Positions 1-64,000 of a DNA stretch of 64,000 bases are shown here, one piece after another; position 1 is the stretch's first letter; each line of letters opens with the position of its first letter. Position numbers and translations under genes: made by a program. The stretch comes from a virus, in IMG/VR virus record IMGVR_UViG_3300033388_005265, positions 1-64,000 of that record. The stretch is one strand, 5' to 3'. The notes below the pieces were generated by a model. That model saw only the letters and a program-made list of their open reading frames with translations, searched no databases and was not told where the DNA came from.

Positions 1-2
1 GT

Positions 3-263
3 AGTTCAAGCATAACAGAATTAGATTCTGATTACCCGTTAGATTTAACAACAGCAACAGTTCAGGACTGGATAGATAATTCATCTAATAATCATGGAAT
101 TGTATTAGAAAGGGCTTCAGGAATAACTGCCGGGACAGCAATGAGATCAAGCGAAGCAACATCTGGTAATAAACCATATTTCTATATGGAATATACAATA
201 TTACCTAAGAACATAAGATACATGAAACAAAGCGATAGAAATATTTTAAACAGAAGATTCTAA
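3..263 (+). CDS. DNRLRE/CBM96-like domain protein, C-terminal part (runs off window start)
   Basis: Hand translation of frame 3: ...VQDWIDNSSNNHGIVLE...MRSSEATSGNKPYFYMEY..., same PYFYMEY ending as 663..1271 and 1268..1873. Confidence 0.6.
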   Translation, partial: SSSITELDSDYPLDLTTATVQDWIDNSSNNHGIVLERASGITAGTAMRSSEATSGNKPYFYMEYTILPKNIRYMKQSDRNILNRRF

Positions 264-269
264 TGAGAT

Positions 270-662
270 ATGAAAGGATCATTTCCAAAAATATATTTGA
301 ACAATGGAGTTTGTCAAGCAGGATCCCCAGCTAAAAGGAGCTCTATAGTGCCTAGTATTACACATAAATCAAAAGCTGCTGAGCTAAAAGATAAGCAAGA
401 AGAAAAGATGCTTGAGATGGCTAAGGCTATTGCTAAAGAAATGGCGGGCGAGATTATTAAAAACATGCCTACACAACAGGTAATAGTATCTCCAGACAGC
501 ATTACTGCTACACAGAACAGTGATGCAATAGAGATGGAGTCAAGCTTCATAGATCCTTCAGAGTCAGAGAACTTCTCTGTTAACCTAGACAATATAGAGT
601 CCACATCTGGTGAAAGTATTCAAGACAAACTTAAGAAGCTTAAGAAGTTAAAGGGCAATTAA
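270..662 (+). CDS. hypothetical protein
   Basis: 130-aa ORF tightly packed between co-oriented neighbours; acidic middle, basic C-terminus. Confidence 0.6.
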   Translation: MKGSFPKIYLNNGVCQAGSPAKRSSIVPSITHKSKAAELKDKQEEKMLEMAKAIAKEMAGEIIKNMPTQQVIVSPDSITATQNSDAIEMESSFIDPSESENFSVNLDNIESTSGESIQDKLKKLKKLKGN

Positions 663-1271
663 ATGAACGTAACAATAGAGGACGGAGTAGGTGACGGAGT
701 TATCATAGATACATTTATGGATTCATTATCTCCAGCAGGTAACTACGGGAGCAATTCTAGGATAAATCTAGGTAATAGCGGTGCACAAAGAATACTGATA
801 GGAGTTGACTTGACAGGTTATGCAGGAGCTACAGTAACCGCATCAAAATTTTCTATTCATGTAAACTTTAAGACCGGTGCTTTGACTAATGTAAATTGGT
901 ACAGAGTTAAACGTAATGACTGGGAAGAAGCACAAGCAACACACAATAACTATAAGACAGGAACACCTTGGACTACTGCTGGTTGTGATAATACGACTGA
1001 TGATAGGGAAAGCACACCTCAAAATCCTTCACCTGAAACGTGGGGTGATTTCTCTTATCGTGATGTTGATTGCTTGCCAGTTTCGGTAGGAATGGATACA
1101 GGTAACATGTTTTCTATTGTAATAGTAGACACTACATCTACAACTAGGCAAGAGTTAACATCAAATGAAGAGACAGCAAATAACCCTTATTTTTACATGG
1201 AATACATTATTGATGTTGTAACAGGCTTCTGGTATCACAATAAGTTTATTCACACTAAGGATAAGCTATGA
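663..1271 (+). CDS. DNRLRE/CBM96-like domain protein (possible virion-surface carbohydrate-binding)
   Basis: DTFMDSLSPAGNYGS, WEEAQATHNN, TSNEETANNPYFYMEY match the D-x-x-I...NYG / W-E-x-x-A-T-W / S-x-E...P-x-L pattern of DNRLRE domains. Confidence 0.6.
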   Translation: MNVTIEDGVGDGVIIDTFMDSLSPAGNYGSNSRINLGNSGAQRILIGVDLTGYAGATVTASKFSIHVNFKTGALTNVNWYRVKRNDWEEAQATHNNYKTGTPWTTAGCDNTTDDRESTPQNPSPETWGDFSYRDVDCLPVSVGMDTGNMFSIVIVDTTSTTRQELTSNEETANNPYFYMEYIIDVVTGFWYHNKFIHTKDKL

Positions 1272-1873
1272 ACGTAACAATTGAGAATGGAATCGCTGGC
1301 GGAGTAATTGAAGATACTTCTTTATTATCAGACAATGATACTGTTAACTATGGTAGTAACACTCGTATTCTGCTTGGGTATAGTGGCGTTAGGGTTGGCT
1401 TAATAAAAGTTGACCTATCATCTTATTCAGCAATAATTACAGGAGTAGAGTCAGCCTATTTCGGTTTCAATGTTACAGAGTTTAGTGATAGTGATACCGT
1501 TGATAGCTATGAAGTTATAAGGCCTTGGGAAGAATACCAAGCTACTTGGAGGCTAGCTCAAACAATCGACGGATGGGGTACATGGGGATGTAAGAACACG
1601 ACTACAGATAGGAAAGCTGTAGCAGATAACTCAGTATTAATAACTTCTCTTGGTTCAGATCAGAAAGTAGTTGTTAGTAATTCATTGGCTTACCAATGGG
1701 CAACCGGTATCAATGAAGGTCTTTTTATGGAGCTTGTAGGTGCAGAGGTTATCTCTCTTAGCTCAGCACAGCATGCTACTGAGCCAGCTTATTTTTACAT
1801 GGAATACACTATTCCTGATACATATCTTGTAAAGGGTTCATGGACACTAGGTAGATTCATTCACACTAAGTAG
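1268..1873 (+). CDS. DNRLRE/CBM96-like domain protein, paralog of 663..1271
   Basis: MNVTIENG start, DTSLLSDNDTVNYGS, WEEYQATW, GCKNTTTDR, EPAYFYMEY; colinear with previous ORF. Confidence 0.6.
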   Translation: MNVTIENGIAGGVIEDTSLLSDNDTVNYGSNTRILLGYSGVRVGLIKVDLSSYSAIITGVESAYFGFNVTEFSDSDTVDSYEVIRPWEEYQATWRLAQTIDGWGTWGCKNTTTDRKAVADNSVLITSLGSDQKVVVSNSLAYQWATGINEGLFMELVGAEVISLSSAQHATEPAYFYMEYTIPDTYLVKGSWTLGRFIHTK

Positions 1874-1928
1874 GGCTTCCACTTTACTTACTCTATGTTA
1901 TAATATAGGAAAAACATAGGAGAAGTAA

Positions 1929-2183
1929 ATGGATAAGTATAAGAGGTATAAGAAGCGCATATCTACAAGGATTACAGAAGAGATGCTTTTGCATCTGCTT
2001 GGCTTGAATCCACACAACTTTTCACTGGCATCAGTCAAACACGACATTAGGAGTGGGGCTATTGACATATATATAGATGGAGATGGTTTTCCACAGTCAG
2101 TTGAAGGGCAAGAGATTCCAATTAAAAATTTAGATTTCCTTCAAGAGGAAATTGAAAAGAATAAGGAAGACACTCGTGGCTAA
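1929..2183 (+). CDS. hypothetical protein
   Basis: AGGAG RBS and TGTTATAAT extended -10-like element upstream. Confidence 0.6.
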   Translation: MDKYKRYKKRISTRITEEMLLHLLGLNPHNFSLASVKHDIRSGAIDIYIDGDGFPQSVEGQEIPIKNLDFLQEEIEKNKEDTRG

Positions 2184-2772
2184 GGTAGTTGGCATATACT
2201 CTATCAGAAACACTGTAAATAGCAAGGTATATATTGGACAAAGTGTAGATGTTGCAAGTAGATTTATTCGTCATAGGTATCATCTTAAGAAGAATGTACA
2301 CCCAAATATTCATTTGCAGAGAAGCTACAATAAGTACGGTGCAGACTGTTTTGAATTTAATATAATAGAAGAGTGTGATGCTGGTACACTATGCGAAAAA
2401 GAACAATGTTGGATAGATTACAATAAGGACTTAGCATATAATATCAATACGAACATAGAAGACTTGAGTGGATCAAATAATCCATTCTTTGGTAAGAAGC
2501 ATTCTGAGAAAACTAAGCTGAAAATGTCTAGCAATAGGATTGGAAAGTATAAAGAGGAAGAAAACCCAAATTATGGGAACAAAAACAACAAAGAGACTAG
2601 AAAGAATATGGCTACTAACAGGATGAAAAAACTAACAATTGAAAACGTCAGAGAAATAAGAGAGCTACTGACACAAAAGATTAGTCATTCGCGTATTGCA
2701 GCTAAGTTTAACGTTAATCGCAGCATAGTCACAAGAATAAACAGTGGCACTAGATATGCCTTAATAAGCTAA
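2152..2772 (+). CDS. GIY-YIG homing endonuclease with NUMOD3 repeats and C-terminal HTH
   Basis: GIYSIRNTVNSKVYIGQS; NPFFGKKHSEKTKLKMS and NPNYGNKNNKETRKNM; SHSRIAAKFNVNRSIVTRI. Confidence 0.9.
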   Translation: MKRIRKTLVAKVVGIYSIRNTVNSKVYIGQSVDVASRFIRHRYHLKKNVHPNIHLQRSYNKYGADCFEFNIIEECDAGTLCEKEQCWIDYNKDLAYNINTNIEDLSGSNNPFFGKKHSEKTKLKMSSNRIGKYKEEENPNYGNKNNKETRKNMATNRMKKLTIENVREIRELLTQKISHSRIAAKFNVNRSIVTRINSGTRYALIS

Positions 2773-2784
2773 AGGAGAATAGTT

Positions 2785-3771
2785 GTGGCAGGAAAAGGTT
2801 TGGATATTGGGACGGGATTTATCGTTGGAAGTAAAATAGATAAGGATGGCAATACAAAATTTACAAGTGTGCGGGATTCCTTTTTTGAAATAGAAGACAA
2901 TCCCTTCAGGCAGAAGATGCTTAAGCAGGTTAAAGCAAACTTCCTGGCTAAGGATGGTAAGCTTATAGTAATAGGAGATGAAGCAGTTGAATTCGCTAAC
3001 ATGTTCAATGAGAACGCTCAGCGCCCAATGAGTAAGGGTGTAATCTCTCCTAAAGAAAAAGAAGCCTTCCCGGTTATAAAAATTATTATTGAAAAGGCCA
3101 TAGGTAAGGCCAAAAACAAAGAGAAATGTTACTACTCTATACCTGCTTCACCAGTAGATGAGAACTTTGATATCATATACCATGAGAATGTCTTTAATAA
3201 GATACTTGTTGACCTAGGATATGAGCCTCAATCTCTAAATGAAGCTGAGGCGATTGCATACTCTGAGCTACTTGACGATAACCTTACAGGCATCTCTATT
3301 AGTTGTGGTGCTGGTATGATTAACATATCTGTTGGCATCATGGGTGTACAAGCGGTTCAGTTCTCTATAGCTAGATCAGGAGACTGGATAGATCAGAGCG
3401 TTGCTACTGCACTTAACCTAACAGCAAGCAAAGTACAGACAGAAAAGGAAAAAGGTGTCGATCTCTTAGCGCCAGATGGAAAAGTCCAGGAAGCTATCTC
3501 AATTTACTATGGCAACCTAATAGACTATATTCTCAAGAACATTGGCTCAAGACTATCTAAGTCTGATGACCTTCCAAGCTTTAAAAACCCTGTACCAATC
3601 GTAGTTTCAGGAGGTACATCGTTAGCTGGTAACTTTATAGGCAAGTTCAGAGAGTCCTTGGAGAAGCATCCTCTCCCTATTGAGATATCTGAGGTTAAGC
3701 ACGCTAGTGAACCGCTATCAGCTGTTGCTAATGGACTCTTAATCTGTGCATCGCTAGCAGAAGAAGACTAA
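2785..3771 (+). CDS. actin-superfamily ATPase (MreB/MamK/Salactin-like)
   Basis: Phosphate-1 GLDIGT, phosphate-2 ISCGAGMIN, adenosine VVSGGTS, connect motif LNEAEAIAY; GTG start after AAGGAG. Confidence 0.85.
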   Translation: MAGKGLDIGTGFIVGSKIDKDGNTKFTSVRDSFFEIEDNPFRQKMLKQVKANFLAKDGKLIVIGDEAVEFANMFNENAQRPMSKGVISPKEKEAFPVIKIIIEKAIGKAKNKEKCYYSIPASPVDENFDIIYHENVFNKILVDLGYEPQSLNEAEAIAYSELLDDNLTGISISCGAGMINISVGIMGVQAVQFSIARSGDWIDQSVATALNLTASKVQTEKEKGVDLLAPDGKVQEAISIYYGNLIDYILKNIGSRLSKSDDLPSFKNPVPIVVSGGTSLAGNFIGKFRESLEKHPLPIEISEVKHASEPLSAVANGLLICASLAEED

Positions 3772-3796
3772 AACACAATTAAATATTTTTAAAATC

Positions 3797-3823
3797 GGGG
3801 GTCATTTTTTGATCCCCTTTTTT
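3797..3823 (+). terminator. intrinsic terminator after the actin gene
   Basis: GGGGGTCA-TTTTT-TGATCCCC stem (one G-T pair) followed by a T run. Confidence 0.7.
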
Positions 3824-3899
3824 ATCACTAATTTAGGGTATTCAAACAAATTTTCTATAGTATAATACATATATAAAACAAAACAAAGGAGTAGTAGTA

Positions 3900-4124
3900 A
3901 TGACAAAGAAAGCAAGCAGCACGATAGATGTAAAGGCTATCGAAGACAAGATTAAGACGCACATACAGAACGTTGAGGACATGAAAGGTGAATATAGAGC
4001 CAACTACGAGAAGATAAAGGACATAGAGAAGTCCATCACAGTAGAAGCAGGAGCAATAGCTGCACTAAGGTCTCTTATAATCGTATCAGAGCCACCAGCT
4101 AAGAACGATGGAGGTGACAAGTAA
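3900..4124 (+). CDS. small coiled-coil protein
   Basis: AAGGAG RBS, heptad-like pattern. Confidence 0.6.
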   Translation: MTKKASSTIDVKAIEDKIKTHIQNVEDMKGEYRANYEKIKDIEKSITVEAGAIAALRSLIIVSEPPAKNDGGDK

Positions 4125-4318
4125 TGGCACTTACAACTGACCAGAGACTAGACGCTCTAGAAGCAGCAGTTACTCAGCTGCAAACAGTTATCCCTAATCT
4201 TGCTAGCAAGAAACAACTACAACAACTAAGCTTACTTAAGCAGAAAGAAGTTGACGACCTTGGAGACAGGGTTACACAGCTTGAAGCTACCGTTAAGCTT
4301 ATACAAGACTCACTATAA
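4124..4318 (+). CDS. small coiled-coil protein
   Basis: TAATG overlap with previous ORF; leucine heptads. Confidence 0.6.
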   Translation: MALTTDQRLDALEAAVTQLQTVIPNLASKKQLQQLSLLKQKEVDDLGDRVTQLEATVKLIQDSL

Positions 4319-4327
4319 GGAGGCCTG

Positions 4328-5206
4328 ATGAATTTAGAAAAGCTTATTGATGACCATTTGCTTAGAAAGTCATCGTTAACTGGCTATAGAAACAGAGGAA
4401 ACATGTATCCCTCGGCGGCTTCAGTTGAGTACATGCATACTGGTTATGGCGAGAAGGTAATTAAGGGAGCGTGCCTTCGAGCGACATACTATCGTTGCAA
4501 AGGTTACGAACCAGAACCATTTAATGCTAGGACCATGTATACGTTTGCTTGTGGAAATATAGTTGAAGACTGGTTCACAGAGCAGTGTAAGCAAGCAGGG
4601 ATCTGGCTAGACAATTCAGTTAAGTTTTTTAATGATGATATTAAGCTTAGTGGCGAAATAGACATATTAATAAAAGAGCCAGAAACTGACGATCTTGTTA
4701 TAGTCGAACTCAAGACAACTGCCGGTTATTACAGCTGGAAGGAGATTTCGGGCAACAAAAGTACTAAAGGAAAGGCTAAGCCTGCGCACCTTCTTCAGTT
4801 GATGCTTTATCTTTATGAGTACCGTGCACAAGTCAAGAAAGGAGTGCTATTTTATATCAACCTAGAGAACAAGCAAAAAAAGCAATTCGTAATAGAGCTA
4901 CACGCAGAAGATGGTAAGCATTTCCCAATCATAGATGGAAAGTTATACAAGAACTTCTCTGTTCAGGATATTCATGCTAGATATAAAGAAGTCCAAGGAC
5001 ATATAGATAGGAACGAATTGCCTAAATGTGACTTTGTTAAAGTGTTTACTCCAGAGCAAGTGGAGTTACAGCATACACGTGGTGAAATAGCTAAGACCAA
5101 GTATGAGAACTATAAAAGAAACAGTGTAAAGTATCCAATCGGAAATTGGGAATGCCAATATTGCAACTATAGAGAGTACTGTGAGAAAGATGATGCAGGC
5201 TGTTAA
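4328..5206 (+). CDS. Cas4-like PD-(D/E)XK exonuclease with Fe-S cysteines
   Basis: CLRATYY; SGEIDIL, IVELKT; QLMLY (QxxxY); C-terminal CQYCNYREYC. Confidence 0.8.
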   Translation: MNLEKLIDDHLLRKSSLTGYRNRGNMYPSAASVEYMHTGYGEKVIKGACLRATYYRCKGYEPEPFNARTMYTFACGNIVEDWFTEQCKQAGIWLDNSVKFFNDDIKLSGEIDILIKEPETDDLVIVELKTTAGYYSWKEISGNKSTKGKAKPAHLLQLMLYLYEYRAQVKKGVLFYINLENKQKKQFVIELHAEDGKHFPIIDGKLYKNFSVQDIHARYKEVQGHIDRNELPKCDFVKVFTPEQVELQHTRGEIAKTKYENYKRNSVKYPIGNWECQYCNYREYCEKDDAGC

Positions 5207-5780
5207 AATATGTGACAAAGGGAATGATTGTGTTCATCCTAAAGGGCCTGAACTTATATTAAGTGAGTTCTATAAGCGTAAAGATGCGCATGATGATTAT
5301 CGAAACAGCTGTAAGGAGTGCTACAAACTAAAATCTAATGTATATTACAGCGAAAATAAAGAGAAGAAGGCGTCTTGGGTCAAAATTTGGCGACAGAATA
5401 ACCCAGATAGTGTGGCAGCACATTTAAAGCGCTATTATGACAACAATAGAGAACTGTTAAGAGCTAGAGATAATGCGTATGCCAAGAATAATCCTGGCAA
5501 GATGAGCGCTAAAAGTGCCAAGCGTCATGCTGCTAAGCTTCAAAGAACTCCAACTTGGGCTGACTTAGAGACAATCAAACAAATCTATATGGATTGCGAA
5601 GAAATAAACTTAGCTGCTAAAACAGCAGGCTGCAGTGAAACTTTTGTGGTTGATCACGAGATACCGTTGCAAGGCTATAATGTTTCTGGCCTCCACATAG
5701 AGAGCAACTTGCAGATCATTACTCAGAAAGCTAATTGCGAAAAGAGCAACTCTTTTAATCCGGCGAAATACAATGTCTAA
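5181..5780 (+). CDS. HNH-type homing endonuclease (genome-expanded family)
   Basis: N-terminal Cys finger; KRHAAKLQRTPTWADL; VDHEIPLQG...GLHIESNLQIITQKANCEKSN. Confidence 0.85.
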   Translation: MRKMMQAVKICDKGNDCVHPKGPELILSEFYKRKDAHDDYRNSCKECYKLKSNVYYSENKEKKASWVKIWRQNNPDSVAAHLKRYYDNNRELLRARDNAYAKNNPGKMSAKSAKRHAAKLQRTPTWADLETIKQIYMDCEEINLAAKTAGCSETFVVDHEIPLQGYNVSGLHIESNLQIITQKANCEKSNSFNPAKYNV

Positions 5781-6540
5781 AAGGGATTACTCGTTAGAGG
5801 AAATAGACGTAATAGTTGCTACATATCAGTCAGGGTCTCCCCAAGCAAAAGGGGAGGCCTTGAGTCTGCTAATAGATATCTTCGAGTTCTATTTTTTAAA
5901 ATATGTGAAGCTCACTAAGGGTAATGCTGAGACTACTTACGATAACAAGGAAGCTCAAGAGTTCTTGAGGTTATTCGTTAGTAAGAAGGATGGTCGTGGC
6001 AAAAGCTTTGTAGAGGTCAAAAGAAACATAGCTGCAACACTGTCATCGTACGACCATCAAGACATGTACAATGAATTCGTAGCATTATTCATAACTTTGG
6101 TTGACAAGTATCAGAAGCGCGACGGAGTCAATTTTATGCGTTATGTAACGCGCTACTTTCGTTGGCACGTGAGAAATTGGATTGTTAGAATATCGCGGGA
6201 TCCTTTATTCCATATTTCAGAACCAGATGAGAATCATGAGAAGGACATAGATCCTCCAATGGACTCTAAGAATAAGTTCTTCGAGGAACAGAGTAGGAAG
6301 ATAGGAGTAATGCTCGATAGTGATAAGGTCCATCCAGATCAAGCATCTCTTAAGTGGGTATTTCAGTGTGATAAGTGGGTATTCTCCCATCTCTCTCCAT
6401 ATCAAAGGTACTTATTGTATTTATATTTCGTTAAAGGTGAAGGGTGCGTTAATATAGCAAGACGAATGCATAAGAGTAAAGATACTATATCATCACACAT
6501 GGAAAAAATATACATTAAACTAGGCATATTAAATAGGTAA
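5773..6540 (+). CDS. phage sigma-70-family sigma factor
   Basis: Region-2-like DMYNEFVALFITLVDKY...FMRYVTRYFRWHVRNWI; region-4 HTH LSPYQRYLLYLYFVKGEGCVNIARRMHKSKDTISSHMEK. Confidence 0.75.
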   Translation: MSKRDYSLEEIDVIVATYQSGSPQAKGEALSLLIDIFEFYFLKYVKLTKGNAETTYDNKEAQEFLRLFVSKKDGRGKSFVEVKRNIAATLSSYDHQDMYNEFVALFITLVDKYQKRDGVNFMRYVTRYFRWHVRNWIVRISRDPLFHISEPDENHEKDIDPPMDSKNKFFEEQSRKIGVMLDSDKVHPDQASLKWVFQCDKWVFSHLSPYQRYLLYLYFVKGEGCVNIARRMHKSKDTISSHMEKIYIKLGILNR

Positions 6541-6557
6541 ATTGTTTAATATTAAGC

Positions 6558-7124
6558 ATGGAAGTTATAACTAAAAAATGTAGTGGACCTTGTAAAGAGG
6601 TTAAAGCTTTAGAGCTGTTTGGTAATAATAAAAGATTCAAAGATGGTAAGCAGAAGCAGTGTAAAAAATGTAAAGCATATCTTGAGATAACTCGTACTGC
6701 TAGGCAAACAGATGAGTGGAAGTCTAAGAATATAGAATACAAGAAACAATATTATACTGAAAATAAAGACAAAATAAAAGCTAAATCCAAAGCGTACAGA
6801 GAGTCAAATACAGAGTTTCTTAAGGCATATCATAAGCAGTATAGTAGAAACAATAAGGGCAAAATCAATGCTATATGCGCAAAAAGACATGCAGCAAAAA
6901 TGCAACGGAATGCTGGCTGGGCAGACAACTGGAAGATAGAGCAGTTTTATATTGTTGCCAGAAAACTTACAAAGCTATATGGTATCGAATTTCACGTTGA
7001 TCACGTTATGCCTCTGCAAGGAGAACTAGTATCTGGTCTACATGTAGAGACTAATTTACAGATAATCACTGCTAAAGAAAATCACATTAAGAGCAATAGT
7101 TTTGTTCCAGGATATTGGGTATGA
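6558..7124 (+). CDS. HNH-type homing endonuclease
   Basis: CSGPC...CKKC; KRHAAKMQRNAGWAD; HVDHVMPLQGELVSGLHVETNLQII. Confidence 0.85.
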   Translation: MEVITKKCSGPCKEVKALELFGNNKRFKDGKQKQCKKCKAYLEITRTARQTDEWKSKNIEYKKQYYTENKDKIKAKSKAYRESNTEFLKAYHKQYSRNNKGKINAICAKRHAAKMQRNAGWADNWKIEQFYIVARKLTKLYGIEFHVDHVMPLQGELVSGLHVETNLQIITAKENHIKSNSFVPGYWV

Positions 7125-7507
7125 AAGAAATCTTCAGACTAGAAATAGAGTTAGTCCCACCATCACTCAATGACATGTACTCAGGTCAGCATTGGACAAA
7201 AAGAAAGAAATCCAAGGATATTTGGAGGAGGTATCTTGCAGCCATTCAAAAAGACATCCCTAAGTTTAAAGAGTTTCCAATAGCCATTGAAGCAGTAGTA
7301 TACAGAAAGGATAATCGTAGGCGTGATCCGGATAATGCTGTCGTAGCTGTGAAATTGTTTAACGATTCGTTAGTTTCTATGGGAAAAATTCCAGATGATA
7401 GTACCAAGTATATAAAATGGATCAAATGCTCCATAGTAGGTGGAGCACAAAAAGACTATACAGATATGATAGTTTACAAAGTTGCAGATGAATTTAAACT
7501 AACTTAA
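7115..7507 (+). CDS. rusA: RusA-like Holliday junction resolvase
   Basis: PPSLN, RRRDPDN, K-x-x-x-D-x-L...IPDDS pattern. Confidence 0.75.
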   Translation: MGMKEIFRLEIELVPPSLNDMYSGQHWTKRKKSKDIWRRYLAAIQKDIPKFKEFPIAIEAVVYRKDNRRRDPDNAVVAVKLFNDSLVSMGKIPDDSTKYIKWIKCSIVGGAQKDYTDMIVYKVADEFKLT

Positions 7508-8067
7508 TCGGAGGAATCTTTATTTTGCTTTATCTTTTTGAAATACTCTTTACTTTTTTTATACTGTTTTCTACGCCATTCTCTCGCCTTTTCCTTCTGG
7601 ACCTGCGTCATAGCATTACTTTGCTTTTTAAGCGCCTTCACGGGCCTCTCAGGCACCTTTAAAGTATTGCTCTGCTCTATTACCAGATCAACTAGAGCGT
7701 CTACATCCAACTCCTCATCATATCTAACCATAAAGTAAGTCCATCCCGCTTCCTCGGCGGCATCCTTTTTCTCTTTATCTCTTCTTAGTTGATCTTGAAA
7801 AGCAGTATCACTCTTATGAAAGAAAGGGATCATTTTGAAATGTTGTTGTCCGTGTATTTCAATGCACACCTTTAAGTCAGGTATGCACCAGTCAAACATG
7901 TGAGCGTTGTTTTTATAGTCAGGATTGACTCTTGAGACGGGATACTCTTGGTATGCTTTGTAATGCTTAAGAAGCCGATGAGATCGTAAAATCTCACCGG
8001 CAGCCTTATGTAGCTTGCTAGCATTCTTACTGTATTGATGTTTAAATCTACTGCTCTTTGCCATCAA
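7504..8067 (-). CDS. DUF559/Vsr-like PD-(D/E)XK endonuclease
   Basis: FDWCIPDLKVCIEIHGQQHF...RDKEK...GWTYFMV. Confidence 0.75.
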   Translation of the reverse strand: MMAKSSRFKHQYSKNASKLHKAAGEILRSHRLLKHYKAYQEYPVSRVNPDYKNNAHMFDWCIPDLKVCIEIHGQQHFKMIPFFHKSDTAFQDQLRRDKEKKDAAEEAGWTYFMVRYDEELDVDALVDLVIEQSNTLKVPERPVKALKKQSNAMTQVQKEKAREWRRKQYKKSKEYFKKIKQNKDSSD

Positions 8068-8314
8068 ACTCTCTTAGGTTTTGTATAAAGGTTGCCTGGG
8101 ATACTCTCTTGACTGGTGGAGGAGGAATGACTGCATCTTCTGTCATCTCTTGCTCCCACTCTGAGACTTTATCTGATAGATCCATTGAGGCTGAGAATGC
8201 TGTTTCTTTTGCAGCCCGCCTTATTAATCTTTCAAACTCTTTCATCTTAAACCCGTCTTCATCTTCCATCATCTTTAAGTACTCCTTATCAGATACCTTA
8301 CCCTTTATCTTCAC
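8048..8314 (-). CDS. hypothetical protein
   Basis: Overlaps neighbours in the - strand operon. Confidence 0.5.
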   Translation of the reverse strand: MKIKGKVSDKEYLKMMEDEDGFKMKEFERLIRRAAKETAFSASMDLSDKVSEWEQEMTEDAVIPPPPVKRVSQATFIQNLREFDGKEQ

Positions 8315-8642
8315 CTTTCTTTTCCTTTTCTTTTTTCTCTACTGTCTTGGTCTCAGTCTTCTTGGGAGCTTCCTTTTGAACCTCAATAAGAGCGTCATAC
8401 ATACTGTCATAGTCTTTTCTTACTGAGTCCTGTGTTGACATGTGAACCTTAGGTAGTAAAAACTCACCACACTTAGGGCAACTATACAAGATAAACTTGT
8501 CAGATATTGGTTGCAGTGGTTGTCCCATAGCTACCAGTTGATCTCCGTTATACCTAGCTACAACTACCTCACTAAGCCAGTTGTTACCACACTTACATTT
8601 CATAGCTCTAGAGTTCTGCTTGAAGCGTTCGTTCATATCCAT
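8298..8642 (-). CDS. zinc-ribbon protein
   Basis: CKCG...CPKCG. Confidence 0.6.
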   Translation of the reverse strand: MDMNERFKQNSRAMKCKCGNNWLSEVVVARYNGDQLVAMGQPLQPISDKFILYSCPKCGEFLLPKVHMSTQDSVRKDYDSMYDALIEVQKEAPKKTETKTVEKKEKEKKGEDKG

Positions 8643-8865
8643 CTATTCCTATCTCCTCTTCATGTTTGTTTATGACCCTATCCATATTAGATACGGTTCT
8701 TTTGTAGTCTTTTGTCCATTTGTCGGACGGTATGTCATTTAGGTGTTGCTGCATTGCTTCTCGCAATGCTATTATACTCTCAATAGAGAGCGATACTTTA
8801 TATCTTTTACTTCTCGTCTTCAAGTTCTTTAGCATCTTCCTCCTCAAATTCTCCTTCTTTTGCAA
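8608..8865 (-). CDS. hypothetical protein (true start probably internal)
   Basis: Fills the gap in the operon. Confidence 0.45.
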   Translation of the reverse strand: MQKKENLRRKMLKNLKTRSKRYKVSLSIESIIALREAMQQHLNDIPSDKWTKDYKRTVSNMDRVINKHEEEIGIDGYERTLQAEL

Positions 8866-8995
8866 GTCTCATTGTGAATTCTATTTCGCTTTCTTTTTTA
8901 CCTCTCTTCTTTTTCTTCTTGATAAACTCAGGCTGAGTATCTTCATCCTCTAGCTTGGCAATCAATACTCCTTTCTTATTTTTTATCTTTAGCAT
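8807..8995 (-). CDS. small charged hypothetical protein
   Basis: AGGAG RBS; overlaps stop of dCMP deaminase. Confidence 0.5.
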   Translation of the reverse strand: MLKIKNKKGVLIAKLEDEDTQPEFIKKKKKRGKKESEIEFTMRLAKEGEFEEEDAKELEDEK

Positions 8996-9441
8996 CCTAG
9001 TTTCTCCTTTTTAATCAGGCGTACCTGTACTTCTGCTTCCTTAAACATCTGATCAGAGACGTCAAAGCTATCTTTCCATCTTTCTTCTTGCTCTTTAGTT
9101 GGCTTGGGAGCTATAACTCTCTTTATCCCTGCCTGTATGATGGTGGCAGTGCAGTTTGCACACGAAGGTAAAGGCCACACATATATGCTACATCCTTCTA
9201 GGTCCTGCTTAGCAAACATGATAGCATTTGCTTCTGCATGTATAGTTCTTTGAAGCTTCATGTCTCTGTTCTCGTAGAGCTCAGGACTATCATTAACATT
9301 AGTTGGAAAGCCGTTATATCCTATGCTGACGATACGGTTCTTACTGTCTGCTATTACACAGCCAACCTTAGTAGATGGATCTTTGCTCCACCCGGATACA
9401 TGCTTAGCTAATTCCATGAATCTCTTGTCCCACTTGTTCAT
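8989..9441 (-). CDS. dCMP deaminase
   Basis: SKDPSTKVG, GYNGFP, HAEANA, PSCANC zinc motifs. Confidence 0.92.
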   Translation of the reverse strand: MNKWDKRFMELAKHVSGWSKDPSTKVGCVIADSKNRIVSIGYNGFPTNVNDSPELYENRDMKLQRTIHAEANAIMFAKQDLEGCSIYVWPLPSCANCTATIIQAGIKRVIAPKPTKEQEERWKDSFDVSDQMFKEAEVQVRLIKKEKLGC

Positions 9442-10247
9442 TAATAGTCCTCCTCTGCTATATTACTACATTGTTTTTTATGATCACAGTTTGCACACAT
9501 ACAAGTCTTTGACGAGTAGTATACCTTGCTGTCTATGCCTGCTACAATAAACTTTATCGTAGTGTCAACCTTCTTAAACATGGCGTCTGGTACGTCTATA
9601 GTGACTCCGCTTGATATGTCTGACGCATCATAAAATGTGGCCTTAGTGCTGTAGTTGTACGGAGTCTCTTGCTTTATTGATGCCATCTTTATCAGTGATC
9701 CCATTGAATGTATCGCTGCACTCTTCAATGTCGGGAAATCTTTTTTGTCTATGAAGTCAACAAGATATACATCCTTGTTATCATGGTCAACAAGAACTAT
9801 CCCAAGCTCAACAGGAATCCCTATCTTCTCACAGTTCATAAGATAGTCATGTGGAGCCTTTATTGCTGACACAGTACTCTTAGTCATAGAGTATGTAGAC
9901 CTAAAGTGTTGATGTAGTATGTCGATCCCTTTCTCTGAGTACTCTAGTGAGAGCTTAGCATCATCTTCCGGAAAGTTTTTCCAGAACACCTTGTCCCAGA
10001 ATGACTTAATAGAATGGAACTCAGCTTTATGTCCAGTAGTAAGCTCTATAGCATACATGTGTATGACTGCTTCTCTTATGCATCTGTTGAATATGTCTGT
10101 ATGGCTCTCGTCTTTAGCTTCTATGTCTTTGTTAAGCTGGTAATACCTGGGACACTTAGAGTATGATTCAACCTCTTCTATTGTTACTTGCTTTCTTCTA
10201 TAATCTTTCACTATTTTTCTCCCGTATCTGCTTAACGTGTATATCAA
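9441..10247 (-). CDS. Cas4/AddB-like Fe-S nuclease-fold protein, catalytic motifs apparently degenerate
   Basis: SKCPRYY plus C-terminal CANCDHKKQC; expected G-x-I-D and D/E-x-K motifs replaced (GIVLVD, VDFID). Confidence 0.55.
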   Translation of the reverse strand: MIYTLSRYGRKIVKDYRRKQVTIEEVESYSKCPRYYQLNKDIEAKDESHTDIFNRCIREAVIHMYAIELTTGHKAEFHSIKSFWDKVFWKNFPEDDAKLSLEYSEKGIDILHQHFRSTYSMTKSTVSAIKAPHDYLMNCEKIGIPVELGIVLVDHDNKDVYLVDFIDKKDFPTLKSAAIHSMGSLIKMASIKQETPYNYSTKATFYDASDISSGVTIDVPDAMFKKVDTTIKFIVAGIDSKVYYSSKTCMCANCDHKKQCSNIAEEDY

Positions 10248-10455
10248 CCTCTTCGTATATAATATGATTTGTATGCTTTGTTATCTCTGTGTCCATTATG
10301 CTGAATAGTGCTTTTTTGCAGTTCATAATATACTCTCTGCTTAGGTAGCTGTCAGCACGAAATGATGCACATACTTTTCCACTATACATTTCGTTTAGTC
10401 TGCCACCATCTTCTCGTTCTATTGTTATCTTATATTTTACTGCCTCTCTGCTCAT
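10198..10455 (-). CDS. hypothetical protein
   Basis: Operon-packed ORF. Confidence 0.5.
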   Translation of the reverse strand: MSREAVKYKITIEREDGGRLNEMYSGKVCASFRADSYLSREYIMNCKKALFSIMDTEITKHTNHIIYEEVDIHVKQIREKNSERL

Positions 10456-10458
10456 AGT

Positions 10459-11220
10459 CTACCCCTTACATTTATGTCTAGCTAAACTCTTGAAAAGGTT
10501 ACCGCACGTTTTACATTTAGTCCTTCGCTTACGCTTCTTTGCTTCAGGTTTAGCCAGCTCTTTGATAATCTTTTTAATCTTCTTGGGAGCTACTGTTCCT
10601 GTCTTTGCTGGGCTTTTAACAGTCCTGCTCTTTGTGGTCTTGGCTTTATGCTCTGCTTTTTTTCTAGTCTTTTTAACCTCTTTCGGTTCAGCTCGTTTGG
10701 TTTCCTTCTTTTGCTTTTTTGGTTCTGCTTTGACATCAGATTTTTTCCTCCGAGTACGTTTTGGTTTCTCTACTAGGTGAGGGAAGTCCTCCTTGAACTG
10801 CTCTTTGCAATAGGTGGCATCATCAAGCATAACTGTATGCTTGAGCTCTCCTCTTATCTTAGATTTCTCAAGCTTTTTCATGTCTACTGCTGCCTTCTTG
10901 GACTTCTCTCCCATCACTTCAGTGTGAGCCTTTGAAACATAGAAGATCTTTATTGGCTTCTCTCTTTCAAAGTTTGGTCTGCCTGGGCATGGTATGAATC
11001 CTAGTTCTACAGATTGAACCTTATATAGATCATCATCTACGTCAAGTATTGTCCCTTCGACTATGTGCCTCACCTTAGATGAAGAGTCTATCTTAAAGAT
11101 TAGCTCACTACAATCCTTATAGTATCCTATTCCGTCTACAAAAAAACCTAGCCTTACTTCTCCTAGCATCTTAGTCCTCCTTCTTAGAGTATCCGTCTTT
11201 TTCCCAGCCACCACCCTCAA
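10459..11220 (-). CDS. protein with Lys-rich low-complexity tail and terminal C2HC zinc knuckle
   Basis: K/A/P/T-rich C-terminal half; ends CKTCGNLFKSLARHKCKG. Confidence 0.6.
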   Translation of the reverse strand: MRVVAGKKTDTLRRRTKMLGEVRLGFFVDGIGYYKDCSELIFKIDSSSKVRHIVEGTILDVDDDLYKVQSVELGFIPCPGRPNFEREKPIKIFYVSKAHTEVMGEKSKKAAVDMKKLEKSKIRGELKHTVMLDDATYCKEQFKEDFPHLVEKPKRTRRKKSDVKAEPKKQKKETKRAEPKEVKKTRKKAEHKAKTTKSRTVKSPAKTGTVAPKKIKKIIKELAKPEAKKRKRRTKCKTCGNLFKSLARHKCKG

Positions 11221-11383
11221 GGCGGAAGCTGGTACTGCTCATTATCTTGTTGAACGTATTGTTCTTACACTTAGGACATGGCTCAACAATTGTGGTAAAT
11301 TCTTCTTCGTTTGCACTGTTGAGTTGTACTATTTTCTCAGTAACGAAGCTACACTTAGTGCATTGGTATTCATATATAGGCAT
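11171..11383 (-). CDS. FmdB-family zinc ribbon protein
   Basis: MPIYEYQCTKC...CPKC...GGGWEKDGY. Confidence 0.85.
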   Translation of the reverse strand: MPIYEYQCTKCSFVTEKIVQLNSANEEEFTTIVEPCPKCKNNTFNKIMSSTSFRLEGGGWEKDGYSKKED

Positions 11384-13857
11384 TATGGTCTCCTCCTTCC
11401 TACAGTTTTACTACCAGGACTAGCTCCCCTTCCATTCTGTATATGCTGTGTAGATATTGCTTCAGCACTCTTAAGATCATCTTCTGCTGTGCTTCTCTCA
11501 CAACAACGATACATTGAACTAGCAGGAAAGAAGTCAAAGTATAACTTGTCCTTGTATGAGGTTATCTTGTTCTTACCTATTGCCATTTCTATCCTTGGTA
11601 GTCTCTGCTCTTCTCCTCTTAGGTATGCTCTGTGATATAACTTTGCTTGAGCGCCATAAGCATGCTGGTCATTGTAAAGATGAGCCATGAAGTTACAGTC
11701 ATACTCTATTGATACAGACTCTGCAACATTATTATTTGTTGGCCTTTTAGTTTGCTCAAGCTTTGTGTACTCGACTGTAGCTATAACAGGGATATGATAC
11801 TTAACTGCTATATTGTTCTTAACATAGTGAGAGAACTGTTTAATTTTTAACCTTTCATCTTTCTCACTCATTCCTGCTGCCTCGTTTAGCTTGTGGAAGT
11901 TGTCAAGGAAATATACTATCTGTCTATCAGGGAACTGATCCTGGTAATACTTAACTAAGCTCTCTCCATAGGCTAACGAGTTACCTGCTGATGAATCTTT
12001 TACTATGAGCTTTCCTTCTTGTGCAAGGTTCATTACCTTTTTATAGCCGCGCTCCCTTATTTTTAGCTCATCAGTCCCATTAAAGTATACAGGATTCATT
12101 ACGTGATTCATTTCAAGAGTTGGATCTTCTCCGGCTATACATATAAGCCTAGGTAGAAACTGATTTATACTGTCATCAATAGTATGAAAGATAACACATA
12201 CATCTTTGTTGTATGCAGCTATATTATACGCTAGGTTAGCCATGATTGCTGTCTTACCAGTGTTAGGACTTCCACCTATACATAGGAAAACATCTTGTCT
12301 CCATGGTCCTTTCATAACACTTTCAAACAGTGGCATTCCTGGTAGTAGGAAGCCAGGGTCATCATCACTTTCAGTTTCTTCTTTTTCTTTTGTTGCACGG
12401 ATTGAGTCTATCCAGTTTACTTGGCTAAAATTATCTAGATTGTAGACTCTGCTTACATTGTCAATCTGATTAAGAGCCATGCTAATAATATGTTGAGTGC
12501 TCTCAGGACTTCTTCTTAGCTCCTTGTTCATCTTGTCTACAATAAGAGTTCTTTCCTGCTCCATCTCAGCGTCTTGAACATTGTCAAGCCTGTTGAGCTC
12601 ATTCCATATGGACTTAGCGCTTACGCCTGTGTGCATACTAAGAGTGTTAACCATGATTTCTTTAGCGCAGTGATTAGCCTCATTAACTATGAATGGAATC
12701 ATCTTGTCACAGATATCTTGTGGATCTTCAATTAGATCATCATACCTTTCAAGTCTCCATGTGAAAGCGTCATACTTGGTAAGTGCGTAGAACTCTGATG
12801 ATCCATTCGCCCTTATGAAGTCGTCAGGGTCTTGTCCCTCTGGAAAGTTTAGCAGTCTTACCTTCATGTCTCTGTGTCCAGATAGCTTTTCGTCAAGTAG
12901 CTTCTGTGTCTTGTCTTGTCCTGCTTTATCTGAGTCCAGAGCTAATATGATATCGTACTGCTTGCTGTCTTTCAGTGTGAACACGTGGTCAGTAGTGAAT
13001 GCAGTACCACCTATACAGCATGCATTCTTTACGCCATTGTGGATAGCTGTTATAACATCTGAGTATCCCTCGAATATGTATAGTGGTGGAGAGTGCTTTA
13101 GAGCTCTATGTAGTCCGTAAAGCCTGCTACCCTTCTTATATATATTACACTTGGCGCCGGTAGTTTTTTGATTAACATATTTGGTTCCACTAGTCCTGTC
13201 ACCCTTAACATATGTAAGGTTCCTTGCAGCAAAACCACATGGCCTACCATGCTCATCACATACAGTGAATACCATATGCTCATTGTTGAAGATGTCTTTT
13301 CTAGCTAGGTCTATTTCTCCTAAGAACTTAGCAGTAAACCCAAGAGACTTCATATGCTTGATATAGTCTTGTGAGTTAACAGTACCAACAAGCAGTTCAG
13401 ACAATGTTTTTTCGTCCCATTTTCTCGTCTTCATTTCTTTATCAAAGAGCTTGTAGTTTCCGTTCTCTCTGCTTGATATGTACTCTGATGCTAGCTTGTA
13501 TGCCTTGTATGTTTCTAGCTCATAAAGATCGTCTTCTGATAGTTCGTATTGTGGTAGTTCGATGTCGTATTTGTCTGCCAGGTACTTAACGTTCTCTGTG
13601 ATCCACGCTGGACCAAGTAGTGGCTTATCTTCTAGGTAGTTTGCTGCTGTGAATATGTCTCCTGTTGCTCCGCAACCCAGGCAGTTGAAGTTCTTGTTGT
13701 CACTCTCTGCAAGTATTCCCATTGATGGGTTTCCATCTGGATGCTCAGGATGTATACATGTAAACTGGTAGGTAGTATCTATGTCGTGTTCTTCAAGATA
13801 TTCAGGTAAGTGAGCTTTAATCTTCTCTAGTGCTTCTCTAAACAATTCTTTGTTCAT
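11383..13857 (-). CDS. DNA primase-helicase (CHC2 finger + TOPRIM + DnaB-like SF4 helicase)
   Basis: CIHPEHPDGNPS...CLGC; FEGYSD and LDSDKAG; Walker A GSPNTGKT, Walker B LDNFHKL, SIEYDCN, GKNK. Confidence 0.92.
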   Translation of the reverse strand: MNKELFREALEKIKAHLPEYLEEHDIDTTYQFTCIHPEHPDGNPSMGILAESDNKNFNCLGCGATGDIFTAANYLEDKPLLGPAWITENVKYLADKYDIELPQYELSEDDLYELETYKAYKLASEYISSRENGNYKLFDKEMKTRKWDEKTLSELLVGTVNSQDYIKHMKSLGFTAKFLGEIDLARKDIFNNEHMVFTVCDEHGRPCGFAARNLTYVKGDRTSGTKYVNQKTTGAKCNIYKKGSRLYGLHRALKHSPPLYIFEGYSDVITAIHNGVKNACCIGGTAFTTDHVFTLKDSKQYDIILALDSDKAGQDKTQKLLDEKLSGHRDMKVRLLNFPEGQDPDDFIRANGSSEFYALTKYDAFTWRLERYDDLIEDPQDICDKMIPFIVNEANHCAKEIMVNTLSMHTGVSAKSIWNELNRLDNVQDAEMEQERTLIVDKMNKELRRSPESTQHIISMALNQIDNVSRVYNLDNFSQVNWIDSIRATKEKEETESDDDPGFLLPGMPLFESVMKGPWRQDVFLCIGGSPNTGKTAIMANLAYNIAAYNKDVCVIFHTIDDSINQFLPRLICIAGEDPTLEMNHVMNPVYFNGTDELKIRERGYKKVMNLAQEGKLIVKDSSAGNSLAYGESLVKYYQDQFPDRQIVYFLDNFHKLNEAAGMSEKDERLKIKQFSHYVKNNIAVKYHIPVIATVEYTKLEQTKRPTNNNVAESVSIEYDCNFMAHLYNDQHAYGAQAKLYHRAYLRGEEQRLPRIEMAIGKNKITSYKDKLYFDFFPASSMYRCCERSTAEDDLKSAEAISTQHIQNGRGASPGSKTVGRRRP

Positions 13858-13891
13858 CTTTTCTCCTAATGATTAATTGACTATGGAACAC

Positions 13892-13920
13892 ATTATACGC
13901 CTTCTTTTTTAGAAAGGCAA
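13892..13920 (-). promoter_or_regulatory. sigma70-type promoter upstream of primase-helicase
   Basis: TTGCCT-17 nt-TATAAT; near-identical to 14849..14877 including spacer AAAAAAGAAGG. Confidence 0.7.
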
Positions 13921-13921
13921 G

Positions 13922-13957
13922 AAAAAAAATAGTCCGGCTACTTGGGAGTGGCCGGAC
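13922..13957 (-). terminator. intrinsic terminator
   Basis: GTCCGGCCACT-CCCA-AGTAGCCGGAC stem then TATTTTTTTT on the - strand. Confidence 0.75.
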
Positions 13958-13980
13958 CTGTAACTTATGATGTAGTGTGG

Positions 13981-14367
13981 TTATTCGTCTGTTTTTGTCT
14001 CGGTGTCTTCGGATGGACTGTCTTGTTCTACGTTAATGTCCTGCCCTGTAGTGCTTGCAGTTGCTTCTGCTGCTGCCTTTGCTGTGTCTTCTTCGTATGG
14101 CTTTCTGATATGTTTATCCCAGGCTGCCTTTATGTCGTCTTCACTGATTACGCCTTTCTCTTGTATCGCTCTAAAGAGAGCTACGTTGTTTGCGTTGATG
14201 TGAAATAGTTCCTGAGATATATTTTGTAGGCCTGCTTGCATCCCACCTACGAGACTCTCAAGCATTACGATCCTATCTTCAAGCTGTCTTGCTGTTGGCT
14301 TCTTACCTTGCACTGTTCCTCCTTCTTTATTAGCTTTTGGTTTACTGAATGGTACTACTTCTCCCAT
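13981..14367 (-). CDS. hypothetical protein
   Basis: AGGAGG RBS; N-terminal MGEVVPF; coiled-coil middle. Confidence 0.6.
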   Translation of the reverse strand: MGEVVPFSKPKANKEGGTVQGKKPTARQLEDRIVMLESLVGGMQAGLQNISQELFHINANNVALFRAIQEKGVISEDDIKAAWDKHIRKPYEEDTAKAAAEATASTTGQDINVEQDSPSEDTETKTDE

Positions 14368-14386
14368 TGTTTCCTCCTGTTTCCTG

Positions 14387-14575
14387 TTATTTTTTTCTCA
14401 TCTTATCTGCTACTGGCAATTCACTAACCTTACCTAATTTGCCAAGCCCATATTCGCTCTTCAGTAATCTGTACCCAAGATTTAGCTTTTGGGCATCATC
14501 AGCACTATTAAATGCTTCAGAATCCATCATGGAACGTAAATTTTTTTCGAATTGCACTATCCCAGCTACGCTCAT
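14387..14575 (-). CDS. hypothetical protein
   Basis: AGGAGGAG RBS. Confidence 0.5.
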   Translation of the reverse strand: MSVAGIVQFEKNLRSMMDSEAFNSADDAQKLNLGYRLLKSEYGLGKLGKVSELPVADKMRKK

Positions 14576-14600
14576 TCTTATTGCTCCTCCTGTTTGATTG

Positions 14601-14813
14601 TTACAATTCTTTGACTAGTTTTACTAAACTACTATCATCTAGCACACCTAAGAGTAGAGAGATAGTCTCTTGTTTACTTACTCCAGAGTCTGGTATTAAA
14701 TACTCACTAAGTATCTTTTGAGATGCAACTATTGCCTCTTTTAGCTTGTCTTGTTGTTCGTATAGGTGCGCTTCAACTATCGTTTTTGTTTCTCTATCTT
14801 GCTTATTAATCAT
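14601..14813 (-). CDS. hypothetical protein
   Basis: First ORF after promoter 14849..14877. Confidence 0.5.
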   Translation of the reverse strand: MINKQDRETKTIVEAHLYEQQDKLKEAIVASQKILSEYLIPDSGVSKQETISLLLGVLDDSSLVKLVKEL

Positions 14814-14848
14814 GGCAACCTCGTTTAGTTAAATTTGATTATGAACCC

Positions 14849-14877
14849 ATTATACTCCTTCTTTTTTGTTAAAGCAA
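14849..14877 (-). promoter_or_regulatory. sigma70-type promoter
   Basis: TTGCTT-17 nt-TATAAT. Confidence 0.7.
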
Positions 14878-15017
14878 GAAAAAAATAAGCATGGGCTAGT
14901 AAAATATGTTTTATACTATATCATAAGGGTAATCCTGACTGCGTGAACAGCCAGGAAACAGTGGAGCTATCTACTGCTGTCCCCAGTTAAACTGTATTAT
15001 ACTATAAGGAGCTATTC

Positions 15018-16040
15018 ATGTCAAGTACTACAGATACTAACCCGCCAATCAAGCACAATCCTACACAATGTAAGATTTGTAATAAAGAATACTCAACTTC
15101 GCGTGGCTTAGCATTTCACATTACAAAGATGCATACAATAAAGATGATAGATTACTACGATGCACATGTAAGGCAGGAGCATAATAGCTGCTTGACTTGT
15201 GGTAAATCTACAGGTTTTATTAGTATTACTAGAGGTTATCGCAAGTATTGCTCTGCAATATGTACATCTAGAAATCTAGAAGGCATAGAGAAAAGAAAGA
15301 CTACACGCGCTGCTACATTGATAAACGACCCGACAATCATAGAAGTGGCAACTATAAAGAGATCAACGACATATAAAGATAATCCTAATATAGCTAAACA
15401 AGCAAGAGTAAAACGTAAAGCTACATTGCAAGCAAACCCTGAAATCATGTTAAGCAATATAGAGAAGCGTGCTAAAACTTATAGAAAGAATCCACACATA
15501 ATAGAGAATCGTGAAATAAAACGTAAAGCTACATTAGTTGCTAATCCACACATAATGAAGAGTCTTGTCAATAAGCGCAAACAAACAATGGATGCAGACC
15601 CAAGCATACAAAAAAATGCCACTAAAAAATCATTATATACTCGTAGTTTGCCAGAAGCAAAGGTTGAAATTGGGAAAAATATTAGCATAGCCTTAAGGTC
15701 TTATTACAATCGTGTAAAAGATACTAGTGCTACAACTAGTTGTTGTGTATATATACTTGGTCATTGTTCTTTAGGAATCATAAAAATAGGATTGACATCA
15801 AACTTAAGCAGACGTATTAAAGAAATTCAAAAGCATTTTGGCACACTAAAGATATTAAAAACTGTCGAAACAAGCTACAATCTAGCCGCAGCCCTAGAAA
15901 TAAAGATGCATGATTATTTTAGAGAGCACACAATGGTACAGCCATCTGGCGATGGCCGTACCGAATTTTTTTCTAGTGTGATTACTGATAAAGCTATTGT
16001 AATGCTAGAAGAGTTTGAAGCCTCTATTTCTCAAGAATAA
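15018..16040 (+). CDS. GIY-YIG (T5orf172-like) endonuclease with C2H2 finger and 18-aa tandem repeats
   Basis: CKIC...HITKMH; CLTCG; repeats KR-x-x-T-x-x-x-[ND]P-x-I; VYIL...IKIGLTSNLSRRIKEI...RTEFF. Confidence 0.75.
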   Translation: MSSTTDTNPPIKHNPTQCKICNKEYSTSRGLAFHITKMHTIKMIDYYDAHVRQEHNSCLTCGKSTGFISITRGYRKYCSAICTSRNLEGIEKRKTTRAATLINDPTIIEVATIKRSTTYKDNPNIAKQARVKRKATLQANPEIMLSNIEKRAKTYRKNPHIIENREIKRKATLVANPHIMKSLVNKRKQTMDADPSIQKNATKKSLYTRSLPEAKVEIGKNISIALRSYYNRVKDTSATTSCCVYILGHCSLGIIKIGLTSNLSRRIKEIQKHFGTLKILKTVETSYNLAAALEIKMHDYFREHTMVQPSGDGRTEFFSSVITDKAIVMLEEFEASISQE

Positions 16041-17208
16041 TAGGATAGATAAAAGATGGTAATCTTTTCCTAGTTACACCAAAGAGCAATTGTGTTGGGG
16101 CATTCCCAACAGCCATACGTTCTGAAAGATCATCGCCACCTACAAGCGATCCATTCATAAATAGATACCTATCATTATAGGTGCTTATAGACGGATGATG
16201 CAAATGTCCATAAGTAATAGCTGCAATTGGACTATGTAAGTCTAGCCAGCCGGATATGCGTGATTTAGCAGCTGATGTATCAGCATGAGCTGGAGCCTCG
16301 TGTCTCATAAGTATTCTATGTCCCTTTACCTCGGCTATATTAAATTGAGAGTAACGAGAAGATACAGTAATACGCGAATCACCATGTAATATAGAGCTCC
16401 ATTCAAGCCCATCATGAACTATTGTGTCAAAGTTTGAATCTTCATGACCACCAATAGCTCCGCTTCTACCGTGGTTTCCTCTCACACAAAGCACCCTGAC
16501 CTTATCGATCCCTTCTGTTTCAGCTAGTGTTGTTATCATTCTCCATAGTGCGCGGGTAGTATTTTTTACTTGTAACGCAACATGAGAATCTATATGGTGT
16601 GCATGTGAATGGTAGATAGCTTCGTTGTCAACTAGGTCTCCAAGACATAAAACCACAACCTCGTCAATTTGTGTTCCTTTCCTAGCATGGTCTATCACAC
16701 GCTGTATGCCTTGAGTAAGCTCCTCTATTCTTTTGAGAGCTATTTCAGTGTTATACACATCTATACCTTCATTCTCTACAACCTTTCCTATATGCAAGTC
16801 TGACAGCATGATTACTATGGACTCTTTATCTGAAGACACAGGAGAAGCATCTGCCTCCAAGCCGCCTCCGGCTTTAAGGTCTTCTTTAGCCTCTTTTACC
16901 ATGTCGATCATCATGTCCTTGTAACTTCCATATATATCTCTCTTCTTAGTATCAGGAAAGAGCCCTTCTGATTTCTCCAAGCCACCTCTATCAAAGTCCT
17001 CCTCTCTTTCGCTTTCTTTCTCTATAGCGTCACGACTGTACGCAGGCATTGACCCACTTGACCGTAAGCTCCTCTTCTTAGCCTTGACAGCTTCAATTGT
17101 CCTTGTAAACCCACCTTCCGAAAGTGCGCTTTGTATACGAACTCTTGATCTATCGAAGTTGTCTATAATTATTTCGAGTTCTTCCAAACTCCATCTATCT
17201 GTAGCCAT
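16024..17208 (-). CDS. calcineurin-like metallophosphoesterase
   Basis: SDLHIG, LGDLVD, RGNHG, GHLHH. Confidence 0.85.
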   Translation of the reverse strand: MATDRWSLEELEIIIDNFDRSRVRIQSALSEGGFTRTIEAVKAKKRSLRSSGSMPAYSRDAIEKESEREEDFDRGGLEKSEGLFPDTKKRDIYGSYKDMMIDMVKEAKEDLKAGGGLEADASPVSSDKESIVIMLSDLHIGKVVENEGIDVYNTEIALKRIEELTQGIQRVIDHARKGTQIDEVVVLCLGDLVDNEAIYHSHAHHIDSHVALQVKNTTRALWRMITTLAETEGIDKVRVLCVRGNHGRSGAIGGHEDSNFDTIVHDGLEWSSILHGDSRITVSSRYSQFNIAEVKGHRILMRHEAPAHADTSAAKSRISGWLDLHSPIAAITYGHLHHPSISTYNDRYLFMNGSLVGGDDLSERMAVGNAPTQLLFGVTRKRLPSFIYPIILEK

Positions 17209-19664
17209 TAATTTATTCCCTCCTTACAGTTATCGAATGTTTTTCTTAGTTTTGGTATATATGTTAGTTTTTCTTTTGCTTCTAATATTATTTTAGTTCC
17301 GTCACTTAATGTGAAGTTAAAGAACCCTTTGTTCTCGTCGGTCTTTAGTTTTGGCAAGGAATCCAACAACGTGCCGCCCTTGGCTATCAGTTGCCCACCA
17401 TTATCTGAACACTTATACTGACCACTAAACATTACTAGTTCATTCTTATTTAAGATTGGAACAAGTTTGTTATACATAGCAGTAAACACGCACACTTCTA
17501 CCTCATTCATTCCATCGCTAAGCTTCATGAATGCCATTGGAGCGCCATCCTTTTTCCTTTTCACCTTCTTCACAGAATTAATATATCCTGCTAGTACTAC
17601 ACCATTCTTCTCTTCTTTCAATACTTCACAGTCTCTTACTTGAGCTATTGTATGAGTTGTATTCTCATTTATTAGTGTAGTGTAGTCTTTAAGTGGGTTA
17701 TCAAACAAGAAGAACCCTAGTGCCTCTGTCTCATACTTATCCCTATCGACTTTAGGTGGCCTAACTTCCTGGTCTATCTTAAAGTCATCAAGCTCAAGTA
17801 CCCTTTCAAACAATGCAAGCTGATTCTTCTTCTCCTTAGATGCCTTCTTCTTTTTAAATATAACTGCTGGCTCTATGAGCTCAAGCATATAGTCTTTGTC
17901 TAGTTCTAGTATGTCCATGCCACCTGACTTGATCAGGTTCTCTATGACCTGGGAGGTAACCTTCTTTGAGTTGGTTAGCTCAACCAAGCCTCTAATGGAA
18001 AAGAAGTCTCCATGCTTCTTCCTTTTCTTAACTATCTCTTCTGATGTGTCTACACCTATACCTTCTATGGCTGCTAGTGCATAGCGTATCTTACCATCTT
18101 CTATTGAGAAGTATGGCAGGCTAAGGTTAACATCAGGTGCCAGGAACTCTATGCCCATCCTCTTTGCTTCAGATACATACTTGAACAGTGCTTCTCTATC
18201 ATCAATTTCATAACTAAGAACGGCAGTCATGTACTCTAGTGGGTAGTATACTTTAAGCCAAGCTGTCCAGTAAGCAATGATACTATAGGCAACAGAGTGT
18301 GACTTGTTGAAGCTGTAGCGTCCAAACTTCTCTATGTCAGTGAAGAGTTCATCGGCAACATTCTTTCTCATGCCTTTTTCCATGCATCCCTTAACAAATT
18401 TAGGACGTTCTTTTTTCAGTGCCTCTTCTTTCTTCTTTCCTATCGCCTTTCTAACAACATCAGCTTCTGATAGTGTGTAGCCAGCTAAAACTTGACATAT
18501 CTTCATGACTTGTTCCTGGTAAGGCAGTACTCCGTATGTTTCTTTTAAGTATGGCTCTAGGCATTCATGTGGGTACGTAACTAAAGATGGATCATTCTTC
18601 CTTTCAATAAAGTCTTCCAGCATTCCAGAGTCAAGTGGACCAGGCCTATAGAGACTGTTCATGGCGCTAATATCTTCGAAGCAGTTTGGCTTTAGTTGCT
18701 TCAGGTACTTCTTCATTCCATCTGATTCAAACTGGAACACATTTGTAGTGTCTCCATTTGCAAACAGCTCGAAGACCCTCGGATCGTCAAGTGTATTTGT
18801 TAGCTCTTCCAGGTTTACCTCTACATCATGTCTCTCTTTAACTAGGTCTTGTGTCATGTGAATGATACTTAGGTTCTTAAGTCCTAAGAAGTCAAACTTG
18901 ATAAGCCCTACTTCCTCAACTTCATTCATAGCAAACTGAGTAAGATTGTCGCCGGTCTTTTTTGATGTGTAAACAGGCATGTACTCATCTAGTCTCTTGT
19001 CACCTATAACTACACCTGCTGCATGTATTCCACTGTGTCTTATGTTCCCTTCAAGTCTAGATGCTAGGTTTGCTACCTCTCTGAAGCGTACATCTTCTTG
19101 GATTAGGTTTGCGAAGTCTAAGTTGTTCTCTATATTGTGCTTTACAGAGCCGTCAACTAGTGTTTTAGCCATCTTATCTGCTTCTATATATGAGAGGTCC
19201 ATTGCTCTAGCAACGTCCCTTATAGCGCCTTTTGAGTTCATTGCACTGAAGGTTGTTATCCTTGCAACTTTGTCTTCACCGTACACTGTTTTGACATAGT
19301 CAACTACTTCTTCTCTCCTGTCTATCTCAAAGTCCATGTCTATATCAGGCATTGATATTCTGTCAGGATTCAAGAATCTCTCAAACAGTAAGCCGTGCTT
19401 AATAGGGTCAGCCTTAGTTATGCCAAGAACATAACACACAAGACTACCTGCTGCACTACCTCTTCCTGGGCCACACAATATATTATTCCTTGTTGCCCAA
19501 TTAAGAAGGTCTTGAACTATCAGAAGGTAGCCTGAGAATCCCATCCTCTTGATACAGGATACCTCGTACTCAAGTCTATCAGTATAAGCCTGTCCACTAA
19601 GGTCGAGAGCATCAAATCCTTTTTTACATTTGAACTCAAAATACTCATCTAATTCTTTTGACAT
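17208..19664 (-). CDS. dnaE: DNA polymerase III alpha, catalytic part (palm-thumb-fingers-HhH-OB; no PHP)
   Basis: GPGRGSAAGS, FERFLNPDRISMPDIDMDF, HAAGVVI, KFDFLGL, YSFNKSH. Confidence 0.95.
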   Translation of the reverse strand: MSKELDEYFEFKCKKGFDALDLSGQAYTDRLEYEVSCIKRMGFSGYLLIVQDLLNWATRNNILCGPGRGSAAGSLVCYVLGITKADPIKHGLLFERFLNPDRISMPDIDMDFEIDRREEVVDYVKTVYGEDKVARITTFSAMNSKGAIRDVARAMDLSYIEADKMAKTLVDGSVKHNIENNLDFANLIQEDVRFREVANLASRLEGNIRHSGIHAAGVVIGDKRLDEYMPVYTSKKTGDNLTQFAMNEVEEVGLIKFDFLGLKNLSIIHMTQDLVKERHDVEVNLEELTNTLDDPRVFELFANGDTTNVFQFESDGMKKYLKQLKPNCFEDISAMNSLYRPGPLDSGMLEDFIERKNDPSLVTYPHECLEPYLKETYGVLPYQEQVMKICQVLAGYTLSEADVVRKAIGKKKEEALKKERPKFVKGCMEKGMRKNVADELFTDIEKFGRYSFNKSHSVAYSIIAYWTAWLKVYYPLEYMTAVLSYEIDDREALFKYVSEAKRMGIEFLAPDVNLSLPYFSIEDGKIRYALAAIEGIGVDTSEEIVKKRKKHGDFFSIRGLVELTNSKKVTSQVIENLIKSGGMDILELDKDYMLELIEPAVIFKKKKASKEKKNQLALFERVLELDDFKIDQEVRPPKVDRDKYETEALGFFLFDNPLKDYTTLINENTTHTIAQVRDCEVLKEEKNGVVLAGYINSVKKVKRKKDGAPMAFMKLSDGMNEVEVCVFTAMYNKLVPILNKNELVMFSGQYKCSDNGGQLIAKGGTLLDSLPKLKTDENKGFFNFTLSDGTKIILEAKEKLTYIPKLRKTFDNCKEGIN

Positions 19665-20557
19665 TTCTGAAACTCCTTGTAGTCTGGATCTCTTTTTACA
19701 TCGAATACTGGAAAATGAAACTCTCCAAGCTCAAGCTCAACATCACACATATCTGTTATTATTTGCGTAGATCTTATGGCTTCTGGATAGTCTTTGAATG
19801 CTACCTCTATCTCTTGTCTTGTTTTTACGTAGAACTCAGGATCAAGTGGACTCATTTTTCTATTGTTGATTGTTGATTTTGTTTGTATGAGCTTAATAAG
19901 GTCGTGTATTTCTGAGTCTGCTTTGTCTAGGTAGTGGCAGTCACATGTGCCAACCATAGGGATGTTAAGTTCTTTACCCATCTTGATTAGCTTAGGGTTT
20001 ACTTCGTTTTGTAGATCAAGTCCATTGGTCTGTATCTCAAGGAAGAACCTCTTGTCAAAGTTGAATTTGAAAAACTCTGCCATCTCATAAGCTTCTTTTT
20101 CTTTCCCATTGAGGAGCATCCAAGGAACTGCACCACTGATACACGCACTCATAGCTATGATTCCATCGCCATACATCTCTAACAGCTCACGATCAACCCT
20201 GGCGTAACGGTAGAACCCCTCTTCATAAGCTAGAGATACTATCTTTAGCAGGTTCTTGTAGCCTTCGTTGTTCATAGCAAGAAGAACTAGGTGATGTATC
20301 TTAGTGTCCTTGTTCCTGTATGCTTCTTCAGCTCTATGTCCGGCGGTGAAGTATGCTTCTACTCCAAGTATAGGCTTTATGTCGTGAGCCTTTGCAGCCT
20401 TATAGAAGTCTACCACTCCATGCATGTTACCATGGTCTGTGATAGCTACTGCTTTCTGTCCGTCAGCTTTTAGCTTCTTCATAAGAGGCTCAGGTCTAAT
20501 GGTACAGTCTAGAGTGCTGTAGTGCGTGTGTAGATGTAGGTGCGTGTAGTCTTTCAA
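19649..20557 (-). CDS. dnaE: DNA polymerase III alpha PHP domain as a separate gene
   Basis: HLHLHTHYS, AITDHGN, GVEAY, HLVLLA, SACISG, TCDCHY. Confidence 0.92.
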   Translation of the reverse strand: MKDYTHLHLHTHYSTLDCTIRPEPLMKKLKADGQKAVAITDHGNMHGVVDFYKAAKAHDIKPILGVEAYFTAGHRAEEAYRNKDTKIHHLVLLAMNNEGYKNLLKIVSLAYEEGFYRYARVDRELLEMYGDGIIAMSACISGAVPWMLLNGKEKEAYEMAEFFKFNFDKRFFLEIQTNGLDLQNEVNPKLIKMGKELNIPMVGTCDCHYLDKADSEIHDLIKLIQTKSTINNRKMSPLDPEFYVKTRQEIEVAFKDYPEAIRSTQIITDMCDVELELGEFHFPVFDVKRDPDYKEFQKCQKN

Positions 20558-20796
20558 TACTTTTCTCCATATGGATTACATTCTGGACATGGGATTAGTT
20601 TCCCTTCCCAGTTTTTAGCATAGAGCTTATCATAACATGCCTTGCACTGTGGAGGCAAGTCTTTTATTATTTCTATAGCACTTTCTAGTTTTTTTATCCT
20701 AGACTTAAGGCCTCTTGGAGGTTTTGCAACCTCCAGAGCCTTCTTACATTCTATCAGTTCTATCGTTAGCTCACTCAGTATCCTATTCTTAGTCAT
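20554..20796 (-). CDS. small protein with C-terminal Cys pairs
   Basis: CKAC...CPEC. Confidence 0.5.
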   Translation of the reverse strand: MTKNRILSELTIELIECKKALEVAKPPRGLKSRIKKLESAIEIIKDLPPQCKACYDKLYAKNWEGKLIPCPECNPYGEKY

Positions 20797-21790
20797 CAGT
20801 ATGCTCCTTTATCTTTTCCTCGACCTCTGTAAGAGCTATAGAGTGAGCTTCGAAGAATTCAATAGCAGACTTTAATCCTTGTCCGATTCTTTCTTCATTG
20901 TACGAATACCATGAGCCACTCTTCTCTATTATTCCAAACTCTACCGCCTTAGTTACTGTTGCTCTAAGCTTTGAGATTCCTTTGCCATATTCAATATCAA
21001 ATACTGCTTCTTTGAATGGGACTCCAACCTTGTTCTTTACTATCTTTACATGGGTTCTTGTTCCAATTACCTCTTCACCTTGTTTTATAGACATGCCCTT
21101 ATTAACCTTCATACGTACTGAAGCATAAAATAGAAGAGCATTTCCACCACTTGTAGTCGTTGGATCTCCAAACCCAAACGTCTTCATCTTAGCTCTTATC
21201 TGATTAATAAAAACGATAGCAGTTCCTGTCTCACTACATGTGCTCTTGAATCTTCTACATCCTTTACCCATGAGTCTAGCTAAGAGTCCCATGGTATCGT
21301 CGGTGATACCTTTCTCAAGGACTTCCCTGGGAACTAAAGCATCAACAGAGTCAACAACTATTAGATCAACAGCTCCACTCTTAACTAGGAAGTCTACCTG
21401 CTCAAGCGCATCCTCTCCACTGTCAGGTTGGCTGAAGACCATCTTCTCTTCAGAGAAGTCTACTCCTATATCTTTTGCATACTGGAAGTTTATTGCATGC
21501 TCGATGTCTATGAACGCACATATTCCTCCATTCCTTTGAGTTTCAGCTATTGCATGTAGAGCTATGGTGGTCTTGCCGGTTGCTTCTCCGCCGAATATCT
21601 CTGTCATTCTGCCCTTCGGTATACCACCTATACCTATGGCTTCGTCTATCTCAGGACATCCAGTAGATAAAGCATCTATCTGTATTGTCTTGTCGTCGTC
21701 AAAGATAGTAATTGCTTCCTTTCCTTGAGACTTTAAGATCAATCCTTTTGCTATCTCTAGCGCCTTACCTCTGTTGCTTTCTTTCAGCAT
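20789..21790 (-). CDS. recA: RecA recombinase
   Basis: GIGGIPKGR, GGEATGKTT, FIDIEH, VVDSV, FINQIR, GGNALLFYASVR. Confidence 0.97.
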   Translation of the reverse strand: MLKESNRGKALEIAKGLILKSQGKEAITIFDDDKTIQIDALSTGCPEIDEAIGIGGIPKGRMTEIFGGEATGKTTIALHAIAETQRNGGICAFIDIEHAINFQYAKDIGVDFSEEKMVFSQPDSGEDALEQVDFLVKSGAVDLIVVDSVDALVPREVLEKGITDDTMGLLARLMGKGCRRFKSTCSETGTAIVFINQIRAKMKTFGFGDPTTTSGGNALLFYASVRMKVNKGMSIKQGEEVIGTRTHVKIVKNKVGVPFKEAVFDIEYGKGISKLRATVTKAVEFGIIEKSGSWYSYNEERIGQGLKSAIEFFEAHSIALTEVEEKIKEHTDD

Positions 21791-21793
21791 TAG

Positions 21794-22165
21794 CTACTCC
21801 TTGTGTGGGGCATTATCCCTTATCACACCCAATAAGTCAAGTGTTATTTGTGCATCTTTCTTTTCATTTGACCCAAGCAGGTTATGCTCATAGGCCTTTC
21901 TCTTTACCTCTGTCCTCATGAGGTCTACGTTCATCGGCTCTCTATCATCCTCGTTGATAATATCAAGCAGATCTTTCAGGGTGCAGTCTCGTCCTCCGAA
22001 ATCAATACGGTAATCATCATTAAACAAGAACCCTTCTGCTGTTCCTAATGCTTTTTTTTGCTTGCTATTCTTAGGGAAGAAGTAGTGTATATAATCCGAC
22101 TGTGCTTGTCTAATCATTAGGAATATCAGCTCTTTGATGTCGTCGTAATCTAATTCAGACTTCAA
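21794..22165 (-). CDS. hypothetical protein
   Basis: Operon-packed between nrdJ and recA. Confidence 0.55.
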   Translation of the reverse strand: MKSELDYDDIKELIFLMIRQAQSDYIHYFFPKNSKQKKALGTAEGFLFNDDYRIDFGGRDCTLKDLLDIINEDDREPMNVDLMRTEVKRKAYEHNLLGSNEKKDAQITLDLLGVIRDNAPHKE

Positions 22166-23877
22166 AGTTCACACGTTCCACTTGCACAATCTGCTGCCTT
22201 CCCTACGTCGTCAGCATCTTCTGTTCTCTTTTCATACTTAGAGATATCAAGTGGTGTTAGAGGTTGATCAAATTTACTTCCTTCTCTATATATTGTAAGA
22301 CCTTTCATGCTGGTGATGTATTTAAGCATCAACTCAGACAGGTCTTCTTGTTTAAAGCTCTTAGGAAGGTTGATAGTTTTACTGATTGCACTATCTATGT
22401 ATCTTTGTGCTGCTTCCTGGATCTTCATGTGAGCCTCTGGAGTTATGTCATGTGATGATTCGAAGTGTGACACGTCTCTATCTTCGTCCATGAACTTTGC
22501 GAACAGCTCATCTGAGATAACTTCCTTCTTTGTCTTGCCGTCAGACTGATACTTTCTCTCGTATAGCGGAGCAAATATTGGCTCTATCCCTGAGGATACT
22601 CCTGCTATGATTGATGTTGTACCTGTGGGTGCCTGAGTATTAAGGCATACATTCCTTATTCCTTTCTCTCTGATCTCATCTCTTATCTTAGATGGCAGAG
22701 CCTTAATGAATGGCATACCAAGGAACTTGTCCTTATCATACTTTGAGAACGAACCTTTCTCAGCAGCTATCTGAGCAGACGTCCAGTACGAATGGTTCCT
22801 AAGAATCTCGTATACCTTTTCAACAAAAGCAACTCCTTCATCAGAAGAGTATTTAATACCAAGCTTTAGCATTGCATAGTGCAATCCCATAATACCTAGA
22901 CCTATCCTTCTGTCTGCTGTTGCATTAGACTTGATCCTTTCGAGCGGGTATTCATTTACATCAATGATGTTGTCAAGAAATCTAACAGAAGTCTCTATAG
23001 CCTTCTTAAACCCCTGCACATCAAGATACTTTTCCCTTGCAAAGTTAGCAACGTTAATTGATCCCAGGCAACATGCTGAGTACGCTGGTAGTGGTAGCTC
23101 TCCACAAGGATTAGTAGTCTCTATCTGAGTAAAGTAAGATGAGTTAGCCATCTCTCTGATGTGACCTATGTTAAGTATCCCAGGCTCACCAGATAGTAAT
23201 GCGTTCTTAACCAGGATGTCCCATATCTCAGTAGCCTTTACAGTCTTGTAAACTTTACCTGCCCATATAAGATCCCAGCTCTCATCATTTTTTACAGCTT
23301 CGATAAACTTATCATCTATCTCAACAGATATGTTTGCGTTCTGTAGCTTGTTAAGGTCAAGCTTCTCATGTAGGAAGTCTAGGATATCTGGATGATACAC
23401 TGACAGGCTTATCATAAGCGCGGCTCTTCTTCCTCCACCAGTTTTAATTGTCTCTGCTACAGCATCAGCACAGTGCATGAATGAGATTGGTCCAGATGAT
23501 TCTCCTCCATTAGTAATAATAACTGCACCTTTTGGTCTAAGCCTTGAGAAAGACACTCCAACTCCACCACCGGTTCCAGATATAACAAGTATATCCTTCA
23601 GCATCTGACCAATAGATTCTCTTGAGTCTTCTACAGATATTACATTACAGTTCATCATGTATGGCTTAGGCTTGCCTGAGTTAACAATGATCCTTCCGCC
23701 AGGAATGAAGTCGTATGATGCAATCGCTGCCTTGAACTCACTTGTCCAGTAGTCCTGCTTGTCAGGATGCTCTGCTTGTGCAGCAGTCTTACCTATCCTT
23801 AGTGAGGTATGGGCTTCCCATGTTTCTTCTCCGTAGCCTTTGTACCTCTGATTGTATACGTCGTCTCTAATCCCCAT
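22162..23877 (-). CDS. nrdJ: class II (adenosylcobalamin-dependent) ribonucleotide reductase
   Basis: PGGR, MMNC, GGGRRAA, TNPCGE, CCLGSIN, RRIGLG, APTGT, SKTIN; no adjacent beta subunit. Confidence 0.88.
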   Translation of the reverse strand: MGIRDDVYNQRYKGYGEETWEAHTSLRIGKTAAQAEHPDKQDYWTSEFKAAIASYDFIPGGRIIVNSGKPKPYMMNCNVISVEDSRESIGQMLKDILVISGTGGGVGVSFSRLRPKGAVIITNGGESSGPISFMHCADAVAETIKTGGGRRAALMISLSVYHPDILDFLHEKLDLNKLQNANISVEIDDKFIEAVKNDESWDLIWAGKVYKTVKATEIWDILVKNALLSGEPGILNIGHIREMANSSYFTQIETTNPCGELPLPAYSACCLGSINVANFAREKYLDVQGFKKAIETSVRFLDNIIDVNEYPLERIKSNATADRRIGLGIMGLHYAMLKLGIKYSSDEGVAFVEKVYEILRNHSYWTSAQIAAEKGSFSKYDKDKFLGMPFIKALPSKIRDEIREKGIRNVCLNTQAPTGTTSIIAGVSSGIEPIFAPLYERKYQSDGKTKKEVISDELFAKFMDEDRDVSHFESSHDITPEAHMKIQEAAQRYIDSAISKTINLPKSFKQEDLSELMLKYITSMKGLTIYREGSKFDQPLTPLDISKYEKRTEDADDVGKAADCASGTCEL

Positions 23878-24232
23878 TAATATCTTCTCCTTCTATGTAA
23901 TTGTATTCTTCCCTCAGCATTAGCTCAAGCCTAGCTAGAGAATTCCATGCTGAATGTGCTTCGTGCTTTAGCTTGGAGAACTTGTCAACACGCTCGTATC
24001 TCTCTTTGAGATTGTGACGCCACATAGCATCTTTATACCTGATGATTCCATTAGGTACGTGTTGCCATCCTCCACGAGTGTATTTCTCTGCACCATGTGT
24101 TCCTACCTCAGCTACTGCCATCAGTGCTAGGCCAAAATCTACTAGCAATCCACCAAGTACTTTGCCTTCGTCAAGCTTAGCTCCAGGTGCATGCTGGTCA
24201 ATCCCATTGGGATCTGTCTCTTTACTCTTCAC
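23867..24232 (-). CDS. DUF5664 dATP/dGTP diphosphohydrolase-domain protein
   Basis: GAKLDEGK, VGTHGAEKY...W, HEAHSAWN. Confidence 0.8.
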   Translation of the reverse strand: MKSKETDPNGIDQHAPGAKLDEGKVLGGLLVDFGLALMAVAEVGTHGAEKYTRGGWQHVPNGIIRYKDAMWRHNLKERYERVDKFSKLKHEAHSAWNSLARLELMLREEYNYIEGEDINGD

Positions 24233-24878
24233 TTTTTACCCTCCTTGATATGTTTAATATTGCTTCCTTATTTTCATTCCTTCTAGATGGTGGCCCATAA
24301 AATGATAGCTCATAAAATATAGCGCGCACTATTTCTATAAGGTTAAATGTCTTAGTGCCAAAGTCAAAGGTAGTAGGATCTTTATCTGGATATCCTATCC
24401 TTCCATAAACTTTAAAGTCTGTGTTAAGTATTATTGGTAGGTCTATAAGATGGTTTACTGGTATGAAGTCTAATGCTGATGGTAGCTCGTCTTTTGCTGA
24501 GATAGCGTGGAAGCTTATGAAGCTTACGAGTTCATTTACGCCATCATAGTTGTCGTGTTCGTTTGACCAGTAGATCTCTAGCTGTGAGTCACTGTTGAAT
24601 GCTGGCTTACCTTCTATTGGTTGTTTAGATTCTTCTATGAATTCTGGTACGTAGTGTGGTATGATGATTTCGAATAGCTGGGCATCTTTTTCTATTACAG
24701 TAAATAGATCTCTTAGTGTGACTCCATCTTCAATAGAGCACTCATTGAATAGGAACCTATGAACAGTGTCAGCAACATCAACTATGACTTGTTCTCTCCT
24801 GTCGTACTCTTCATTGTATTCATGGGTACAGTATTCTAGTGTCCCACCTTTTTTAATTATAATTGTGTTGTCTCTCAT
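24222..24878 (-). CDS. hypothetical protein
   Basis: GGGAG RBS; first gene after tandem promoters. Confidence 0.6.
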   Translation of the reverse strand: MRDNTIIIKKGGTLEYCTHEYNEEYDRREQVIVDVADTVHRFLFNECSIEDGVTLRDLFTVIEKDAQLFEIIIPHYVPEFIEESKQPIEGKPAFNSDSQLEIYWSNEHDNYDGVNELVSFISFHAISAKDELPSALDFIPVNHLIDLPIILNTDFKVYGRIGYPDKDPTTFDFGTKTFNLIEIVRAIFYELSFYGPPSRRNENKEAILNISRRVKSEE

Positions 24879-24906
24879 AGGTCTCCCTTCTTTAAGTTAT
24901 AAGCAC

Positions 24907-25086
24907 ATTATACTATGAATATGAGGTAAATGTCAAGAACATTTTTCGATTAGCCAAGCGTTAGATTTCATAAAAAAGGAACTACTAATGACGTAATTAT
25001 ACAGGAATTTAGCTAGGAGTCAAGAGATTTCCTGCTAATAAGATATTATAAAACAAAATTATATATTAGGTAGCCTGGAAAGTCAA
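24907..25086 (-). promoter_or_regulatory. three tandem sigma70-type promoters
   Basis: TTGACA-18-TATAAT (24907..24936), TTGACT-16-TATAAT (24996..25023), TTGACT-17-TATAAT (25058..25086). Confidence 0.75.
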
Positions 25087-25180
25087 CCAGAATTTGTGGG
25101 AGCCAAACGTAAAAGTTAGAAAAAAAATAATTAGGCTTGGGCTTATTGAAGTTGGTTAATATTATAGAAAGGAGATACAT

Positions 25181-25813
25181 ATGATTAAAGAGAAAAAGTG
25201 TGGTGGTCCATGCGGAGAGATTAAGCCAGTGTCTAAATTTAGCATTTACAAAAGATCAAAATCTGGGTTTCAATCTAAATGTAAACGCTGCACTAGTCAA
25301 TACAATAAAGAGAATATAAAGAAGTCGCGCATTAAAAGGGTTCAATACGAGAAAGATAATCCTGATGTTGTGATAAAAGCTAAAGAAAATATTGCTAAAT
25401 GGCACAAAGACAACCCAGACTATAGGAAGCGCTATTATCAGGACAACAAGTACGAAATATCTATTAGGATGTCTAAGTATTGCCAAGATAACGCTGATAC
25501 AGCTAGAGCCAGAGGCGTGCAGTGGAGAAAAGACAACCCAGAGAAAGTATTATTTAACAGCTCAAAGCATCGCGCTATGAAGCTACAAAGAACTGTAGCT
25601 TGGGCAGATATAGATAAGATCAAAGATATATATGATCAGTGTGCAGAGATTAATTTGGCAGCTAAAACTGCAGGCTGTACGGAGAAGTTTGCAGTAGACC
25701 ATGTTATTCCTCTGCAAGGTAAACTTGTTTCCGGACTACATGTAGAGGGAAATCTTGATATAATTACTGTTGGTGACAACTGTAGGAAGTCAAATAAATT
25801 CATCCCAGGCTAA
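25181..25813 (+). CDS. HNH-type homing endonuclease (expanded family), antisense to neighbours
   Basis: CGGPC...CKRC; KLQRTVAWAD; EINLAAKTAGC; VDHVIPLQG. Confidence 0.85.
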   Translation: MIKEKKCGGPCGEIKPVSKFSIYKRSKSGFQSKCKRCTSQYNKENIKKSRIKRVQYEKDNPDVVIKAKENIAKWHKDNPDYRKRYYQDNKYEISIRMSKYCQDNADTARARGVQWRKDNPEKVLFNSSKHRAMKLQRTVAWADIDKIKDIYDQCAEINLAAKTAGCTEKFAVDHVIPLQGKLVSGLHVEGNLDIITVGDNCRKSNKFIPG

Positions 25814-25874
25814 ACAACATTTCTGATACCGGTGAAGTACGGTATGGTAAAATTTTTTTATCTATTACGGTATA

Positions 25875-26156
25875 TTAGAACGCCTTTTTAACTAGACCGG
25901 TCAGCCTAGCGAACTCTGTCTTCTCTTCTGTAGACTCAGCAGCATCTCTAGCTACAGCTTCTACTTGCAATTCTTTTTGAAGTTCTTGCCATTCATTTAA
26001 GAACTCGTTCCATGATTCTTTCAATTTTATTCCTTGCTCCTTTGCTTTGTCGTGTTCAAAATTAGTACGAGCTAAGTCAAGTGTCATTTGTGCAGTAGCT
26101 ATTACCTGAGTCCTTAGTTCATCTATCTTATCTTCTATTTCTTTAGTCTTTTTCAT
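25875..26156 (-). CDS. coiled-coil hypothetical protein
   Basis: Operon-packed. Confidence 0.5.
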   Translation of the reverse strand: MKKTKEIEDKIDELRTQVIATAQMTLDLARTNFEHDKAKEQGIKLKESWNEFLNEWQELQKELQVEAVARDAAESTEEKTEFARLTGLVKKAF

Positions 26157-26445
26157 TTGGATCCGTTATGATTTCTTCTAACCTGGTTCCATACTTCTTA
26201 AACATTGTATCGCATTTAGTATCGTGCTCTTCCATCAATACTTTCCATTCCTTTTCGAATTCTTCGCATATTTTCTTTAGACTAGATCCATAACAGTCCT
26301 CACAGAATGAGTAGCTTGCAAATGGAGTTGACTTGTAACAGTGCCTGCATAATTCCTTATTACATTTAGCACAATTGACTACGCTTACAACTTCTTTTTC
26401 GCAGTCATCACATACTGTGTAGTTCATCTCTCTAGTCTTCTTCAT
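26143..26445 (-). CDS. Cys-rich hypothetical protein
   Basis: CDDC, CAKC, CRHC, CEDC. Confidence 0.55.
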   Translation of the reverse strand: MKKTREMNYTVCDDCEKEVVSVVNCAKCNKELCRHCYKSTPFASYSFCEDCYGSSLKKICEEFEKEWKVLMEEHDTKCDTMFKKYGTRLEEIITDPNEKD

Positions 26446-26698
26446 ACTAGGGAGATCTCCTTAATATTGTTTTCTTCCATGAATGACTTAAGAACTTTGC
26501 ATGAGTCTTCACTCCATCCATATACGCTAGGATCACAATCACCTATGTGTATGTCTCTGACCTTGCACTCATACATTGGTACGACTATTCTTAGATACTC
26601 ATCTAGTGTGTACCACATAGCACATACGCAAGACTCATTACAGGGAACAACAGTACAATCACTGCTGCTATTGCAAACGCTTTTAATTTCTTAAACAT
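26442..26698 (-). pseudogene. possible frameshifted secreted protein (or two tiny overlapping ORFs)
   Basis: Signal-peptide-like MFKKLKAFAIAAVIVLLFPVMSLA stops after 31 codons; an overlapping frame continues MWYTLDEY...EISLV to an ATGA overlap with the next gene. Confidence 0.3.
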
Positions 26699-26989
26699 TT
26701 AGTCTCCTGTAGGTTTAATAAAGAATATATCGTTATACCCTTGTATGTAAAATTCATTTAGGTCTATACCCAAAGCTTCTGACTCAAGTGTTCCAGGCCA
26801 TACACCAGTCCACCTGGCAAATAACTTATCATGCTTCTTACAGTTGCAACTGAATCTCTGATCACCACATGTACTACATCTTTCAACATCACAGTTAACT
26901 AAGTGTGGTTGTCCTGGATTTACTGCACAGTCTGGGCATCTTCTTAACTTTAGTATCTCGCTCATCTCTCTCCTATATGTGACAGTCAA
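26699..26989 (-). CDS. Cys-rich hypothetical protein
   Basis: CPDC...HLVNCDVERCSTCGDQRFSCNC. Confidence 0.6.
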   Translation of the reverse strand: MTVTYRREMSEILKLRRCPDCAVNPGQPHLVNCDVERCSTCGDQRFSCNCKKHDKLFARWTGVWPGTLESEALGIDLNEFYIQGYNDIFFIKPTGD

Positions 26990-27884
26990 CTACAACACCT
27001 ATGCAGTCGCCATATTCTTGCCATACTTCTTTAACAACGGTGTCCCAATCATCATCTGACTTTTCATTTGATGACATGCCAAACCATCCCATCTCTCCCT
27101 TCTCTAACCATGTACCATCAGGAAGAACTATTGCATATGGACTTGTATCTTCTGGAAAATCTACAACAGGCTTAATATCTCCGTCAAACTTAGCATAACT
27201 TGTAGGCCATACTAATGATTCTCCTGTTCCGTTACATCTTTTGCAGTCTCTTTCTTTGTGTTCAACTTTAGTTTTAACTTTTAAGGTTTTAAGCTCAGTG
27301 ACATCTCTTGTGCTTATCTTGCCAGTTCCACTACAAGATTTGCACTCTTGGAGATTCTTAGGATTATCTTCAGGACTAAACTCACTATCAAGTAGTCCAG
27401 TCCATCTGCCACCTATTGAATACCAATCCCACTTAGAGTCAGGATTGTATGTAGACTTGTATGTTCCTGTAGCTCCACATCCAGATCCATCCTCAAATCT
27501 TTCTCCAGCTTCGTGATCATCTGGGTGAAAGTCTTCTGTATAGAATCCACATTCAGGATCAGGTTTGTCATTCATTTTATGAGCATCGAATGCTTCTTTC
27601 TCTATTCTGTTGTACTCAGCTATATGTTCCTGCCAATCATCGTTGGATACACCTGGTTCTCTGTTCCTGAATGATTCTCTAAGCTCATAAATAGTTCCAG
27701 CTTTTTCATCAGCAACTTTTCTAGCATGCTTTCTCGCAATAGAACCTATACAATGGCAAGCTCTATCGTACTCTTCTACAGAATCGTTTTCATTATACCT
27801 ATGAAGCAGACTAGCTATCTTCTCTTCTATATTTTCCTTTGCATCTTCTGGTTCAACCAGAACAATTGTTGAAAAATGACTCAT
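26973..27884 (-). CDS. phage hypothetical protein with DnaJ-like zinc-finger insert
   Basis: YNPDSKWDWYSIGGRW; CKSCSGTG...CKRCNGTG; VVDCHI. Confidence 0.65.
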   Translation of the reverse strand: MSHFSTIVLVEPEDAKENIEEKIASLLHRYNENDSVEEYDRACHCIGSIARKHARKVADEKAGTIYELRESFRNREPGVSNDDWQEHIAEYNRIEKEAFDAHKMNDKPDPECGFYTEDFHPDDHEAGERFEDGSGCGATGTYKSTYNPDSKWDWYSIGGRWTGLLDSEFSPEDNPKNLQECKSCSGTGKISTRDVTELKTLKVKTKVEHKERDCKRCNGTGESLVWPTSYAKFDGDIKPVVDFPEDTSPYAIVLPDGTWLEKGEMGWFGMSSNEKSDDDWDTVVKEVWQEYGDCIGVVVDCHI

Positions 27885-27886
27885 CT

Positions 27887-28168
27887 TTATTCCTCGTCCT
27901 CTCTCGGATGCATATTGAGAACTACTTCGCAGTCACAGTATCCACCTTTATCTTTAAAGTTTTCAAGTGACTCTCTTATGTTAGCATCTTCTATTAACAT
28001 CATTGCTGCTCTTGATTTCTCAAATGTATGATCACATCCTTTAACTATATGCTCAAGAGTGATCTTGTCTTCAAGTGCCATGCCTGAGTCTTCAACCAAT
28101 TGATCAATTAACATCTCCATGAAGTCGTCCCATTCAGGATGCTCCGGAGTCATGAGTCTACCTGCCAT
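27887..28168 (-). CDS. DUF2695-like protein
   Basis: CDH...GGYCDCEVVLN. Confidence 0.75.
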   Translation of the reverse strand: MAGRLMTPEHPEWDDFMEMLIDQLVEDSGMALEDKITLEHIVKGCDHTFEKSRAAMMLIEDANIRESLENFKDKGGYCDCEVVLNMHPREDEE

Positions 28169-28170
28169 TG

Positions 28171-28347
28171 TTACCCTCTCCCTTTCACAGTGAAGTTATC
28201 GAAGTCATAATCAAATCCACTTTCACCAGGCTGTCCTGATTCATCTATGAGCATAAAGTAATCTTGCTCTCCTCCGCCATCACTTAGCCATGCCATAAAA
28301 TTTGCAGCTGATTCATCACTACTAAATTCAATCTCTACCTTACGCAT
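28171..28347 (-). CDS. 58-aa acidic protein overlapping the RT stop (below ORF-track cutoff)
   Basis: MRKVEIEFSSDESAANFMAWLSDGGGEQDYFMLIDESGQPGESGFDYDFDNFTVKGRG. Confidence 0.65.
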   Translation of the reverse strand: MRKVEIEFSSDESAANFMAWLSDGGGEQDYFMLIDESGQPGESGFDYDFDNFTVKGRG

Positions 28348-29104
28348 AGTTCCTCCTCATCACCATATTTTGAAATGCTAGCTTACCTGTTGTTCTTCTG
28401 TTTAGCTTCTCTGCCCCAGCTATAACTTGCTGATGAACTTCAGCTCTCAGATTCTTTCTTTTCTCTCTTGGTGTATTTAACTTTTCATTTACTACAACAC
28501 CGCATACCATTTGTCTCTGGGATTTGTGCATGATCTTAGTCTTCTTGGGATGTACTTTTAAATCATAAACGTCCCATAGTAATTGCTTTGATCTATTTAG
28601 TAAGTACTCTATGTCTGCACGTCTGTCTCCAGAGAACACTAAGTCATCTGCATACCTAGTGTACGTCACTTCATGTTCATTTGCTATGCGTGCAATTGTG
28701 TGATCAAAGTCATACAAGTATATGTTAGACAGGTATGGTGAGGTCGGTGTACCTTGAGGTAGTCTTTGTCCTTTTCCGTCACCAAAATCATGTACACATA
28801 TACCTATACAACTCGTCAATACACCACTGTGAATCTTCATTGAAAGTTTCCTTCTTGTTATGGACGGAAAGAAATCTTCGATATCACAGCAACCCACAAA
28901 ATTCTTACCTACATGATTCTCAGCCATTGTTACTATGCTCCGTTCCTTAATAAAGGCGTGTGCATATTCAGATGGCTGCATCATAGAGCTCTCTTCGAAC
29001 TCAGCAAGAGCAGAATTCTGCTGGGATTTAAGCTCAGGGTCAGGTTCTTCTATAATCCTGAACTTTCCGTTCCTTTTTGGTATTCTAAATACATTATAAC
29101 TCAT
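28340..29104 (-). CDS. retron-type reverse transcriptase (254 aa from the MSYN start)
   Basis: IPKRNGKFRII; SIVTMAENH (NAxxH-like region X); DIEDFFPSI; LPQGTPTSP; YTRYADD; QMVCGVVVN (VTG-like region Y). Confidence 0.88.
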   Translation of the reverse strand: MSYNVFRIPKRNGKFRIIEEPDPELKSQQNSALAEFEESSMMQPSEYAHAFIKERSIVTMAENHVGKNFVGCCDIEDFFPSITRRKLSMKIHSGVLTSCIGICVHDFGDGKGQRLPQGTPTSPYLSNIYLYDFDHTIARIANEHEVTYTRYADDLVFSGDRRADIEYLLNRSKQLLWDVYDLKVHPKKTKIMHKSQRQMVCGVVVNEKLNTPREKRKNLRAEVHQQVIAGAEKLNRRTTGKLAFQNMVMRRNYA

Positions 29105-29131
29105 AGACAACTGTATACCTATTAAATGTTT

Positions 29132-29302
29132 CCTGCTGCAGGCAAAGTTAACTTTGGCCATCCGGATACGTAACCGGTTGAATTAGTTGAACTTTTTCTC
29201 CTGTACGTAACACTTAGGAATTCAGGGTCCCCTGGGATCCAGGTCATCATAGATCCTTTTACCCGCAGGGTAAAACTTGTTGCGTCTGCCGATTGCAGCA
29301 GA
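29132..29302 (-). ncRNA. candidate retron msr-msd RNA
   Basis: Long-range repeat TCTGCTGCA..GGCAGA / TTTGCC-TGCAGCAGG encloses several hairpins, e.g. TTTTACCC-TGC-GGGTAAAA; directly upstream of the RT. Confidence 0.6.
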
Positions 29303-29320
29303 CTTATGACTTGTGTATAG

Positions 29321-29767
29321 TTATTCTTCTAGATACCTGGCCGCAGCAGATATATCAATCTGCCACTCCTCTCTGCTCCTCTCTCCATAAATTCTAAATG
29401 ATTCACTAACGTGTTCTTCAAACTCTGCATAAGAACACTCGTTAACTCTCATGAAATGATCTTCAAGAGTATTAATGTTAACAATCCCTTTACTAGATTG
29501 TATTAGCGAGAGCCCAAAATGTTTAATTCTGTGGCACCTATAACATAATGCATGAATATCTGAGAGTGACTGAACCTTAGTCTCATCATTGTACTCCCAT
29601 TTCTCATGGCACTCAAGCTTCTTTGACCTGCTTCCACAAATCTCGCACTTGCCGTTAGCCCTCGCTAAGACTTGAACTCTTATCTTTTCCCATCCAGCTG
29701 GTCGCAATACATTTCTTAGATTATTATACCAGGATGACGAAGGAACAAGTTCTATATTTAACTTCAT
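29321..29767 (-). CDS. HNH endonuclease
   Basis: CEICG...LECHEKW...LCYRCHRIKH. Confidence 0.8.
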   Translation of the reverse strand: MKLNIELVPSSSWYNNLRNVLRPAGWEKIRVQVLARANGKCEICGSRSKKLECHEKWEYNDETKVQSLSDIHALCYRCHRIKHFGLSLIQSSKGIVNINTLEDHFMRVNECSYAEFEEHVSESFRIYGERSREEWQIDISAAARYLEE

Positions 29768-29772
29768 TTCTC

Positions 29773-30321
29773 TTAGTGTTCTGATAATGCCACCAGAAAT
29801 TGCTTCTTATTCATACGTCTAAAAATAGGTTCTTTCCTTACTGATGCAGCTACCTTAGTTTCTTTTCCAGGTTCAACATGCTTGGTACAGTTTGATACCA
29901 ATGCATTTTCCTCTAGTGTCCACCTGTCTATATATGCTCCACATTTAGCACCATGAACGTCTGTTGCTACTCCTATCTCTAGGTTATATCCAGTTGATAT
30001 CACTACTATAACATCACCATCATTTATAGTTGCACCTATGTTCTCAAAATCATAGTTGGCTATAAATATATCGCCTGCTTCTACGCTTATTAGTGCCACT
30101 CTCTCCTCCTCTGGTTCAACTGTTTCCATTACTCTTTCTACTTCTTTTAAGATACTGGCTGCAGATTCTGCCCCATAAATAGATAGTATAACAGGGATTA
30201 TCTTCTCTCGCATCTCTGCAAGAGCAAGGGCTTTATCTGAGGTTGTTAATATACGTGTTGAAACGTCAGCCTTAAGAGCTGCTACCAAGCCGTTTCTTTC
30301 TCCTTTTCTTAATACCTTCAT
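29773..30321 (-). CDS. hypothetical protein
   Basis: Operon-packed. Confidence 0.55.
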   Translation of the reverse strand: MKVLRKGERNGLVAALKADVSTRILTTSDKALALAEMREKIIPVILSIYGAESAASILKEVERVMETVEPEEERVALISVEAGDIFIANYDFENIGATINDGDVIVVISTGYNLEIGVATDVHGAKCGAYIDRWTLEENALVSNCTKHVEPGKETKVAASVRKEPIFRRMNKKQFLVALSEH

Positions 30322-30629
30322 TAAAATGCCACTCTCTTATGGCTTTTCTTAAATCCATCTGCTATCTTATCTAACTTCTCTTCTCTTGGATATGGAAAGT
30401 CTCGATCCTTATTTAATACTGGAAAGCTTATCGTTGTCATTCCTCGATGAGGTATCTTTGACATCTTTAGCGATCTGTATGAGTCCTTAACATTTCCTGT
30501 TCTTATGTATTCTTCTACGTCTATGCCAACGAATCTATCTGGATACGATTCCATTATAAGATACATTCTAGGCAATGTATATCCTGTACCATGTTCTGGG
30601 TACTCTATGTTAACTAACTGTCTTCTCAT
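30321..30629 (-). CDS. hypothetical protein
   Basis: GGGAGG RBS, TAATG coupling. Confidence 0.55.
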   Translation of the reverse strand: MRRQLVNIEYPEHGTGYTLPRMYLIMESYPDRFVGIDVEEYIRTGNVKDSYRSLKMSKIPHRGMTTISFPVLNKDRDFPYPREEKLDKIADGFKKSHKRVAF

Positions 30630-30667
30630 CTTCTCCTCCCTCTCAACGGCGGATCAGATCTATCCTT

Positions 30668-30895
30668 CTAGAAATGCTCTGGTATTCTGAATGGCTTATT
30701 TAGTGATCTGAAATGTTCCACCAACTTTTGTTTAGCGTGTCTTCTAGAGTCTGCTTCGAACGGTCCATGGTGTTCTCCTACGAACGGACTTTCTATAGCT
30801 TCTTCTATGTCCTCTGGTCCGAAATATCTTTTAATCTGTATGGTCTCATTCGTATGAATGTATCCCCACCACATTATACAATCTGCATCAGGCAT
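30668..30895 (-). CDS. small phage hypothetical protein
   Basis: WWGYIHTNETIQIKRY. Confidence 0.55.
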   Translation of the reverse strand: MPDADCIMWWGYIHTNETIQIKRYFGPEDIEEAIESPFVGEHHGPFEADSRRHAKQKLVEHFRSLNKPFRIPEHF

Positions 30896-31178
30896 CTTTT
30901 TTCTCCTCCTTCTTTGCCTCTTGTCGTTCCTTCTTTAGTTCAGGAAGTATTAATTGTGCATATTTTCTCATCAAGCATTTGTAGGAGCACAAATGGTACG
31001 TTAAACCTTTACATTTTGACAGGCTTACTCCAGTTAGATTCTCAATCTCTGATACTCCAGGCTTATCCTCTCTAAACTGTTTGATTCCAAAGTAATTCTT
31101 ACGGTCATGTAAATCATGGGAGTTAGCCATCTCAAAGTCTTTACCACATGCATCACATTTCATTTCTTCAGTTATCAT
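30888..31178 (-). CDS. Cys-pair hypothetical protein
   Basis: CDACG...HLCSYKC. Confidence 0.55.
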   Translation of the reverse strand: MITEEMKCDACGKDFEMANSHDLHDRKNYFGIKQFREDKPGVSEIENLTGVSLSKCKGLTYHLCSYKCLMRKYAQLILPELKKERQEAKKEEKKDA

Positions 31179-31979
31179 TTACTTTCTCCCATGGTCTTCA
31201 CATATTCCACAACCTATACATGATCCTTTGCCTTCTGTATCACATAACATCTCAAGTCCTGCTAAGATAGATCCTTCAGTCTCATAGTTTCCTTTAGGTC
31301 TATGATAACCATAGCATTGAAGTGCTTCGAGGTATCTCTTCTTACTAAATCTCATCTTAGTCTCAAGGATCTCTATGCTATACTTCTTGGCAAACAACAC
31401 AGCTGTAGTCTGAAGGCGGTTGATATCCCTGTTTTCAGTCCGTACAGTCCTCAATCTAATGATGATGCCGGGTATCCTACCTCTTATCTTTAATATGTTT
31501 CTTAAAGTCTTGAAGAAGTGCTTTTTGTTGAGGGGATCTACAGACACCTGTAGATTTTTTATGTGATCTGAATCTATGCCTTCTATACTTTGTAGCTTAG
31601 TAATACAGAAGTAATTCAAAAGACCTAGACGTTTCATCTCACCTATAACAGCTGATGTATGAGACCAGTCATGATCTGGATCTCCAACAGTGCCAATCCT
31701 GTACGTTTTCTCTGGCTTTATCTTACCAGTAAAACTCAATACAGGAACGGCATTGCCAAAGTCTTTTCTTGCAATCTTGCTCATCTTGTTGGCATAGCAG
31801 TCCAGGCAGCCATGATTACAGCCTCTAAACGTATCAATGCCAGCAATGTTTGTACCTTTTATTTTCTTATTACTATTAGATAAACTTAGGGTGCCCGTAT
31901 AGGGTTCCCCGCCCTGCAATAGGTCATCTTTCGCAAGCTCCTCTATTACGGCGAATACCTCACCACTTTTATATTGCAA
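31179..31979 (-). CDS. radical SAM-fold protein (SP-lyase/DUF5131-like)
   Basis: CNHGCLDCY (CxxxCxxC); extra C-terminal C...CIGCGIC. Confidence 0.7.
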   Translation of the reverse strand: MQYKSGEVFAVIEELAKDDLLQGGEPYTGTLSLSNSNKKIKGTNIAGIDTFRGCNHGCLDCYANKMSKIARKDFGNAVPVLSFTGKIKPEKTYRIGTVGDPDHDWSHTSAVIGEMKRLGLLNYFCITKLQSIEGIDSDHIKNLQVSVDPLNKKHFFKTLRNILKIRGRIPGIIIRLRTVRTENRDINRLQTTAVLFAKKYSIEILETKMRFSKKRYLEALQCYGYHRPKGNYETEGSILAGLEMLCDTEGKGSCIGCGICEDHGRK

Positions 31980-31992
31980 TCCTCTCTCCTCA

Positions 31993-34140
31993 TCATGCCC
32001 TCTTCAGGACGTTCTTAACCATCTTCTCCATATCAGGTAGAAATGTTGAGACGTTTGTAAACTTAAACCATCTCTTAAACATCTCTGCACAATCAACATG
32101 ACTTGCTATTGCTACCTGCACTGGAGTGATTCCCATTCCTTCAATGAGATCAATACACTTTTTAGTGTGCTTTACTCCAGCGGATCCTGAATATCCATAC
32201 GCCCATGGATTTCCATCAGACAACACAATCATTATCTTTTTGTTGTCCTTCTTCGCTACCTTTAAAAAGTCTTTAGCTATGGCGTGCATTGCTATGCCAT
32301 CCATGTTCTGATATCTGGCTCTCAACTCAGATATAGACTCCTTATTAGGGTATCTTCTTATTACAACTTGATTTTCATCTCCATAACCTTCTGATTCTTC
32401 TTGAGCACTGTGTCCATATATCTTTAACTCAACTGTCTTAGAGCCCATGAATGCTTCAGAGAATAGACATGCTAATGCTCTTGCTGCATCTATTCCTGGT
32501 CCACCCATACTACCAGATTCATCTACAACAAGACATATTGATACACTGTTAGCTATATCAACATATGTTTTCTTATAGATTTTATCAGTGCTATTTGCTA
32601 TAGCTAGCTTACCTCTGTCTAATGTTCCACGTCTTTGTGATGTAAGTGTAGTCTTTTTGGTTAAGTCTCTAAACTTCATCATCCTTTTAAGAGGTCCAAC
32701 ATATGCATCAATACCTCTTTTAATTATGTCGTAATCATCTCTATCACCTTTCATTGTGTAGAAGTTTACATCAAAATTCTTGAAGTGTGTTAGTCCTTTT
32801 TCAACTGGATCCTCTGCTTCATAACTTGAGTAGTCGTAATTCTCAAGCCTTTCAAGAGCAGACATAACTTCTGATTCTCCTTCTGACATTTCTCTTTTAT
32901 TCATCATACCTAAAAGACTTTTGTTTGCCTCTAGTCTTTCAAGTACTTCTTGTAATGCTGATTCATTTATTCCGGATACATCTTCTGCTGGAGTTTCAAC
33001 TCCAATCTTACTTTGAGCAGATAGAATAACCATCATAGTCCGGGCAGCTTTTTCAAATATGTTATCCTTAGTAAGGTCAGAGATATCTACTATCCTTTCT
33101 AACATTGTATGTGTATTAACAATATCCGTATAAACTGTAGGATCTGTTGGCTCTATATGTGTCTTAGCAGCATCTAATACATCTTGAATCTTTTCCGGAT
33201 GTCTAATTGCAGTGTATGCTATATCAAGAGCAGTTAATGTCTTGAACTTTGTAACACCGGTGACCAGACGTTCAGCATAATAATAGTCTCTAAAGCTAGT
33301 TATATAATTTCTATACCCTGGACTATTTTTAATAACATCTTCTTCAACCATCTTTTCTGCAAGCATAGAAACAATATACTTAAGAAGCGTTGATACCTTC
33401 TCTGCATGTGCATGCTTTAAAGCATACTCTGATATCTTTCCTTTAGTTGCAGCAGTTATCCCAGTCTTAACAGACGAGTTACTCATGACTGCAGTCATTA
33501 GACATTGTCCACTAAGAATGTCAAGTCTTTCATTGAATGACTTAACAGAACTATCCATTAGAAGAACATCTGCCATGATAGGAACATTACTAGTCACAGG
33601 ACTTAGTATATTTCCAATACCACTGGCTGTATCAGCCTGAAATATGATATGTCTTTTAGTGGAAGAGTCATGTATAGCCATAAGGTTAGACACAAAGCTT
33701 TTTATATCTAGATGCTCACGAAGATTAGATATATCTGTAGCACTTCCTCCATAAGTAGTGGAATATGAAGCAGACCTAGAACTAAAAATAGAATTAGATC
33801 CGCCTGCATAATATGAACGTCCAGTACTGTATCCTGAATAAGCAGAGCCATATCCATCGTATGAGCCAGAACTATATCCTCCGTATGATCCGTATGACGT
33901 AGTGTCATCTTCTTCATCGTCATCTTCGTTTTTTCTGTCTTCCCACCATGATCTAGCAGCAGTCTCATGGGCACTTGGCTCGTGAGATGCAGACTTTTTC
34001 CACCAGGCATCCTTCTCTTCTTTTTCTTTCCCACTATCTTTAGAAGCAAGGTAGTCATCTAGCCAACTATACTTAGAGTCATCCTCTTCGTCAGTCTTTT
34101 TACTCTGTTGTTTTGCTATACTACTAAGCTTACTGCTCAT
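31993..34140 (-). CDS. VWA-domain protein (CobT/NorD-like) with low-complexity N-terminus
   Basis: RRGTLDRGKL, VDESGSMG (MIDAS), VLSDGNP. Confidence 0.85.
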   Translation of the reverse strand: MSSKLSSIAKQQSKKTDEEDDSKYSWLDDYLASKDSGKEKEEKDAWWKKSASHEPSAHETAARSWWEDRKNEDDDEEDDTTSYGSYGGYSSGSYDGYGSAYSGYSTGRSYYAGGSNSIFSSRSASYSTTYGGSATDISNLREHLDIKSFVSNLMAIHDSSTKRHIIFQADTASGIGNILSPVTSNVPIMADVLLMDSSVKSFNERLDILSGQCLMTAVMSNSSVKTGITAATKGKISEYALKHAHAEKVSTLLKYIVSMLAEKMVEEDVIKNSPGYRNYITSFRDYYYAERLVTGVTKFKTLTALDIAYTAIRHPEKIQDVLDAAKTHIEPTDPTVYTDIVNTHTMLERIVDISDLTKDNIFEKAARTMMVILSAQSKIGVETPAEDVSGINESALQEVLERLEANKSLLGMMNKREMSEGESEVMSALERLENYDYSSYEAEDPVEKGLTHFKNFDVNFYTMKGDRDDYDIIKRGIDAYVGPLKRMMKFRDLTKKTTLTSQRRGTLDRGKLAIANSTDKIYKKTYVDIANSVSICLVVDESGSMGGPGIDAARALACLFSEAFMGSKTVELKIYGHSAQEESEGYGDENQVVIRRYPNKESISELRARYQNMDGIAMHAIAKDFLKVAKKDNKKIMIVLSDGNPWAYGYSGSAGVKHTKKCIDLIEGMGITPVQVAIASHVDCAEMFKRWFKFTNVSTFLPDMEKMVKNVLKRA

Positions 34141-34142
34141 TA

Positions 34143-35249
34143 TTAGCCCTTCTTCTGTAAAGCTTGTTTAATCTTAGTTGCATCTGATGATGCAGTACCA
34201 TCGTCATCAAAGAAAGGTAGTATTGATGCCTCTATACTTCTATTGAAGCTAAATCCATCAGCTATCATATCTCCAGCCTCGATAGTCATTCTTGTAGACA
34301 CTGGTGAATATACTTCACCTGCCTTCCACATACCTCTGCATGTTTCTGCAAAGTCTGCTACCATTTCTGCATCTTCTGCACTGATACCAGTACGTTCAAT
34401 AAGCAGAGCCTTCTCTTGATCCTTATTAAGATAGTCTATTTCTATGATTGATACTCTATCTTTGAATGCACGGTCAAGTATATTTGTTCCTACATACTCA
34501 TCACCAATGTTTGCTGTTCCTATAAGCACACAAGACTTGCTCTTTTTAACAACTGGAAGCTCAGGATGCTCATCAAGCTCAAGATATCCCTGACCATCAA
34601 GAAGAGTCAACATCATGTTGTTAACTTCTGGATTGCTTCTGTTAATCTCATCCATTAGTATGACTGACTTGTCTCTTTGTATGTCTGTAACAAACCTTGA
34701 CTCTACAAAATTAGTTACATTACATTTTCCAGACTCATCCATAACAAGATTAACAGATCCGATAAGTTTGCTTCTTGGATCCATAGCATTACCTAAGTTA
34801 TAGGCGCTGTAGTTATACTCTAGGACTTCTGCTGCATGCTTAACAAGCTCACTTTTTCCTGATCCTGTAGGACCAACCAGAACTGTATGCTTTCCTTTGA
34901 ATATGTTTCTCAATAGTAGAGTCCATGTTTCGTCATCTACTATGAATCCATCTGGCTTTGGTGCTTCACGAAGAGTTTCATATAGGCTTTTCTTTGCCTT
35001 CTCTACTGCACTCTTTGTTATGCTACCACTTCCATACCAGAAGTTTCCTTTTGCCCTGTGCTTTAGTTTTGTACAGGAGAAGATATCTCCTTCTACCGGG
35101 GATAGACGATCTGAAATCTTTTTATTAATAACAACCTTACTTCCTGCTAGTACCTGTGTACCATCCACGTCAGTGGAGTTGCTCATCAATGAGAACTTTC
35201 TGTTTTTCTCAAATCTTATTTTTACTGCTCCTCTATCTGTATCACTCAT
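34143..35249 (-). CDS. MoxR/CbbQ/NirQ-family AAA+ ATPase
   Basis: GPTGSGKS, LMDEINR, GTAN, LDRAFKDR, STR. Confidence 0.9.
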   Translation of the reverse strand: MSDTDRGAVKIRFEKNRKFSLMSNSTDVDGTQVLAGSKVVINKKISDRLSPVEGDIFSCTKLKHRAKGNFWYGSGSITKSAVEKAKKSLYETLREAPKPDGFIVDDETWTLLLRNIFKGKHTVLVGPTGSGKSELVKHAAEVLEYNYSAYNLGNAMDPRSKLIGSVNLVMDESGKCNVTNFVESRFVTDIQRDKSVILMDEINRSNPEVNNMMLTLLDGQGYLELDEHPELPVVKKSKSCVLIGTANIGDEYVGTNILDRAFKDRVSIIEIDYLNKDQEKALLIERTGISAEDAEMVADFAETCRGMWKAGEVYSPVSTRMTIEAGDMIADGFSFNRSIEASILPFFDDDGTASSDATKIKQALQKKG

Positions 35250-35272
35250 CTCTCACTCTCTCCTTTACTCTT

Positions 35273-35557
35273 TTATGTTTTTTTTAACTCTGGCTCCCCA
35301 GATATATAACCTGTTTCAAGCTTAGCAGCATGCTTAGCATATGATAGTGTCATACTAACTACTATTCCAACAAGACCAGCAGCTATTAGTGCAGTTGCAG
35401 TTCCACCTAGGAACATATATGTTACTCCAGCAGCTAATGCATCGGTCAGGATGTCACCTTTAAGTAGCATCTTTTTCATCCAGCCTGGCAGCTTTCTATA
35501 TAGTAAAACCATTCCTATAAAAGTTACTGTTGCTAGAGCGAATGCGTTAAATATCAT
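35273..35557 (-). CDS. small membrane protein
   Basis: Two to three hydrophobic segments. Confidence 0.6.
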   Translation of the reverse strand: MIFNAFALATVTFIGMVLLYRKLPGWMKKMLLKGDILTDALAAGVTYMFLGGTATALIAAGLVGIVVSMTLSYAKHAAKLETGYISGEPELKKT

Positions 35558-35602
35558 TGTGTATCTCCTTTAAGATTTTTAATAAAGAGATAGAATATTA
35601 TT

Positions 35603-36184
35603 TTAATGAGGTGGCGGTGACATTTTTATTTCATACCCATTATTAATTGTAATATCGTTAATGAGTTTGTAGCTATACTTAAGCTGCTCTATGATCCCTT
35701 TCCAAAAGTCCTTAACGATCTGTGCATTATATATAACATCGTCATACTCTTGAACACCATTACTTGCTATTGTTTGTAGTGTTGTAGAAGCTGGAGCTTT
35801 ACCATCCTTACCTGTTCTTGCATCGGTAGTCTCTCTATACTTTTCTCTGTATGCCTTCTCTCTTTCAGATCCATAAGCTTTTTCAAGGGCGCCTGCTCTA
35901 CTATAATAGAACGATGCTTCTTGATGCTTCTCTGAGAGCTCAGCTAACAACTGCTTACACTTGGATGGATGCGCATCTTTTTCTATCTTAATATAGAAAT
36001 GCTCTCTCCATTCAGGCATAGTCTTACCATCTATTCTGTACTGAGTATAGAACTTTTCGTTAACCCTATTAAAGGTCTCTTTGCTATCTTTAACTTTCTC
36101 TATAAAGTCTTTGGCTTGGTCGTCTTTAAGATCTTTGATTTTAGACATAGCCGATCTAACTAATTTACTATCTGCTGCACCCAT
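35603..36184 (-). CDS. helical hypothetical protein (possibly UvsY-like)
   Basis: Long amphipathic helices; resemblance from memory only. Confidence 0.4.
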   Translation of the reverse strand: MGAADSKLVRSAMSKIKDLKDDQAKDFIEKVKDSKETFNRVNEKFYTQYRIDGKTMPEWREHFYIKIEKDAHPSKCKQLLAELSEKHQEASFYYSRAGALEKAYGSEREKAYREKYRETTDARTGKDGKAPASTTLQTIASNGVQEYDDVIYNAQIVKDFWKGIIEQLKYSYKLINDITINNGYEIKMSPPPH

Positions 36185-36200
36185 CTCTCACTCTCTCCTC

Positions 36201-36230
36201 AAAAAACAAGGCTGCCCGGAGGCAGCCTAG
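36201..36230 (-). terminator. intrinsic terminator
   Basis: AGGCTGCC-TCCG-GGCAGCCT then TGTTTTTT. Confidence 0.75.
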
Positions 36231-36235
36231 TATTA

Positions 36236-36490
36236 CTAATCAACATTAATAAGATTCTCAATGTTGGTCTTGATGTTCTCGGCTTGCTTCTTACTCTTAC
36301 TGAGACATTCTTTCTTCTCAGTAACATCTTTCTTGACAGTGTTGAATACCTTTTCAGCATCTGAAAGTTTTTCATCTGCTTTGCCATCTTCAACAACCAC
36401 TTCCTCTATACCAAGCTGTAGCTCGGTGATTTGTTTCCTGAAGTTTGATACAACCTTATCAATTCTTGCTACGCCTTTTTCAAAAGCCAT
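36236..36490 (-). CDS. coiled-coil protein
   Basis: AAGGAG RBS; heptads. Confidence 0.6.
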   Translation of the reverse strand: MAFEKGVARIDKVVSNFRKQITELQLGIEEVVVEDGKADEKLSDAEKVFNTVKKDVTEKKECLSKSKKQAENIKTNIENLINVD

Positions 36491-36514
36491 TTCTTACTCC
36501 TTAAGTGAGTTTAA

Positions 36515-36922
36515 TTACGTTGTTGGCACAGCCGGTACATCAACCTCAAGCATAGATCTCTCGATACTTGTAAGACCTTTTACACTGTCGAAGAATGCAG
36601 ATTTACATTCAGTAAGTCTCCTAAGACCCTTCTCGAATGCACCTACTTTCTGAAGCTGCGTAAGAGCTTCCTCCCTTCTGACAACGTTCTCTGACAGATG
36701 ACTTGAGGTAGCTTCTACTGCTCTACCATGAGCCTTGTCCCTTCCTTTTGTCTTCCTGGGATTCTCAGTTGGAGAACAAATAGCTACTCCTCTGGCGAAC
36801 TTTGTAAGTCTCTTATTGTGCATCAGGCACACGGTGATAATTGGCTTACCATCCTTGTCGCTTAGCGTGTAGAACCTTTCTTTGTAGCCGGCTGGTTGTT
36901 TCCTTACTGTTGTCTTGCTCAT
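36515..36922 (-). CDS. phage hypothetical protein
   Basis: RGVAICSP...KGRDKAHGRA; AAGGAG RBS. Confidence 0.6.
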   Translation of the reverse strand: MSKTTVRKQPAGYKERFYTLSDKDGKPIITVCLMHNKRLTKFARGVAICSPTENPRKTKGRDKAHGRAVEATSSHLSENVVRREEALTQLQKVGAFEKGLRRLTECKSAFFDSVKGLTSIERSMLEVDVPAVPTT

Positions 36923-36953
36923 CTTACATCTCCTTGTTTTGTTTTTTTTATTT

Positions 36954-37973
36954 TTATATTAAAGATTTTAATCTGTCTATTTCATTTCCACTTATATCTA
37001 ATGCTTCGTGTAAGCCGTCAAGCGATCCATACATTACAGATAAACCATTGTATAAGCAGTGCGTAAATTCTGATATCTTTACATCGTTTACGTCATCGTA
37101 ATCTAAGAAGCTTACAGTGCTTCCTGCCTTACCATTTAACTCTGATTCTGGTACTCTATAAGGACAGCCGGTCATTTTTCCTTCAGGCCATATAGAAACA
37201 TGATCTATTCCAGCTCTACATGTATAAGTTGTATCGTTTATAAGATTTCTTAACACAGTCTTTACACATGCGTCTATATCTATCTTGTCTCCGAATACTT
37301 TCTTGTATTTCATAGCAGTCTTGACATAATCTTCGAATACATCTTTGAACTGCTGCATATGATCGTTGTTGAATAAATTCTTAATTGGTTTATTCATTAT
37401 TAGGTGTATAGAATCTGCAAATGATTCAGCATATGAAAGTGTTAAGTAGTCATGGTCAATCTCTTCATTTGAACTTGCACCAGATGGCTCTAGTAAAAAG
37501 TTTATATTTATATGAAGATCAGGATGATTTGCTATGATCCCTTCCATTGCATCTGTAGCTTCCATTCTTGCACCAAGTCCCATCTTATCCCACTTGACTC
37601 TATCAAATGAGACGTTTAGTGCACTACACTCACTGAAATCTATAATATCTGCGTAAACTTCAATGCTATTTACAGAAAATGCATAATGAACTTTTTCTTT
37701 GTCCATCTTTCTTATAAATGGTTTACATGTTTGATATGACCATACTGCATCACCTTCATCAAGATCATTAAAACTAATAGTTACCTGATTAAACTCAGCC
37801 ATATCTTTACTGACTGCAGTTTCTATCTCAGACATACTCTTGATGAACTCGGCAGAACTATAATCAGATCCTTTCAGAGCATAGCACCCTTTACATCCAA
37901 CATTACATTTGTAATCTGGTTGTACAAACAATGAAGTCTTATGAATTCTGCCTTTTGTGAGATTCTTAATCAT
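36954..37973 (-). CDS. radical SAM protein with SPASM/twitch-like C-terminus
   Basis: CNVGCKGCY; CRAGIDHVSIWPEGKMTGCPY. Confidence 0.75.
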   Translation of the reverse strand: MIKNLTKGRIHKTSLFVQPDYKCNVGCKGCYALKGSDYSSAEFIKSMSEIETAVSKDMAEFNQVTISFNDLDEGDAVWSYQTCKPFIRKMDKEKVHYAFSVNSIEVYADIIDFSECSALNVSFDRVKWDKMGLGARMEATDAMEGIIANHPDLHININFLLEPSGASSNEEIDHDYLTLSYAESFADSIHLIMNKPIKNLFNNDHMQQFKDVFEDYVKTAMKYKKVFGDKIDIDACVKTVLRNLINDTTYTCRAGIDHVSIWPEGKMTGCPYRVPESELNGKAGSTVSFLDYDDVNDVKISEFTHCLYNGLSVMYGSLDGLHEALDISGNEIDRLKSLI

Positions 37974-38048
37974 GTTATCCTTTTTTTTAATTAGTCTTAT
38001 TCTTTCTAGTTAGTGCGCCTCTTTCGAGGCAGACCTTCCAGACTCTTA

Positions 38049-38234
38049 TCAGTCGTCCCTATAGTTCGGCAGCGACTCTCTGTAATGGAACTCTTCCGTT
38101 ACGTTTTCATCCTCGATCTCACGCCCCGCAACGAGCTGTGCAGTAACTTCCGTACAGCTTTCGCCTTTAATTCCGTTGACTTCGAACGTGGTCTTACCAC
38201 TTTTATGATCTATACACACAATTACTTGTGACAT
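38049..38234 (-). CDS. DUF2997-family protein
   Basis: IDHKSGKTTFEVNGIKGESCTEVT...TEEF. Confidence 0.8.
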   Translation of the reverse strand: MSQVIVCIDHKSGKTTFEVNGIKGESCTEVTAQLVAGREIEDENVTEEFHYRESLPNYRDD

Positions 38235-38291
38235 TTTTGTACTCCTTTCAGTCTTAAAAATTTTATTTACAGAACCTAGTATATTAGGATT

Positions 38292-38690
38292 CTAGTTGTG
38301 CGGATTAGTGGCAGTGAACTCAATTTGTCCACGCTCATTGACCTGGAAGTCATCTTCGTTGTCAACGAAATAACCAAGTCCTTCCAGCTTGTCGACGGCA
38401 TCTTCGATGTAATACCTTGTAGACAATTGTTCTGTAAGATCTCTTTGGTTGAACTTACCGTAGTAGAAATCTCCTACGAACGCCAGGTTTCCATCATCCT
38501 CTTTCACAAGACCGAGATGTCCTTTGCCATCTTCAATCTTGATATCTACATTCGCAGTTCTACCTTCAGCTGTAACTGAAAGCTGTTTCTTACTGGTAGA
38601 TACCTCGTGATTTATACCAAGCTTTGTAAGTGCCTTGGAAGCAATTGCTATGTCCTCCAGCTTTGTAGAAACCTTTACCCAATGTGACAT
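38292..38690 (-). CDS. DUF1257 (Ycf35-like) protein
   Basis: MSHWVKVSTKLED...ALTKLG...LAFVGDFY. Confidence 0.8.
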   Translation of the reverse strand: MSHWVKVSTKLEDIAIASKALTKLGINHEVSTSKKQLSVTAEGRTANVDIKIEDGKGHLGLVKEDDGNLAFVGDFYYGKFNQRDLTEQLSTRYYIEDAVDKLEGLGYFVDNEDDFQVNERGQIEFTATNPHN

Positions 38691-38716
38691 TTGAAACTCC
38701 TTTCTTTAATGTTTAA

Positions 38717-40510
38717 TTACGATTTTTTTTCTGTTGTCTTCTTTGCGACAGCGGAACCTTTCACAATACCACCAAGACCTTTCGAGATACTGGTCTTTAC
38801 TTTCTTCTTCTTGCCTGACCTGTTACTAAGAGCTTCGCTAGACGCAAATCTTGCCTTATCATCAGCCCAGCTTCTTAGTGTACCGATCTTATCTGCCATC
38901 TGCTTGGAGATAGGCTTAAGTTCACCACAAGCCTGAAGAACATGCTCAGATGAAACCTTCTTAGCTCCGAGTGTATACGCAGATGCTATAGACTCCTGAA
39001 CGATCTTCTCGATTTCTGCACCGGTATAACCATTAGTCTGTGCAACAATCTCTTTGATATCGAAATCTTCAGGGTTCCTGTCTCTTTTCTTGAGATGGAT
39101 CCTAAGAATCTCTTCTCTTTCAGCATCTACAGGAAGATCAACAAAGAATACTTCATTGAACCTTCTGATAAGCTCAGGTGGCAGCTGGGATACATCGTTT
39201 GCAGTAGCGATTACAACAACATCTTCTTCGCATTCCTGCATCCAGGTAAGCAGAGTACCAAACACTCTTGCTGTAGTTCCACCATCTGTGCTTCCACTGC
39301 TTTGAGTACCGGAGAGACCTTTCTCCATTTCATCTATCCACAGGATACATGGAGCACATGCAGCAGCATGCTTTAGAGCATCTCTCATTCTTTGTTCTGA
39401 CTGTCCAACCAGAGAGCCCATGATCTTACCGACATCCATTCTCAGGAGTGGAAGTTTCCACATGCTTGCAACCGCTTTCGCAGCCAGTGACTTACCTGTA
39501 CCTGCTATACCGGTAAGAACGACACCTTTAAGAGCTTCAACTCCGAATTCTTTTGCTTCGTCGCTGAATGATGAACGATACTTGTCGAAATATCTCTTGA
39601 GCTCATCAAGTCCACCAACATCATCCATAGATGCAGACAGGCTAAGAACTTCAAGTATATCAGACTTTTTGATCGCCTGTTTCTTGTGCTCAAGAACTGC
39701 TTGAACGTCGATTGTACCTGTGTCAATCAGAGATGTTGCCATAGCTCTGGTAAACTCATCGAATGTCATACCCTGACCGGCACGTGCAATCTCTTGTATG
39801 CCATCGTCATCAAGGTCAATAAGATCTGGCAGACCTTCTTCTTTCTTAGCTGCATTGATCTCTACAACCGCAGTCCTTACGATATCTTCAAGCTCATCTC
39901 TATTCAGAAGATCGTAATCGAGAACAACGATATCCTTTTCAAGAGTTATTGGAAGACCGCCACCTCTGTTGCTTTGGCTGAACCCTATCTCTGGAGCTAC
40001 TACAATGATAGAGATCGGAGGACTATCGTCTCTCTTAGCCAGCCAGTTGATTGTATCCCTCATCTGTCTTGGGATAGGCTCATTGAATACAGTGTGCATA
40101 TCTTTCATGAAGAACACTGCGCCATTCGCCTTATCAGTAACCTCGTAGTTGGCAATGTTTCTTAGTGCCAGCGAAGGATTGTAAGACTTAGGGAATTCAG
40201 CTGTGCTTGGCTCATTGTCATCGCATGTAAATCTTTGATCACGCTCTGAATCCCTGATGATACCTGTGAATGATGACCAATGCAGAACCTCTACACCATT
40301 CGGGAATGCTACATGCTCCCTGAAATCCTTAATCAATCTTTCTTCTTCCGACGTTACACAGTATATCAGCTGTGTGTTTGCCATAACCAGGGTCTTAAGT
40401 TCACTAAGAGCCCTTGGAATACCTCCGGACTTCTTAACGACTCGCCGCCTTTTTGATACTGCAGGTGGCTTTACTTCATCTTTAACTGCTACTTCTTTTC
40501 CTGTCGCCAT
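38717..40510 (-). CDS. Ycf46-like AAA+ ATPase
   Basis: TSEEER; DVGGLDELK; GIAGTGKS; GSLVGQSE; WIDEMEKG; LPPELIRRFNEVFFVDLP. Confidence 0.88.
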   Translation of the reverse strand: MATGKEVAVKDEVKPPAVSKRRRVVKKSGGIPRALSELKTLVMANTQLIYCVTSEEERLIKDFREHVAFPNGVEVLHWSSFTGIIRDSERDQRFTCDDNEPSTAEFPKSYNPSLALRNIANYEVTDKANGAVFFMKDMHTVFNEPIPRQMRDTINWLAKRDDSPPISIIVVAPEIGFSQSNRGGGLPITLEKDIVVLDYDLLNRDELEDIVRTAVVEINAAKKEEGLPDLIDLDDDGIQEIARAGQGMTFDEFTRAMATSLIDTGTIDVQAVLEHKKQAIKKSDILEVLSLSASMDDVGGLDELKRYFDKYRSSFSDEAKEFGVEALKGVVLTGIAGTGKSLAAKAVASMWKLPLLRMDVGKIMGSLVGQSEQRMRDALKHAAACAPCILWIDEMEKGLSGTQSSGSTDGGTTARVFGTLLTWMQECEEDVVVIATANDVSQLPPELIRRFNEVFFVDLPVDAEREEILRIHLKKRDRNPEDFDIKEIVAQTNGYTGAEIEKIVQESIASAYTLGAKKVSSEHVLQACGELKPISKQMADKIGTLRSWADDKARFASSEALSNRSGKKKKVKTSISKGLGGIVKGSAVAKKTTEKKS

Positions 40511-40513
40511 ATT

Positions 40514-40819
40514 CTACTTCTCCTTTTTTATTTTTATAGTTTTTAAATGAATATTTTTTGAATCACAGTTTTCACAACTGGCTTTAAACTTGGCGAACTC
40601 TTTACTAACGTCTTCATCTTCAAACAGAGGCATTATTGTTTCACATTCTTGACAGTAATACTGATACTCCTTTCCTTCAATCACTACTGCTTCAAGAACA
40701 CCTAGTAATGTACGATCTACCTTACTTATCAGTCTAGGTCCATATTTTTTTAGCTGATAGTAGCAGAATGACATTCCGAATTCTGTTATGAGACTTCTTA
40801 CTAATGGGTTTATAATCAT
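40514..40819 (-). CDS. zinc-ribbon protein
   Basis: CQEC...CENC. Confidence 0.55.
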   Translation of the reverse strand: MIINPLVRSLITEFGMSFCYYQLKKYGPRLISKVDRTLLGVLEAVVIEGKEYQYYCQECETIMPLFEDEDVSKEFAKFKASCENCDSKNIHLKTIKIKKEK

Positions 40820-41466
40820 GAGGCTTCATCATCTTCCTTTCGTCTTTCAAATTTTATTGTCTTGGCATTGAATCCAAGCACTGATAACATGATTGCTATG
40901 TATTCGTCAACTGTCATAAGAACATCATATGTATTTTCATGTCCTTCAAAGTCTTTAACGCTGTCAAATATACCAATTACATCACCACTATTATTTGTTA
41001 TAACGATTGGTTTTTTATAAGACCTCTTGTAAGTCTCTATGAACGCGGCTATTTTATCCCTGTCTAGTATGTCAGGCAATGAGCCTATGTTAACATCAAG
41101 AATACTTATGTCTGCTCTCTTATTTTTACTTAAGAATTCACTTATATTTAATTTAATTGTTTCAAGAGCTTTAAGCTTTTCATCTGTCTTCATATCACCT
41201 GATACATCTATTAGAGTAGCTCTTTCAAGCTTCTTTAATACTTGTTGATCAGTAGCAAAGACAAGATCATTATCCGGATGTTTCTTGCCGGCATAGCCTT
41301 TTATATCCCTGATTATAATAAAGCCTTCTGGCTCTAAATCTGGTGAGACATCCGAGAACGCTAGAAAGAATGCCTTCTTAGCAGTCTGTACGTCCTTAGT
41401 GTATACATATATCTTACTCATCTTTCTCCTCGTCATCGTCGTCGTCATCTTTCTTATCAAACGCAC
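40816..41466 (-). CDS. hypothetical protein (start probably MSKIYV)
   Basis: Operon-packed. Confidence 0.55.
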   Translation of the reverse strand: MRLIRKMTTTMTRRKMSKIYVYTKDVQTAKKAFFLAFSDVSPDLEPEGFIIIRDIKGYAGKKHPDNDLVFATDQQVLKKLERATLIDVSGDMKTDEKLKALETIKLNISEFLSKNKRADISILDVNIGSLPDILDRDKIAAFIETYKRSYKKPIVITNNSGDVIGIFDSVKDFEGHENTYDVLMTVDEYIAIMLSVLGFNAKTIKFERRKEDDEAS

Positions 41467-42085
41467 CAGATTCCTTCATGCTTTGAACAGCCCTATCGAG
41501 AACTTCTGAAAGCTCACCGGTCATAGCTGCCTTTGTTGCAAGGTCTTGAACTTCCCCTCTTGCTTTTATAAGGTCAAGTTCATCTTGAGTGATGTCTTCT
41601 CTGGTAGACTCTATCTGAAGATTACTTTCTCTTAACATGTTACCCATTAGGAATCCATGCATTACAGCAGTGACAGCAATCTCTTTTGCTAATGGATTAG
41701 ACAGTATGAATAGTGCTGTTTCACCTTCGAATGTATCTATTGCCCAGTTAGCTATTGAACTAAACAGGAACGGTTGTACCATACTTGCAAGTGCACTCTT
41801 GCTATCATCCATTTCCTCTTTGATATATTCATTTATATTTTGAACCATCTCTGGCATTGACTGCTCTTCATCATCTTCATCAACTATTCTGGTACTAAGC
41901 TTTACCATGTCCTTAGTGTTAATGATGACTGCTTCTGCACTCTTAAACATATTTAACATGTGCTCAACCATACGCGGATCAAGTCTTGGATGATCTCCTT
42001 CTACATGCTCTGAAGATTCTTCTGAGTCATCGAACTCATATACATTTTTCTTATCCTTTTTATCCGCCATTCTGATCTCCTTCAA
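41414..42085 (-). CDS. acidic hypothetical protein
   Basis: AAGGAG RBS before MADKK. Confidence 0.55.
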   Translation of the reverse strand: MKEIRMADKKDKKNVYEFDDSEESSEHVEGDHPRLDPRMVEHMLNMFKSAEAVIINTKDMVKLSTRIVDEDDEEQSMPEMVQNINEYIKEEMDDSKSALASMVQPFLFSSIANWAIDTFEGETALFILSNPLAKEIAVTAVMHGFLMGNMLRESNLQIESTREDITQDELDLIKARGEVQDLATKAAMTGELSEVLDRAVQSMKESGAFDKKDDDDDDEEKDE

Positions 42086-42389
42086 TGTTATTTATATCTA
42101 AGATTTCAAAGTATTTATGTCCTATTACTATTTTTGTAAAGTTTTTTCCTAAAGGACTTTCAACTTTTGCCTCATTGATTAAGCACCATGTTCCTGGGAC
42201 CAGTTCTTCAACAAAATCTTTGCTTTCTTTTGGAACTATAAGTTCACATAAATATGAATGTTCTTTACATATTCTGTGATGAGGGTCAACAGATACTGCT
42301 TGGAACTCAATCCTAGACCAGTATTGACTGGTGTATCCTATTATTGCAGGAGTCGTTACCTTTATAATTCCATGACAAAATAAACTCAT
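42060..42389 (-). CDS. hypothetical protein
   Basis: Operon-packed. Confidence 0.55.
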   Translation of the reverse strand: MSLFCHGIIKVTTPAIIGYTSQYWSRIEFQAVSVDPHHRICKEHSYLCELIVPKESKDFVEELVPGTWCLINEAKVESPLGKNFTKIVIGHKYFEILDINNIEGDQNGG

Positions 42390-42391
42390 TC

Positions 42392-43006
42392 TTAATCCTT
42401 GGTCTCTATTTTACTACCACTTTTCTTAAGCCTTTCTTCTGCCTGAACAATGGCTTCTTCATCTTCACCAAATGATACAGTAGGCTTTGATTTTTCCTTA
42501 GCTGACTCTTTGTCACTGCTAAGCTTGATTGACATTACAAGTTCAGGTGGCATAATTACTATAACATTTGTAGTTGTAGAAAATGCTGCCAATCTTTCAA
42601 GATACTCATTCATATCCATTGCATTACAATCAAGAGTCCCTTTGTCTATCTCTACTCTTAAGAACTCTATGTCTGAACTGTTACAACGCAAGGCACAAGT
42701 ATCAAGTATAATACTCATGAGTCCTGGTCCTTTGTCTATGGCTACCCTATCAAGGATCCCATTGTTAAATGCCAGTGTTAGTTTCCCGTCTTCGTATCTT
42801 GCATATGCAGTGTTCTCATCAGTTGGCATCATATGCTTACCTCCACCATGGAACACTTCAAACATTTCTATCGACAGCTCTATGTTATCTATAGTTCTTT
42901 TTATTTCATTATAAACTCCGACTGGTAAATAGGATATCCTATTGGTTCTTCTGAGTTCATTAAGTATTGATTGTAACTCAAGTTTAATTAATGACATTAT
43001 CCCCAC
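42392..43006 (-). CDS. hypothetical protein
   Basis: Operon-packed. Confidence 0.55.
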   Translation of the reverse strand: MGIMSLIKLELQSILNELRRTNRISYLPVGVYNEIKRTIDNIELSIEMFEVFHGGGKHMMPTDENTAYARYEDGKLTLAFNNGILDRVAIDKGPGLMSIILDTCALRCNSSDIEFLRVEIDKGTLDCNAMDMNEYLERLAAFSTTTNVIVIMPPELVMSIKLSSDKESAKEKSKPTVSFGEDEEAIVQAEERLKKSGSKIETKD

Positions 43007-43440
43007 CTCAATATCTTTGTTATTGCAGTCTCAAACAAGACTGTTAAAGCAAATACTTCGTCCATGCTCATTGCAACATTGATTCTTTTTACTGGAACCC
43101 TGTCCTTGACAACGCTGACATTCATATAGTATCCAGTAGCTGATCTTTTGAATGATATATTCTTACTGATCTTACCTTTATCATCTGTCCCGGCACCTGG
43201 ATCATGATATATTTTAATCTCTTCTGTCCCGTTGTTGAATCCACTTGCTATCTTAGTCAAGTCAGGAATGCCAAGCTTCACTGTGACCTTATCATCCCAT
43301 AAAAAGCCATCACCTTTAGGTGTATCCGATAGCTCAAGGAATACTCCTGGCCTATCTATGTCAGCCGCAAGCTTAAACTGTGCCGCCGCCTTTCCTTTTC
43401 TATATATATCAAAACTCTTAGGGTATTTCTTATCTGACAT
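42997..43440 (-). CDS. Whirly-like ssDNA-binding protein
   Basis: IYRKGKAAA (cf. plant KGKAAL), FLWDDK (cf. YDW), IYHDP...GKISK (cf. FFHDP...GKVRK), GYYMNVSV, C-terminal helix ending in W. Confidence 0.75.
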   Translation of the reverse strand: MSDKKYPKSFDIYRKGKAAAQFKLAADIDRPGVFLELSDTPKGDGFLWDDKVTVKLGIPDLTKIASGFNNGTEEIKIYHDPGAGTDDKGKISKNISFKRSATGYYMNVSVVKDRVPVKRINVAMSMDEVFALTVLFETAITKILRWG

Positions 43441-44078
43441 TATTCCTCTCTCCTCACTCTCAATGAATTTCTTAATGCTGTTTTAGATATCACACTACGT
43501 TCTCTAGTAGCTGCTAAAGGCCATAGCTTATTAATCAAATCAACTATTATGTCTCTATTAAACTCTATAAATATGTCCTTTGTTTTATGCTCATAGACTG
43601 AGCCATCATACGGTGTCATTGTTACTGTTTCATTATTTTTACATCCAACTACCTCATGTCTTGTTAGATTGTTATGTATTATTACTAAGCCATTTGGAAT
43701 TAAGATATTATTTCTTGTAACAGTAGATAGCTTAGTTATCATTCCTGAATTACATGAAGCACCATATGATTTAAGTTCTATGTTATCTATTTCAAAGAAG
43801 CTTTCTACATCTATGAACATCGCTTTATCAGGATCTTTAAATATATTAAAGTTTTTATTGTCACGTATTAATCGTAGCATATTTATAAATGCTCCTGTAT
43901 TAGCAGGCACATTAGAATGGTTATGATCATTAATACTTATGAATTGATATACCATGACTGATCCTAGTGACTTATTATTTGTCACTACTACTGCATAGCC
44001 GGCTTCATCGTTACCTAGTAGGCCATTACATAAAACTATATCTCCGCACTCATAATCGTCACTCATTTTTACTTGCAT
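43440..44078 (-). CDS. hypothetical protein
   Basis: TAATG coupling to the Whirly-like gene. Confidence 0.55.
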   Translation of the reverse strand: MQVKMSDDYECGDIVLCNGLLGNDEAGYAVVVTNNKSLGSVMVYQFISINDHNHSNVPANTGAFINMLRLIRDNKNFNIFKDPDKAMFIDVESFFEIDNIELKSYGASCNSGMITKLSTVTRNNILIPNGLVIIHNNLTRHEVVGCKNNETVTMTPYDGSVYEHKTKDIFIEFNRDIIVDLINKLWPLAATRERSVISKTALRNSLRVRREE

Positions 44079-44289
44079 TCCTTTTTATTAATCCACCTTT
44101 AACAAACTCTTCAAACTGCTTATTATTTATTGGTGTCTTGGTTGAATTTGCTTTGATATATTTTTTTATCTTATCGAAATTTTTATGAGTTACGTAGTAT
44201 TCTGCTTCTGCATACCATGCTTTAGATACTATGTCTATTTCTTTTCCACTCGTCAATTCTATCTTGATCAGATCTGGATTCTTTTTCAT
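44059..44289 (-). CDS. hypothetical protein
   Basis: Operon-packed. Confidence 0.5.
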   Translation of the reverse strand: MKKNPDLIKIELTSGKEIDIVSKAWYAEAEYYVTHKNFDKIKKYIKANSTKTPINNKQFEEFVKGGLIKRNASKNE

Positions 44290-44318
44290 ATTGTATTATA
44301 ATTTTAAATTAACAGCAT

Positions 44319-44350
44319 AAAAAAAGCCAGACACACGAGGCATCTGGCTT
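44319..44350 (-). terminator. intrinsic terminator
   Basis: AAGCCAGAT...GTCTGGCTT followed by T run. Confidence 0.7.
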
Positions 44351-44387
44351 TAGTCTGTATAGGCTTACGCCGGTTACAGGATGTTAC

Positions 44388-44714
44388 TTAAAATGGAGCA
44401 TCGTCATCGAGATCCTCATAGGCCTTAGTAACAATCTCACTGATCTTGTTACCAATCTCTTTGTCAATCTTACCATCGTCACCAACAGGTTTTACCATGT
44501 CAAACCATGGAATCTTCCCATCGTCTCCTGCTTCTTTGCCTTGCTTACGAGGCCAAGACACGAAGTATGAGTCTTGATATGCAACGAGTGCAATATCCAC
44601 ACTGATAACTCCACCCAGGATAAGCTGCCCTACAGCAACTTTAGGCTCCCAGTCAACCTTCTTCAGCTTAACATCCGTGATAAGCTTGCTTACATCTACT
44701 TTCTTGTCTGCCAT
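44388..44714 (-). CDS. spoVG: SpoVG-family nucleic-acid-binding protein with SSB-like acidic tail
   Basis: ITDVKLKKV...FVSWP...D.V.PV...KI...V..AY pattern; ends DDDAPF. Confidence 0.65.
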   Translation of the reverse strand: MADKKVDVSKLITDVKLKKVDWEPKVAVGQLILGGVISVDIALVAYQDSYFVSWPRKQGKEAGDDGKIPWFDMVKPVGDDGKIDKEIGNKISEIVTKAYEDLDDDAPF

Positions 44715-44737
44715 TCTCTCTCATCTCCTCTCTTTGT

Positions 44738-45412
44738 TTATTGTTTTAGTTTTGCAGTTAAATTTTGTACATATATTTCCTCTTTAATGTAGTTAATACG
44801 CTGCTTATTTCTCTCGACTTTAACCCAGTAGTCTGAATAATTTGCTAAGCCACTACCTTTAATAATTTTATCAACATTCTCGTGACCCATATTGTATGCA
44901 GTTACTGTTGCTTGCCAGTCCCCATCATATCTTTCATGAAGTCTATTGATTTCTGCCATCCCAAGATGTATGTTGTCCCACAATCCCATAAGATTCTTTG
45001 CAGCTTTAATTCCATTATACTTCTTGGCATTCTCTGCTGTAGGCTCAAGTATCTGCATCAAACTATATGCAGGTCCATCTTTATAGTTAAGATCTCCAAG
45101 AGCATTTGGATTAAAATGACTTTCAACACCCATAATGCTTATGGTTATCTCTGTGCCATTCTCTAATACAGAGCCTTCTCCAAAATATCTTGGAGCAAAA
45201 TGCTTTACTGCTGCTATTATTTCTCTAGCAGTCTTCTTATTTAGGCGCGGGTTCTTTTCATCTATAAATCTTAAGTATGCCTGATTACAATTAGTCTGTG
45301 CACAGTTTACTCTAGAATCTAATACTGATCCACCAGGATCACCCGTACTATTACTTACGCTACCAGCCAAAATGGCTATCACTATACATAGTGCTATTGT
45401 AAATGACTTCAA
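44738..45412 (-). CDS. lytic transglycosylase (SLT) with N-terminal signal/anchor
   Basis: VESHFNPNA, SLMQILEPTA, TAYNMG. Confidence 0.85.
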   Translation of the reverse strand: MKSFTIALCIVIAILAGSVSNSTGDPGGSVLDSRVNCAQTNCNQAYLRFIDEKNPRLNKKTAREIIAAVKHFAPRYFGEGSVLENGTEITISIMGVESHFNPNALGDLNYKDGPAYSLMQILEPTAENAKKYNGIKAAKNLMGLWDNIHLGMAEINRLHERYDGDWQATVTAYNMGHENVDKIIKGSGLANYSDYWVKVERNKQRINYIKEEIYVQNLTAKLKQ

Positions 45413-45430
45413 ATTTGTTCCTCCGTGCTA

Positions 45431-45931
45431 TTATGTTAGAGGAAATCCAGTGTACCCTCTGTTCTTGAGGTCTGTTTTTAATGTATCCTCATGAAATTTA
45501 GCAACAGCATCGAAGAGCTTTCTCTTCTCTGCATAATTACTAAAGTCTATTTTCTGTAGTCTTTTAAACTTATCTTTAGTCATAGGCATTACATTCTCTA
45601 CCCAGGCAAGAAAGTCTTCTTGAGCTACGTTTTCAAGCTTAGTCTGTTTGCCCTTGATGTTCAATTGTATTTCCGGATCCTCATCTTCTTCAGCAAATGG
45701 AACCGTAGCTACTTTTGGTTTACATGAACAGTCAGGACAATCACATTTCTTTTTATCCTCCTTTTTTTCTTCAGTCTTAGTTTCCTTGGGAGCTGCTTCT
45801 TTGGCTTCTTTTTTAACTACTTTGCCAGCAACATCTCCCATGTTAAGACTTAATGATGCCTTCTTTTTCTTCTTAACTTCAGGCTTCTTTGTCTCGCCTT
45901 CTGTCTTGTCGTCCTTCTTTTCGTCAGCCAT
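45431..45931 (-). CDS. charged hypothetical protein
   Basis: AGGAG RBS; K/E-rich N-terminus. Confidence 0.55.
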   Translation of the reverse strand: MADEKKDDKTEGETKKPEVKKKKKASLSLNMGDVAGKVVKKEAKEAAPKETKTEEKKEDKKKCDCPDCSCKPKVATVPFAEEDEDPEIQLNIKGKQTKLENVAQEDFLAWVENVMPMTKDKFKRLQKIDFSNYAEKRKLFDAVAKFHEDTLKTDLKNRGYTGFPLT

Positions 45932-45938
45932 AGTTCTC

Positions 45939-47450
45939 CTATTTCTTCAGCTTACTTTTTCTTTCTACGATGTCAGCCTTGAGAGACCTGTGATGATTCC
46001 ATACTTCTTTCCATACGGTAAACTCATCAGTAAATTCTCCTGCATCTCTCTTCTTCATAAGAGTAGCTGACACTTTTAGAAATCTATCAAGAGTCTTATA
46101 TTTTATTGCCTTTTCATATTCAGCGTCTATAATATTAACAATCTCTTCCACCTGCTTTCTTTCTTTTGTCGTGTGGAATAGAGATCTTTCTACACCTATA
46201 AAAGCAAACACTTCGTCGAGACTCTTAAACTCTTTTTCTATAAGCCTACTAACAACTTTACTGGCATGCTTTTGAGTAAGACCTATTGTATCACAAAGGA
46301 CTTTAGAATGGAAGCACTTATTTATATCAATCCCATTCATCTTAAGTCTTGGAGCATACTTTCTTTTAAGTGAAGCATACTTAGACCATGTAAGTCTACT
46401 CTTTCTGGCTCTTGTAACCCCACTTTCACCGGTGTTAAAATCTCCAGCAAACAGCTCAGATCCAACCCTCATAATATCCTTATAGATACCAAGAACGTTA
46501 GCATCTCTAGCATCTCTAGAGTATGATAGTGCCCAGTCCTTTTCCATCTTAGACAGATAAGCATAGCTTTCATTCTTAGCATGCTTAATAGTACTGCCGT
46601 CAATGTCTTCTTCTTCCCAGCCTAACAAACTGTTACATTCTGCTGTAAACTGTACTTCTACACCATAGTCAGCATCTATCTCTTTCAGATGACCTGATAT
46701 ACAGTCTCTTATAGCCTCTTCAGCAGGATGCTCTGTTGAAATGAATGTACCTATGTCTATGAATGAATTAGCTATTGTTGTCGACATGATAGATCCATTG
46801 TCATGCATAGCTACTACAGTCTCTGTAAAATAATCAGACCAGTTTTCATACCAGTCATACTGAACAAAGTCATGATAGGCGCCAGCATTCTGATCAAATA
46901 TATGCCTTGTATGTACATAATTACTAAGCAATATACTTGCATTCGATCTTAGCATCATCAGGAGCATGTTAATCTTGCCTGATTCAGGATGATCTTCAGG
47001 AAATTCATCGTAGAATACCTGGTTGCTGTTACCGCAATGGATGAACTTTGGTCTTGGAGTTGACGGAATCTCATGTGGTTCTATGTTCTTCTCATAGTCT
47101 TCCACAGATATTGCAGTCATTATACCTGACTCATACATGTCTTCTGGATCAGGGTTCATACATACACCTTTAGCTTCAAGAAAAGCTTCGGCTCCTTCAG
47201 CATCCATATCTCTGAAGTCATGTATAACCTGATACATATTGTCTTCCATTCTCATGATGGTGCCATCTGCAAAGCTAAGCAGCTCATGATATATGGTTCT
47301 GTCTATAGCACGAAGAGAAGACTGATGATTCATCGTAGCATTACCGATCATAGAATGACCTTTATCTTCAGGTGTTGCACCCTCTTGTGTCTCTACAGTA
47401 AAGATTGCTGCATTAGGATTGGTGCCTGCAAAAATAGTATCTGGTGTCAT
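45939..47450 (-). CDS. large hypothetical protein with ComEA-like HhH segment
   Basis: IDINK...TIGLTQKHASKVV...FKSLDEV. Confidence 0.5.
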   Translation of the reverse strand: MTPDTIFAGTNPNAAIFTVETQEGATPEDKGHSMIGNATMNHQSSLRAIDRTIYHELLSFADGTIMRMEDNMYQVIHDFRDMDAEGAEAFLEAKGVCMNPDPEDMYESGIMTAISVEDYEKNIEPHEIPSTPRPKFIHCGNSNQVFYDEFPEDHPESGKINMLLMMLRSNASILLSNYVHTRHIFDQNAGAYHDFVQYDWYENWSDYFTETVVAMHDNGSIMSTTIANSFIDIGTFISTEHPAEEAIRDCISGHLKEIDADYGVEVQFTAECNSLLGWEEEDIDGSTIKHAKNESYAYLSKMEKDWALSYSRDARDANVLGIYKDIMRVGSELFAGDFNTGESGVTRARKSRLTWSKYASLKRKYAPRLKMNGIDINKCFHSKVLCDTIGLTQKHASKVVSRLIEKEFKSLDEVFAFIGVERSLFHTTKERKQVEEIVNIIDAEYEKAIKYKTLDRFLKVSATLMKKRDAGEFTDEFTVWKEVWNHHRSLKADIVERKSKLKK

Positions 47451-47488
47451 TCTTTTCTCCTGTATATTATATTTTTAAGAGAGAAAAA

Positions 47489-47866
47489 TTAAATCTTTAA
47501 GTGTATCCCAAGTTTGTTAGCTGATGTAACTTTTGTTGTTACTTTACGTGATTTAGATTTAATATCAGACTTTGCAGAAGCGTCCTTTGCTAGTGGCTTT
47601 CTATCTTTATGCACACACAACTCAATCATCAGGCACTCATCTTTTATGCATTTAGCGCCGGGATTTGTTCCCAATCCACACCTAAGAACATCTGCATCTT
47701 TATCCAGTGTTTCTAAGGCTTCAGTACCAAACCAAGCAGTCACAAGCGTAATCATATCACTGTCATCAAAGACATCAGGATTATCTTTTACTATAGATAA
47801 TGCCTCTTTGTAATTATGCTCACTCTTAGACTGCTGTTTCTTTTTCTTACGCTGCAAGTCCAGCAA
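47489..47866 (-). CDS. hypothetical protein
   Basis: Operon-packed. Confidence 0.5.
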   Translation of the reverse strand: MLDLQRKKKKQQSKSEHNYKEALSIVKDNPDVFDDSDMITLVTAWFGTEALETLDKDADVLRCGLGTNPGAKCIKDECLMIELCVHKDRKPLAKDASAKSDIKSKSRKVTTKVTSANKLGIHLKI

Positions 47867-48200
47867 TTGTTACCTCTACTTCTTCTTTTGTGATAGCAGT
47901 TTCATAACCTTTGCCGGCTTCAATCATCATCTCTTTGACAAAGCCAAGTTTCTTTTCACCAACAATCTTATTGAATGTTCTTGCTGCTGCTCCTGCACCA
48001 TAACCTATACTGTATGCTACTGTAAGAAGTGATGCCTGGACTGCAACCTTGGCTGATGCCACTAAATTCTTAGTTGCTTCTTCAGTTATTTCAGCCTTCT
48101 TCATCTTGTTGTTCTCCTTTAATGAATGTTCTAGCGAACAGCTCCATGATTTGCATGGTAACTTTAGCCATTTTTTCTCCATCAATTTTACCATCCTCAC
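47847..48200 (-). CDS. hypothetical protein (start probably MKKAEI)
   Basis: AAGGAG RBS before the internal ATG. Confidence 0.5.
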   Translation of the reverse strand: MRMVKLMEKKWLKLPCKSWSCSLEHSLKENNKMKKAEITEEATKNLVASAKVAVQASLLTVAYSIGYGAGAAARTFNKIVGEKKLGFVKEMMIEAGKGYETAITKEEVEVTIAGLAA

Positions 48201-48717
48201 CTTGATACTGGTTCATAATTGAATCATTATACTTCATTGTCTCTTTAGCAAGAGCAGTCTTTTCTTTGACACACTTAGTAGTGTAATGAAACGGAGCAAA
48301 AAACATTTTGATATAGAACGCAATTTTACCACCGTTATTAGCTCGTATTCTTAATGTAATATTCTTTTGTATCTTCTTATTACGTGCTACTCCTATGATT
48401 GCATCCTGCATCATAAACTGTGGAGCCCTCATATAAGGAATCTTTTTCTTTTGGATGTTCTCAAAGTAAATCCTTTGCATCTCGTTATAAACGAGACCTG
48501 AATATGGAATTCCCCAAGGAGCTGAGATTAAAATGCCTATGTTTCTGAGCGTTCCAATCATAGCATCTATAACAGACTTAACCGTACGCCATGCATGCTC
48601 AATCATAAACTTTAGAACACTAGGCTCATGCTCTTCGTATCCTGGTGCATCAGGGCATTCGTTATTGTCACATGTCTTACATTGTTCATCTGGACAGCCT
48701 TCTTTCTTGTCACTCAT
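48091..48717 (-). CDS. hypothetical protein
   Basis: AAGGAG RBS. Confidence 0.55.
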   Translation of the reverse strand: MSDKKEGCPDEQCKTCDNNECPDAPGYEEHEPSVLKFMIEHAWRTVKSVIDAMIGTLRNIGILISAPWGIPYSGLVYNEMQRIYFENIQKKKIPYMRAPQFMMQDAIIGVARNKKIQKNITLRIRANNGGKIAFYIKMFFAPFHYTTKCVKEKTALAKETMKYNDSIMNQYQGEDGKIDGEKMAKVTMQIMELFARTFIKGEQQDEEG

Positions 48718-49063
48718 GTAATACTCCTTTATTATATGGAATTTTTATTGAAACTATGCTTACCATGTTATTAAACAAACGTTCACATAAGATAAAACAT
48801 ATGGGTGTCGTAAGTATTTCATAGTAATCATAATTTTTATCAGGAGAAATATTAAGGTTGAATAGACATCTGAGAATAAATGTCATGTCTGCTTCGTGAG
48901 GATTAAACATCCCGCTGACCTGAAGACTTGAATGATACAAGTCATCTAGATCAACGGGCGCCATAGCTTCTTTTCCATTTGGAAGAAGGTAAAACAGCTT
49001 AGGAAAATTTTTTTTCAATTCGCTGTATATTAGATCGAAATTCTGTATTCTATCGAGTTGCAA
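48710..49063 (-). CDS. hypothetical protein
   Basis: Operon-packed. Confidence 0.5.
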   Translation of the reverse strand: MQLDRIQNFDLIYSELKKNFPKLFYLLPNGKEAMAPVDLDDLYHSSLQVSGMFNPHEADMTFILRCLFNLNISPDKNYDYYEILTTPICFILCERLFNNMVSIVSIKIPYNKGVLHE

Positions 49064-49312
49064 TTACCTGAAGCCACCGCTATTATGTATTAGACGAGCT
49101 AATCCAAGAATAGCAAATCCTGCTCCACCAAAACCAGCTACTGCTGTATCATAACTGATACCTATGCCTATAAGAAGTCCTCCTGCTGCAAAACTACCTA
49201 CAGCCGCAATATCAACCACTGTTTTTGCATCTATCTTAGCGATAGACTCTTCAACAGCAGATCCTATCTTCTTTTTAATCTGTGTTATTATACCTTCTTT
49301 TCCTTCAGACAT
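49064..49312 (-). CDS. small membrane protein
   Basis: Two Gly-rich hydrophobic segments; AAGGAG RBS. Confidence 0.6.
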   Translation of the reverse strand: MSEGKEGIITQIKKKIGSAVEESIAKIDAKTVVDIAAVGSFAAGGLLIGIGISYDTAVAGFGGAGFAILGLARLIHNSGGFR

Positions 49313-49481
49313 CTGTTTGCTCCTTAATTAGTTGTTTATCTTCTTGTCTTCTTTTCTTCTTCTTTACAGACTTTTTATCCCTGTCTAGGAGACCTCCCTT
49401 CATAGTAAACAAAGAGCCGTCTGCTACACATGGATTACGTGCTGTTATTTTTTTCTTCTTCTTTTTCTGTCTCTTTTTCAT
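49305..49481 (-). CDS. 58-aa very basic protein (below ORF-track cutoff)
   Basis: MKKRQKKKKKKITARNPCVADG...KKKKRRQEDKQLIKEQTDV; overlaps both neighbours. Confidence 0.5.
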   Translation of the reverse strand: MKKRQKKKKKKITARNPCVADGSLFTMKGGLLDRDKKSVKKKKRRQEDKQLIKEQTDV

Positions 49482-49482
49482 C

Positions 49483-49869
49483 TCATCTATGTAATTTCAT
49501 TCCTCTATGTGTTATGTCACCTGATACAGTTCTAATTGCGCCGCCTACTTGTCCACAAATAACATCTCCAGATACTGTCTTAACGTCACCATATACCTTA
49601 CCACACTCTATATCTCCTGACGTAGTATGTACACTTTTTACGTTTCCTTTTATGTTAACTGTATTGCAACAATCTACATCAAGGGTATCTACATCACCCT
49701 CAATAGATATGTTAATATTCTTTGAATCTGGAGTAACATCTTTGCCATTAATAGTAACCTTACCATTGCATATCTGTATGCTACTGCCTGCAACAAGGTC
49801 TCCACTAATTTTTACTCCATTTATGCTTATTCTATTCATAATCTTATTTAAGAATTTTCTTATTCTCAT
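49483..49869 (-). CDS. beta-repeat (DUF4097-like) protein
   Basis: Repeated [TV]SGD[IV] units. Confidence 0.65.
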   Translation of the reverse strand: MRIRKFLNKIMNRISINGVKISGDLVAGSSIQICNGKVTINGKDVTPDSKNINISIEGDVDTLDVDCCNTVNIKGNVKSVHTTSGDIECGKVYGDVKTVSGDVICGQVGGAIRTVSGDITHRGMKLHR

Positions 49870-49942
49870 GATATTAATAGCGTCCAGGGGCCAGAATTCA
49901 CTGACCCCCAGACTTGGGGTTGGGCGCTAGTCGCGCGTTGGG

Positions 49943-51169
49943 TTACTTGGTTGACAAGTCGAGTGACAGATCTTTCATGGCCTTTACGGTCAGAGTCTCC
50001 ATCATCGTCTGTGCTGCACTGTATTGTGCTGTTCCGCCTGTTCCACCACCGCCACCGTAGACGATTTGTGGAACCCAGTTACCTTTGTAGTCCCTGATTG
50101 CTTCGGCGTTGATCCTGGCAATTTCCTTCATGGTGTCCATTTTCATCTTCAGAGCACCGTCAGCCTTCATGATCAGCTTACGCTTTTCAGCTATACCTTG
50201 ACCAAGAAGAATGTCTTTGTCTTTGGTAAACCTTGCTGCTTCTTTATCAAGCTTTGCAACTTTCTTGTTCTTTTCAGCAAGAGCAATATCCGTTGCATTC
50301 AACGTTTCCTGTGCCCATTTTGCAGTGGCAGCATTTGCTTTACCTTCTTCAACGGCCTTGATTGCATTCTGCTCAGCTTCTTTAGCCTTTGCAATAGCAG
50401 TCTGAATATCCATGAAGATCTTACGCTGAGCTTCGATCTGACGCTCTACGTTTTTGTCGTACTTGATCTTTTTAACCTGAAGGTTGAAGATCTTAATACC
50501 AAACCTTTCAAGAGGACTTTCTTCAAGTCTAGCTCTCTGGTTAATGGCCTTTACGTCTATAAGAATCGTAGCTACTGTTACTGTTCTTTTTTCGCCGGAA
50601 AGAGGATCTATAATCTCTTCGTCACTTGTCTCTATCTTGTATACGCCGTTGTTTGTCTGGTCTGTAATATATTCTACAAGAACAGGACGCTTTTTCGCTG
50701 TAGATTCTTTTGAACTCATAGTAGGACCAGTCATATAAACTGCCCTTTGAATCGCCGGACGAATTAGTTGTGCCTCAAGCTGCTCCATTGTAGGAAACTC
50801 TGTACGTAAGAGCTTAAGTTCCTTTTCATTTGTAGACAGAGTATATGATGCATCTCCGAATATTACCGCAGCACCCTGGTCGTTAAACCTGATTGGCATA
50901 CCGTAAATCTTCGCATTTGGATCGTCCATTGCCATGCCTTTAGGCGCATTGAACTCAACAAAATCCCTTTTCTTATACGTGGCTATTTGGTCAAACCACC
51001 TTTGCTTGATACCGGCTGTTTGATGTACGGTAAGATCACCACTGATAACGCCCTGGAAAACCTTTACCTCATTTGAGTCGACATTTTCAACTGCCTGGTC
51101 CCAACCTATTCCGATTGCGGCAGCGAGTGCTACGCCAACTACTGCTGACAAAATCTGTTTAGTTGTCAT
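49943..51169 (-). CDS. SPFH/band-7 (flotillin-like) membrane protein
   Basis: N-terminal TM helix, SPFH-like core, long AE/AK-rich coiled coil, PQIVYGGGGG. Confidence 0.8.
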   Translation of the reverse strand: MTTKQILSAVVGVALAAAIGIGWDQAVENVDSNEVKVFQGVISGDLTVHQTAGIKQRWFDQIATYKKRDFVEFNAPKGMAMDDPNAKIYGMPIRFNDQGAAVIFGDASYTLSTNEKELKLLRTEFPTMEQLEAQLIRPAIQRAVYMTGPTMSSKESTAKKRPVLVEYITDQTNNGVYKIETSDEEIIDPLSGEKRTVTVATILIDVKAINQRARLEESPLERFGIKIFNLQVKKIKYDKNVERQIEAQRKIFMDIQTAIAKAKEAEQNAIKAVEEGKANAATAKWAQETLNATDIALAEKNKKVAKLDKEAARFTKDKDILLGQGIAEKRKLIMKADGALKMKMDTMKEIARINAEAIRDYKGNWVPQIVYGGGGGTGGTAQYSAAQTMMETLTVKAMKDLSLDLSTK

Positions 51170-51489
51170 TATTTATCCATCTCCTTTTCTTCATTAATTT
51201 TACTTACCTGTTTTATGATCTTCTTGCCCTGCTTTATTGTACTGGACGCAGTCTCTGCGAACTTTAAAGCCTTTTCTTCTGCCACTCCTATGTCACCAAC
51301 CGCTTCCTCCATTTGCGTGATTGATTCATTAAGGTTTTCTTTTGCATCACTAAATTTTTGTATTTGATCGGCATCTTTTTTGTCAAGCTTAGCAGGTTCA
51401 GCCTGAGAAAATGCCGGAATCAACACCTTTTTTACTACAAGTATGACAATTCCCATACTCACTATAAACATTATCAATTTTATTATCAA
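51169..51489 (-). CDS. membrane-anchored coiled-coil protein coupled to SPFH
   Basis: N-terminal TM; TAATG overlap; TTG start after GGAGG. Confidence 0.6.
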   Translation of the reverse strand: MIIKLIMFIVSMGIVILVVKKVLIPAFSQAEPAKLDKKDADQIQKFSDAKENLNESITQMEEAVGDIGVAEEKALKFAETASSTIKQGKKIIKQVSKINEEKEMDK

Positions 51490-51528
51490 CGTTAACCTCC
51501 TGAAAAATTTTTATGAATTTATGGTATA

Positions 51529-51675
51529 TTAGGACTCTTCTTTAGTAAGCCCAAGCTTCTTCAACTGCAATCTTTTTTCTAACTCTGTTCTATAATGCCA
51601 GATAAAGGTATCATACCCACTGTAGAACAGTAATGAATCTGCTATTACGCAAATACTTAAAAAAAACCAAAACAT
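51529..51675 (-). CDS. 48-aa membrane peptide (below ORF-track cutoff)
   Basis: MFWFFLSICVIADSLLFYSGYDTFIWHYRTELEKRLQ...; AAGGAG RBS. Confidence 0.55.
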   Translation of the reverse strand: MFWFFLSICVIADSLLFYSGYDTFIWHYRTELEKRLQLKKLGLTKEES

Positions 51676-51772
51676 GTTTTTCTCCTTTCTATAATTTCAA
51701 AAAGTGATTAAAAATAATATTTAAAGATATGCGTATTATACACATAGCTTAATATTTTGTAAAGAGTTGAAT

Positions 51773-51859
51773 TGGCGGAGAGGGTAGGATTTGAACCTAC
51801 GCAGGTGTTACCCAGACTCCCATTAGCAGTGGGGCGCCTTACCGCTCGGCCACCTCTCC
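51773..51859 (-). tRNA. tRNA-Ser(GCU)
   Basis: GGAGAGG acceptor, CT-GCT-AA loop, long variable arm, GTTCAAAT T-loop, encoded CCA. Confidence 0.92.
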
Positions 51860-51876
51860 TAAAGATATGAAAAAAA

Positions 51877-52090
51877 TCTGTTGTTGGCGGAATAACAATA
51901 TTGACCACTTAGCGTTTAAAATCTCATGCTTGCATACCATATGAATCATGTTATGCGATAAAATTTCAACTGTGTTATTCCTTTACCGATGTTACACTAT
52001 ATCGTTCTTAAAAAGCGCCGATAATGTAACAGTTTGTCGTCTCGCTTATTCCCATTAGCTCAGGTCGGGTAATTGGAAACCAACAACAAA
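51877..52090 (-). ncRNA. candidate ~210-nt structured RNA (four-way junction)
   Basis: Terminal helix TGTTGTTGG/CCAACAACA plus three internal hairpins; no real ORF. Confidence 0.45.
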
Positions 52091-52100
52091 ATTGTATTTA

Positions 52101-52192
52101 TGGTGGAGAGAGGAGGACTCGAACCTCCACAGGCTTATTGGCAATGCGGCGGATTTACAGTCCGTTGAGCTCAACCAGTGCTCAGCCTCTCC
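52101..52192 (-). tRNA. tRNA-Tyr(GUA)
   Basis: GGAGAGG acceptor, CT-GTA-AA loop, long variable arm, GTTCGAGT T-loop, encoded CCA. Confidence 0.9.
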
Positions 52193-52198
52193 ATATGA

Positions 52199-52411
52199 TT
52201 ATACGTACATTTCTACGGATGCTTCACATGATGGACATCCTATATGATCCTCAGTAACAATAACTTCATCAGCTTCAAGATCATCATTACATGAATTACA
52301 ATGAAAATGAAAATGTTCTATTGCTTCATGTATTTCTGTTTCATCTTCGCTAAGACATCTAAGCTCGCAAACCTTTTCAAGTATATCATCTGGTACAGTA
52401 ATAAGTGCCAT
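52199..52411 (-). CDS. small zinc-ribbon protein
   Basis: CNSC...CPSC. Confidence 0.55.
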   Translation of the reverse strand: MALITVPDDILEKVCELRCLSEDETEIHEAIEHFHFHCNSCNDDLEADEVIVTEDHIGCPSCEASVEMYV

Positions 52412-52412
52412 T

Positions 52413-53444
52413 TTACGCCTTTATATTAATTAATGGTTTAACATGGTGCATTACATGCACAAGATCACTCTGAGCTTCCATAACCTTAAATGGATCTTTA
52501 TATGCAAGCTTTGATTCATCAAGAGTTCCTTTTTCTACTTTAGCTACAATATCGCTTCTTTTCATTCTATTTCTAAAGGCAGACATACTTAGTCTTTCTC
52601 TTATGACTGCACCGGTAATCTCGTCTCTTTTGCCTTCTTTGGCTTCTCTTCTGCCCATTAATCTTCCAGCTCCATGAGAGCTTGAGCATAGGCTATCAGG
52701 ATTACCTTTTCCTCTGACTATGAATGATCCATCTTCCATATTGCCTGGGATAACTCCCAACATGCCAACTTCAGCATGAGTAGCTCCTTTTCTATGAATC
52801 CATTCGCCATCTTTTAGATCTGCATGGTTATGATTACTATTTATAATTAATTTATCGTTTTTACGTATGAGCCAAGTTGCAAGCTTAACAGATAATGCTT
52901 TAGGTAATATCTTGCCAATAACACCTATAACTCTAGCAGCCATTTGTCTTCTGTTTTCAAGAGCAAATTCAAGACAGAAGTTAAGGTCAGTTATATAGTC
53001 CTTACCATCTTGAGAATTTACATCTAATGCATAGTGACCTTCTCTAGCCTTTCCTACACCAGATGCTGCTTTCATGTAGTGAGTAGCTGAAGAATGACCT
53101 ACATTTCTGCTTCCTGAATGGATAATAATCCATACATCGTCATTCTCGTCATAACCTATTTCTATAAAATGGTTCCCACCACCAAGCGTACACAGCTGTC
53201 TAAATCCACCTTTGTCATTAAACATTTCAACCATAAATGGAGTCGCAGCAGTATCCTTATATGCAGGCCATTTAGACTTCTTATCATTCTTATTGAATCC
53301 AGTAGGAATAGCTTCATATATAGCATCAAAGATTTCCTTCCTATAAGACAGGATATCTTCCTTTGCATCTTTTCTTCTTCTTATATCATCTTTGTGGTCA
53401 TCTGCTGATCCGAATGAACCTCCAAATCCTATATCCCATTCCAT
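52413..53444 (-). CDS. rtcB: RtcB RNA ligase, N-terminally shortened
   Basis: TLGGGNHFIE, IHSGSR, NHNH, HRKGAT, IPGNM, SSSHGAGR; PDxH motif absent, DIGCG appears as DIGFG. Confidence 0.85.
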   Translation of the reverse strand: MEWDIGFGGSFGSADDHKDDIRRRKDAKEDILSYRKEIFDAIYEAIPTGFNKNDKKSKWPAYKDTAATPFMVEMFNDKGGFRQLCTLGGGNHFIEIGYDENDDVWIIIHSGSRNVGHSSATHYMKAASGVGKAREGHYALDVNSQDGKDYITDLNFCLEFALENRRQMAARVIGVIGKILPKALSVKLATWLIRKNDKLIINSNHNHADLKDGEWIHRKGATHAEVGMLGVIPGNMEDGSFIVRGKGNPDSLCSSSHGAGRLMGRREAKEGKRDEITGAVIRERLSMSAFRNRMKRSDIVAKVEKGTLDESKLAYKDPFKVMEAQSDLVHVMHHVKPLINIKA

Positions 53445-53650
53445 TATCCATTGTCCTTTCCTTTACAGTGATCGCCTTTATTATAGCATGGTCCAGCTAA
53501 TGTATTGTGAGCTTCAGTACCACAGAGAACACACATAAACCGATCAGTATGATAGTGTGCATCATCAACCCTATCTGTTGGGATTAAGACGTAACCGGTC
53601 TTAATACATTTCATTTCTCTATTACATTTTAAACAATATGGAACAGACAT
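53444..53650 (-). CDS. small Cys-rich protein
   Basis: CLKC...CVLC. Confidence 0.5.
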   Translation of the reverse strand: MSVPYCLKCNREMKCIKTGYVLIPTDRVDDAHYHTDRFMCVLCGTEAHNTLAGPCYNKGDHCKGKDNG

Positions 53651-54169
53651 TTAATATTCTCCAAAATGCAGCATATTATGACATATGCCACACATTAAGT
53701 TGCATTTTTCAACTTCTTCAAGTACTTCTACTCTAGTGTTATTCATCATTCCAGCAGTTATGTCAAATTTCTTTTCTTTTGGATCTCTATGATGAAAATC
53801 AAATCCAGCTGCATTTTTACCGTTATATTCAAGACTACATTCTATGCATTTGCTCCCTTTTAATTTGATAAGCTCTATTTTAAACTGTCTGTTTAGTTTA
53901 CGTTTTTCAGCATACTTTTCTTTACTTTCCTTTTTAACTCTTTCTTGGTTTTTTTCATACCAAGCTTTGCTTCGATTGTATCCAACTGGATATTTACGAG
54001 AACTATGTCCATTAATATATTCTTTTTGTCTTCCCCAGTTATCTATGCTTTTTGTCTTTTTTCCACAGCCACATTTACACTCAATTAATGGAGCATCTTT
54101 ATGCATCTGCTTAAATCTTCTTTTTTCGTTTTCGCTAGGTCTCTTATCGTTTCGCTTTTCTTCTAACAT
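53651..54169 (-). CDS. HNH endonuclease
   Basis: CKCGCG; CIEC...DFHHRDP...CNLMCGICH. Confidence 0.8.
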   Translation of the reverse strand: MLEEKRNDKRPSENEKRRFKQMHKDAPLIECKCGCGKKTKSIDNWGRQKEYINGHSSRKYPVGYNRSKAWYEKNQERVKKESKEKYAEKRKLNRQFKIELIKLKGSKCIECSLEYNGKNAAGFDFHHRDPKEKKFDITAGMMNNTRVEVLEEVEKCNLMCGICHNMLHFGEY

Positions 54170-54253
54170 TAGCTTCCTCCTTTAAAGGGTTTAGCTAATA
54201 TTAAACAAATTCAGCAACTTATGTCCTAGTATTTATTTCTTTTACTAAAGATG

Positions 54254-54820
54254 CTATCTTTTTCTTGCGGCATCCTTACTGAGGTAGTTTTTATTGTTAG
54301 GCTTAGCTCTCATAATCTCAATGACTTCATCTACATGATATGGATAGAAGTTATTAGTATCAACACCTACATCAAGAATCTTGCCGATCTTATCATAAGT
54401 AGGCCTAAGGTTTCCATGAGAATGCCCATGGCAATGAAATGAATTAAAATGAGATCTATCCCAATGATACATAGGATAATGGGACAATACTATTAATTCT
54501 CCATCATGCTTTAAGTTGTATATTTCTCTTGTATCTGTAAACACTCCATCTAATTTCTTTAATACATTAGAATAATCATGATTTCCTTTAAGAAGAAATA
54601 TATTGCCATTTAGATAAGTTTTAAACTTACCATATAAAGCTTCATCTCCCCATGCAAAATCTCCAAGATGATATACAATATCTCCTTTTCTGACCTTAGC
54701 ATTCCAATGATCTACCAAGCATTCATCCATTTCTTTAATAGATTTAAAGGGTCTGCCTGCATGTTTAATTATATTCTTATGACTAAAATGCGTATCTGCT
54801 GTTATCCATTTATCTGACAA
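54254..54820 (-). CDS. calcineurin-like phosphoesterase
   Basis: ADTHFSH, HLGDF, KGNHD, HGHSH. Confidence 0.88.
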   Translation of the reverse strand: MSDKWITADTHFSHKNIIKHAGRPFKSIKEMDECLVDHWNAKVRKGDIVYHLGDFAWGDEALYGKFKTYLNGNIFLLKGNHDYSNVLKKLDGVFTDTREIYNLKHDGELIVLSHYPMYHWDRSHFNSFHCHGHSHGNLRPTYDKIGKILDVGVDTNNFYPYHVDEVIEIMRAKPNNKNYLSKDAARKR

Positions 54821-55067
54821 CTCCTATTCTCCTCACAAGCCTAGCTATCTTTATGCTAGGTGTATTCTTTTCTATTTCTTTTACAAGTTTTCCAAGCACA
54901 CTTACTTTTTTCTTGAATGCTCTAAGCTCTTTTACTTCTTTTTCAAGTTTCTTATGTTCTACTGCTAATCTTTCATGTTTACTTTCTAATTCTGGATCTC
55001 TAAGATGTACTATCCAGGACACCCACAAGTTTTCACTATGATATACGTAGCTGGTTTGACCCAGCAA
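54810..55067 (-). CDS. coiled-coil hypothetical protein (start uncertain; overlaps tRNA-like element)
   Basis: Heptad C-terminal half; no clear RBS. Confidence 0.4.
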   Translation of the reverse strand: MLGQTSYVYHSENLWVSWIVHLRDPELESKHERLAVEHKKLEKEVKELRAFKKKVSVLGKLVKEIEKNTPSIKIARLVRRIGVVR

Positions 55068-55111
55068 CCGTACGCTCTAAAGGCGTATGCTCTACATTGA
55101 GCTATACTTTA
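55043..55111 (-). pseudogene. degenerate tRNA-like element with UUA in the anticodon position
   Basis: D arm GCTC/GAGC, anticodon arm TACGC-CTTTAGA-GCGTA, T arm GCTGG-GTCAAA-CCAGC; weak acceptor stem, no CCA. Confidence 0.5.
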
Positions 55112-55122
55112 TCATTTGTGGT

Positions 55123-55300
55123 GATCTAGTTTTAGTCTTTTTATCGAGTAACAAGCTTCATTTTAAAATCCCCACGTATTAACCATTGATACGACACCCC
55201 GTCATTCTCTATCTTTTATTTGGTAGGGGTGACCAGACTCGAACTGGCATTTCAAGTTTAGTTTAGGGTACAGTGCCAATTACTCATACTAATTCCGATC
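55123..55300 (-). ncRNA. circularly permuted tRNA-like RNA (YrlA/Y-RNA-type architecture)
   Basis: T arm and CACCCCT-A-CCA lie upstream of CGGGGTG and the D arm; flanks pair into a long irregular helix. Confidence 0.6.
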
Positions 55301-55520
55301 TTAAGCTATAGGGCAATACATCAACGATGATTTTTATCACTACCAATTTGCCATTCATGGCTGCTTAGGTAGATCTGACAACAACGATAAGTTTATCCCA
55401 TATCTTTAACTTATAAAACTATTAACTTAACATCAAGCCTACAGACTGACATATGCTTTATCCAGGCAAGAAAGCGCATCTCGTCAGTCCCTCCACCATC
55501 CTCAGCTAAACGTTAAGGTC

Positions 55521-56165
55521 TTAACCTAACAGGTAATCTACTATTGACTTACCAACTTTCTTATCAACAATCTCGATGTCGTTTGCTCTTTGACGAGCTT
55601 TTTTAACACCACCGATAAGCTTATCTACTCTTCCGAGCATTGTGCTTTTCTCATGAACAGAGATCATACTACACCATTCTTCACGTGTATACTTTCCAAC
55701 TTTCTTGGTGTCATTCCAGGTATGGATCTGTGCAGGCAATGACTGTCCACCTTCACCTTCCTTAGGGAATGTAGGAGGTACGAGTACAGTATTCTGTATC
55801 TCTTTCTCATCCTTGAAAGTTTCTTCAGGATGCACTCTCCTTAGTACTCCGTCTCTTTGACCTTTATCTTCTTCCCAAGCAACTCCAGGTGCAAGAGTAG
55901 GAATCGAGTCTACAAGCTCTCTAACAATCTTAAGCTTTGACTCAAGGCCAAGGAGGAATGTAGCCGGCAGTCCTTCTGCAAGTACTTCTCCGTCAACAAC
56001 CAGATCTGCAACAGCATTCTGATTTGTAGCCTCTTTCTGAAGAACTACATCGTAGTACTTTGAGACCGGACCAAGGGCATAAGCAAGCTTACTAAGCACA
56101 GTATCGACAACATCACTCCTGTCTATTTCTCCGCCTTCATTTGCCTGTCTTACGTCATTAAACAT
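55521..56165 (-). CDS. phage hypothetical protein; frame open to 56279 without a start codon
   Basis: Upstream in-frame LLAVEGDRAGLAKK... preceded by TAA at 56280..56282. Confidence 0.6.
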   Translation of the reverse strand: MFNDVRQANEGGEIDRSDVVDTVLSKLAYALGPVSKYYDVVLQKEATNQNAVADLVVDGEVLAEGLPATFLLGLESKLKIVRELVDSIPTLAPGVAWEEDKGQRDGVLRRVHPEETFKDEKEIQNTVLVPPTFPKEGEGGQSLPAQIHTWNDTKKVGKYTREEWCSMISVHEKSTMLGRVDKLIGGVKKARQRANDIEIVDKKVGKSIVDYLLG

Positions 56166-56389
56166 AGCCAGGGTCTTAATGTGACCTTTGAAGTGATCTG
56201 CTCTCTTTGTAAATGTAGAGATTGCCTCCTCAGTAGTCTTCTTTGCAAGACCTGCACGATCTCCTTCTACTGCAAGTAGTTAATGGTATTATATATTGTG
56301 CTGCATCTTCAATCGTATCAAAAGACCTCATGGTAGAGACATTTAATCTGCCTCTCCAGTATTCTGCTGCTAAATATGTCTCTTGTATG

Positions 56390-56794
56390 TTATTCATTTA
56401 TTACCATATTAGTTTTTCTTCTAAACTCTATCTCATTACGAAATACTTGTCTTATTTCTTCAGATAACTGTAATTGAGTTTCAAGGATAGCATTTATATG
56501 ATTATTTGTCAAGTCTTTTAACAATTTAAGTTTAAAATTCTCAGTACCACTCTTACCATATGTTCCCCAAGTAACTACTTCTCTAATCTGTTCATGAGGA
56601 TCATCAACATACAAAGATAACTCTTCATAGGGAGCTTCTTCGTTTAGATTACGTCTTAAGTAGCTCATGCCTCCGTCTACCATATACTCATGTTTATTTT
56701 TATCTATATAAGTAACATAGTCATGTACACTTCTGCTTACTAGAACTGTACCATCTGGAGTCTGTATGCTATTATGAATTATTCGTCTTGTCAT
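56390..56794 (-). CDS. phage hypothetical protein
   Basis: IQTPDGT...HDY...YMVDGG..YLRR. Confidence 0.65.
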   Translation of the reverse strand: MTRRIIHNSIQTPDGTVLVSRSVHDYVTYIDKNKHEYMVDGGMSYLRRNLNEEAPYEELSLYVDDPHEQIREVVTWGTYGKSGTENFKLKLLKDLTNNHINAILETQLQLSEEIRQVFRNEIEFRRKTNMVINE

Positions 56795-57017
56795 ACTTCT
56801 TGTTTATCTTTTGTAGTATTCCTATTATTCTATCCGGATCTTTACATAATTTTTCAAGTGGAGTTTCACTTTCAATCACTCTAGTATTTGCTCCACACCA
56901 GTCACACTTCTGATCTTCGTCACCTTCTAGTTCATGATGACATTTTGTGCACTTTAAATAAGGCATCAATATCACCTCACTACAAAATATGGCATTCCGC
57001 CTGGCATTACTTGCCAC
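56772..57017 (-). CDS. zinc-ribbon protein (start probably MPYLKC)
   Basis: CTKC...CDWC. Confidence 0.55.
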   Translation of the reverse strand: MASNARRNAIFCSEVILMPYLKCTKCHHELEGDEDQKCDWCGANTRVIESETPLEKLCKDPDRIIGILQKINKKYDKTNNS

Positions 57018-57361
57018 ATATCACGTGGCATTAAAAAAGCAGCTAAGTCAGCAGCAATACCAAGAGAAAGTAACTGTTCTATGTTCATGTGCTCTCCCCA
57101 CTGTATGCCATCTTTATCTACGCATGCATTTAAAAAACTCCAACCGCCACCTGATAACTCCTGAAACTTTTCAGGAAGCTGCTTTAATAGATTATGTATT
57201 TCAGGCTTATGAAGTTCAATTTTTACTGGATCAAATCCAAACTTACATGTTACAGAGTCTACTATCGTAGCATCATCAGTTAAAGACTCTTGACTTGTTC
57301 CATATGGAAATAAGCAATCCTTAAAAATCTCATTTACCTTATCTGCTGTTAATGTAGTCAT
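56972..57361 (-). CDS. phage hypothetical protein
   Basis: GGGWSFLNAC, WGEH, PGGMPYF. Confidence 0.65.
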   Translation of the reverse strand: MTTLTADKVNEIFKDCLFPYGTSQESLTDDATIVDSVTCKFGFDPVKIELHKPEIHNLLKQLPEKFQELSGGGWSFLNACVDKDGIQWGEHMNIEQLLSLGIAADLAAFLMPRDMWQVMPGGMPYFVVR

Positions 57362-57690
57362 CTTCCAAGCTTCCTCAGGCCTTTAAGACCTTTCATATTT
57401 GCCATTCCTTTGGCGCCGACTCTTTCTCTTAAGTCAACTTCTTTTCTACCAAGATCTGAATCAGGAACAAGTCTTATTCCTGTAGGCAGTATATCATGTT
57501 CCTTAACTCTTTTAATAATCTTAATATGCTTACAGCCGTCTGCTGGACGATAATTTATCCATCCAGGACAGCTACATAGCCATTCATCTTTATCTGTATC
57601 ATGAGTAACTTTATACTCTTTTCCCTTCTTGCTTGATGCTGATTTAGCATACCACTGAGGAAACTTACTAAACTTCGTTTTTCTAGCCAT
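57358..57690 (-). CDS. SWIM zinc-finger protein
   Basis: CSCPGW...GCKHI. Confidence 0.7.
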   Translation of the reverse strand: MARKTKFSKFPQWYAKSASSKKGKEYKVTHDTDKDEWLCSCPGWINYRPADGCKHIKIIKRVKEHDILPTGIRLVPDSDLGRKEVDLRERVGAKGMANMKGLKGLRKLGR

Positions 57691-58387
57691 GAGTACTCTT
57701 GCTCCTAGGCATAATTTTATTTACACTAATTACTTCTCTTGTAGGCAATATTATTGCACTAAGTTTATTATTGAAGCATCCAGCAGTATCTATGTTTGCA
57801 CCTACTATATCTTGTTTTTCAGCAATAGGATTCCATTTCTGTAAGAACTCTACTTCTTGCTGAGGGGTATGCCCAAATACTTGGAATTTACCTAGATTTT
57901 TAGCCTTGCTACTACGATCCCATACTAACATCTCTTGAGATCTTTCACTACAATCTCTAAAAGTCTTTTCAACATGTATCGGTACACCGGCATGAGACAG
58001 TATAAAATCATCAGTCTCTATGTAGTAAGGCATATTAATCATGTATTCTAAATGGCTATCTGGAATATCTACTATTTTATCTCCATTATCATAAGACTTA
58101 AGAGTAGTTAGTCCACCATTCATTTCAAAGATACCAGGATTATACTTTCCTCTTTCTCCAATATAGTCGATGAACATATCTTCATGGTTGCCTTTAACAC
58201 TGATTATCCCTCTGTCTATACATTCCTGTATAACAGCCTTACTGTCTGGCCCACGATCTATTAGATCGCCGGTAGTGTATACCTGTTCAATATCTGCGGG
58301 CAGTTTTTCAAGCAATTCAAGAAGCTCTGCATGCAAACCATGTATGTCACCTATTATAGCTACTTTACTCATTGTCAATATCCTCAA
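57683..58387 (-). CDS. Ser/Thr protein phosphatase-family metallophosphoesterase (lambda NinI/PrpA-like)
   Basis: GDIHG, GDLIDRGPDS, KGNHE, SHAG, FGHTP. Confidence 0.9.
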   Translation of the reverse strand: MRILTMSKVAIIGDIHGLHAELLELLEKLPADIEQVYTTGDLIDRGPDSKAVIQECIDRGIISVKGNHEDMFIDYIGERGKYNPGIFEMNGGLTTLKSYDNGDKIVDIPDSHLEYMINMPYYIETDDFILSHAGVPIHVEKTFRDCSERSQEMLVWDRSSKAKNLGKFQVFGHTPQQEVEFLQKWNPIAEKQDIVGANIDTAGCFNNKLSAIILPTREVISVNKIMPRSKSTHG

Positions 58388-58661
58388 CTATGGCTTCTTT
58401 TACTCTACCATCAGTAACCCGAATGCTCATTTGTACTAAATCTGCATCTTGTGTGGTATCTACTCCAAGAAGATTATTAGTCATACCTACCATAGCAAGC
58501 AGAGCATCATAAGTTTCAATATCCTTTTCAGTGATTAGATCTATTGCTCCACACTTTGGACATGATTTATTAAGCCATACTTGCATGTTGTTAATTTCCA
58601 TTTGAAAATCACAATCATCACATACTATTGTGACTCTGTCATTTTGTATAGGCTTACTCAT
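58365..58661 (-). CDS. zinc-ribbon protein
   Basis: CDDC...CPKC. Confidence 0.55.
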   Translation of the reverse strand: MSKPIQNDRVTIVCDDCDFQMEINNMQVWLNKSCPKCGAIDLITEKDIETYDALLAMVGMTNNLLGVDTTQDADLVQMSIRVTDGRVKEAIVEDIDNE

Positions 58662-59164
58662 TGTATAAATACCTCATATATTGCATATAGAATACAAATT
58701 ACTAAGGTTACTTGTGCTACAACCTTCATTCCATCTGCTACTGTGCTAACTGGACTTTCAATGCCTGGGAGATCATCATCATTATATGAGTGGTCTCCAT
58801 CATACATATGATATGGCTCTTTAAAGAAATCATCATCATCAGCTTCTAAGAGTAACTCATTAGCTTTTTCAAGTTCTTCTTCAGACCTTTCTTTTGCTGC
58901 TCTTAAATTACACTTGACTTCGTTAAATACAGCTTCATGAGATATTACCCATTCAAAAAGCTCATCATCTTCTTTATTATCAAGCGTCATTCTTATTTTC
59001 ATTTCTAACATTTCTTCATGACGTGATTCTAGCCACTCTTCAAATGTTTTTAGATCTTTTACATGCGTATCAACCGAGAATTTACCTAAGGGATTCTTAT
59101 TAAGCAACTCAGATAAAGGAGTCATTCCGGCTTCTTTCATTCTTTTGTCAAGATCTTCTTTCAT
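58658..59164 (-). CDS. hypothetical protein with C-terminal TM helix
   Basis: VVAQVTLVICILYAIY. Confidence 0.55.
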   Translation of the reverse strand: MKEDLDKRMKEAGMTPLSELLNKNPLGKFSVDTHVKDLKTFEEWLESRHEEMLEMKIRMTLDNKEDDELFEWVISHEAVFNEVKCNLRAAKERSEEELEKANELLLEADDDDFFKEPYHMYDGDHSYNDDDLPGIESPVSTVADGMKVVAQVTLVICILYAIYEVFIQ

Positions 59165-59484
59165 TAGTTAGCCTTTTCTATATGTGTTATATCAAGACAC
59201 AATTTATCTTTTAAGTTTTTAAAGACACGTCCTTTTACAGTAACTCTAATGTCTTCCTTCATAGAGTTAAACTCTATATGGCTGCTCTTACTTATACTTT
59301 CATGCTTAATGTAAACTAATATAGACTCTACTCCATCATGGAGCTCTATAATAGAGGTAGTTCCTTTAGTCCCTTTATTTTTCATTATTCCAGTAACTGA
59401 ATAAAGATCCGCGATCTTTTTAAGCTTCAATTCTGAAGAACCATCATACTTTAACTTAAGCGTCTCTATACATGTATCTTTCAA
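59164..59484 (-). CDS. stand-alone OB-fold protein
   Basis: VTGIM...IELHDG...VTVKGRV resembles DnaE/tRNA-anticodon OB folds. Confidence 0.5.
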   Translation of the reverse strand: MKDTCIETLKLKYDGSSELKLKKIADLYSVTGIMKNKGTKGTTSIIELHDGVESILVYIKHESISKSSHIEFNSMKEDIRVTVKGRVFKNLKDKLCLDITHIEKAN

Positions 59485-59516
59485 TTACTACTCCTACCTG
59501 TTTTATTTTTCTTTTA

Positions 59517-59729
59517 TTAATAGTTTTTGTATAGCTTGTATTGTCGAATAAGTTCTTTATCATTGTCCTCTTTGTTCTTAATTGCAAGACATATAGCTAA
59601 TGGGCAAAATAAAGTGTTCAAAATAAAACATTTTACTTTTTTATCTTGTCTATTTAAAATTGTATGCATTTTTGTAGCAAATATTCCCCACATTATTGCA
59701 GTAAATACATATAATATTATAGATATCAT
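59517..59729 (-). CDS. small membrane protein
   Basis: Two hydrophobic segments. Confidence 0.5.
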   Translation of the reverse strand: MISIILYVFTAIMWGIFATKMHTILNRQDKKVKCFILNTLFCPLAICLAIKNKEDNDKELIRQYKLYKNY

Positions 59730-59825
59730 TTTATCTTCCCCTTTTCTGTTTTCTTTTTATTATGCAATTTAATTATTTTTTGTTTTATACTATAATAAGA
59801 ACATTAACCTACAGGAGACTTAAAT

Positions 59826-60578
59826 ATGTCTAATCCAATTGAAAAACAATGTGCCGGTCCATGTGGACTAATAAAATCTTTATCCGATTTTCATATCCAT
59901 AAGAATGGTTTATATGGACATCGCTCTAGATGTAAGATTTGCAAATCTCAAGAAAGTGCTGAATATCGTAAAAACAATCCTAATCAAGCTATACAGTATC
60001 GTAAAAACAATGCTACTAAAGCAAAAGTCTATGGAGCTAAATACCGTAAAGACAATGCTAACATTCTTAAAGATTATTTTACTCAACATCGCCTAAATAA
60101 TCAAGATACTATTATTAAATGGCGTAAAGACAATCCAGATTATGCCAAATTATACCGACAAGACCATAAGGATACAATTTTAGCAAAAGCAGCTATTTAT
60201 CGTCAAAATAATAAGCAGGCAATTGCTGAACATGCTACTATTTATCGTAAAAACAACAAACAAAAGCTAGCTGAGTACGGCGTTAAGTATCGTCAAGACA
60301 ATCCAGGCAAAGTAAATGAAATAACTGCTAAGCGTAGAGCAGCTAAACTTCAGAGGACAGTAGCTTGGGCAGACTTAAAAGCAATTAAACAAGTTTACGC
60401 TGATTGCGAAGAAATAAACTTAGCTGCTAAAACAGCAGGATGCACCGATATATTTACTGTAGACCATGTTATTCCTCTTCAAGGAGAGTTTGTTTCTGGC
60501 TTACATGTGGAATATAATTTAGATATAATTACTCTTTCAGCAAACTCTTCTAAAGGTAATAGGTTTACTCCTGGCTAA
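59826..60578 (+). CDS. HNH-type homing endonuclease (expanded family), antisense
   Basis: CAGPC...CKIC; YRKNN repeats; KLQRTVAWAD; EINLAAKTAGC; VDHVIPLQG. Confidence 0.85.
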   Translation: MSNPIEKQCAGPCGLIKSLSDFHIHKNGLYGHRSRCKICKSQESAEYRKNNPNQAIQYRKNNATKAKVYGAKYRKDNANILKDYFTQHRLNNQDTIIKWRKDNPDYAKLYRQDHKDTILAKAAIYRQNNKQAIAEHATIYRKNNKQKLAEYGVKYRQDNPGKVNEITAKRRAAKLQRTVAWADLKAIKQVYADCEEINLAAKTAGCTDIFTVDHVIPLQGEFVSGLHVEYNLDIITLSANSSKGNRFTPG

Positions 60579-60579
60579 T

Positions 60580-61401
60580 TCAGCGTTTCTTTTTTAGTTT
60601 ACCAGCTTTAAGCTTTCTTTTTCTGTTGTCAGGCATCTTACGAAAAGAACATTCGTTAAACCCCTTCTTTTTTATCATACTTTTATCACTTACTTCAACC
60701 AATTCTGGTGTATTTCTAGGAATTACTCCTCCCATATACATAGAGATCTCCTGGTATGCTGTAAATGCATCTATCTTTTCAAAGAAGTGGAGATCTTTTA
60801 GATTGTTATTAATTATTAATCCTCCATTAACTAGATCAGGATGTTTCATTGTGCTATGATCCGAAGGAGTAAGTCCAATTTGTAGCTTCATATGTTGTAC
60901 TACTGTAAAAACGGGAGCCTTATTACCTATAAAGAACTTTTCAAACTCTTTACTACGTTTACCAAGCTTAAAAAACTCCATAGTAGACTTTTTATTAGTG
61001 CCCCAAAGTGAAGTCTTATCTCGTACTTCTTTTAATTTTGACTCTAATTTATACTTTCCTAATATTTCTATTAGTTTTTTGTAACTATATACATATATCA
61101 TCTTATATTTAGCATCCCCAAATATATCTTTTCCAATACGTATTTTTAGCTCCATACCAGGAAACACCCTTCCACAGAAGCCTATTATAAACGGTTCAGC
61201 AGTAAGTTTTATTTCACTCTTATCATAGCGCCATCTATTACTGCTCCACCTAGGAGCACAGCTAAACAGATCCTTAATGAACTTACATTCAAACTCATCC
61301 AGTTTAATCTTACGAGGATGCCTCACATATACTAAGGTTTCATCTATTCCCAATCCTTGGGCTGAATCATAATAATCTCGTTCTTTAGATATAATTCGCA
61401 T
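60580..61401 (-). CDS. phage hypothetical protein
   Basis: MRIISKERDYYD...IGFCG...DAFTAYQEISMY. Confidence 0.65.
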   Translation of the reverse strand: MRIISKERDYYDSAQGLGIDETLVYVRHPRKIKLDEFECKFIKDLFSCAPRWSSNRWRYDKSEIKLTAEPFIIGFCGRVFPGMELKIRIGKDIFGDAKYKMIYVYSYKKLIEILGKYKLESKLKEVRDKTSLWGTNKKSTMEFFKLGKRSKEFEKFFIGNKAPVFTVVQHMKLQIGLTPSDHSTMKHPDLVNGGLIINNNLKDLHFFEKIDAFTAYQEISMYMGGVIPRNTPELVEVSDKSMIKKKGFNECSFRKMPDNRKRKLKAGKLKKKR

Positions 61402-61430
61402 ATTCTTACCTGTTTTGTTTTATATTATAT

Positions 61431-62102
61431 ATGTCCAATATAGTAGAAAAAACTTGCTCAGGTCCATGTAGACTGACTAAACTTGTTTCTGATTTCTATG
61501 TCGATCAGATCAACAAGGATCAGTCTATTCGTTATCGCAATAAATGTAAATCTTGTATTTCTAAAGATAAAGCTAAGCATTATCGAAAACATAAAGAAGA
61601 AATCTGCAAGAGATCTTCTGATTATCGTAAAGCTAATCCTGACTACGCTGTGTCTTGGCGAAAAAATAATCCTAATTATAATTCAAAATATAATGCGAAT
61701 AACATTGAAGTCACACAAGCATATAAAAAAACAAATAAAGCTAAAATTAAAGTTCAGAGAGCAGAGCACTATAAAAGAAATAGAAAAACAATCATTGAGC
61801 GTTCTATCAAGTATAGTCTTGACAATCCAGGTAAGACTAGAGCAACTAAAGCTAAGCGTCATGCAGCAAAACTTCAGCGTACGGTAGCTTGGGCCAATCT
61901 AGAAGCAATCAAAGATATCTATAAGGATTGTGAAGAAATTAATTTAGCCGCTAAGACAGCAGGCTGTACAGAAATATTTACTGTAGACCATATAATTCCT
62001 CTTCAAGGAAAGCTAGTATCTGGCCTTCATGTAGAATATAATCTGGATATTATTACTCTTTCTAATAATTGTTCCAAAAGCAATAGTTTTATTCCAAGTT
62101 AA
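61431..62102 (+). CDS. HNH-type homing endonuclease (expanded family), antisense
   Basis: CSGPC...CKSC; KLQRTVAWAN; EINLAAKTAGC; VDHIIPLQG. Confidence 0.85.
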   Translation: MSNIVEKTCSGPCRLTKLVSDFYVDQINKDQSIRYRNKCKSCISKDKAKHYRKHKEEICKRSSDYRKANPDYAVSWRKNNPNYNSKYNANNIEVTQAYKKTNKAKIKVQRAEHYKRNRKTIIERSIKYSLDNPGKTRATKAKRHAAKLQRTVAWANLEAIKDIYKDCEEINLAAKTAGCTEIFTVDHIIPLQGKLVSGLHVEYNLDIITLSNNCSKSNSFIPS

Positions 62103-62144
62103 ACTTTCCTCTCAATGCTGGACGAGTCATAATAGTCTTTTTTC

Positions 62145-62336
62145 TTAGATACGATCTTCATAAGCTATATCCTTACAATGTTGAAGCTCACCTTCATAAT
62201 CAAAGCATATCTTTTCACATGCTTCTTCTAGCTTTGTTAAAGATTGACTAATATGGTTATCACCAGATTTTATGTCATCTATAACTTCGTGTTTAGCATG
62301 CTGGAGTTCTAGGTATTGATCATCAAGTGTACTCAT
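62145..62336 (-). CDS. small hypothetical protein
   Basis: Operon-packed. Confidence 0.45.
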   Translation of the reverse strand: MSTLDDQYLELQHAKHEVIDDIKSGDNHISQSLTKLEEACEKICFDYEGELQHCKDIAYEDRI

Positions 62337-62565
62337 AATCTGTACCTATACTAACAACCTCTATTCTAGAGTGATCGGTAACATGTATCATCTCTTCATT
62401 AGGGTTATTTGTAGGTTGATATGCATTAGCATTATCACATATTTGTTTTGCATTACCATGAGTATATTTGCCAGCCTGTCTTAAGCTACTTGTATAGCCA
62501 CAGTTATTCCGTCTCCACCAGCCATTATGTTCAAAACTCCATATATAGTAATTAAGATCAATCAT
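62323..62565 (-). CDS. small hypothetical protein
   Basis: YIWSFEHNGWWR...GYT...AGKY. Confidence 0.55.
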   Translation of the reverse strand: MIDLNYYIWSFEHNGWWRRNNCGYTSSLRQAGKYTHGNAKQICDNANAYQPTNNPNEEMIHVTDHSRIEVVSIGTDYEYT

Positions 62566-62788
62566 AATCTTTTATTGCCTCTATTGCTGCGAAGATATTC
62601 TCTGCATCATTAATAGCTTTTACACATTCATGCTCAGATCTAAACTGAGACTGCTTCCATCTATTACCAGCAACTCTATACCATACTCTGCTGCTACCTC
62701 TAAGTCCTCCAGAACCAGGACCATCGAACTCATCTGTAGATTTTATTATTATTTCACTATTGTTTTTACAGTTTATTATTCTACTCAT
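62558..62788 (-). CDS. small hypothetical protein
   Basis: Operon-packed. Confidence 0.5.
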   Translation of the reverse strand: MSRIINCKNNSEIIIKSTDEFDGPGSGGLRGSSRVWYRVAGNRWKQSQFRSEHECVKAINDAENIFAAIEAIKDYD

Positions 62789-63036
62789 ACTTTAACCAGA
62801 TCTTTCAATCTGATTTTACTCCCTTTTGCTGTAACTTTTTTTATTTCTATAATTTTATTTATTACAAATTTTTCATAGAGACGTTTGCTTCCATATCCTT
62901 TAAGTCTTAATGCTTTGGGAATCAAGCCATGTTTTTGGTAACTTTCAAAGCAGCCAATGCTCATAGGAATTCCGAGCGAACCTTTCTTAATCACTTCTTT
63001 AACTATTTCGGCTCTAGTATAAAACTTATCACTCAT
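62785..63036 (-). CDS. MerR-like HTH protein
   Basis: YTRAEI...FESYQKHGLIP...RLY. Confidence 0.6.
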   Translation of the reverse strand: MSDKFYTRAEIVKEVIKKGSLGIPMSIGCFESYQKHGLIPKALRLKGYGSKRLYEKFVINKIIEIKKVTAKGSKIRLKDLVKV

Positions 63037-63130
63037 TAACTTATTTCTCCCTTATCGAACTATTTTTAGCATATCTTCGTACACTTTGTTTTATATTATA
63101 CTATAGCACGTAGCTAATGGAGACATCAAT

Positions 63131-63733
63131 ATGAATAAGATAACTGAGAAAAAATGTACTGGTCCATGTAGCTTAGTAAAGACTATTAATGAATTCTATA
63201 TTGATAGGAATCCTAAGTCTAAGTCTGGTTATCGTTCTCAATGTAAGACTTGTATAATTGAAAGTCGTACCGAATACTATTATAATAACAAAAAATTAAG
63301 AACAAAATATCTTATAGACAATGCAGAAACAACTGCTATCACACGAGCTGCTTATCGTAAAAACAACAAAGAGAAAATTGCTATTCAAGTGGCGCGAGCT
63401 CGAAAAAAGAATCCTGAGTTATTTCGCAAAAGAAACTCAGATTACAAATCAAATAATAAAGATAAGATTAATGCTGCTACAGCTAAACGTAGAGCAGCAA
63501 AGCTTCAGCGTACAGTAGCTTGGGCAGATCTAGGTAAAATCAGAGACATATATGATCAATGTATTGAAATCAATTTAACAGCTAAAACTGCAGGTTGTAC
63601 TGAAATCTTTGTAGTTGACCATGTCATTCCTCTAGTTGGGAAACTTGTATCTGGTTTGCATGTGGAAAACAATCTACAGATAATGACACTTAAAGATAAT
63701 TGTCGCAAACATAATAAATTTATTCCAGGCTAA
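63131..63733 (+). CDS. HNH-type homing endonuclease (expanded family), antisense
   Basis: CTGPC...CKTC; KLQRTVAWAD; EINLTAKTAGC; VDHVIPLVG. Confidence 0.85.
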   Translation: MNKITEKKCTGPCSLVKTINEFYIDRNPKSKSGYRSQCKTCIIESRTEYYYNNKKLRTKYLIDNAETTAITRAAYRKNNKEKIAIQVARARKKNPELFRKRNSDYKSNNKDKINAATAKRRAAKLQRTVAWADLGKIRDIYDQCIEINLTAKTAGCTEIFVVDHVIPLVGKLVSGLHVENNLQIMTLKDNCRKHNKFIPG

Positions 63734-63735
63734 TT

Positions 63736-63999
63736 CTAAAGATCAGGTTCAAATACTCCATCTTTATTTATTGCACCTGAACGGAAACTAACTCCAACCG
63801 GAAAACGAGGCAGCCCATCATCCGTAAGGCCGAAATATCGTACTGTAATAAATGATTTTGCTGCAACTATTCTATCTAGATTGTTCCATAGAGCAGCTCG
63901 GTACTCGTGATTCCCACGAGGAACACAGCCAAACTCTTTATTGTCCGTGGTCTTACATATAAATGTGACGTGTCCTTCTGCAGAGCCAGAACCCTCATA
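63736..63999 (-). CDS. ATP-dependent DNA ligase, C-terminal OB domain (runs off window end)
   Basis: Hand translation: ...ITVRYFGLTDDGLPRFPVGVSFR... Confidence 0.75.
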   Translation of the reverse strand, partial: YEGSGSAEGHVTFICKTTDNKEFGCVPRGNHEYRAALWNNLDRIVAAKSFITVRYFGLTDDGLPRFPVGVSFRSGAINKDGVFEPDL

Positions 64000-64000
64000 A

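What the first reader, a model, noticed from the sequence alone, without database searches (positions are those of the whole stretch)
55123..55300. Circularly permuted tRNA mimic with the architecture of bacterial Y RNA (YrlA)
Seen, reading the - strand 5' to 3': CCCTA (55268..55264); 15-nt linker; T arm GCCAG-TTCGAGT-CTGGT; CACCCCT-A-CCA (55231..55221); 19-nt loop; CGGGGTG (55201..55195), which pairs 6 of 7 with CACCCCT; D arm GTAT-CAATGGTTA-ATAC; TGGGG (55174..55170), which pairs with CCCTA. The flanks continue the helix: GAGTAATTGGC/GCTTGTTACTC, TTAGT/ACTAA, GATC/GATC. So the 3' tRNA half precedes the 5' half and the anticodon stem is replaced by a long end-to-end stem. Known: YrlA Y RNAs have this topology and occur near Ro60 and rtcB; permuted tRNA genes are known from some algae and archaea. 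Alternative: rejoining at position 37/38 would give an ATTTTAA (Lys-like UUU) loop, i.e. a permuted tRNA matured by ligation.
Basis: partly seen in the sequence, partly recalled or inferred. Interest (0 to 1): 0.84.

Follow-up and report, generated by a model that had tools for sequence, protein, structure and literature searches.

The report
Phage tRNA-mimic RNA beside DUF7873
The flagged stretch is a real, conserved RNA shaped like a transfer RNA with its two halves swapped, no anticodon loop and a built-in CCA. It belongs to a widespread phage RNA family that follows one protein gene of unknown function (DUF7873), not Ro60, the partner of the known RNAs of this shape.

Summary
Observation confirmed. 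On the minus strand, 55248-55176 reads T arm, 7-nt acceptor 3' strand, A-CCA, 19-nt loop, acceptor 5' strand (6 of 7 paired), D arm. A long stem closes it (55300-55123).

It is not chance. A covariance model built from 53 relatives, leaving out this window and its close kin, hits 55156-55268(-) at 46.8 bits, E 1e-15. A strict version of the module lies within 800 nt after the DUF7873 gene in 89 of 119 distinct loci, and 80 of those encode CCA. It occurred 0 times in shuffles. All four helices covary.

The YrlA reading is only partly right. The topology is YrlA-like, closest to the RNase P-cut, CCA-tailed M. smegmatis form. But Rfam YrlA does not score it, the Ro60-binding motif is absent, and no Ro60 gene is in the held 119 kb. 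Twenty of 21 near-complete relatives also lack Ro60. RtcB lies 1.7 kb downstream here but occurs in only 7 of 49 related records.

The permuted tRNA-Lys alternative is not supported.

Best reading: this is the tRNA-like head of a roughly 0.5-kb phage RNA that works with DUF7873. That partnership, the nicking and any function are inferred. This scan found the same family earlier on other DNA. I found it neither in Rfam nor in the papers searched.

The parts
55123..55300 (-). Rod plus tRNA-like head: the element as flagged. The closing helices are GATC/GATC, TTAGT/ACTAA and GAGTAATTGGC/GCTTGTTACTC, around the permuted tRNA-like core.
   Evidence: Sequence; MFE fold gives the same topology; alifold on close relatives keeps GATC/GATC and TTAGT/ACTAA, with one compensatory change, and a rod between them.
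55232..55248 (-). T arm GCCAG-TTCGAGT-CTGGT
   Evidence: It covaries in relatives: GCCGG/CCGGT in L019, GTGAG/CTCAT in L022, ATCCG/CGGAT in L024. Four of its 5 pairs show double changes across 53 sequences.
55221..55231 (-). Acceptor 3' strand CACCCCT, discriminator A, encoded CCA
   Evidence: NCCA follows the 7-nt strand in 80 of 89 strict family members. L019 has G72, which restores the C1-G72 pair.
55202..55220 (-). A-rich 19-nt loop between the CCA and the 5' acceptor strand. In the processing model this is the trailer and leader that would be removed.
   Evidence: Loop length is 3 to about 60 nt in the family, and usually A/U-rich. T at -1 in 61 of 89 members; this clade has A.
55176..55201 (-). 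Acceptor 5' strand CGGGGTG, TC, and D arm GTAT-CAATGGTTA-ATAC
   Evidence: All 7 acceptor pairs and all 4 D-stem pairs covary in the family. The D stem is GCTC/GAGC in L022.
55156..55268 (-). Span matched end to end by covariance model R1
   Evidence: 46.8 bits, E 1.3e-15, model positions 1-104 of 104. The model was built without the window or its close relatives.
55301..55520 (-). 5' part of the same non-coding region. It is conserved with L019, L022, L024 and L026: a hairpin at about 55490-55445, two ATCGTTG repeats (55388, 55328) and a CTACC...GGTAG hairpin. GTGG 55496-55493 is predicted to pair with CCAC 55121-55118.
   Evidence: The structure rests on 4 close relatives only, so it is provisional.
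55020..55122 (-). Second tRNA-like module in normal order: D arm, anticodon arm with loop CUUUAGA, T arm. It has only 3-4 acceptor pairs, extended by a further helix, and no CCA.
   Evidence: Rfam tRNA 42.8 bits over 55047-55107, model positions 5-66. ARAGORN does not call it. It is conserved in L022, L024 and L026 with different anticodon triplets.
54992..55018 (-). Hairpin CTGGAT...ATCCAG at the 3' edge of the non-coding region, before the ATG at 54976
   Evidence: Read. Relatives have a G+C-rich hairpin followed by Ts at this place. The terminator scan found none here.
55521..56285 (-). DUF7873 gene, the conserved partner of the RNA family. The open frame from the first ATG is 55521-56165. 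Homology continues to about 56285 through an in-frame TAA at 56282-56280.
   Evidence: Pfam PF25283, 164.8 bits; 91% identity to P0001 over 254 residues with a stop at the Glu12 position.
52413..53444 (-). RtcB RNA ligase gene. This is context and not a demonstrated part of the module.
   Evidence: PHROG 1075 and Pfam PF01139. RtcB is present in only 7 of 49 related phage records.

Best explanation
The element is the tRNA-like head of a roughly 0.5-kb structured non-coding RNA (about 55520-54990, minus strand) encoded directly after a DUF7873 gene in a large phage's tRNA-gene region.

Shown: it belongs to a widespread RNA family defined by T arm, 7-bp acceptor stem, N-CCA, variable A/U-rich loop, D arm, and a stem in place of the anticodon arm. 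The family follows DUF7873 on the same strand in phages and phage-like contigs.

Inferred: the RNA and the DUF7873 protein form a particle built on the plan of YrlA Y RNAs but without Ro60. The conserved internal loops of the rod, rather than a Ro-binding helix, would be the protein's docking site. In members with a 7-bp stem and CCA, host RNase P would cut 5' of the acceptor strand (here before C55201) and 3' trimming would stop at the CCA (55221). That would leave a nicked two-piece RNA with a tRNA-like end, as reported for M. smegmatis YrlA.

Most speculative: the particle presents a tRNA-shaped, CCA-ended but anticodon-less handle to tRNA-handling enzymes. It would act in tRNA or RNA quality control, or as a decoy during infection.
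For: Family membership: R1 hits at 46.8 bits, E 1e-15. Close syntenic homologues L019, L022, L024, L025 and L026 carry compensatory changes in every helix.

Covariation: 93.9% of cells are paired against 62% in shuffles and 34-51% in slid controls, with 360 double-change cells against 107 expected. Helix 1 was not used to select the sequences and is 77% paired, with double changes in all 5 pairs.

Link to DUF7873: the strict module lies 112-759 nt (median 164) after the gene in 89 of 119 distinct loci, with 1 hit elsewhere on that strand and 0 in shuffles. All 10 loci from a separate genome collection have R1 hits of 51 bits or more beside the gene, 9 after it and 1 before it. The cultured Rhizobium phage RHph_Y65 and Vibrio phage K479 carry it in unannotated gaps after the gene.

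Ro60 independence: TROVE is in 4 of 49 related records, and in 1 of 21 that are at least 90% complete.

Processing idea: CCA is encoded in 80 of 89 members and T is at -1 in 61 of 89. There is a precedent for RNase P cleavage and a CCA end in a 7-bp-stem YrlA (PMC4201824).
Against: There is no transcript, end-mapping, binding or processing datum for any member. Gene adjacency does not prove an RNA-protein complex.

The DUF7873 model (pLDDT 89.7) has no informative structural relative and no recognisable RNA-binding fold.

This copy looks sub-par. It has a C1.U72 mismatch and a weak helix 1. Its score of 46.8 bits is below most members (55-95) and not far above tandem-tRNA false positives (up to about 41). 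Its DUF7873 gene carries in-frame TAA codons. It could be a decaying copy.

Nine of 89 members lack CCA and have a closed, extended acceptor hairpin, so nicking cannot be universal. Helices 2-4 were used to pick the sequences, which inflates their pairing statistics. The held genome is only about 61% complete.
Confidence: 0.6

Rival explanations
1. It is an ordinary YrlA-type Y RNA that works with Ro60, encoded either in the missing part of this phage genome or by the host. DUF7873 would be only a syntenic neighbour.
For: The topology matches YrlA. One relative (L004/L142) scores 38.6 bits on Rfam YrlA over the full model. In three related records a TROVE gene lies next to or within about 7 kb of the DUF7873 locus (G024, G008, G013). 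The held genome is about 61% complete. rtcB is nearby, as in the Salmonella rsr-yrlBA-rtcBA operon (PMC4201824).
Against: Rfam YrlA gives no match here at E<=10, and even L004's score is below the 69-bit cut-off. The GNCGAA(N)G motif is absent. TROVE is absent from 20 of 21 near-complete related phages. DUF7873 is the invariant neighbour.
Confidence: 0.12
2. It is a protein-independent tRNA decoy or sponge. The nicked or intact tRNA-like head would titrate a host enzyme or a defence toxin that recognises the acceptor/T-arm/CCA face of tRNA. DUF7873 would have a separate job.
For: It lies inside a phage tRNA region with RNA-repair genes: RtcB and two phosphoesterases. The CCA and a canonical D/T elbow are conserved while the anticodon loop is absent.
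Against: It does not explain the strict co-location and co-orientation with DUF7873, nor the conserved rod and internal-loop motifs outside the tRNA-like head. No target is known.
Confidence: 0.15
3. It is a circularly permuted tRNA gene whose halves are cut out and rejoined, for example by the nearby RtcB, to give a decoding tRNA with a UUU (Lys-like) anticodon.
For: The gene order is permuted with an encoded CCA. ATTTTAA could form a 7-nt loop if joined to the A before CCCTA. An RtcB ligase gene is 1.7 kb away.
Against: Relatives have no conserved U33-type loop at that place, and the sequence there is a family-wide internal-loop motif. The flanks pair as a long rod. The genome already has a normal tRNA-Lys(ttt). 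RtcB is absent from 42 of 49 related records. The acceptor stems are too varied for one identity.
Confidence: 0.03
4. It is the tRNA-like domain of a two-piece (permuted) tmRNA that rescues stalled ribosomes.
For: The only weak Rfam matches on the element are permuted and beta-proteobacterial tmRNA, for the T arm, acceptor, CCA, loop and acceptor stretch (13 and 11 bits). The gene order is the same as in two-piece tmRNA.
Against: The scores are far below the cut-offs of 47 and 84 bits. ARAGORN finds no tmRNA. There is no G3.U70: it is G3-C70 here, and G.U occurs in 1 of 53 family members. A canonical D arm is present, which tmRNA lacks. I saw no pseudoknots and no convincing tag frame. The short ATG frame that overlaps the rod's 3' strand varies in length and ends in no Ala-rich tag.
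Confidence: 0.03
5. It is a chance juxtaposition or decay remnant of two neighbouring tRNA genes in a tRNA array.
For: The region is a tRNA cluster. Tandem tRNAs do give YrlA-like and R1 false positives of 20-41 bits.
Against: The 3' and 5' acceptor strands pair with each other and covary across loci. No upstream 5' half or downstream 3' half of separate tRNAs exists. The element is conserved in synteny with DUF7873.
Confidence: 0.01

Closest known systems
YrlA (Y RNA-like A; Rfam RF02553), above all the M. smegmatis form (Chen et al. 2014, PMC4201824)
   Same: The order is 5' stem strand, T arm, acceptor-like stem closed by a loop, D arm, 3' stem strand, with no anticodon loop. The D and T arms are canonical. 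In M. smegmatis a 7-bp acceptor stem allows RNase P cleavage and a CCA end, giving two halves that stay together. Further tRNA-like modules are encoded in tandem. rtcB lies nearby in some genomes.
   Different: It is not detected by the Rfam model. The CCA is encoded in the gene rather than added. There is no GNCGAA(N)G Ro-binding motif. Most carriers have no Ro60 gene. The conserved partner gene is DUF7873. The whole RNA is larger, about 0.5 kb here, with an extra 5' domain and a normal-order tRNA-like module.
Two-piece (circularly permuted) tmRNA (Rfam RF04321, RF01849, RF01850)
   Same: The gene is permuted, with T arm, acceptor 3' strand and CCA, then an intervening loop, then the acceptor 5' strand. 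A long helix replaces the anticodon arm. The mature form is expected to be two pieces.
   Different: Rfam scores are 13 bits or lower. There is no G3.U70, no tag frame and no pseudoknots. A real D arm is present. The acceptor sequence varies.
Circularly permuted tRNA genes of Cyanidioschyzon and some archaea (review PMC3978253, listed but not read here; comparison from general knowledge)
   Same: The 3' half is encoded before the 5' half, with the acceptor ends joined by a short intervening sequence.
   Different: Those mature into normal decoding tRNAs with an intact anticodon loop. Here no anticodon loop can be rebuilt in the family, and the flanks form a long conserved rod.

Membership tests
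YrlA (Rfam RF02553) | Scores at or above the family's gathering threshold (69 bits) on the Rfam covariance model | tested here: not met
   No RF02553 match on 54700-55700 at E<=10 nor on the whole 119-kb record at this site. The model does score a distant relative, L004, at 38.6 bits.
YrlA (Rfam RF02553) | Topology: T arm, closed acceptor-like stem and D arm inside a stem formed by the RNA's 5' and 3' parts | tested here: met
   Sequence and fold; consensus structure with covariation; full-length model alignment.
YrlA (Rfam RF02553) | Encoded with, and bound by, a Ro60/Rsr (TROVE) protein | tested here: not met
   No PF05731 match in the held 119-kb record, which is only about 61% complete. 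Absent from 45 of 49 related phage records and from 20 of 21 that are at least 90% complete. Binding itself cannot be tested here.
YrlA (Rfam RF02553) | Conserved GNCGAA(N0-1)G motif on the 5' strand of the Ro-binding stem (Chen et al. 2014) | tested here: not met
   No occurrence in 54990-55530 on the minus strand.
YrlA, M. smegmatis type | RNase P cleavage at the acceptor stem and a CCA 3' end in vivo | not testable with these tools
   Only the prerequisites are seen: a 7-nt acceptor (6 of 7 paired here, 7 of 7 in most relatives) and an encoded A-CCA.
   46.8 bits, E 1.3e-15, model positions 1-104 of 104. This is lower than most members (55-95 bits) and above tandem-tRNA false positives (up to about 41 bits).
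DUF7873-associated tRNA-mimic RNA | Lies downstream of a DUF7873 gene on the same strand | tested here: met
   The gene ends at 55521 and the T stem starts at 55248, 273 nt later. The family range is 112-759 nt.
DUF7873-associated tRNA-mimic RNA | Short helix (4-5 bp) joining the nucleotides just 5' of the variable loop to those just 3' of the D arm | tested here: inconclusive
   At the family's position this copy has ACUUG/UGGGG, with two non-standard pairs flagged. The alternative is CCCTA/TGGGG, 15 nt from the T arm.
Two-piece tmRNA | Match to tmRNA models; G3.U70; tag reading frame | tested here: not met
   13 and 11 bits against cut-offs of 47 and 84. No ARAGORN tmRNA. G3-C70 here, and G.U at 3-70 in 1 of 53 relatives.
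Circularly permuted tRNA gene | The halves rebuild a standard anticodon arm with a 7-nt loop (U33, purine 37) | tested here: not met
   Relatives show no conserved loop of that kind at the junction, and the flanks pair as a rod. No dedicated bulge-helix-bulge search was run.

The most novel reading that the evidence does not exclude
DUF7873 and this RNA form a previously undescribed, Ro60-independent ribonucleoprotein of phages and some bacteria. Host RNase P would nick its RNA to expose a genuine tRNA-like CCA end. That end would be used functionally: charged, extended, or offered to tRNA-repair or tRNA-targeting defence enzymes. The result would be a third kind of two-piece tRNA-mimic machine, beside two-piece tmRNA and M. 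smegmatis YrlA.
Probability: 0.25. Interest if true: 0.8.

Novelty: new variant of a known kind. Interest (0 to 1): 0.6.

Why it matters
Y RNAs with a tRNA-like domain are so far known only as partners of Ro60. A large family of the same design that almost always encodes its own CCA would show something broader. It follows a different conserved protein, and it sits inside the tRNA clusters of phages infecting Vibrio, Rhizobium, Klebsiella, Gordonia and others. That would make the anticodon-less, inside-out tRNA a general scaffold and not a Ro60 peculiarity. It would also give DUF7873 (hundreds of homologues) a first functional handle. And it would add an unannotated RNA gene to many deposited phage genomes, where the gap is left blank or filled with a spurious small CDS. 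Cultured carriers exist, so the idea can be tested directly.

Tried and rejected
- blastn of 54900-55500 against 50,697 phage records found no match.
- An exact 24-nt core search in IMG/VR found none.
- Relatives of the downstream phosphoesterase in IMG/VR: none confirmed.
- MFE z-score was not significant, so thermodynamic stability was dropped as an argument.
- Rfam at gathering and at E<=10 gave only a neighbouring tRNA-like hit and sub-threshold tmRNA fragments.
- DUF7873 function: no PDB sequence relative. Foldseek had nothing at E<=0.001. The best VIA-align Z was 8.9, to designed helical proteins, which is within the noise stated for helical models. The ESM Atlas returned only DUF7873 clusters.
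- The promoter and terminator scan found nothing beyond shuffles.
- Stop-codon recoding as an explanation of the in-frame TAA codons was rejected. The standard code already gives 83% coverage by ORFs of 100 aa or more, and TAA is the commonest stop.
- RtcB as a family partner was rejected (7 of 49 records).
- A short ATG...TAA frame overlaps the rod's 3' strand (MKLVTR in the window). I rejected it as a tag or peptide because the same bases covary as a helix and the frame varies among relatives.
- Literature: there is no paper with 'DUF7873' and nothing describing this pair.

Full report
**What is there**

- T arm GCCAG/TTCGAGT/CTGGT (55248-55232).
- Acceptor 3' strand CACCCCT, discriminator A and CCA (55231-55221).
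- A 19-nt A-rich loop.
- Acceptor 5' strand CGGGGTG (55201-55195), which pairs 6 of 7 with a C1.U72 mismatch.
- TC, then a D arm GTAT/CAATGGTTA/ATAC (55192-55176).
- Flanks that pair with each other: CCCTA/TGGGG, GAGTAATTGGC/GCTTGTTACTC, TTAGT/ACTAA and GATC/GATC.

ViennaRNA returns this topology as the minimum-free-energy fold. The energy is no better than that of shuffled sequence (z = -0.45), so stability is no argument either way. ARAGORN and the Rfam tRNA model do not call the element. The only Rfam traces are sub-threshold fragments of permuted and beta-proteobacterial tmRNA, covering T arm, acceptor, CCA, loop and acceptor (13 and 11 bits). The Rfam YrlA model gives nothing even at E<=10.

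**Context**

The window is the first 64 kb of a 119-kb IMG/VR phage record, estimated 61% complete. That record has 22 tRNA genes on the minus strand between 51.7 and 77.8 kb.

The element lies in a non-coding gap of about 530 nt.
- Upstream is a DUF7873 gene (55521-56165 and beyond; Pfam PF25283, 164.8 bits).
- Downstream are a small ORF, a metallophosphoesterase (54254-54820), an HNH endonuclease (53651-54169), RtcB (52413-53444), tRNA-Tyr and tRNA-Ser.
- No TROVE/Ro60 gene is in the held record.
- Directly 3' of the element is a second tRNA-like module in normal order (Rfam tRNA 42.8 bits, 55047-55107, model positions 5-66). It has only 3-4 acceptor pairs and no CCA.

**Relatives**

DNA searches with the element found nothing. 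The DUF7873 protein has over 700 homologues. Contigs encoding the closest ones (91-55% identity) all have a 540-790-nt gap after the gene, and that gap holds a homologous element. By eye these already show compensatory changes.

| Feature | Window | L019 | L022 | L024 | L025 |
|---|---|---|---|---|---|
| T stem | GCCAG/CTGGT | GCCGG/CCGGT | GTGAG/CTCAT | ATCCG/CGGAT | not compared |
| Acceptor (3' strand / 5' strand) | CACCCCT/CGGGGTG | CACCCCG (restores C1-G72) | not compared | CGAGTCA/TGACTCG | ATCCCCG/CGGGGAT |
| D stem | GTAT/ATAC | not compared | GCTC/GAGC | not compared | not compared |
| N-CCA kept | yes | yes | yes | yes | yes |

I then fetched 160 more loci with a DUF7873 alignment and scanned them with a strict descriptor:
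- T stem at least 4 of 5 paired, with a TTCRA loop;
- acceptor 7 of 7 paired;
- D stem 4 of 4 paired.

The results:
- Among 119 distinct loci with at least 450 nt downstream, 89 have the module 112-759 nt (median 164) after the gene on the same strand.
- There was 1 hit elsewhere on that strand, 5 on the opposite strand and 0 in shuffles of the same 385 kb.
- Eighty of the 89 encode N-CCA right after the 7-nt strand.
- The base before the 5' acceptor strand is T in 61 of 89.
- The nine without CCA mostly extend the acceptor stem into a long closed hairpin, for example L032 and L155.

**Independent membership test and covariation**

I aligned 53 members, leaving out the window and its close relatives (A5). 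I assigned the four helices and built a covariance model, R1.
- R1 hits the window at 55156-55268(-) with 46.8 bits and E 1.3e-15, end to end. The next hit in the window scores 14 bits.
- On non-seed loci it scores 50-95 bits just after the DUF7873 gene. These include the cultured Rhizobium phage RHph_Y65 (65 bits) and Vibrio phage K479 (54 bits), where the gap is unannotated or carries a small reverse CDS.
- In 10 of 10 loci from a separate genome collection it scores 51-89 bits. The hit follows the gene in nine and precedes it in L197.
- Tandem tRNA genes give false positives of 20-41 bits. Chen et al. warned of the same for YrlA searches.

Pair counts on A5:
- 93.9% of cells are paired, against 62% in column shuffles and 34-51% when partners are slid.
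- There are 360 double-change cells against 107 expected.
- Helices 2-4 were used to choose the sequences, so their figures are inflated. The sheer variety of acceptor sequences, with pairing kept, is still not an artefact of choice.
- Helix 1 was not used for selection. It is 77% paired, with double changes in all five pairs.
- RNAalifold recovers the same four helices on its own.

**Where this copy departs from the family**

- Helix 1 at the family position is poor here (ACUUG/UGGGG). The better CCCTA/TGGGG pairing leaves a 15-nt bulge before the T arm.
- In the close relatives L022, L024 and L026 the rod has a perfect 11-bp segment (GGTAATAAGTTC with GAAACTTATTAC).
- This copy also has the C1.U72 mismatch.
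- Its DUF7873 gene has two in-frame TAA codons near the 5' end. One replaces the nearly invariant Glu12 (GAA in L019). The next 40 residues remain 91% identical to the closest homologue.
- Genome-wide recoding is unlikely.

This may be a slightly damaged copy, or these may be assembly errors. I could not decide between the two.

**What it is not**

- *YrlA/Ro60 member.* The Rfam model fails and the Ro-binding motif is absent. TROVE is present in only 4 of 49 related records, and in 1 of 21 that are at least 90% complete. In three of those four the TROVE gene lies beside or within about 7 kb of the DUF7873 locus. That hints the two systems can cooperate.
- *RtcB partner.* RtcB occurs in 7 of 49 related records, so its closeness here reflects the phage's tRNA and RNA-repair region rather than a rule.
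- *Permuted tRNA-Lys.* The ATTTTAA stretch aligns with a family-wide internal-loop motif (about TATTAG..TGA). Relatives have no U33-type loop there, and the flanks continue as a helix. A normal tRNA-Lys(ttt) gene exists at 67616-67691 of the record.
- *Two-piece tmRNA.* There is no G3.U70 (1 of 53 in the family), a canonical D arm is present, and no tag frame or pseudoknots are evident.
- *Remnants of two tRNA genes.* This is excluded by the pairing and covariation between the two acceptor strands.

**How it probably works**

Shown: a conserved, structured, tRNA-shaped RNA module is tied in position and orientation to DUF7873.

Inferred by analogy: Chen et al. (PMC4201824) report that M. smegmatis YrlA has a 7-bp acceptor stem. 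RNase P cuts it in vitro. In vivo it is recovered as two Rsr-bound halves, one ending in CCA. The family here has the same prerequisites in stronger form: 7 of 7 stems, an encoded N-CCA, an A/U-rich trailer-like loop and a frequent U at -1.

I therefore expect a nicked two-piece RNA, held together by the acceptor stem, the elbow and the rod, and carried by DUF7873 in place of Ro60.

The DUF7873 model is confident (pLDDT 89.7): long helices packed on a beta-sheet. It has no informative structural neighbour, so the protein's activity stays open.

The purpose is speculation. It could be quality control or repair of tRNA during infection, or a decoy for enzymes that read the acceptor/T-arm face of tRNA.

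**Novelty and earlier notes**

I found no paper naming DUF7873 or describing this pair, and Rfam has no model that detects it.

After I had reached the DUF7873 link independently, the scan's notebook showed that earlier agents reached the same reading on other DNA. It holds 100 notes in at least 77 genomes. A later check there upheld the observation but priced the RNP claim low. Its pointer to Burroughs and Aravind 2016 could not be followed, because the paper is not held.

I rate this a new variant of a known kind: a YrlA-like tRNA mimic with a different partner and an encoded CCA. The existence of the family is solid. Its mechanism is untested.

Noticed in passing
window 56280-56291 (- strand): The DUF7873 gene has two in-frame TAA codons near its 5' end (MQHNI*YH*LLAVEGD). 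The second replaces the nearly invariant Glu12 (GAA in L019). The following 40 residues are still 91% identical to the nearest homologue, and the first in-frame ATG is about 50 codons further on. It could be a nonsense mutation, an assembly error or read-through. Genome-wide recoding looks unlikely.
   Followed up: partly
window 55047-55107 (- strand), with extensions 55020-55122: A normal-order tRNA-like module has the anticodon loop CUUUAGA (UUA, which would read the TAA stop). It has only 3-4 acceptor pairs and no CCA. Close relatives carry CAA, ACA or UGA at the same position, so the triplet varies freely.
   Followed up: partly
window 52413-54169 (- strand): The RtcB ORF is short: 343 aa, matching Pfam positions 139-425 only. 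It is preceded by a 68-aa ORF and a free-standing HNH endonuclease gene. I did not examine whether the ligase is split, truncated or a short form.
   Followed up: no
G000:C1:74510-74585 (outside the window): ARAGORN reports a tRNA of undetermined type with a two-base 'anticodon' (tt) inside the tRNA array.
   Followed up: no
L004 3460-3790 (same place as L142): Three tandem units, each bracketed by TTTAGGGCC...GCCCTAATTTTT, lie upstream of (not after) the DUF7873 gene. The middle one is the only family member that Rfam YrlA scores over its full length (38.6 bits). It has a closed acceptor stem without CCA.
   Followed up: partly
G024 78702-78902, next to L146; also G008 13577-14290 and G013 84817-85548: In three of the four related phage records that do have a TROVE/Ro60-like ORF, it lies beside or within about 7 kb of the DUF7873-RNA locus.
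   Followed up: no
L005 7159-7547: A complete 183-kb related phage encodes a standard one-piece tmRNA (Rfam 102 bits) about 2.5 kb downstream of its DUF7873 gene, in addition to an R1 hit of 54.9 bits right after the gene.
   Followed up: no
L188 3405-3560 (Vibrio phage K479) and L187 3257-3710 (Rhizobium phage RHph_Y65): In deposited phage genomes the RNA's place is either blank or covered by a small reverse-strand 'hypothetical protein' CDS. That CDS is probably a mis-annotation over the RNA gene.
   Followed up: partly
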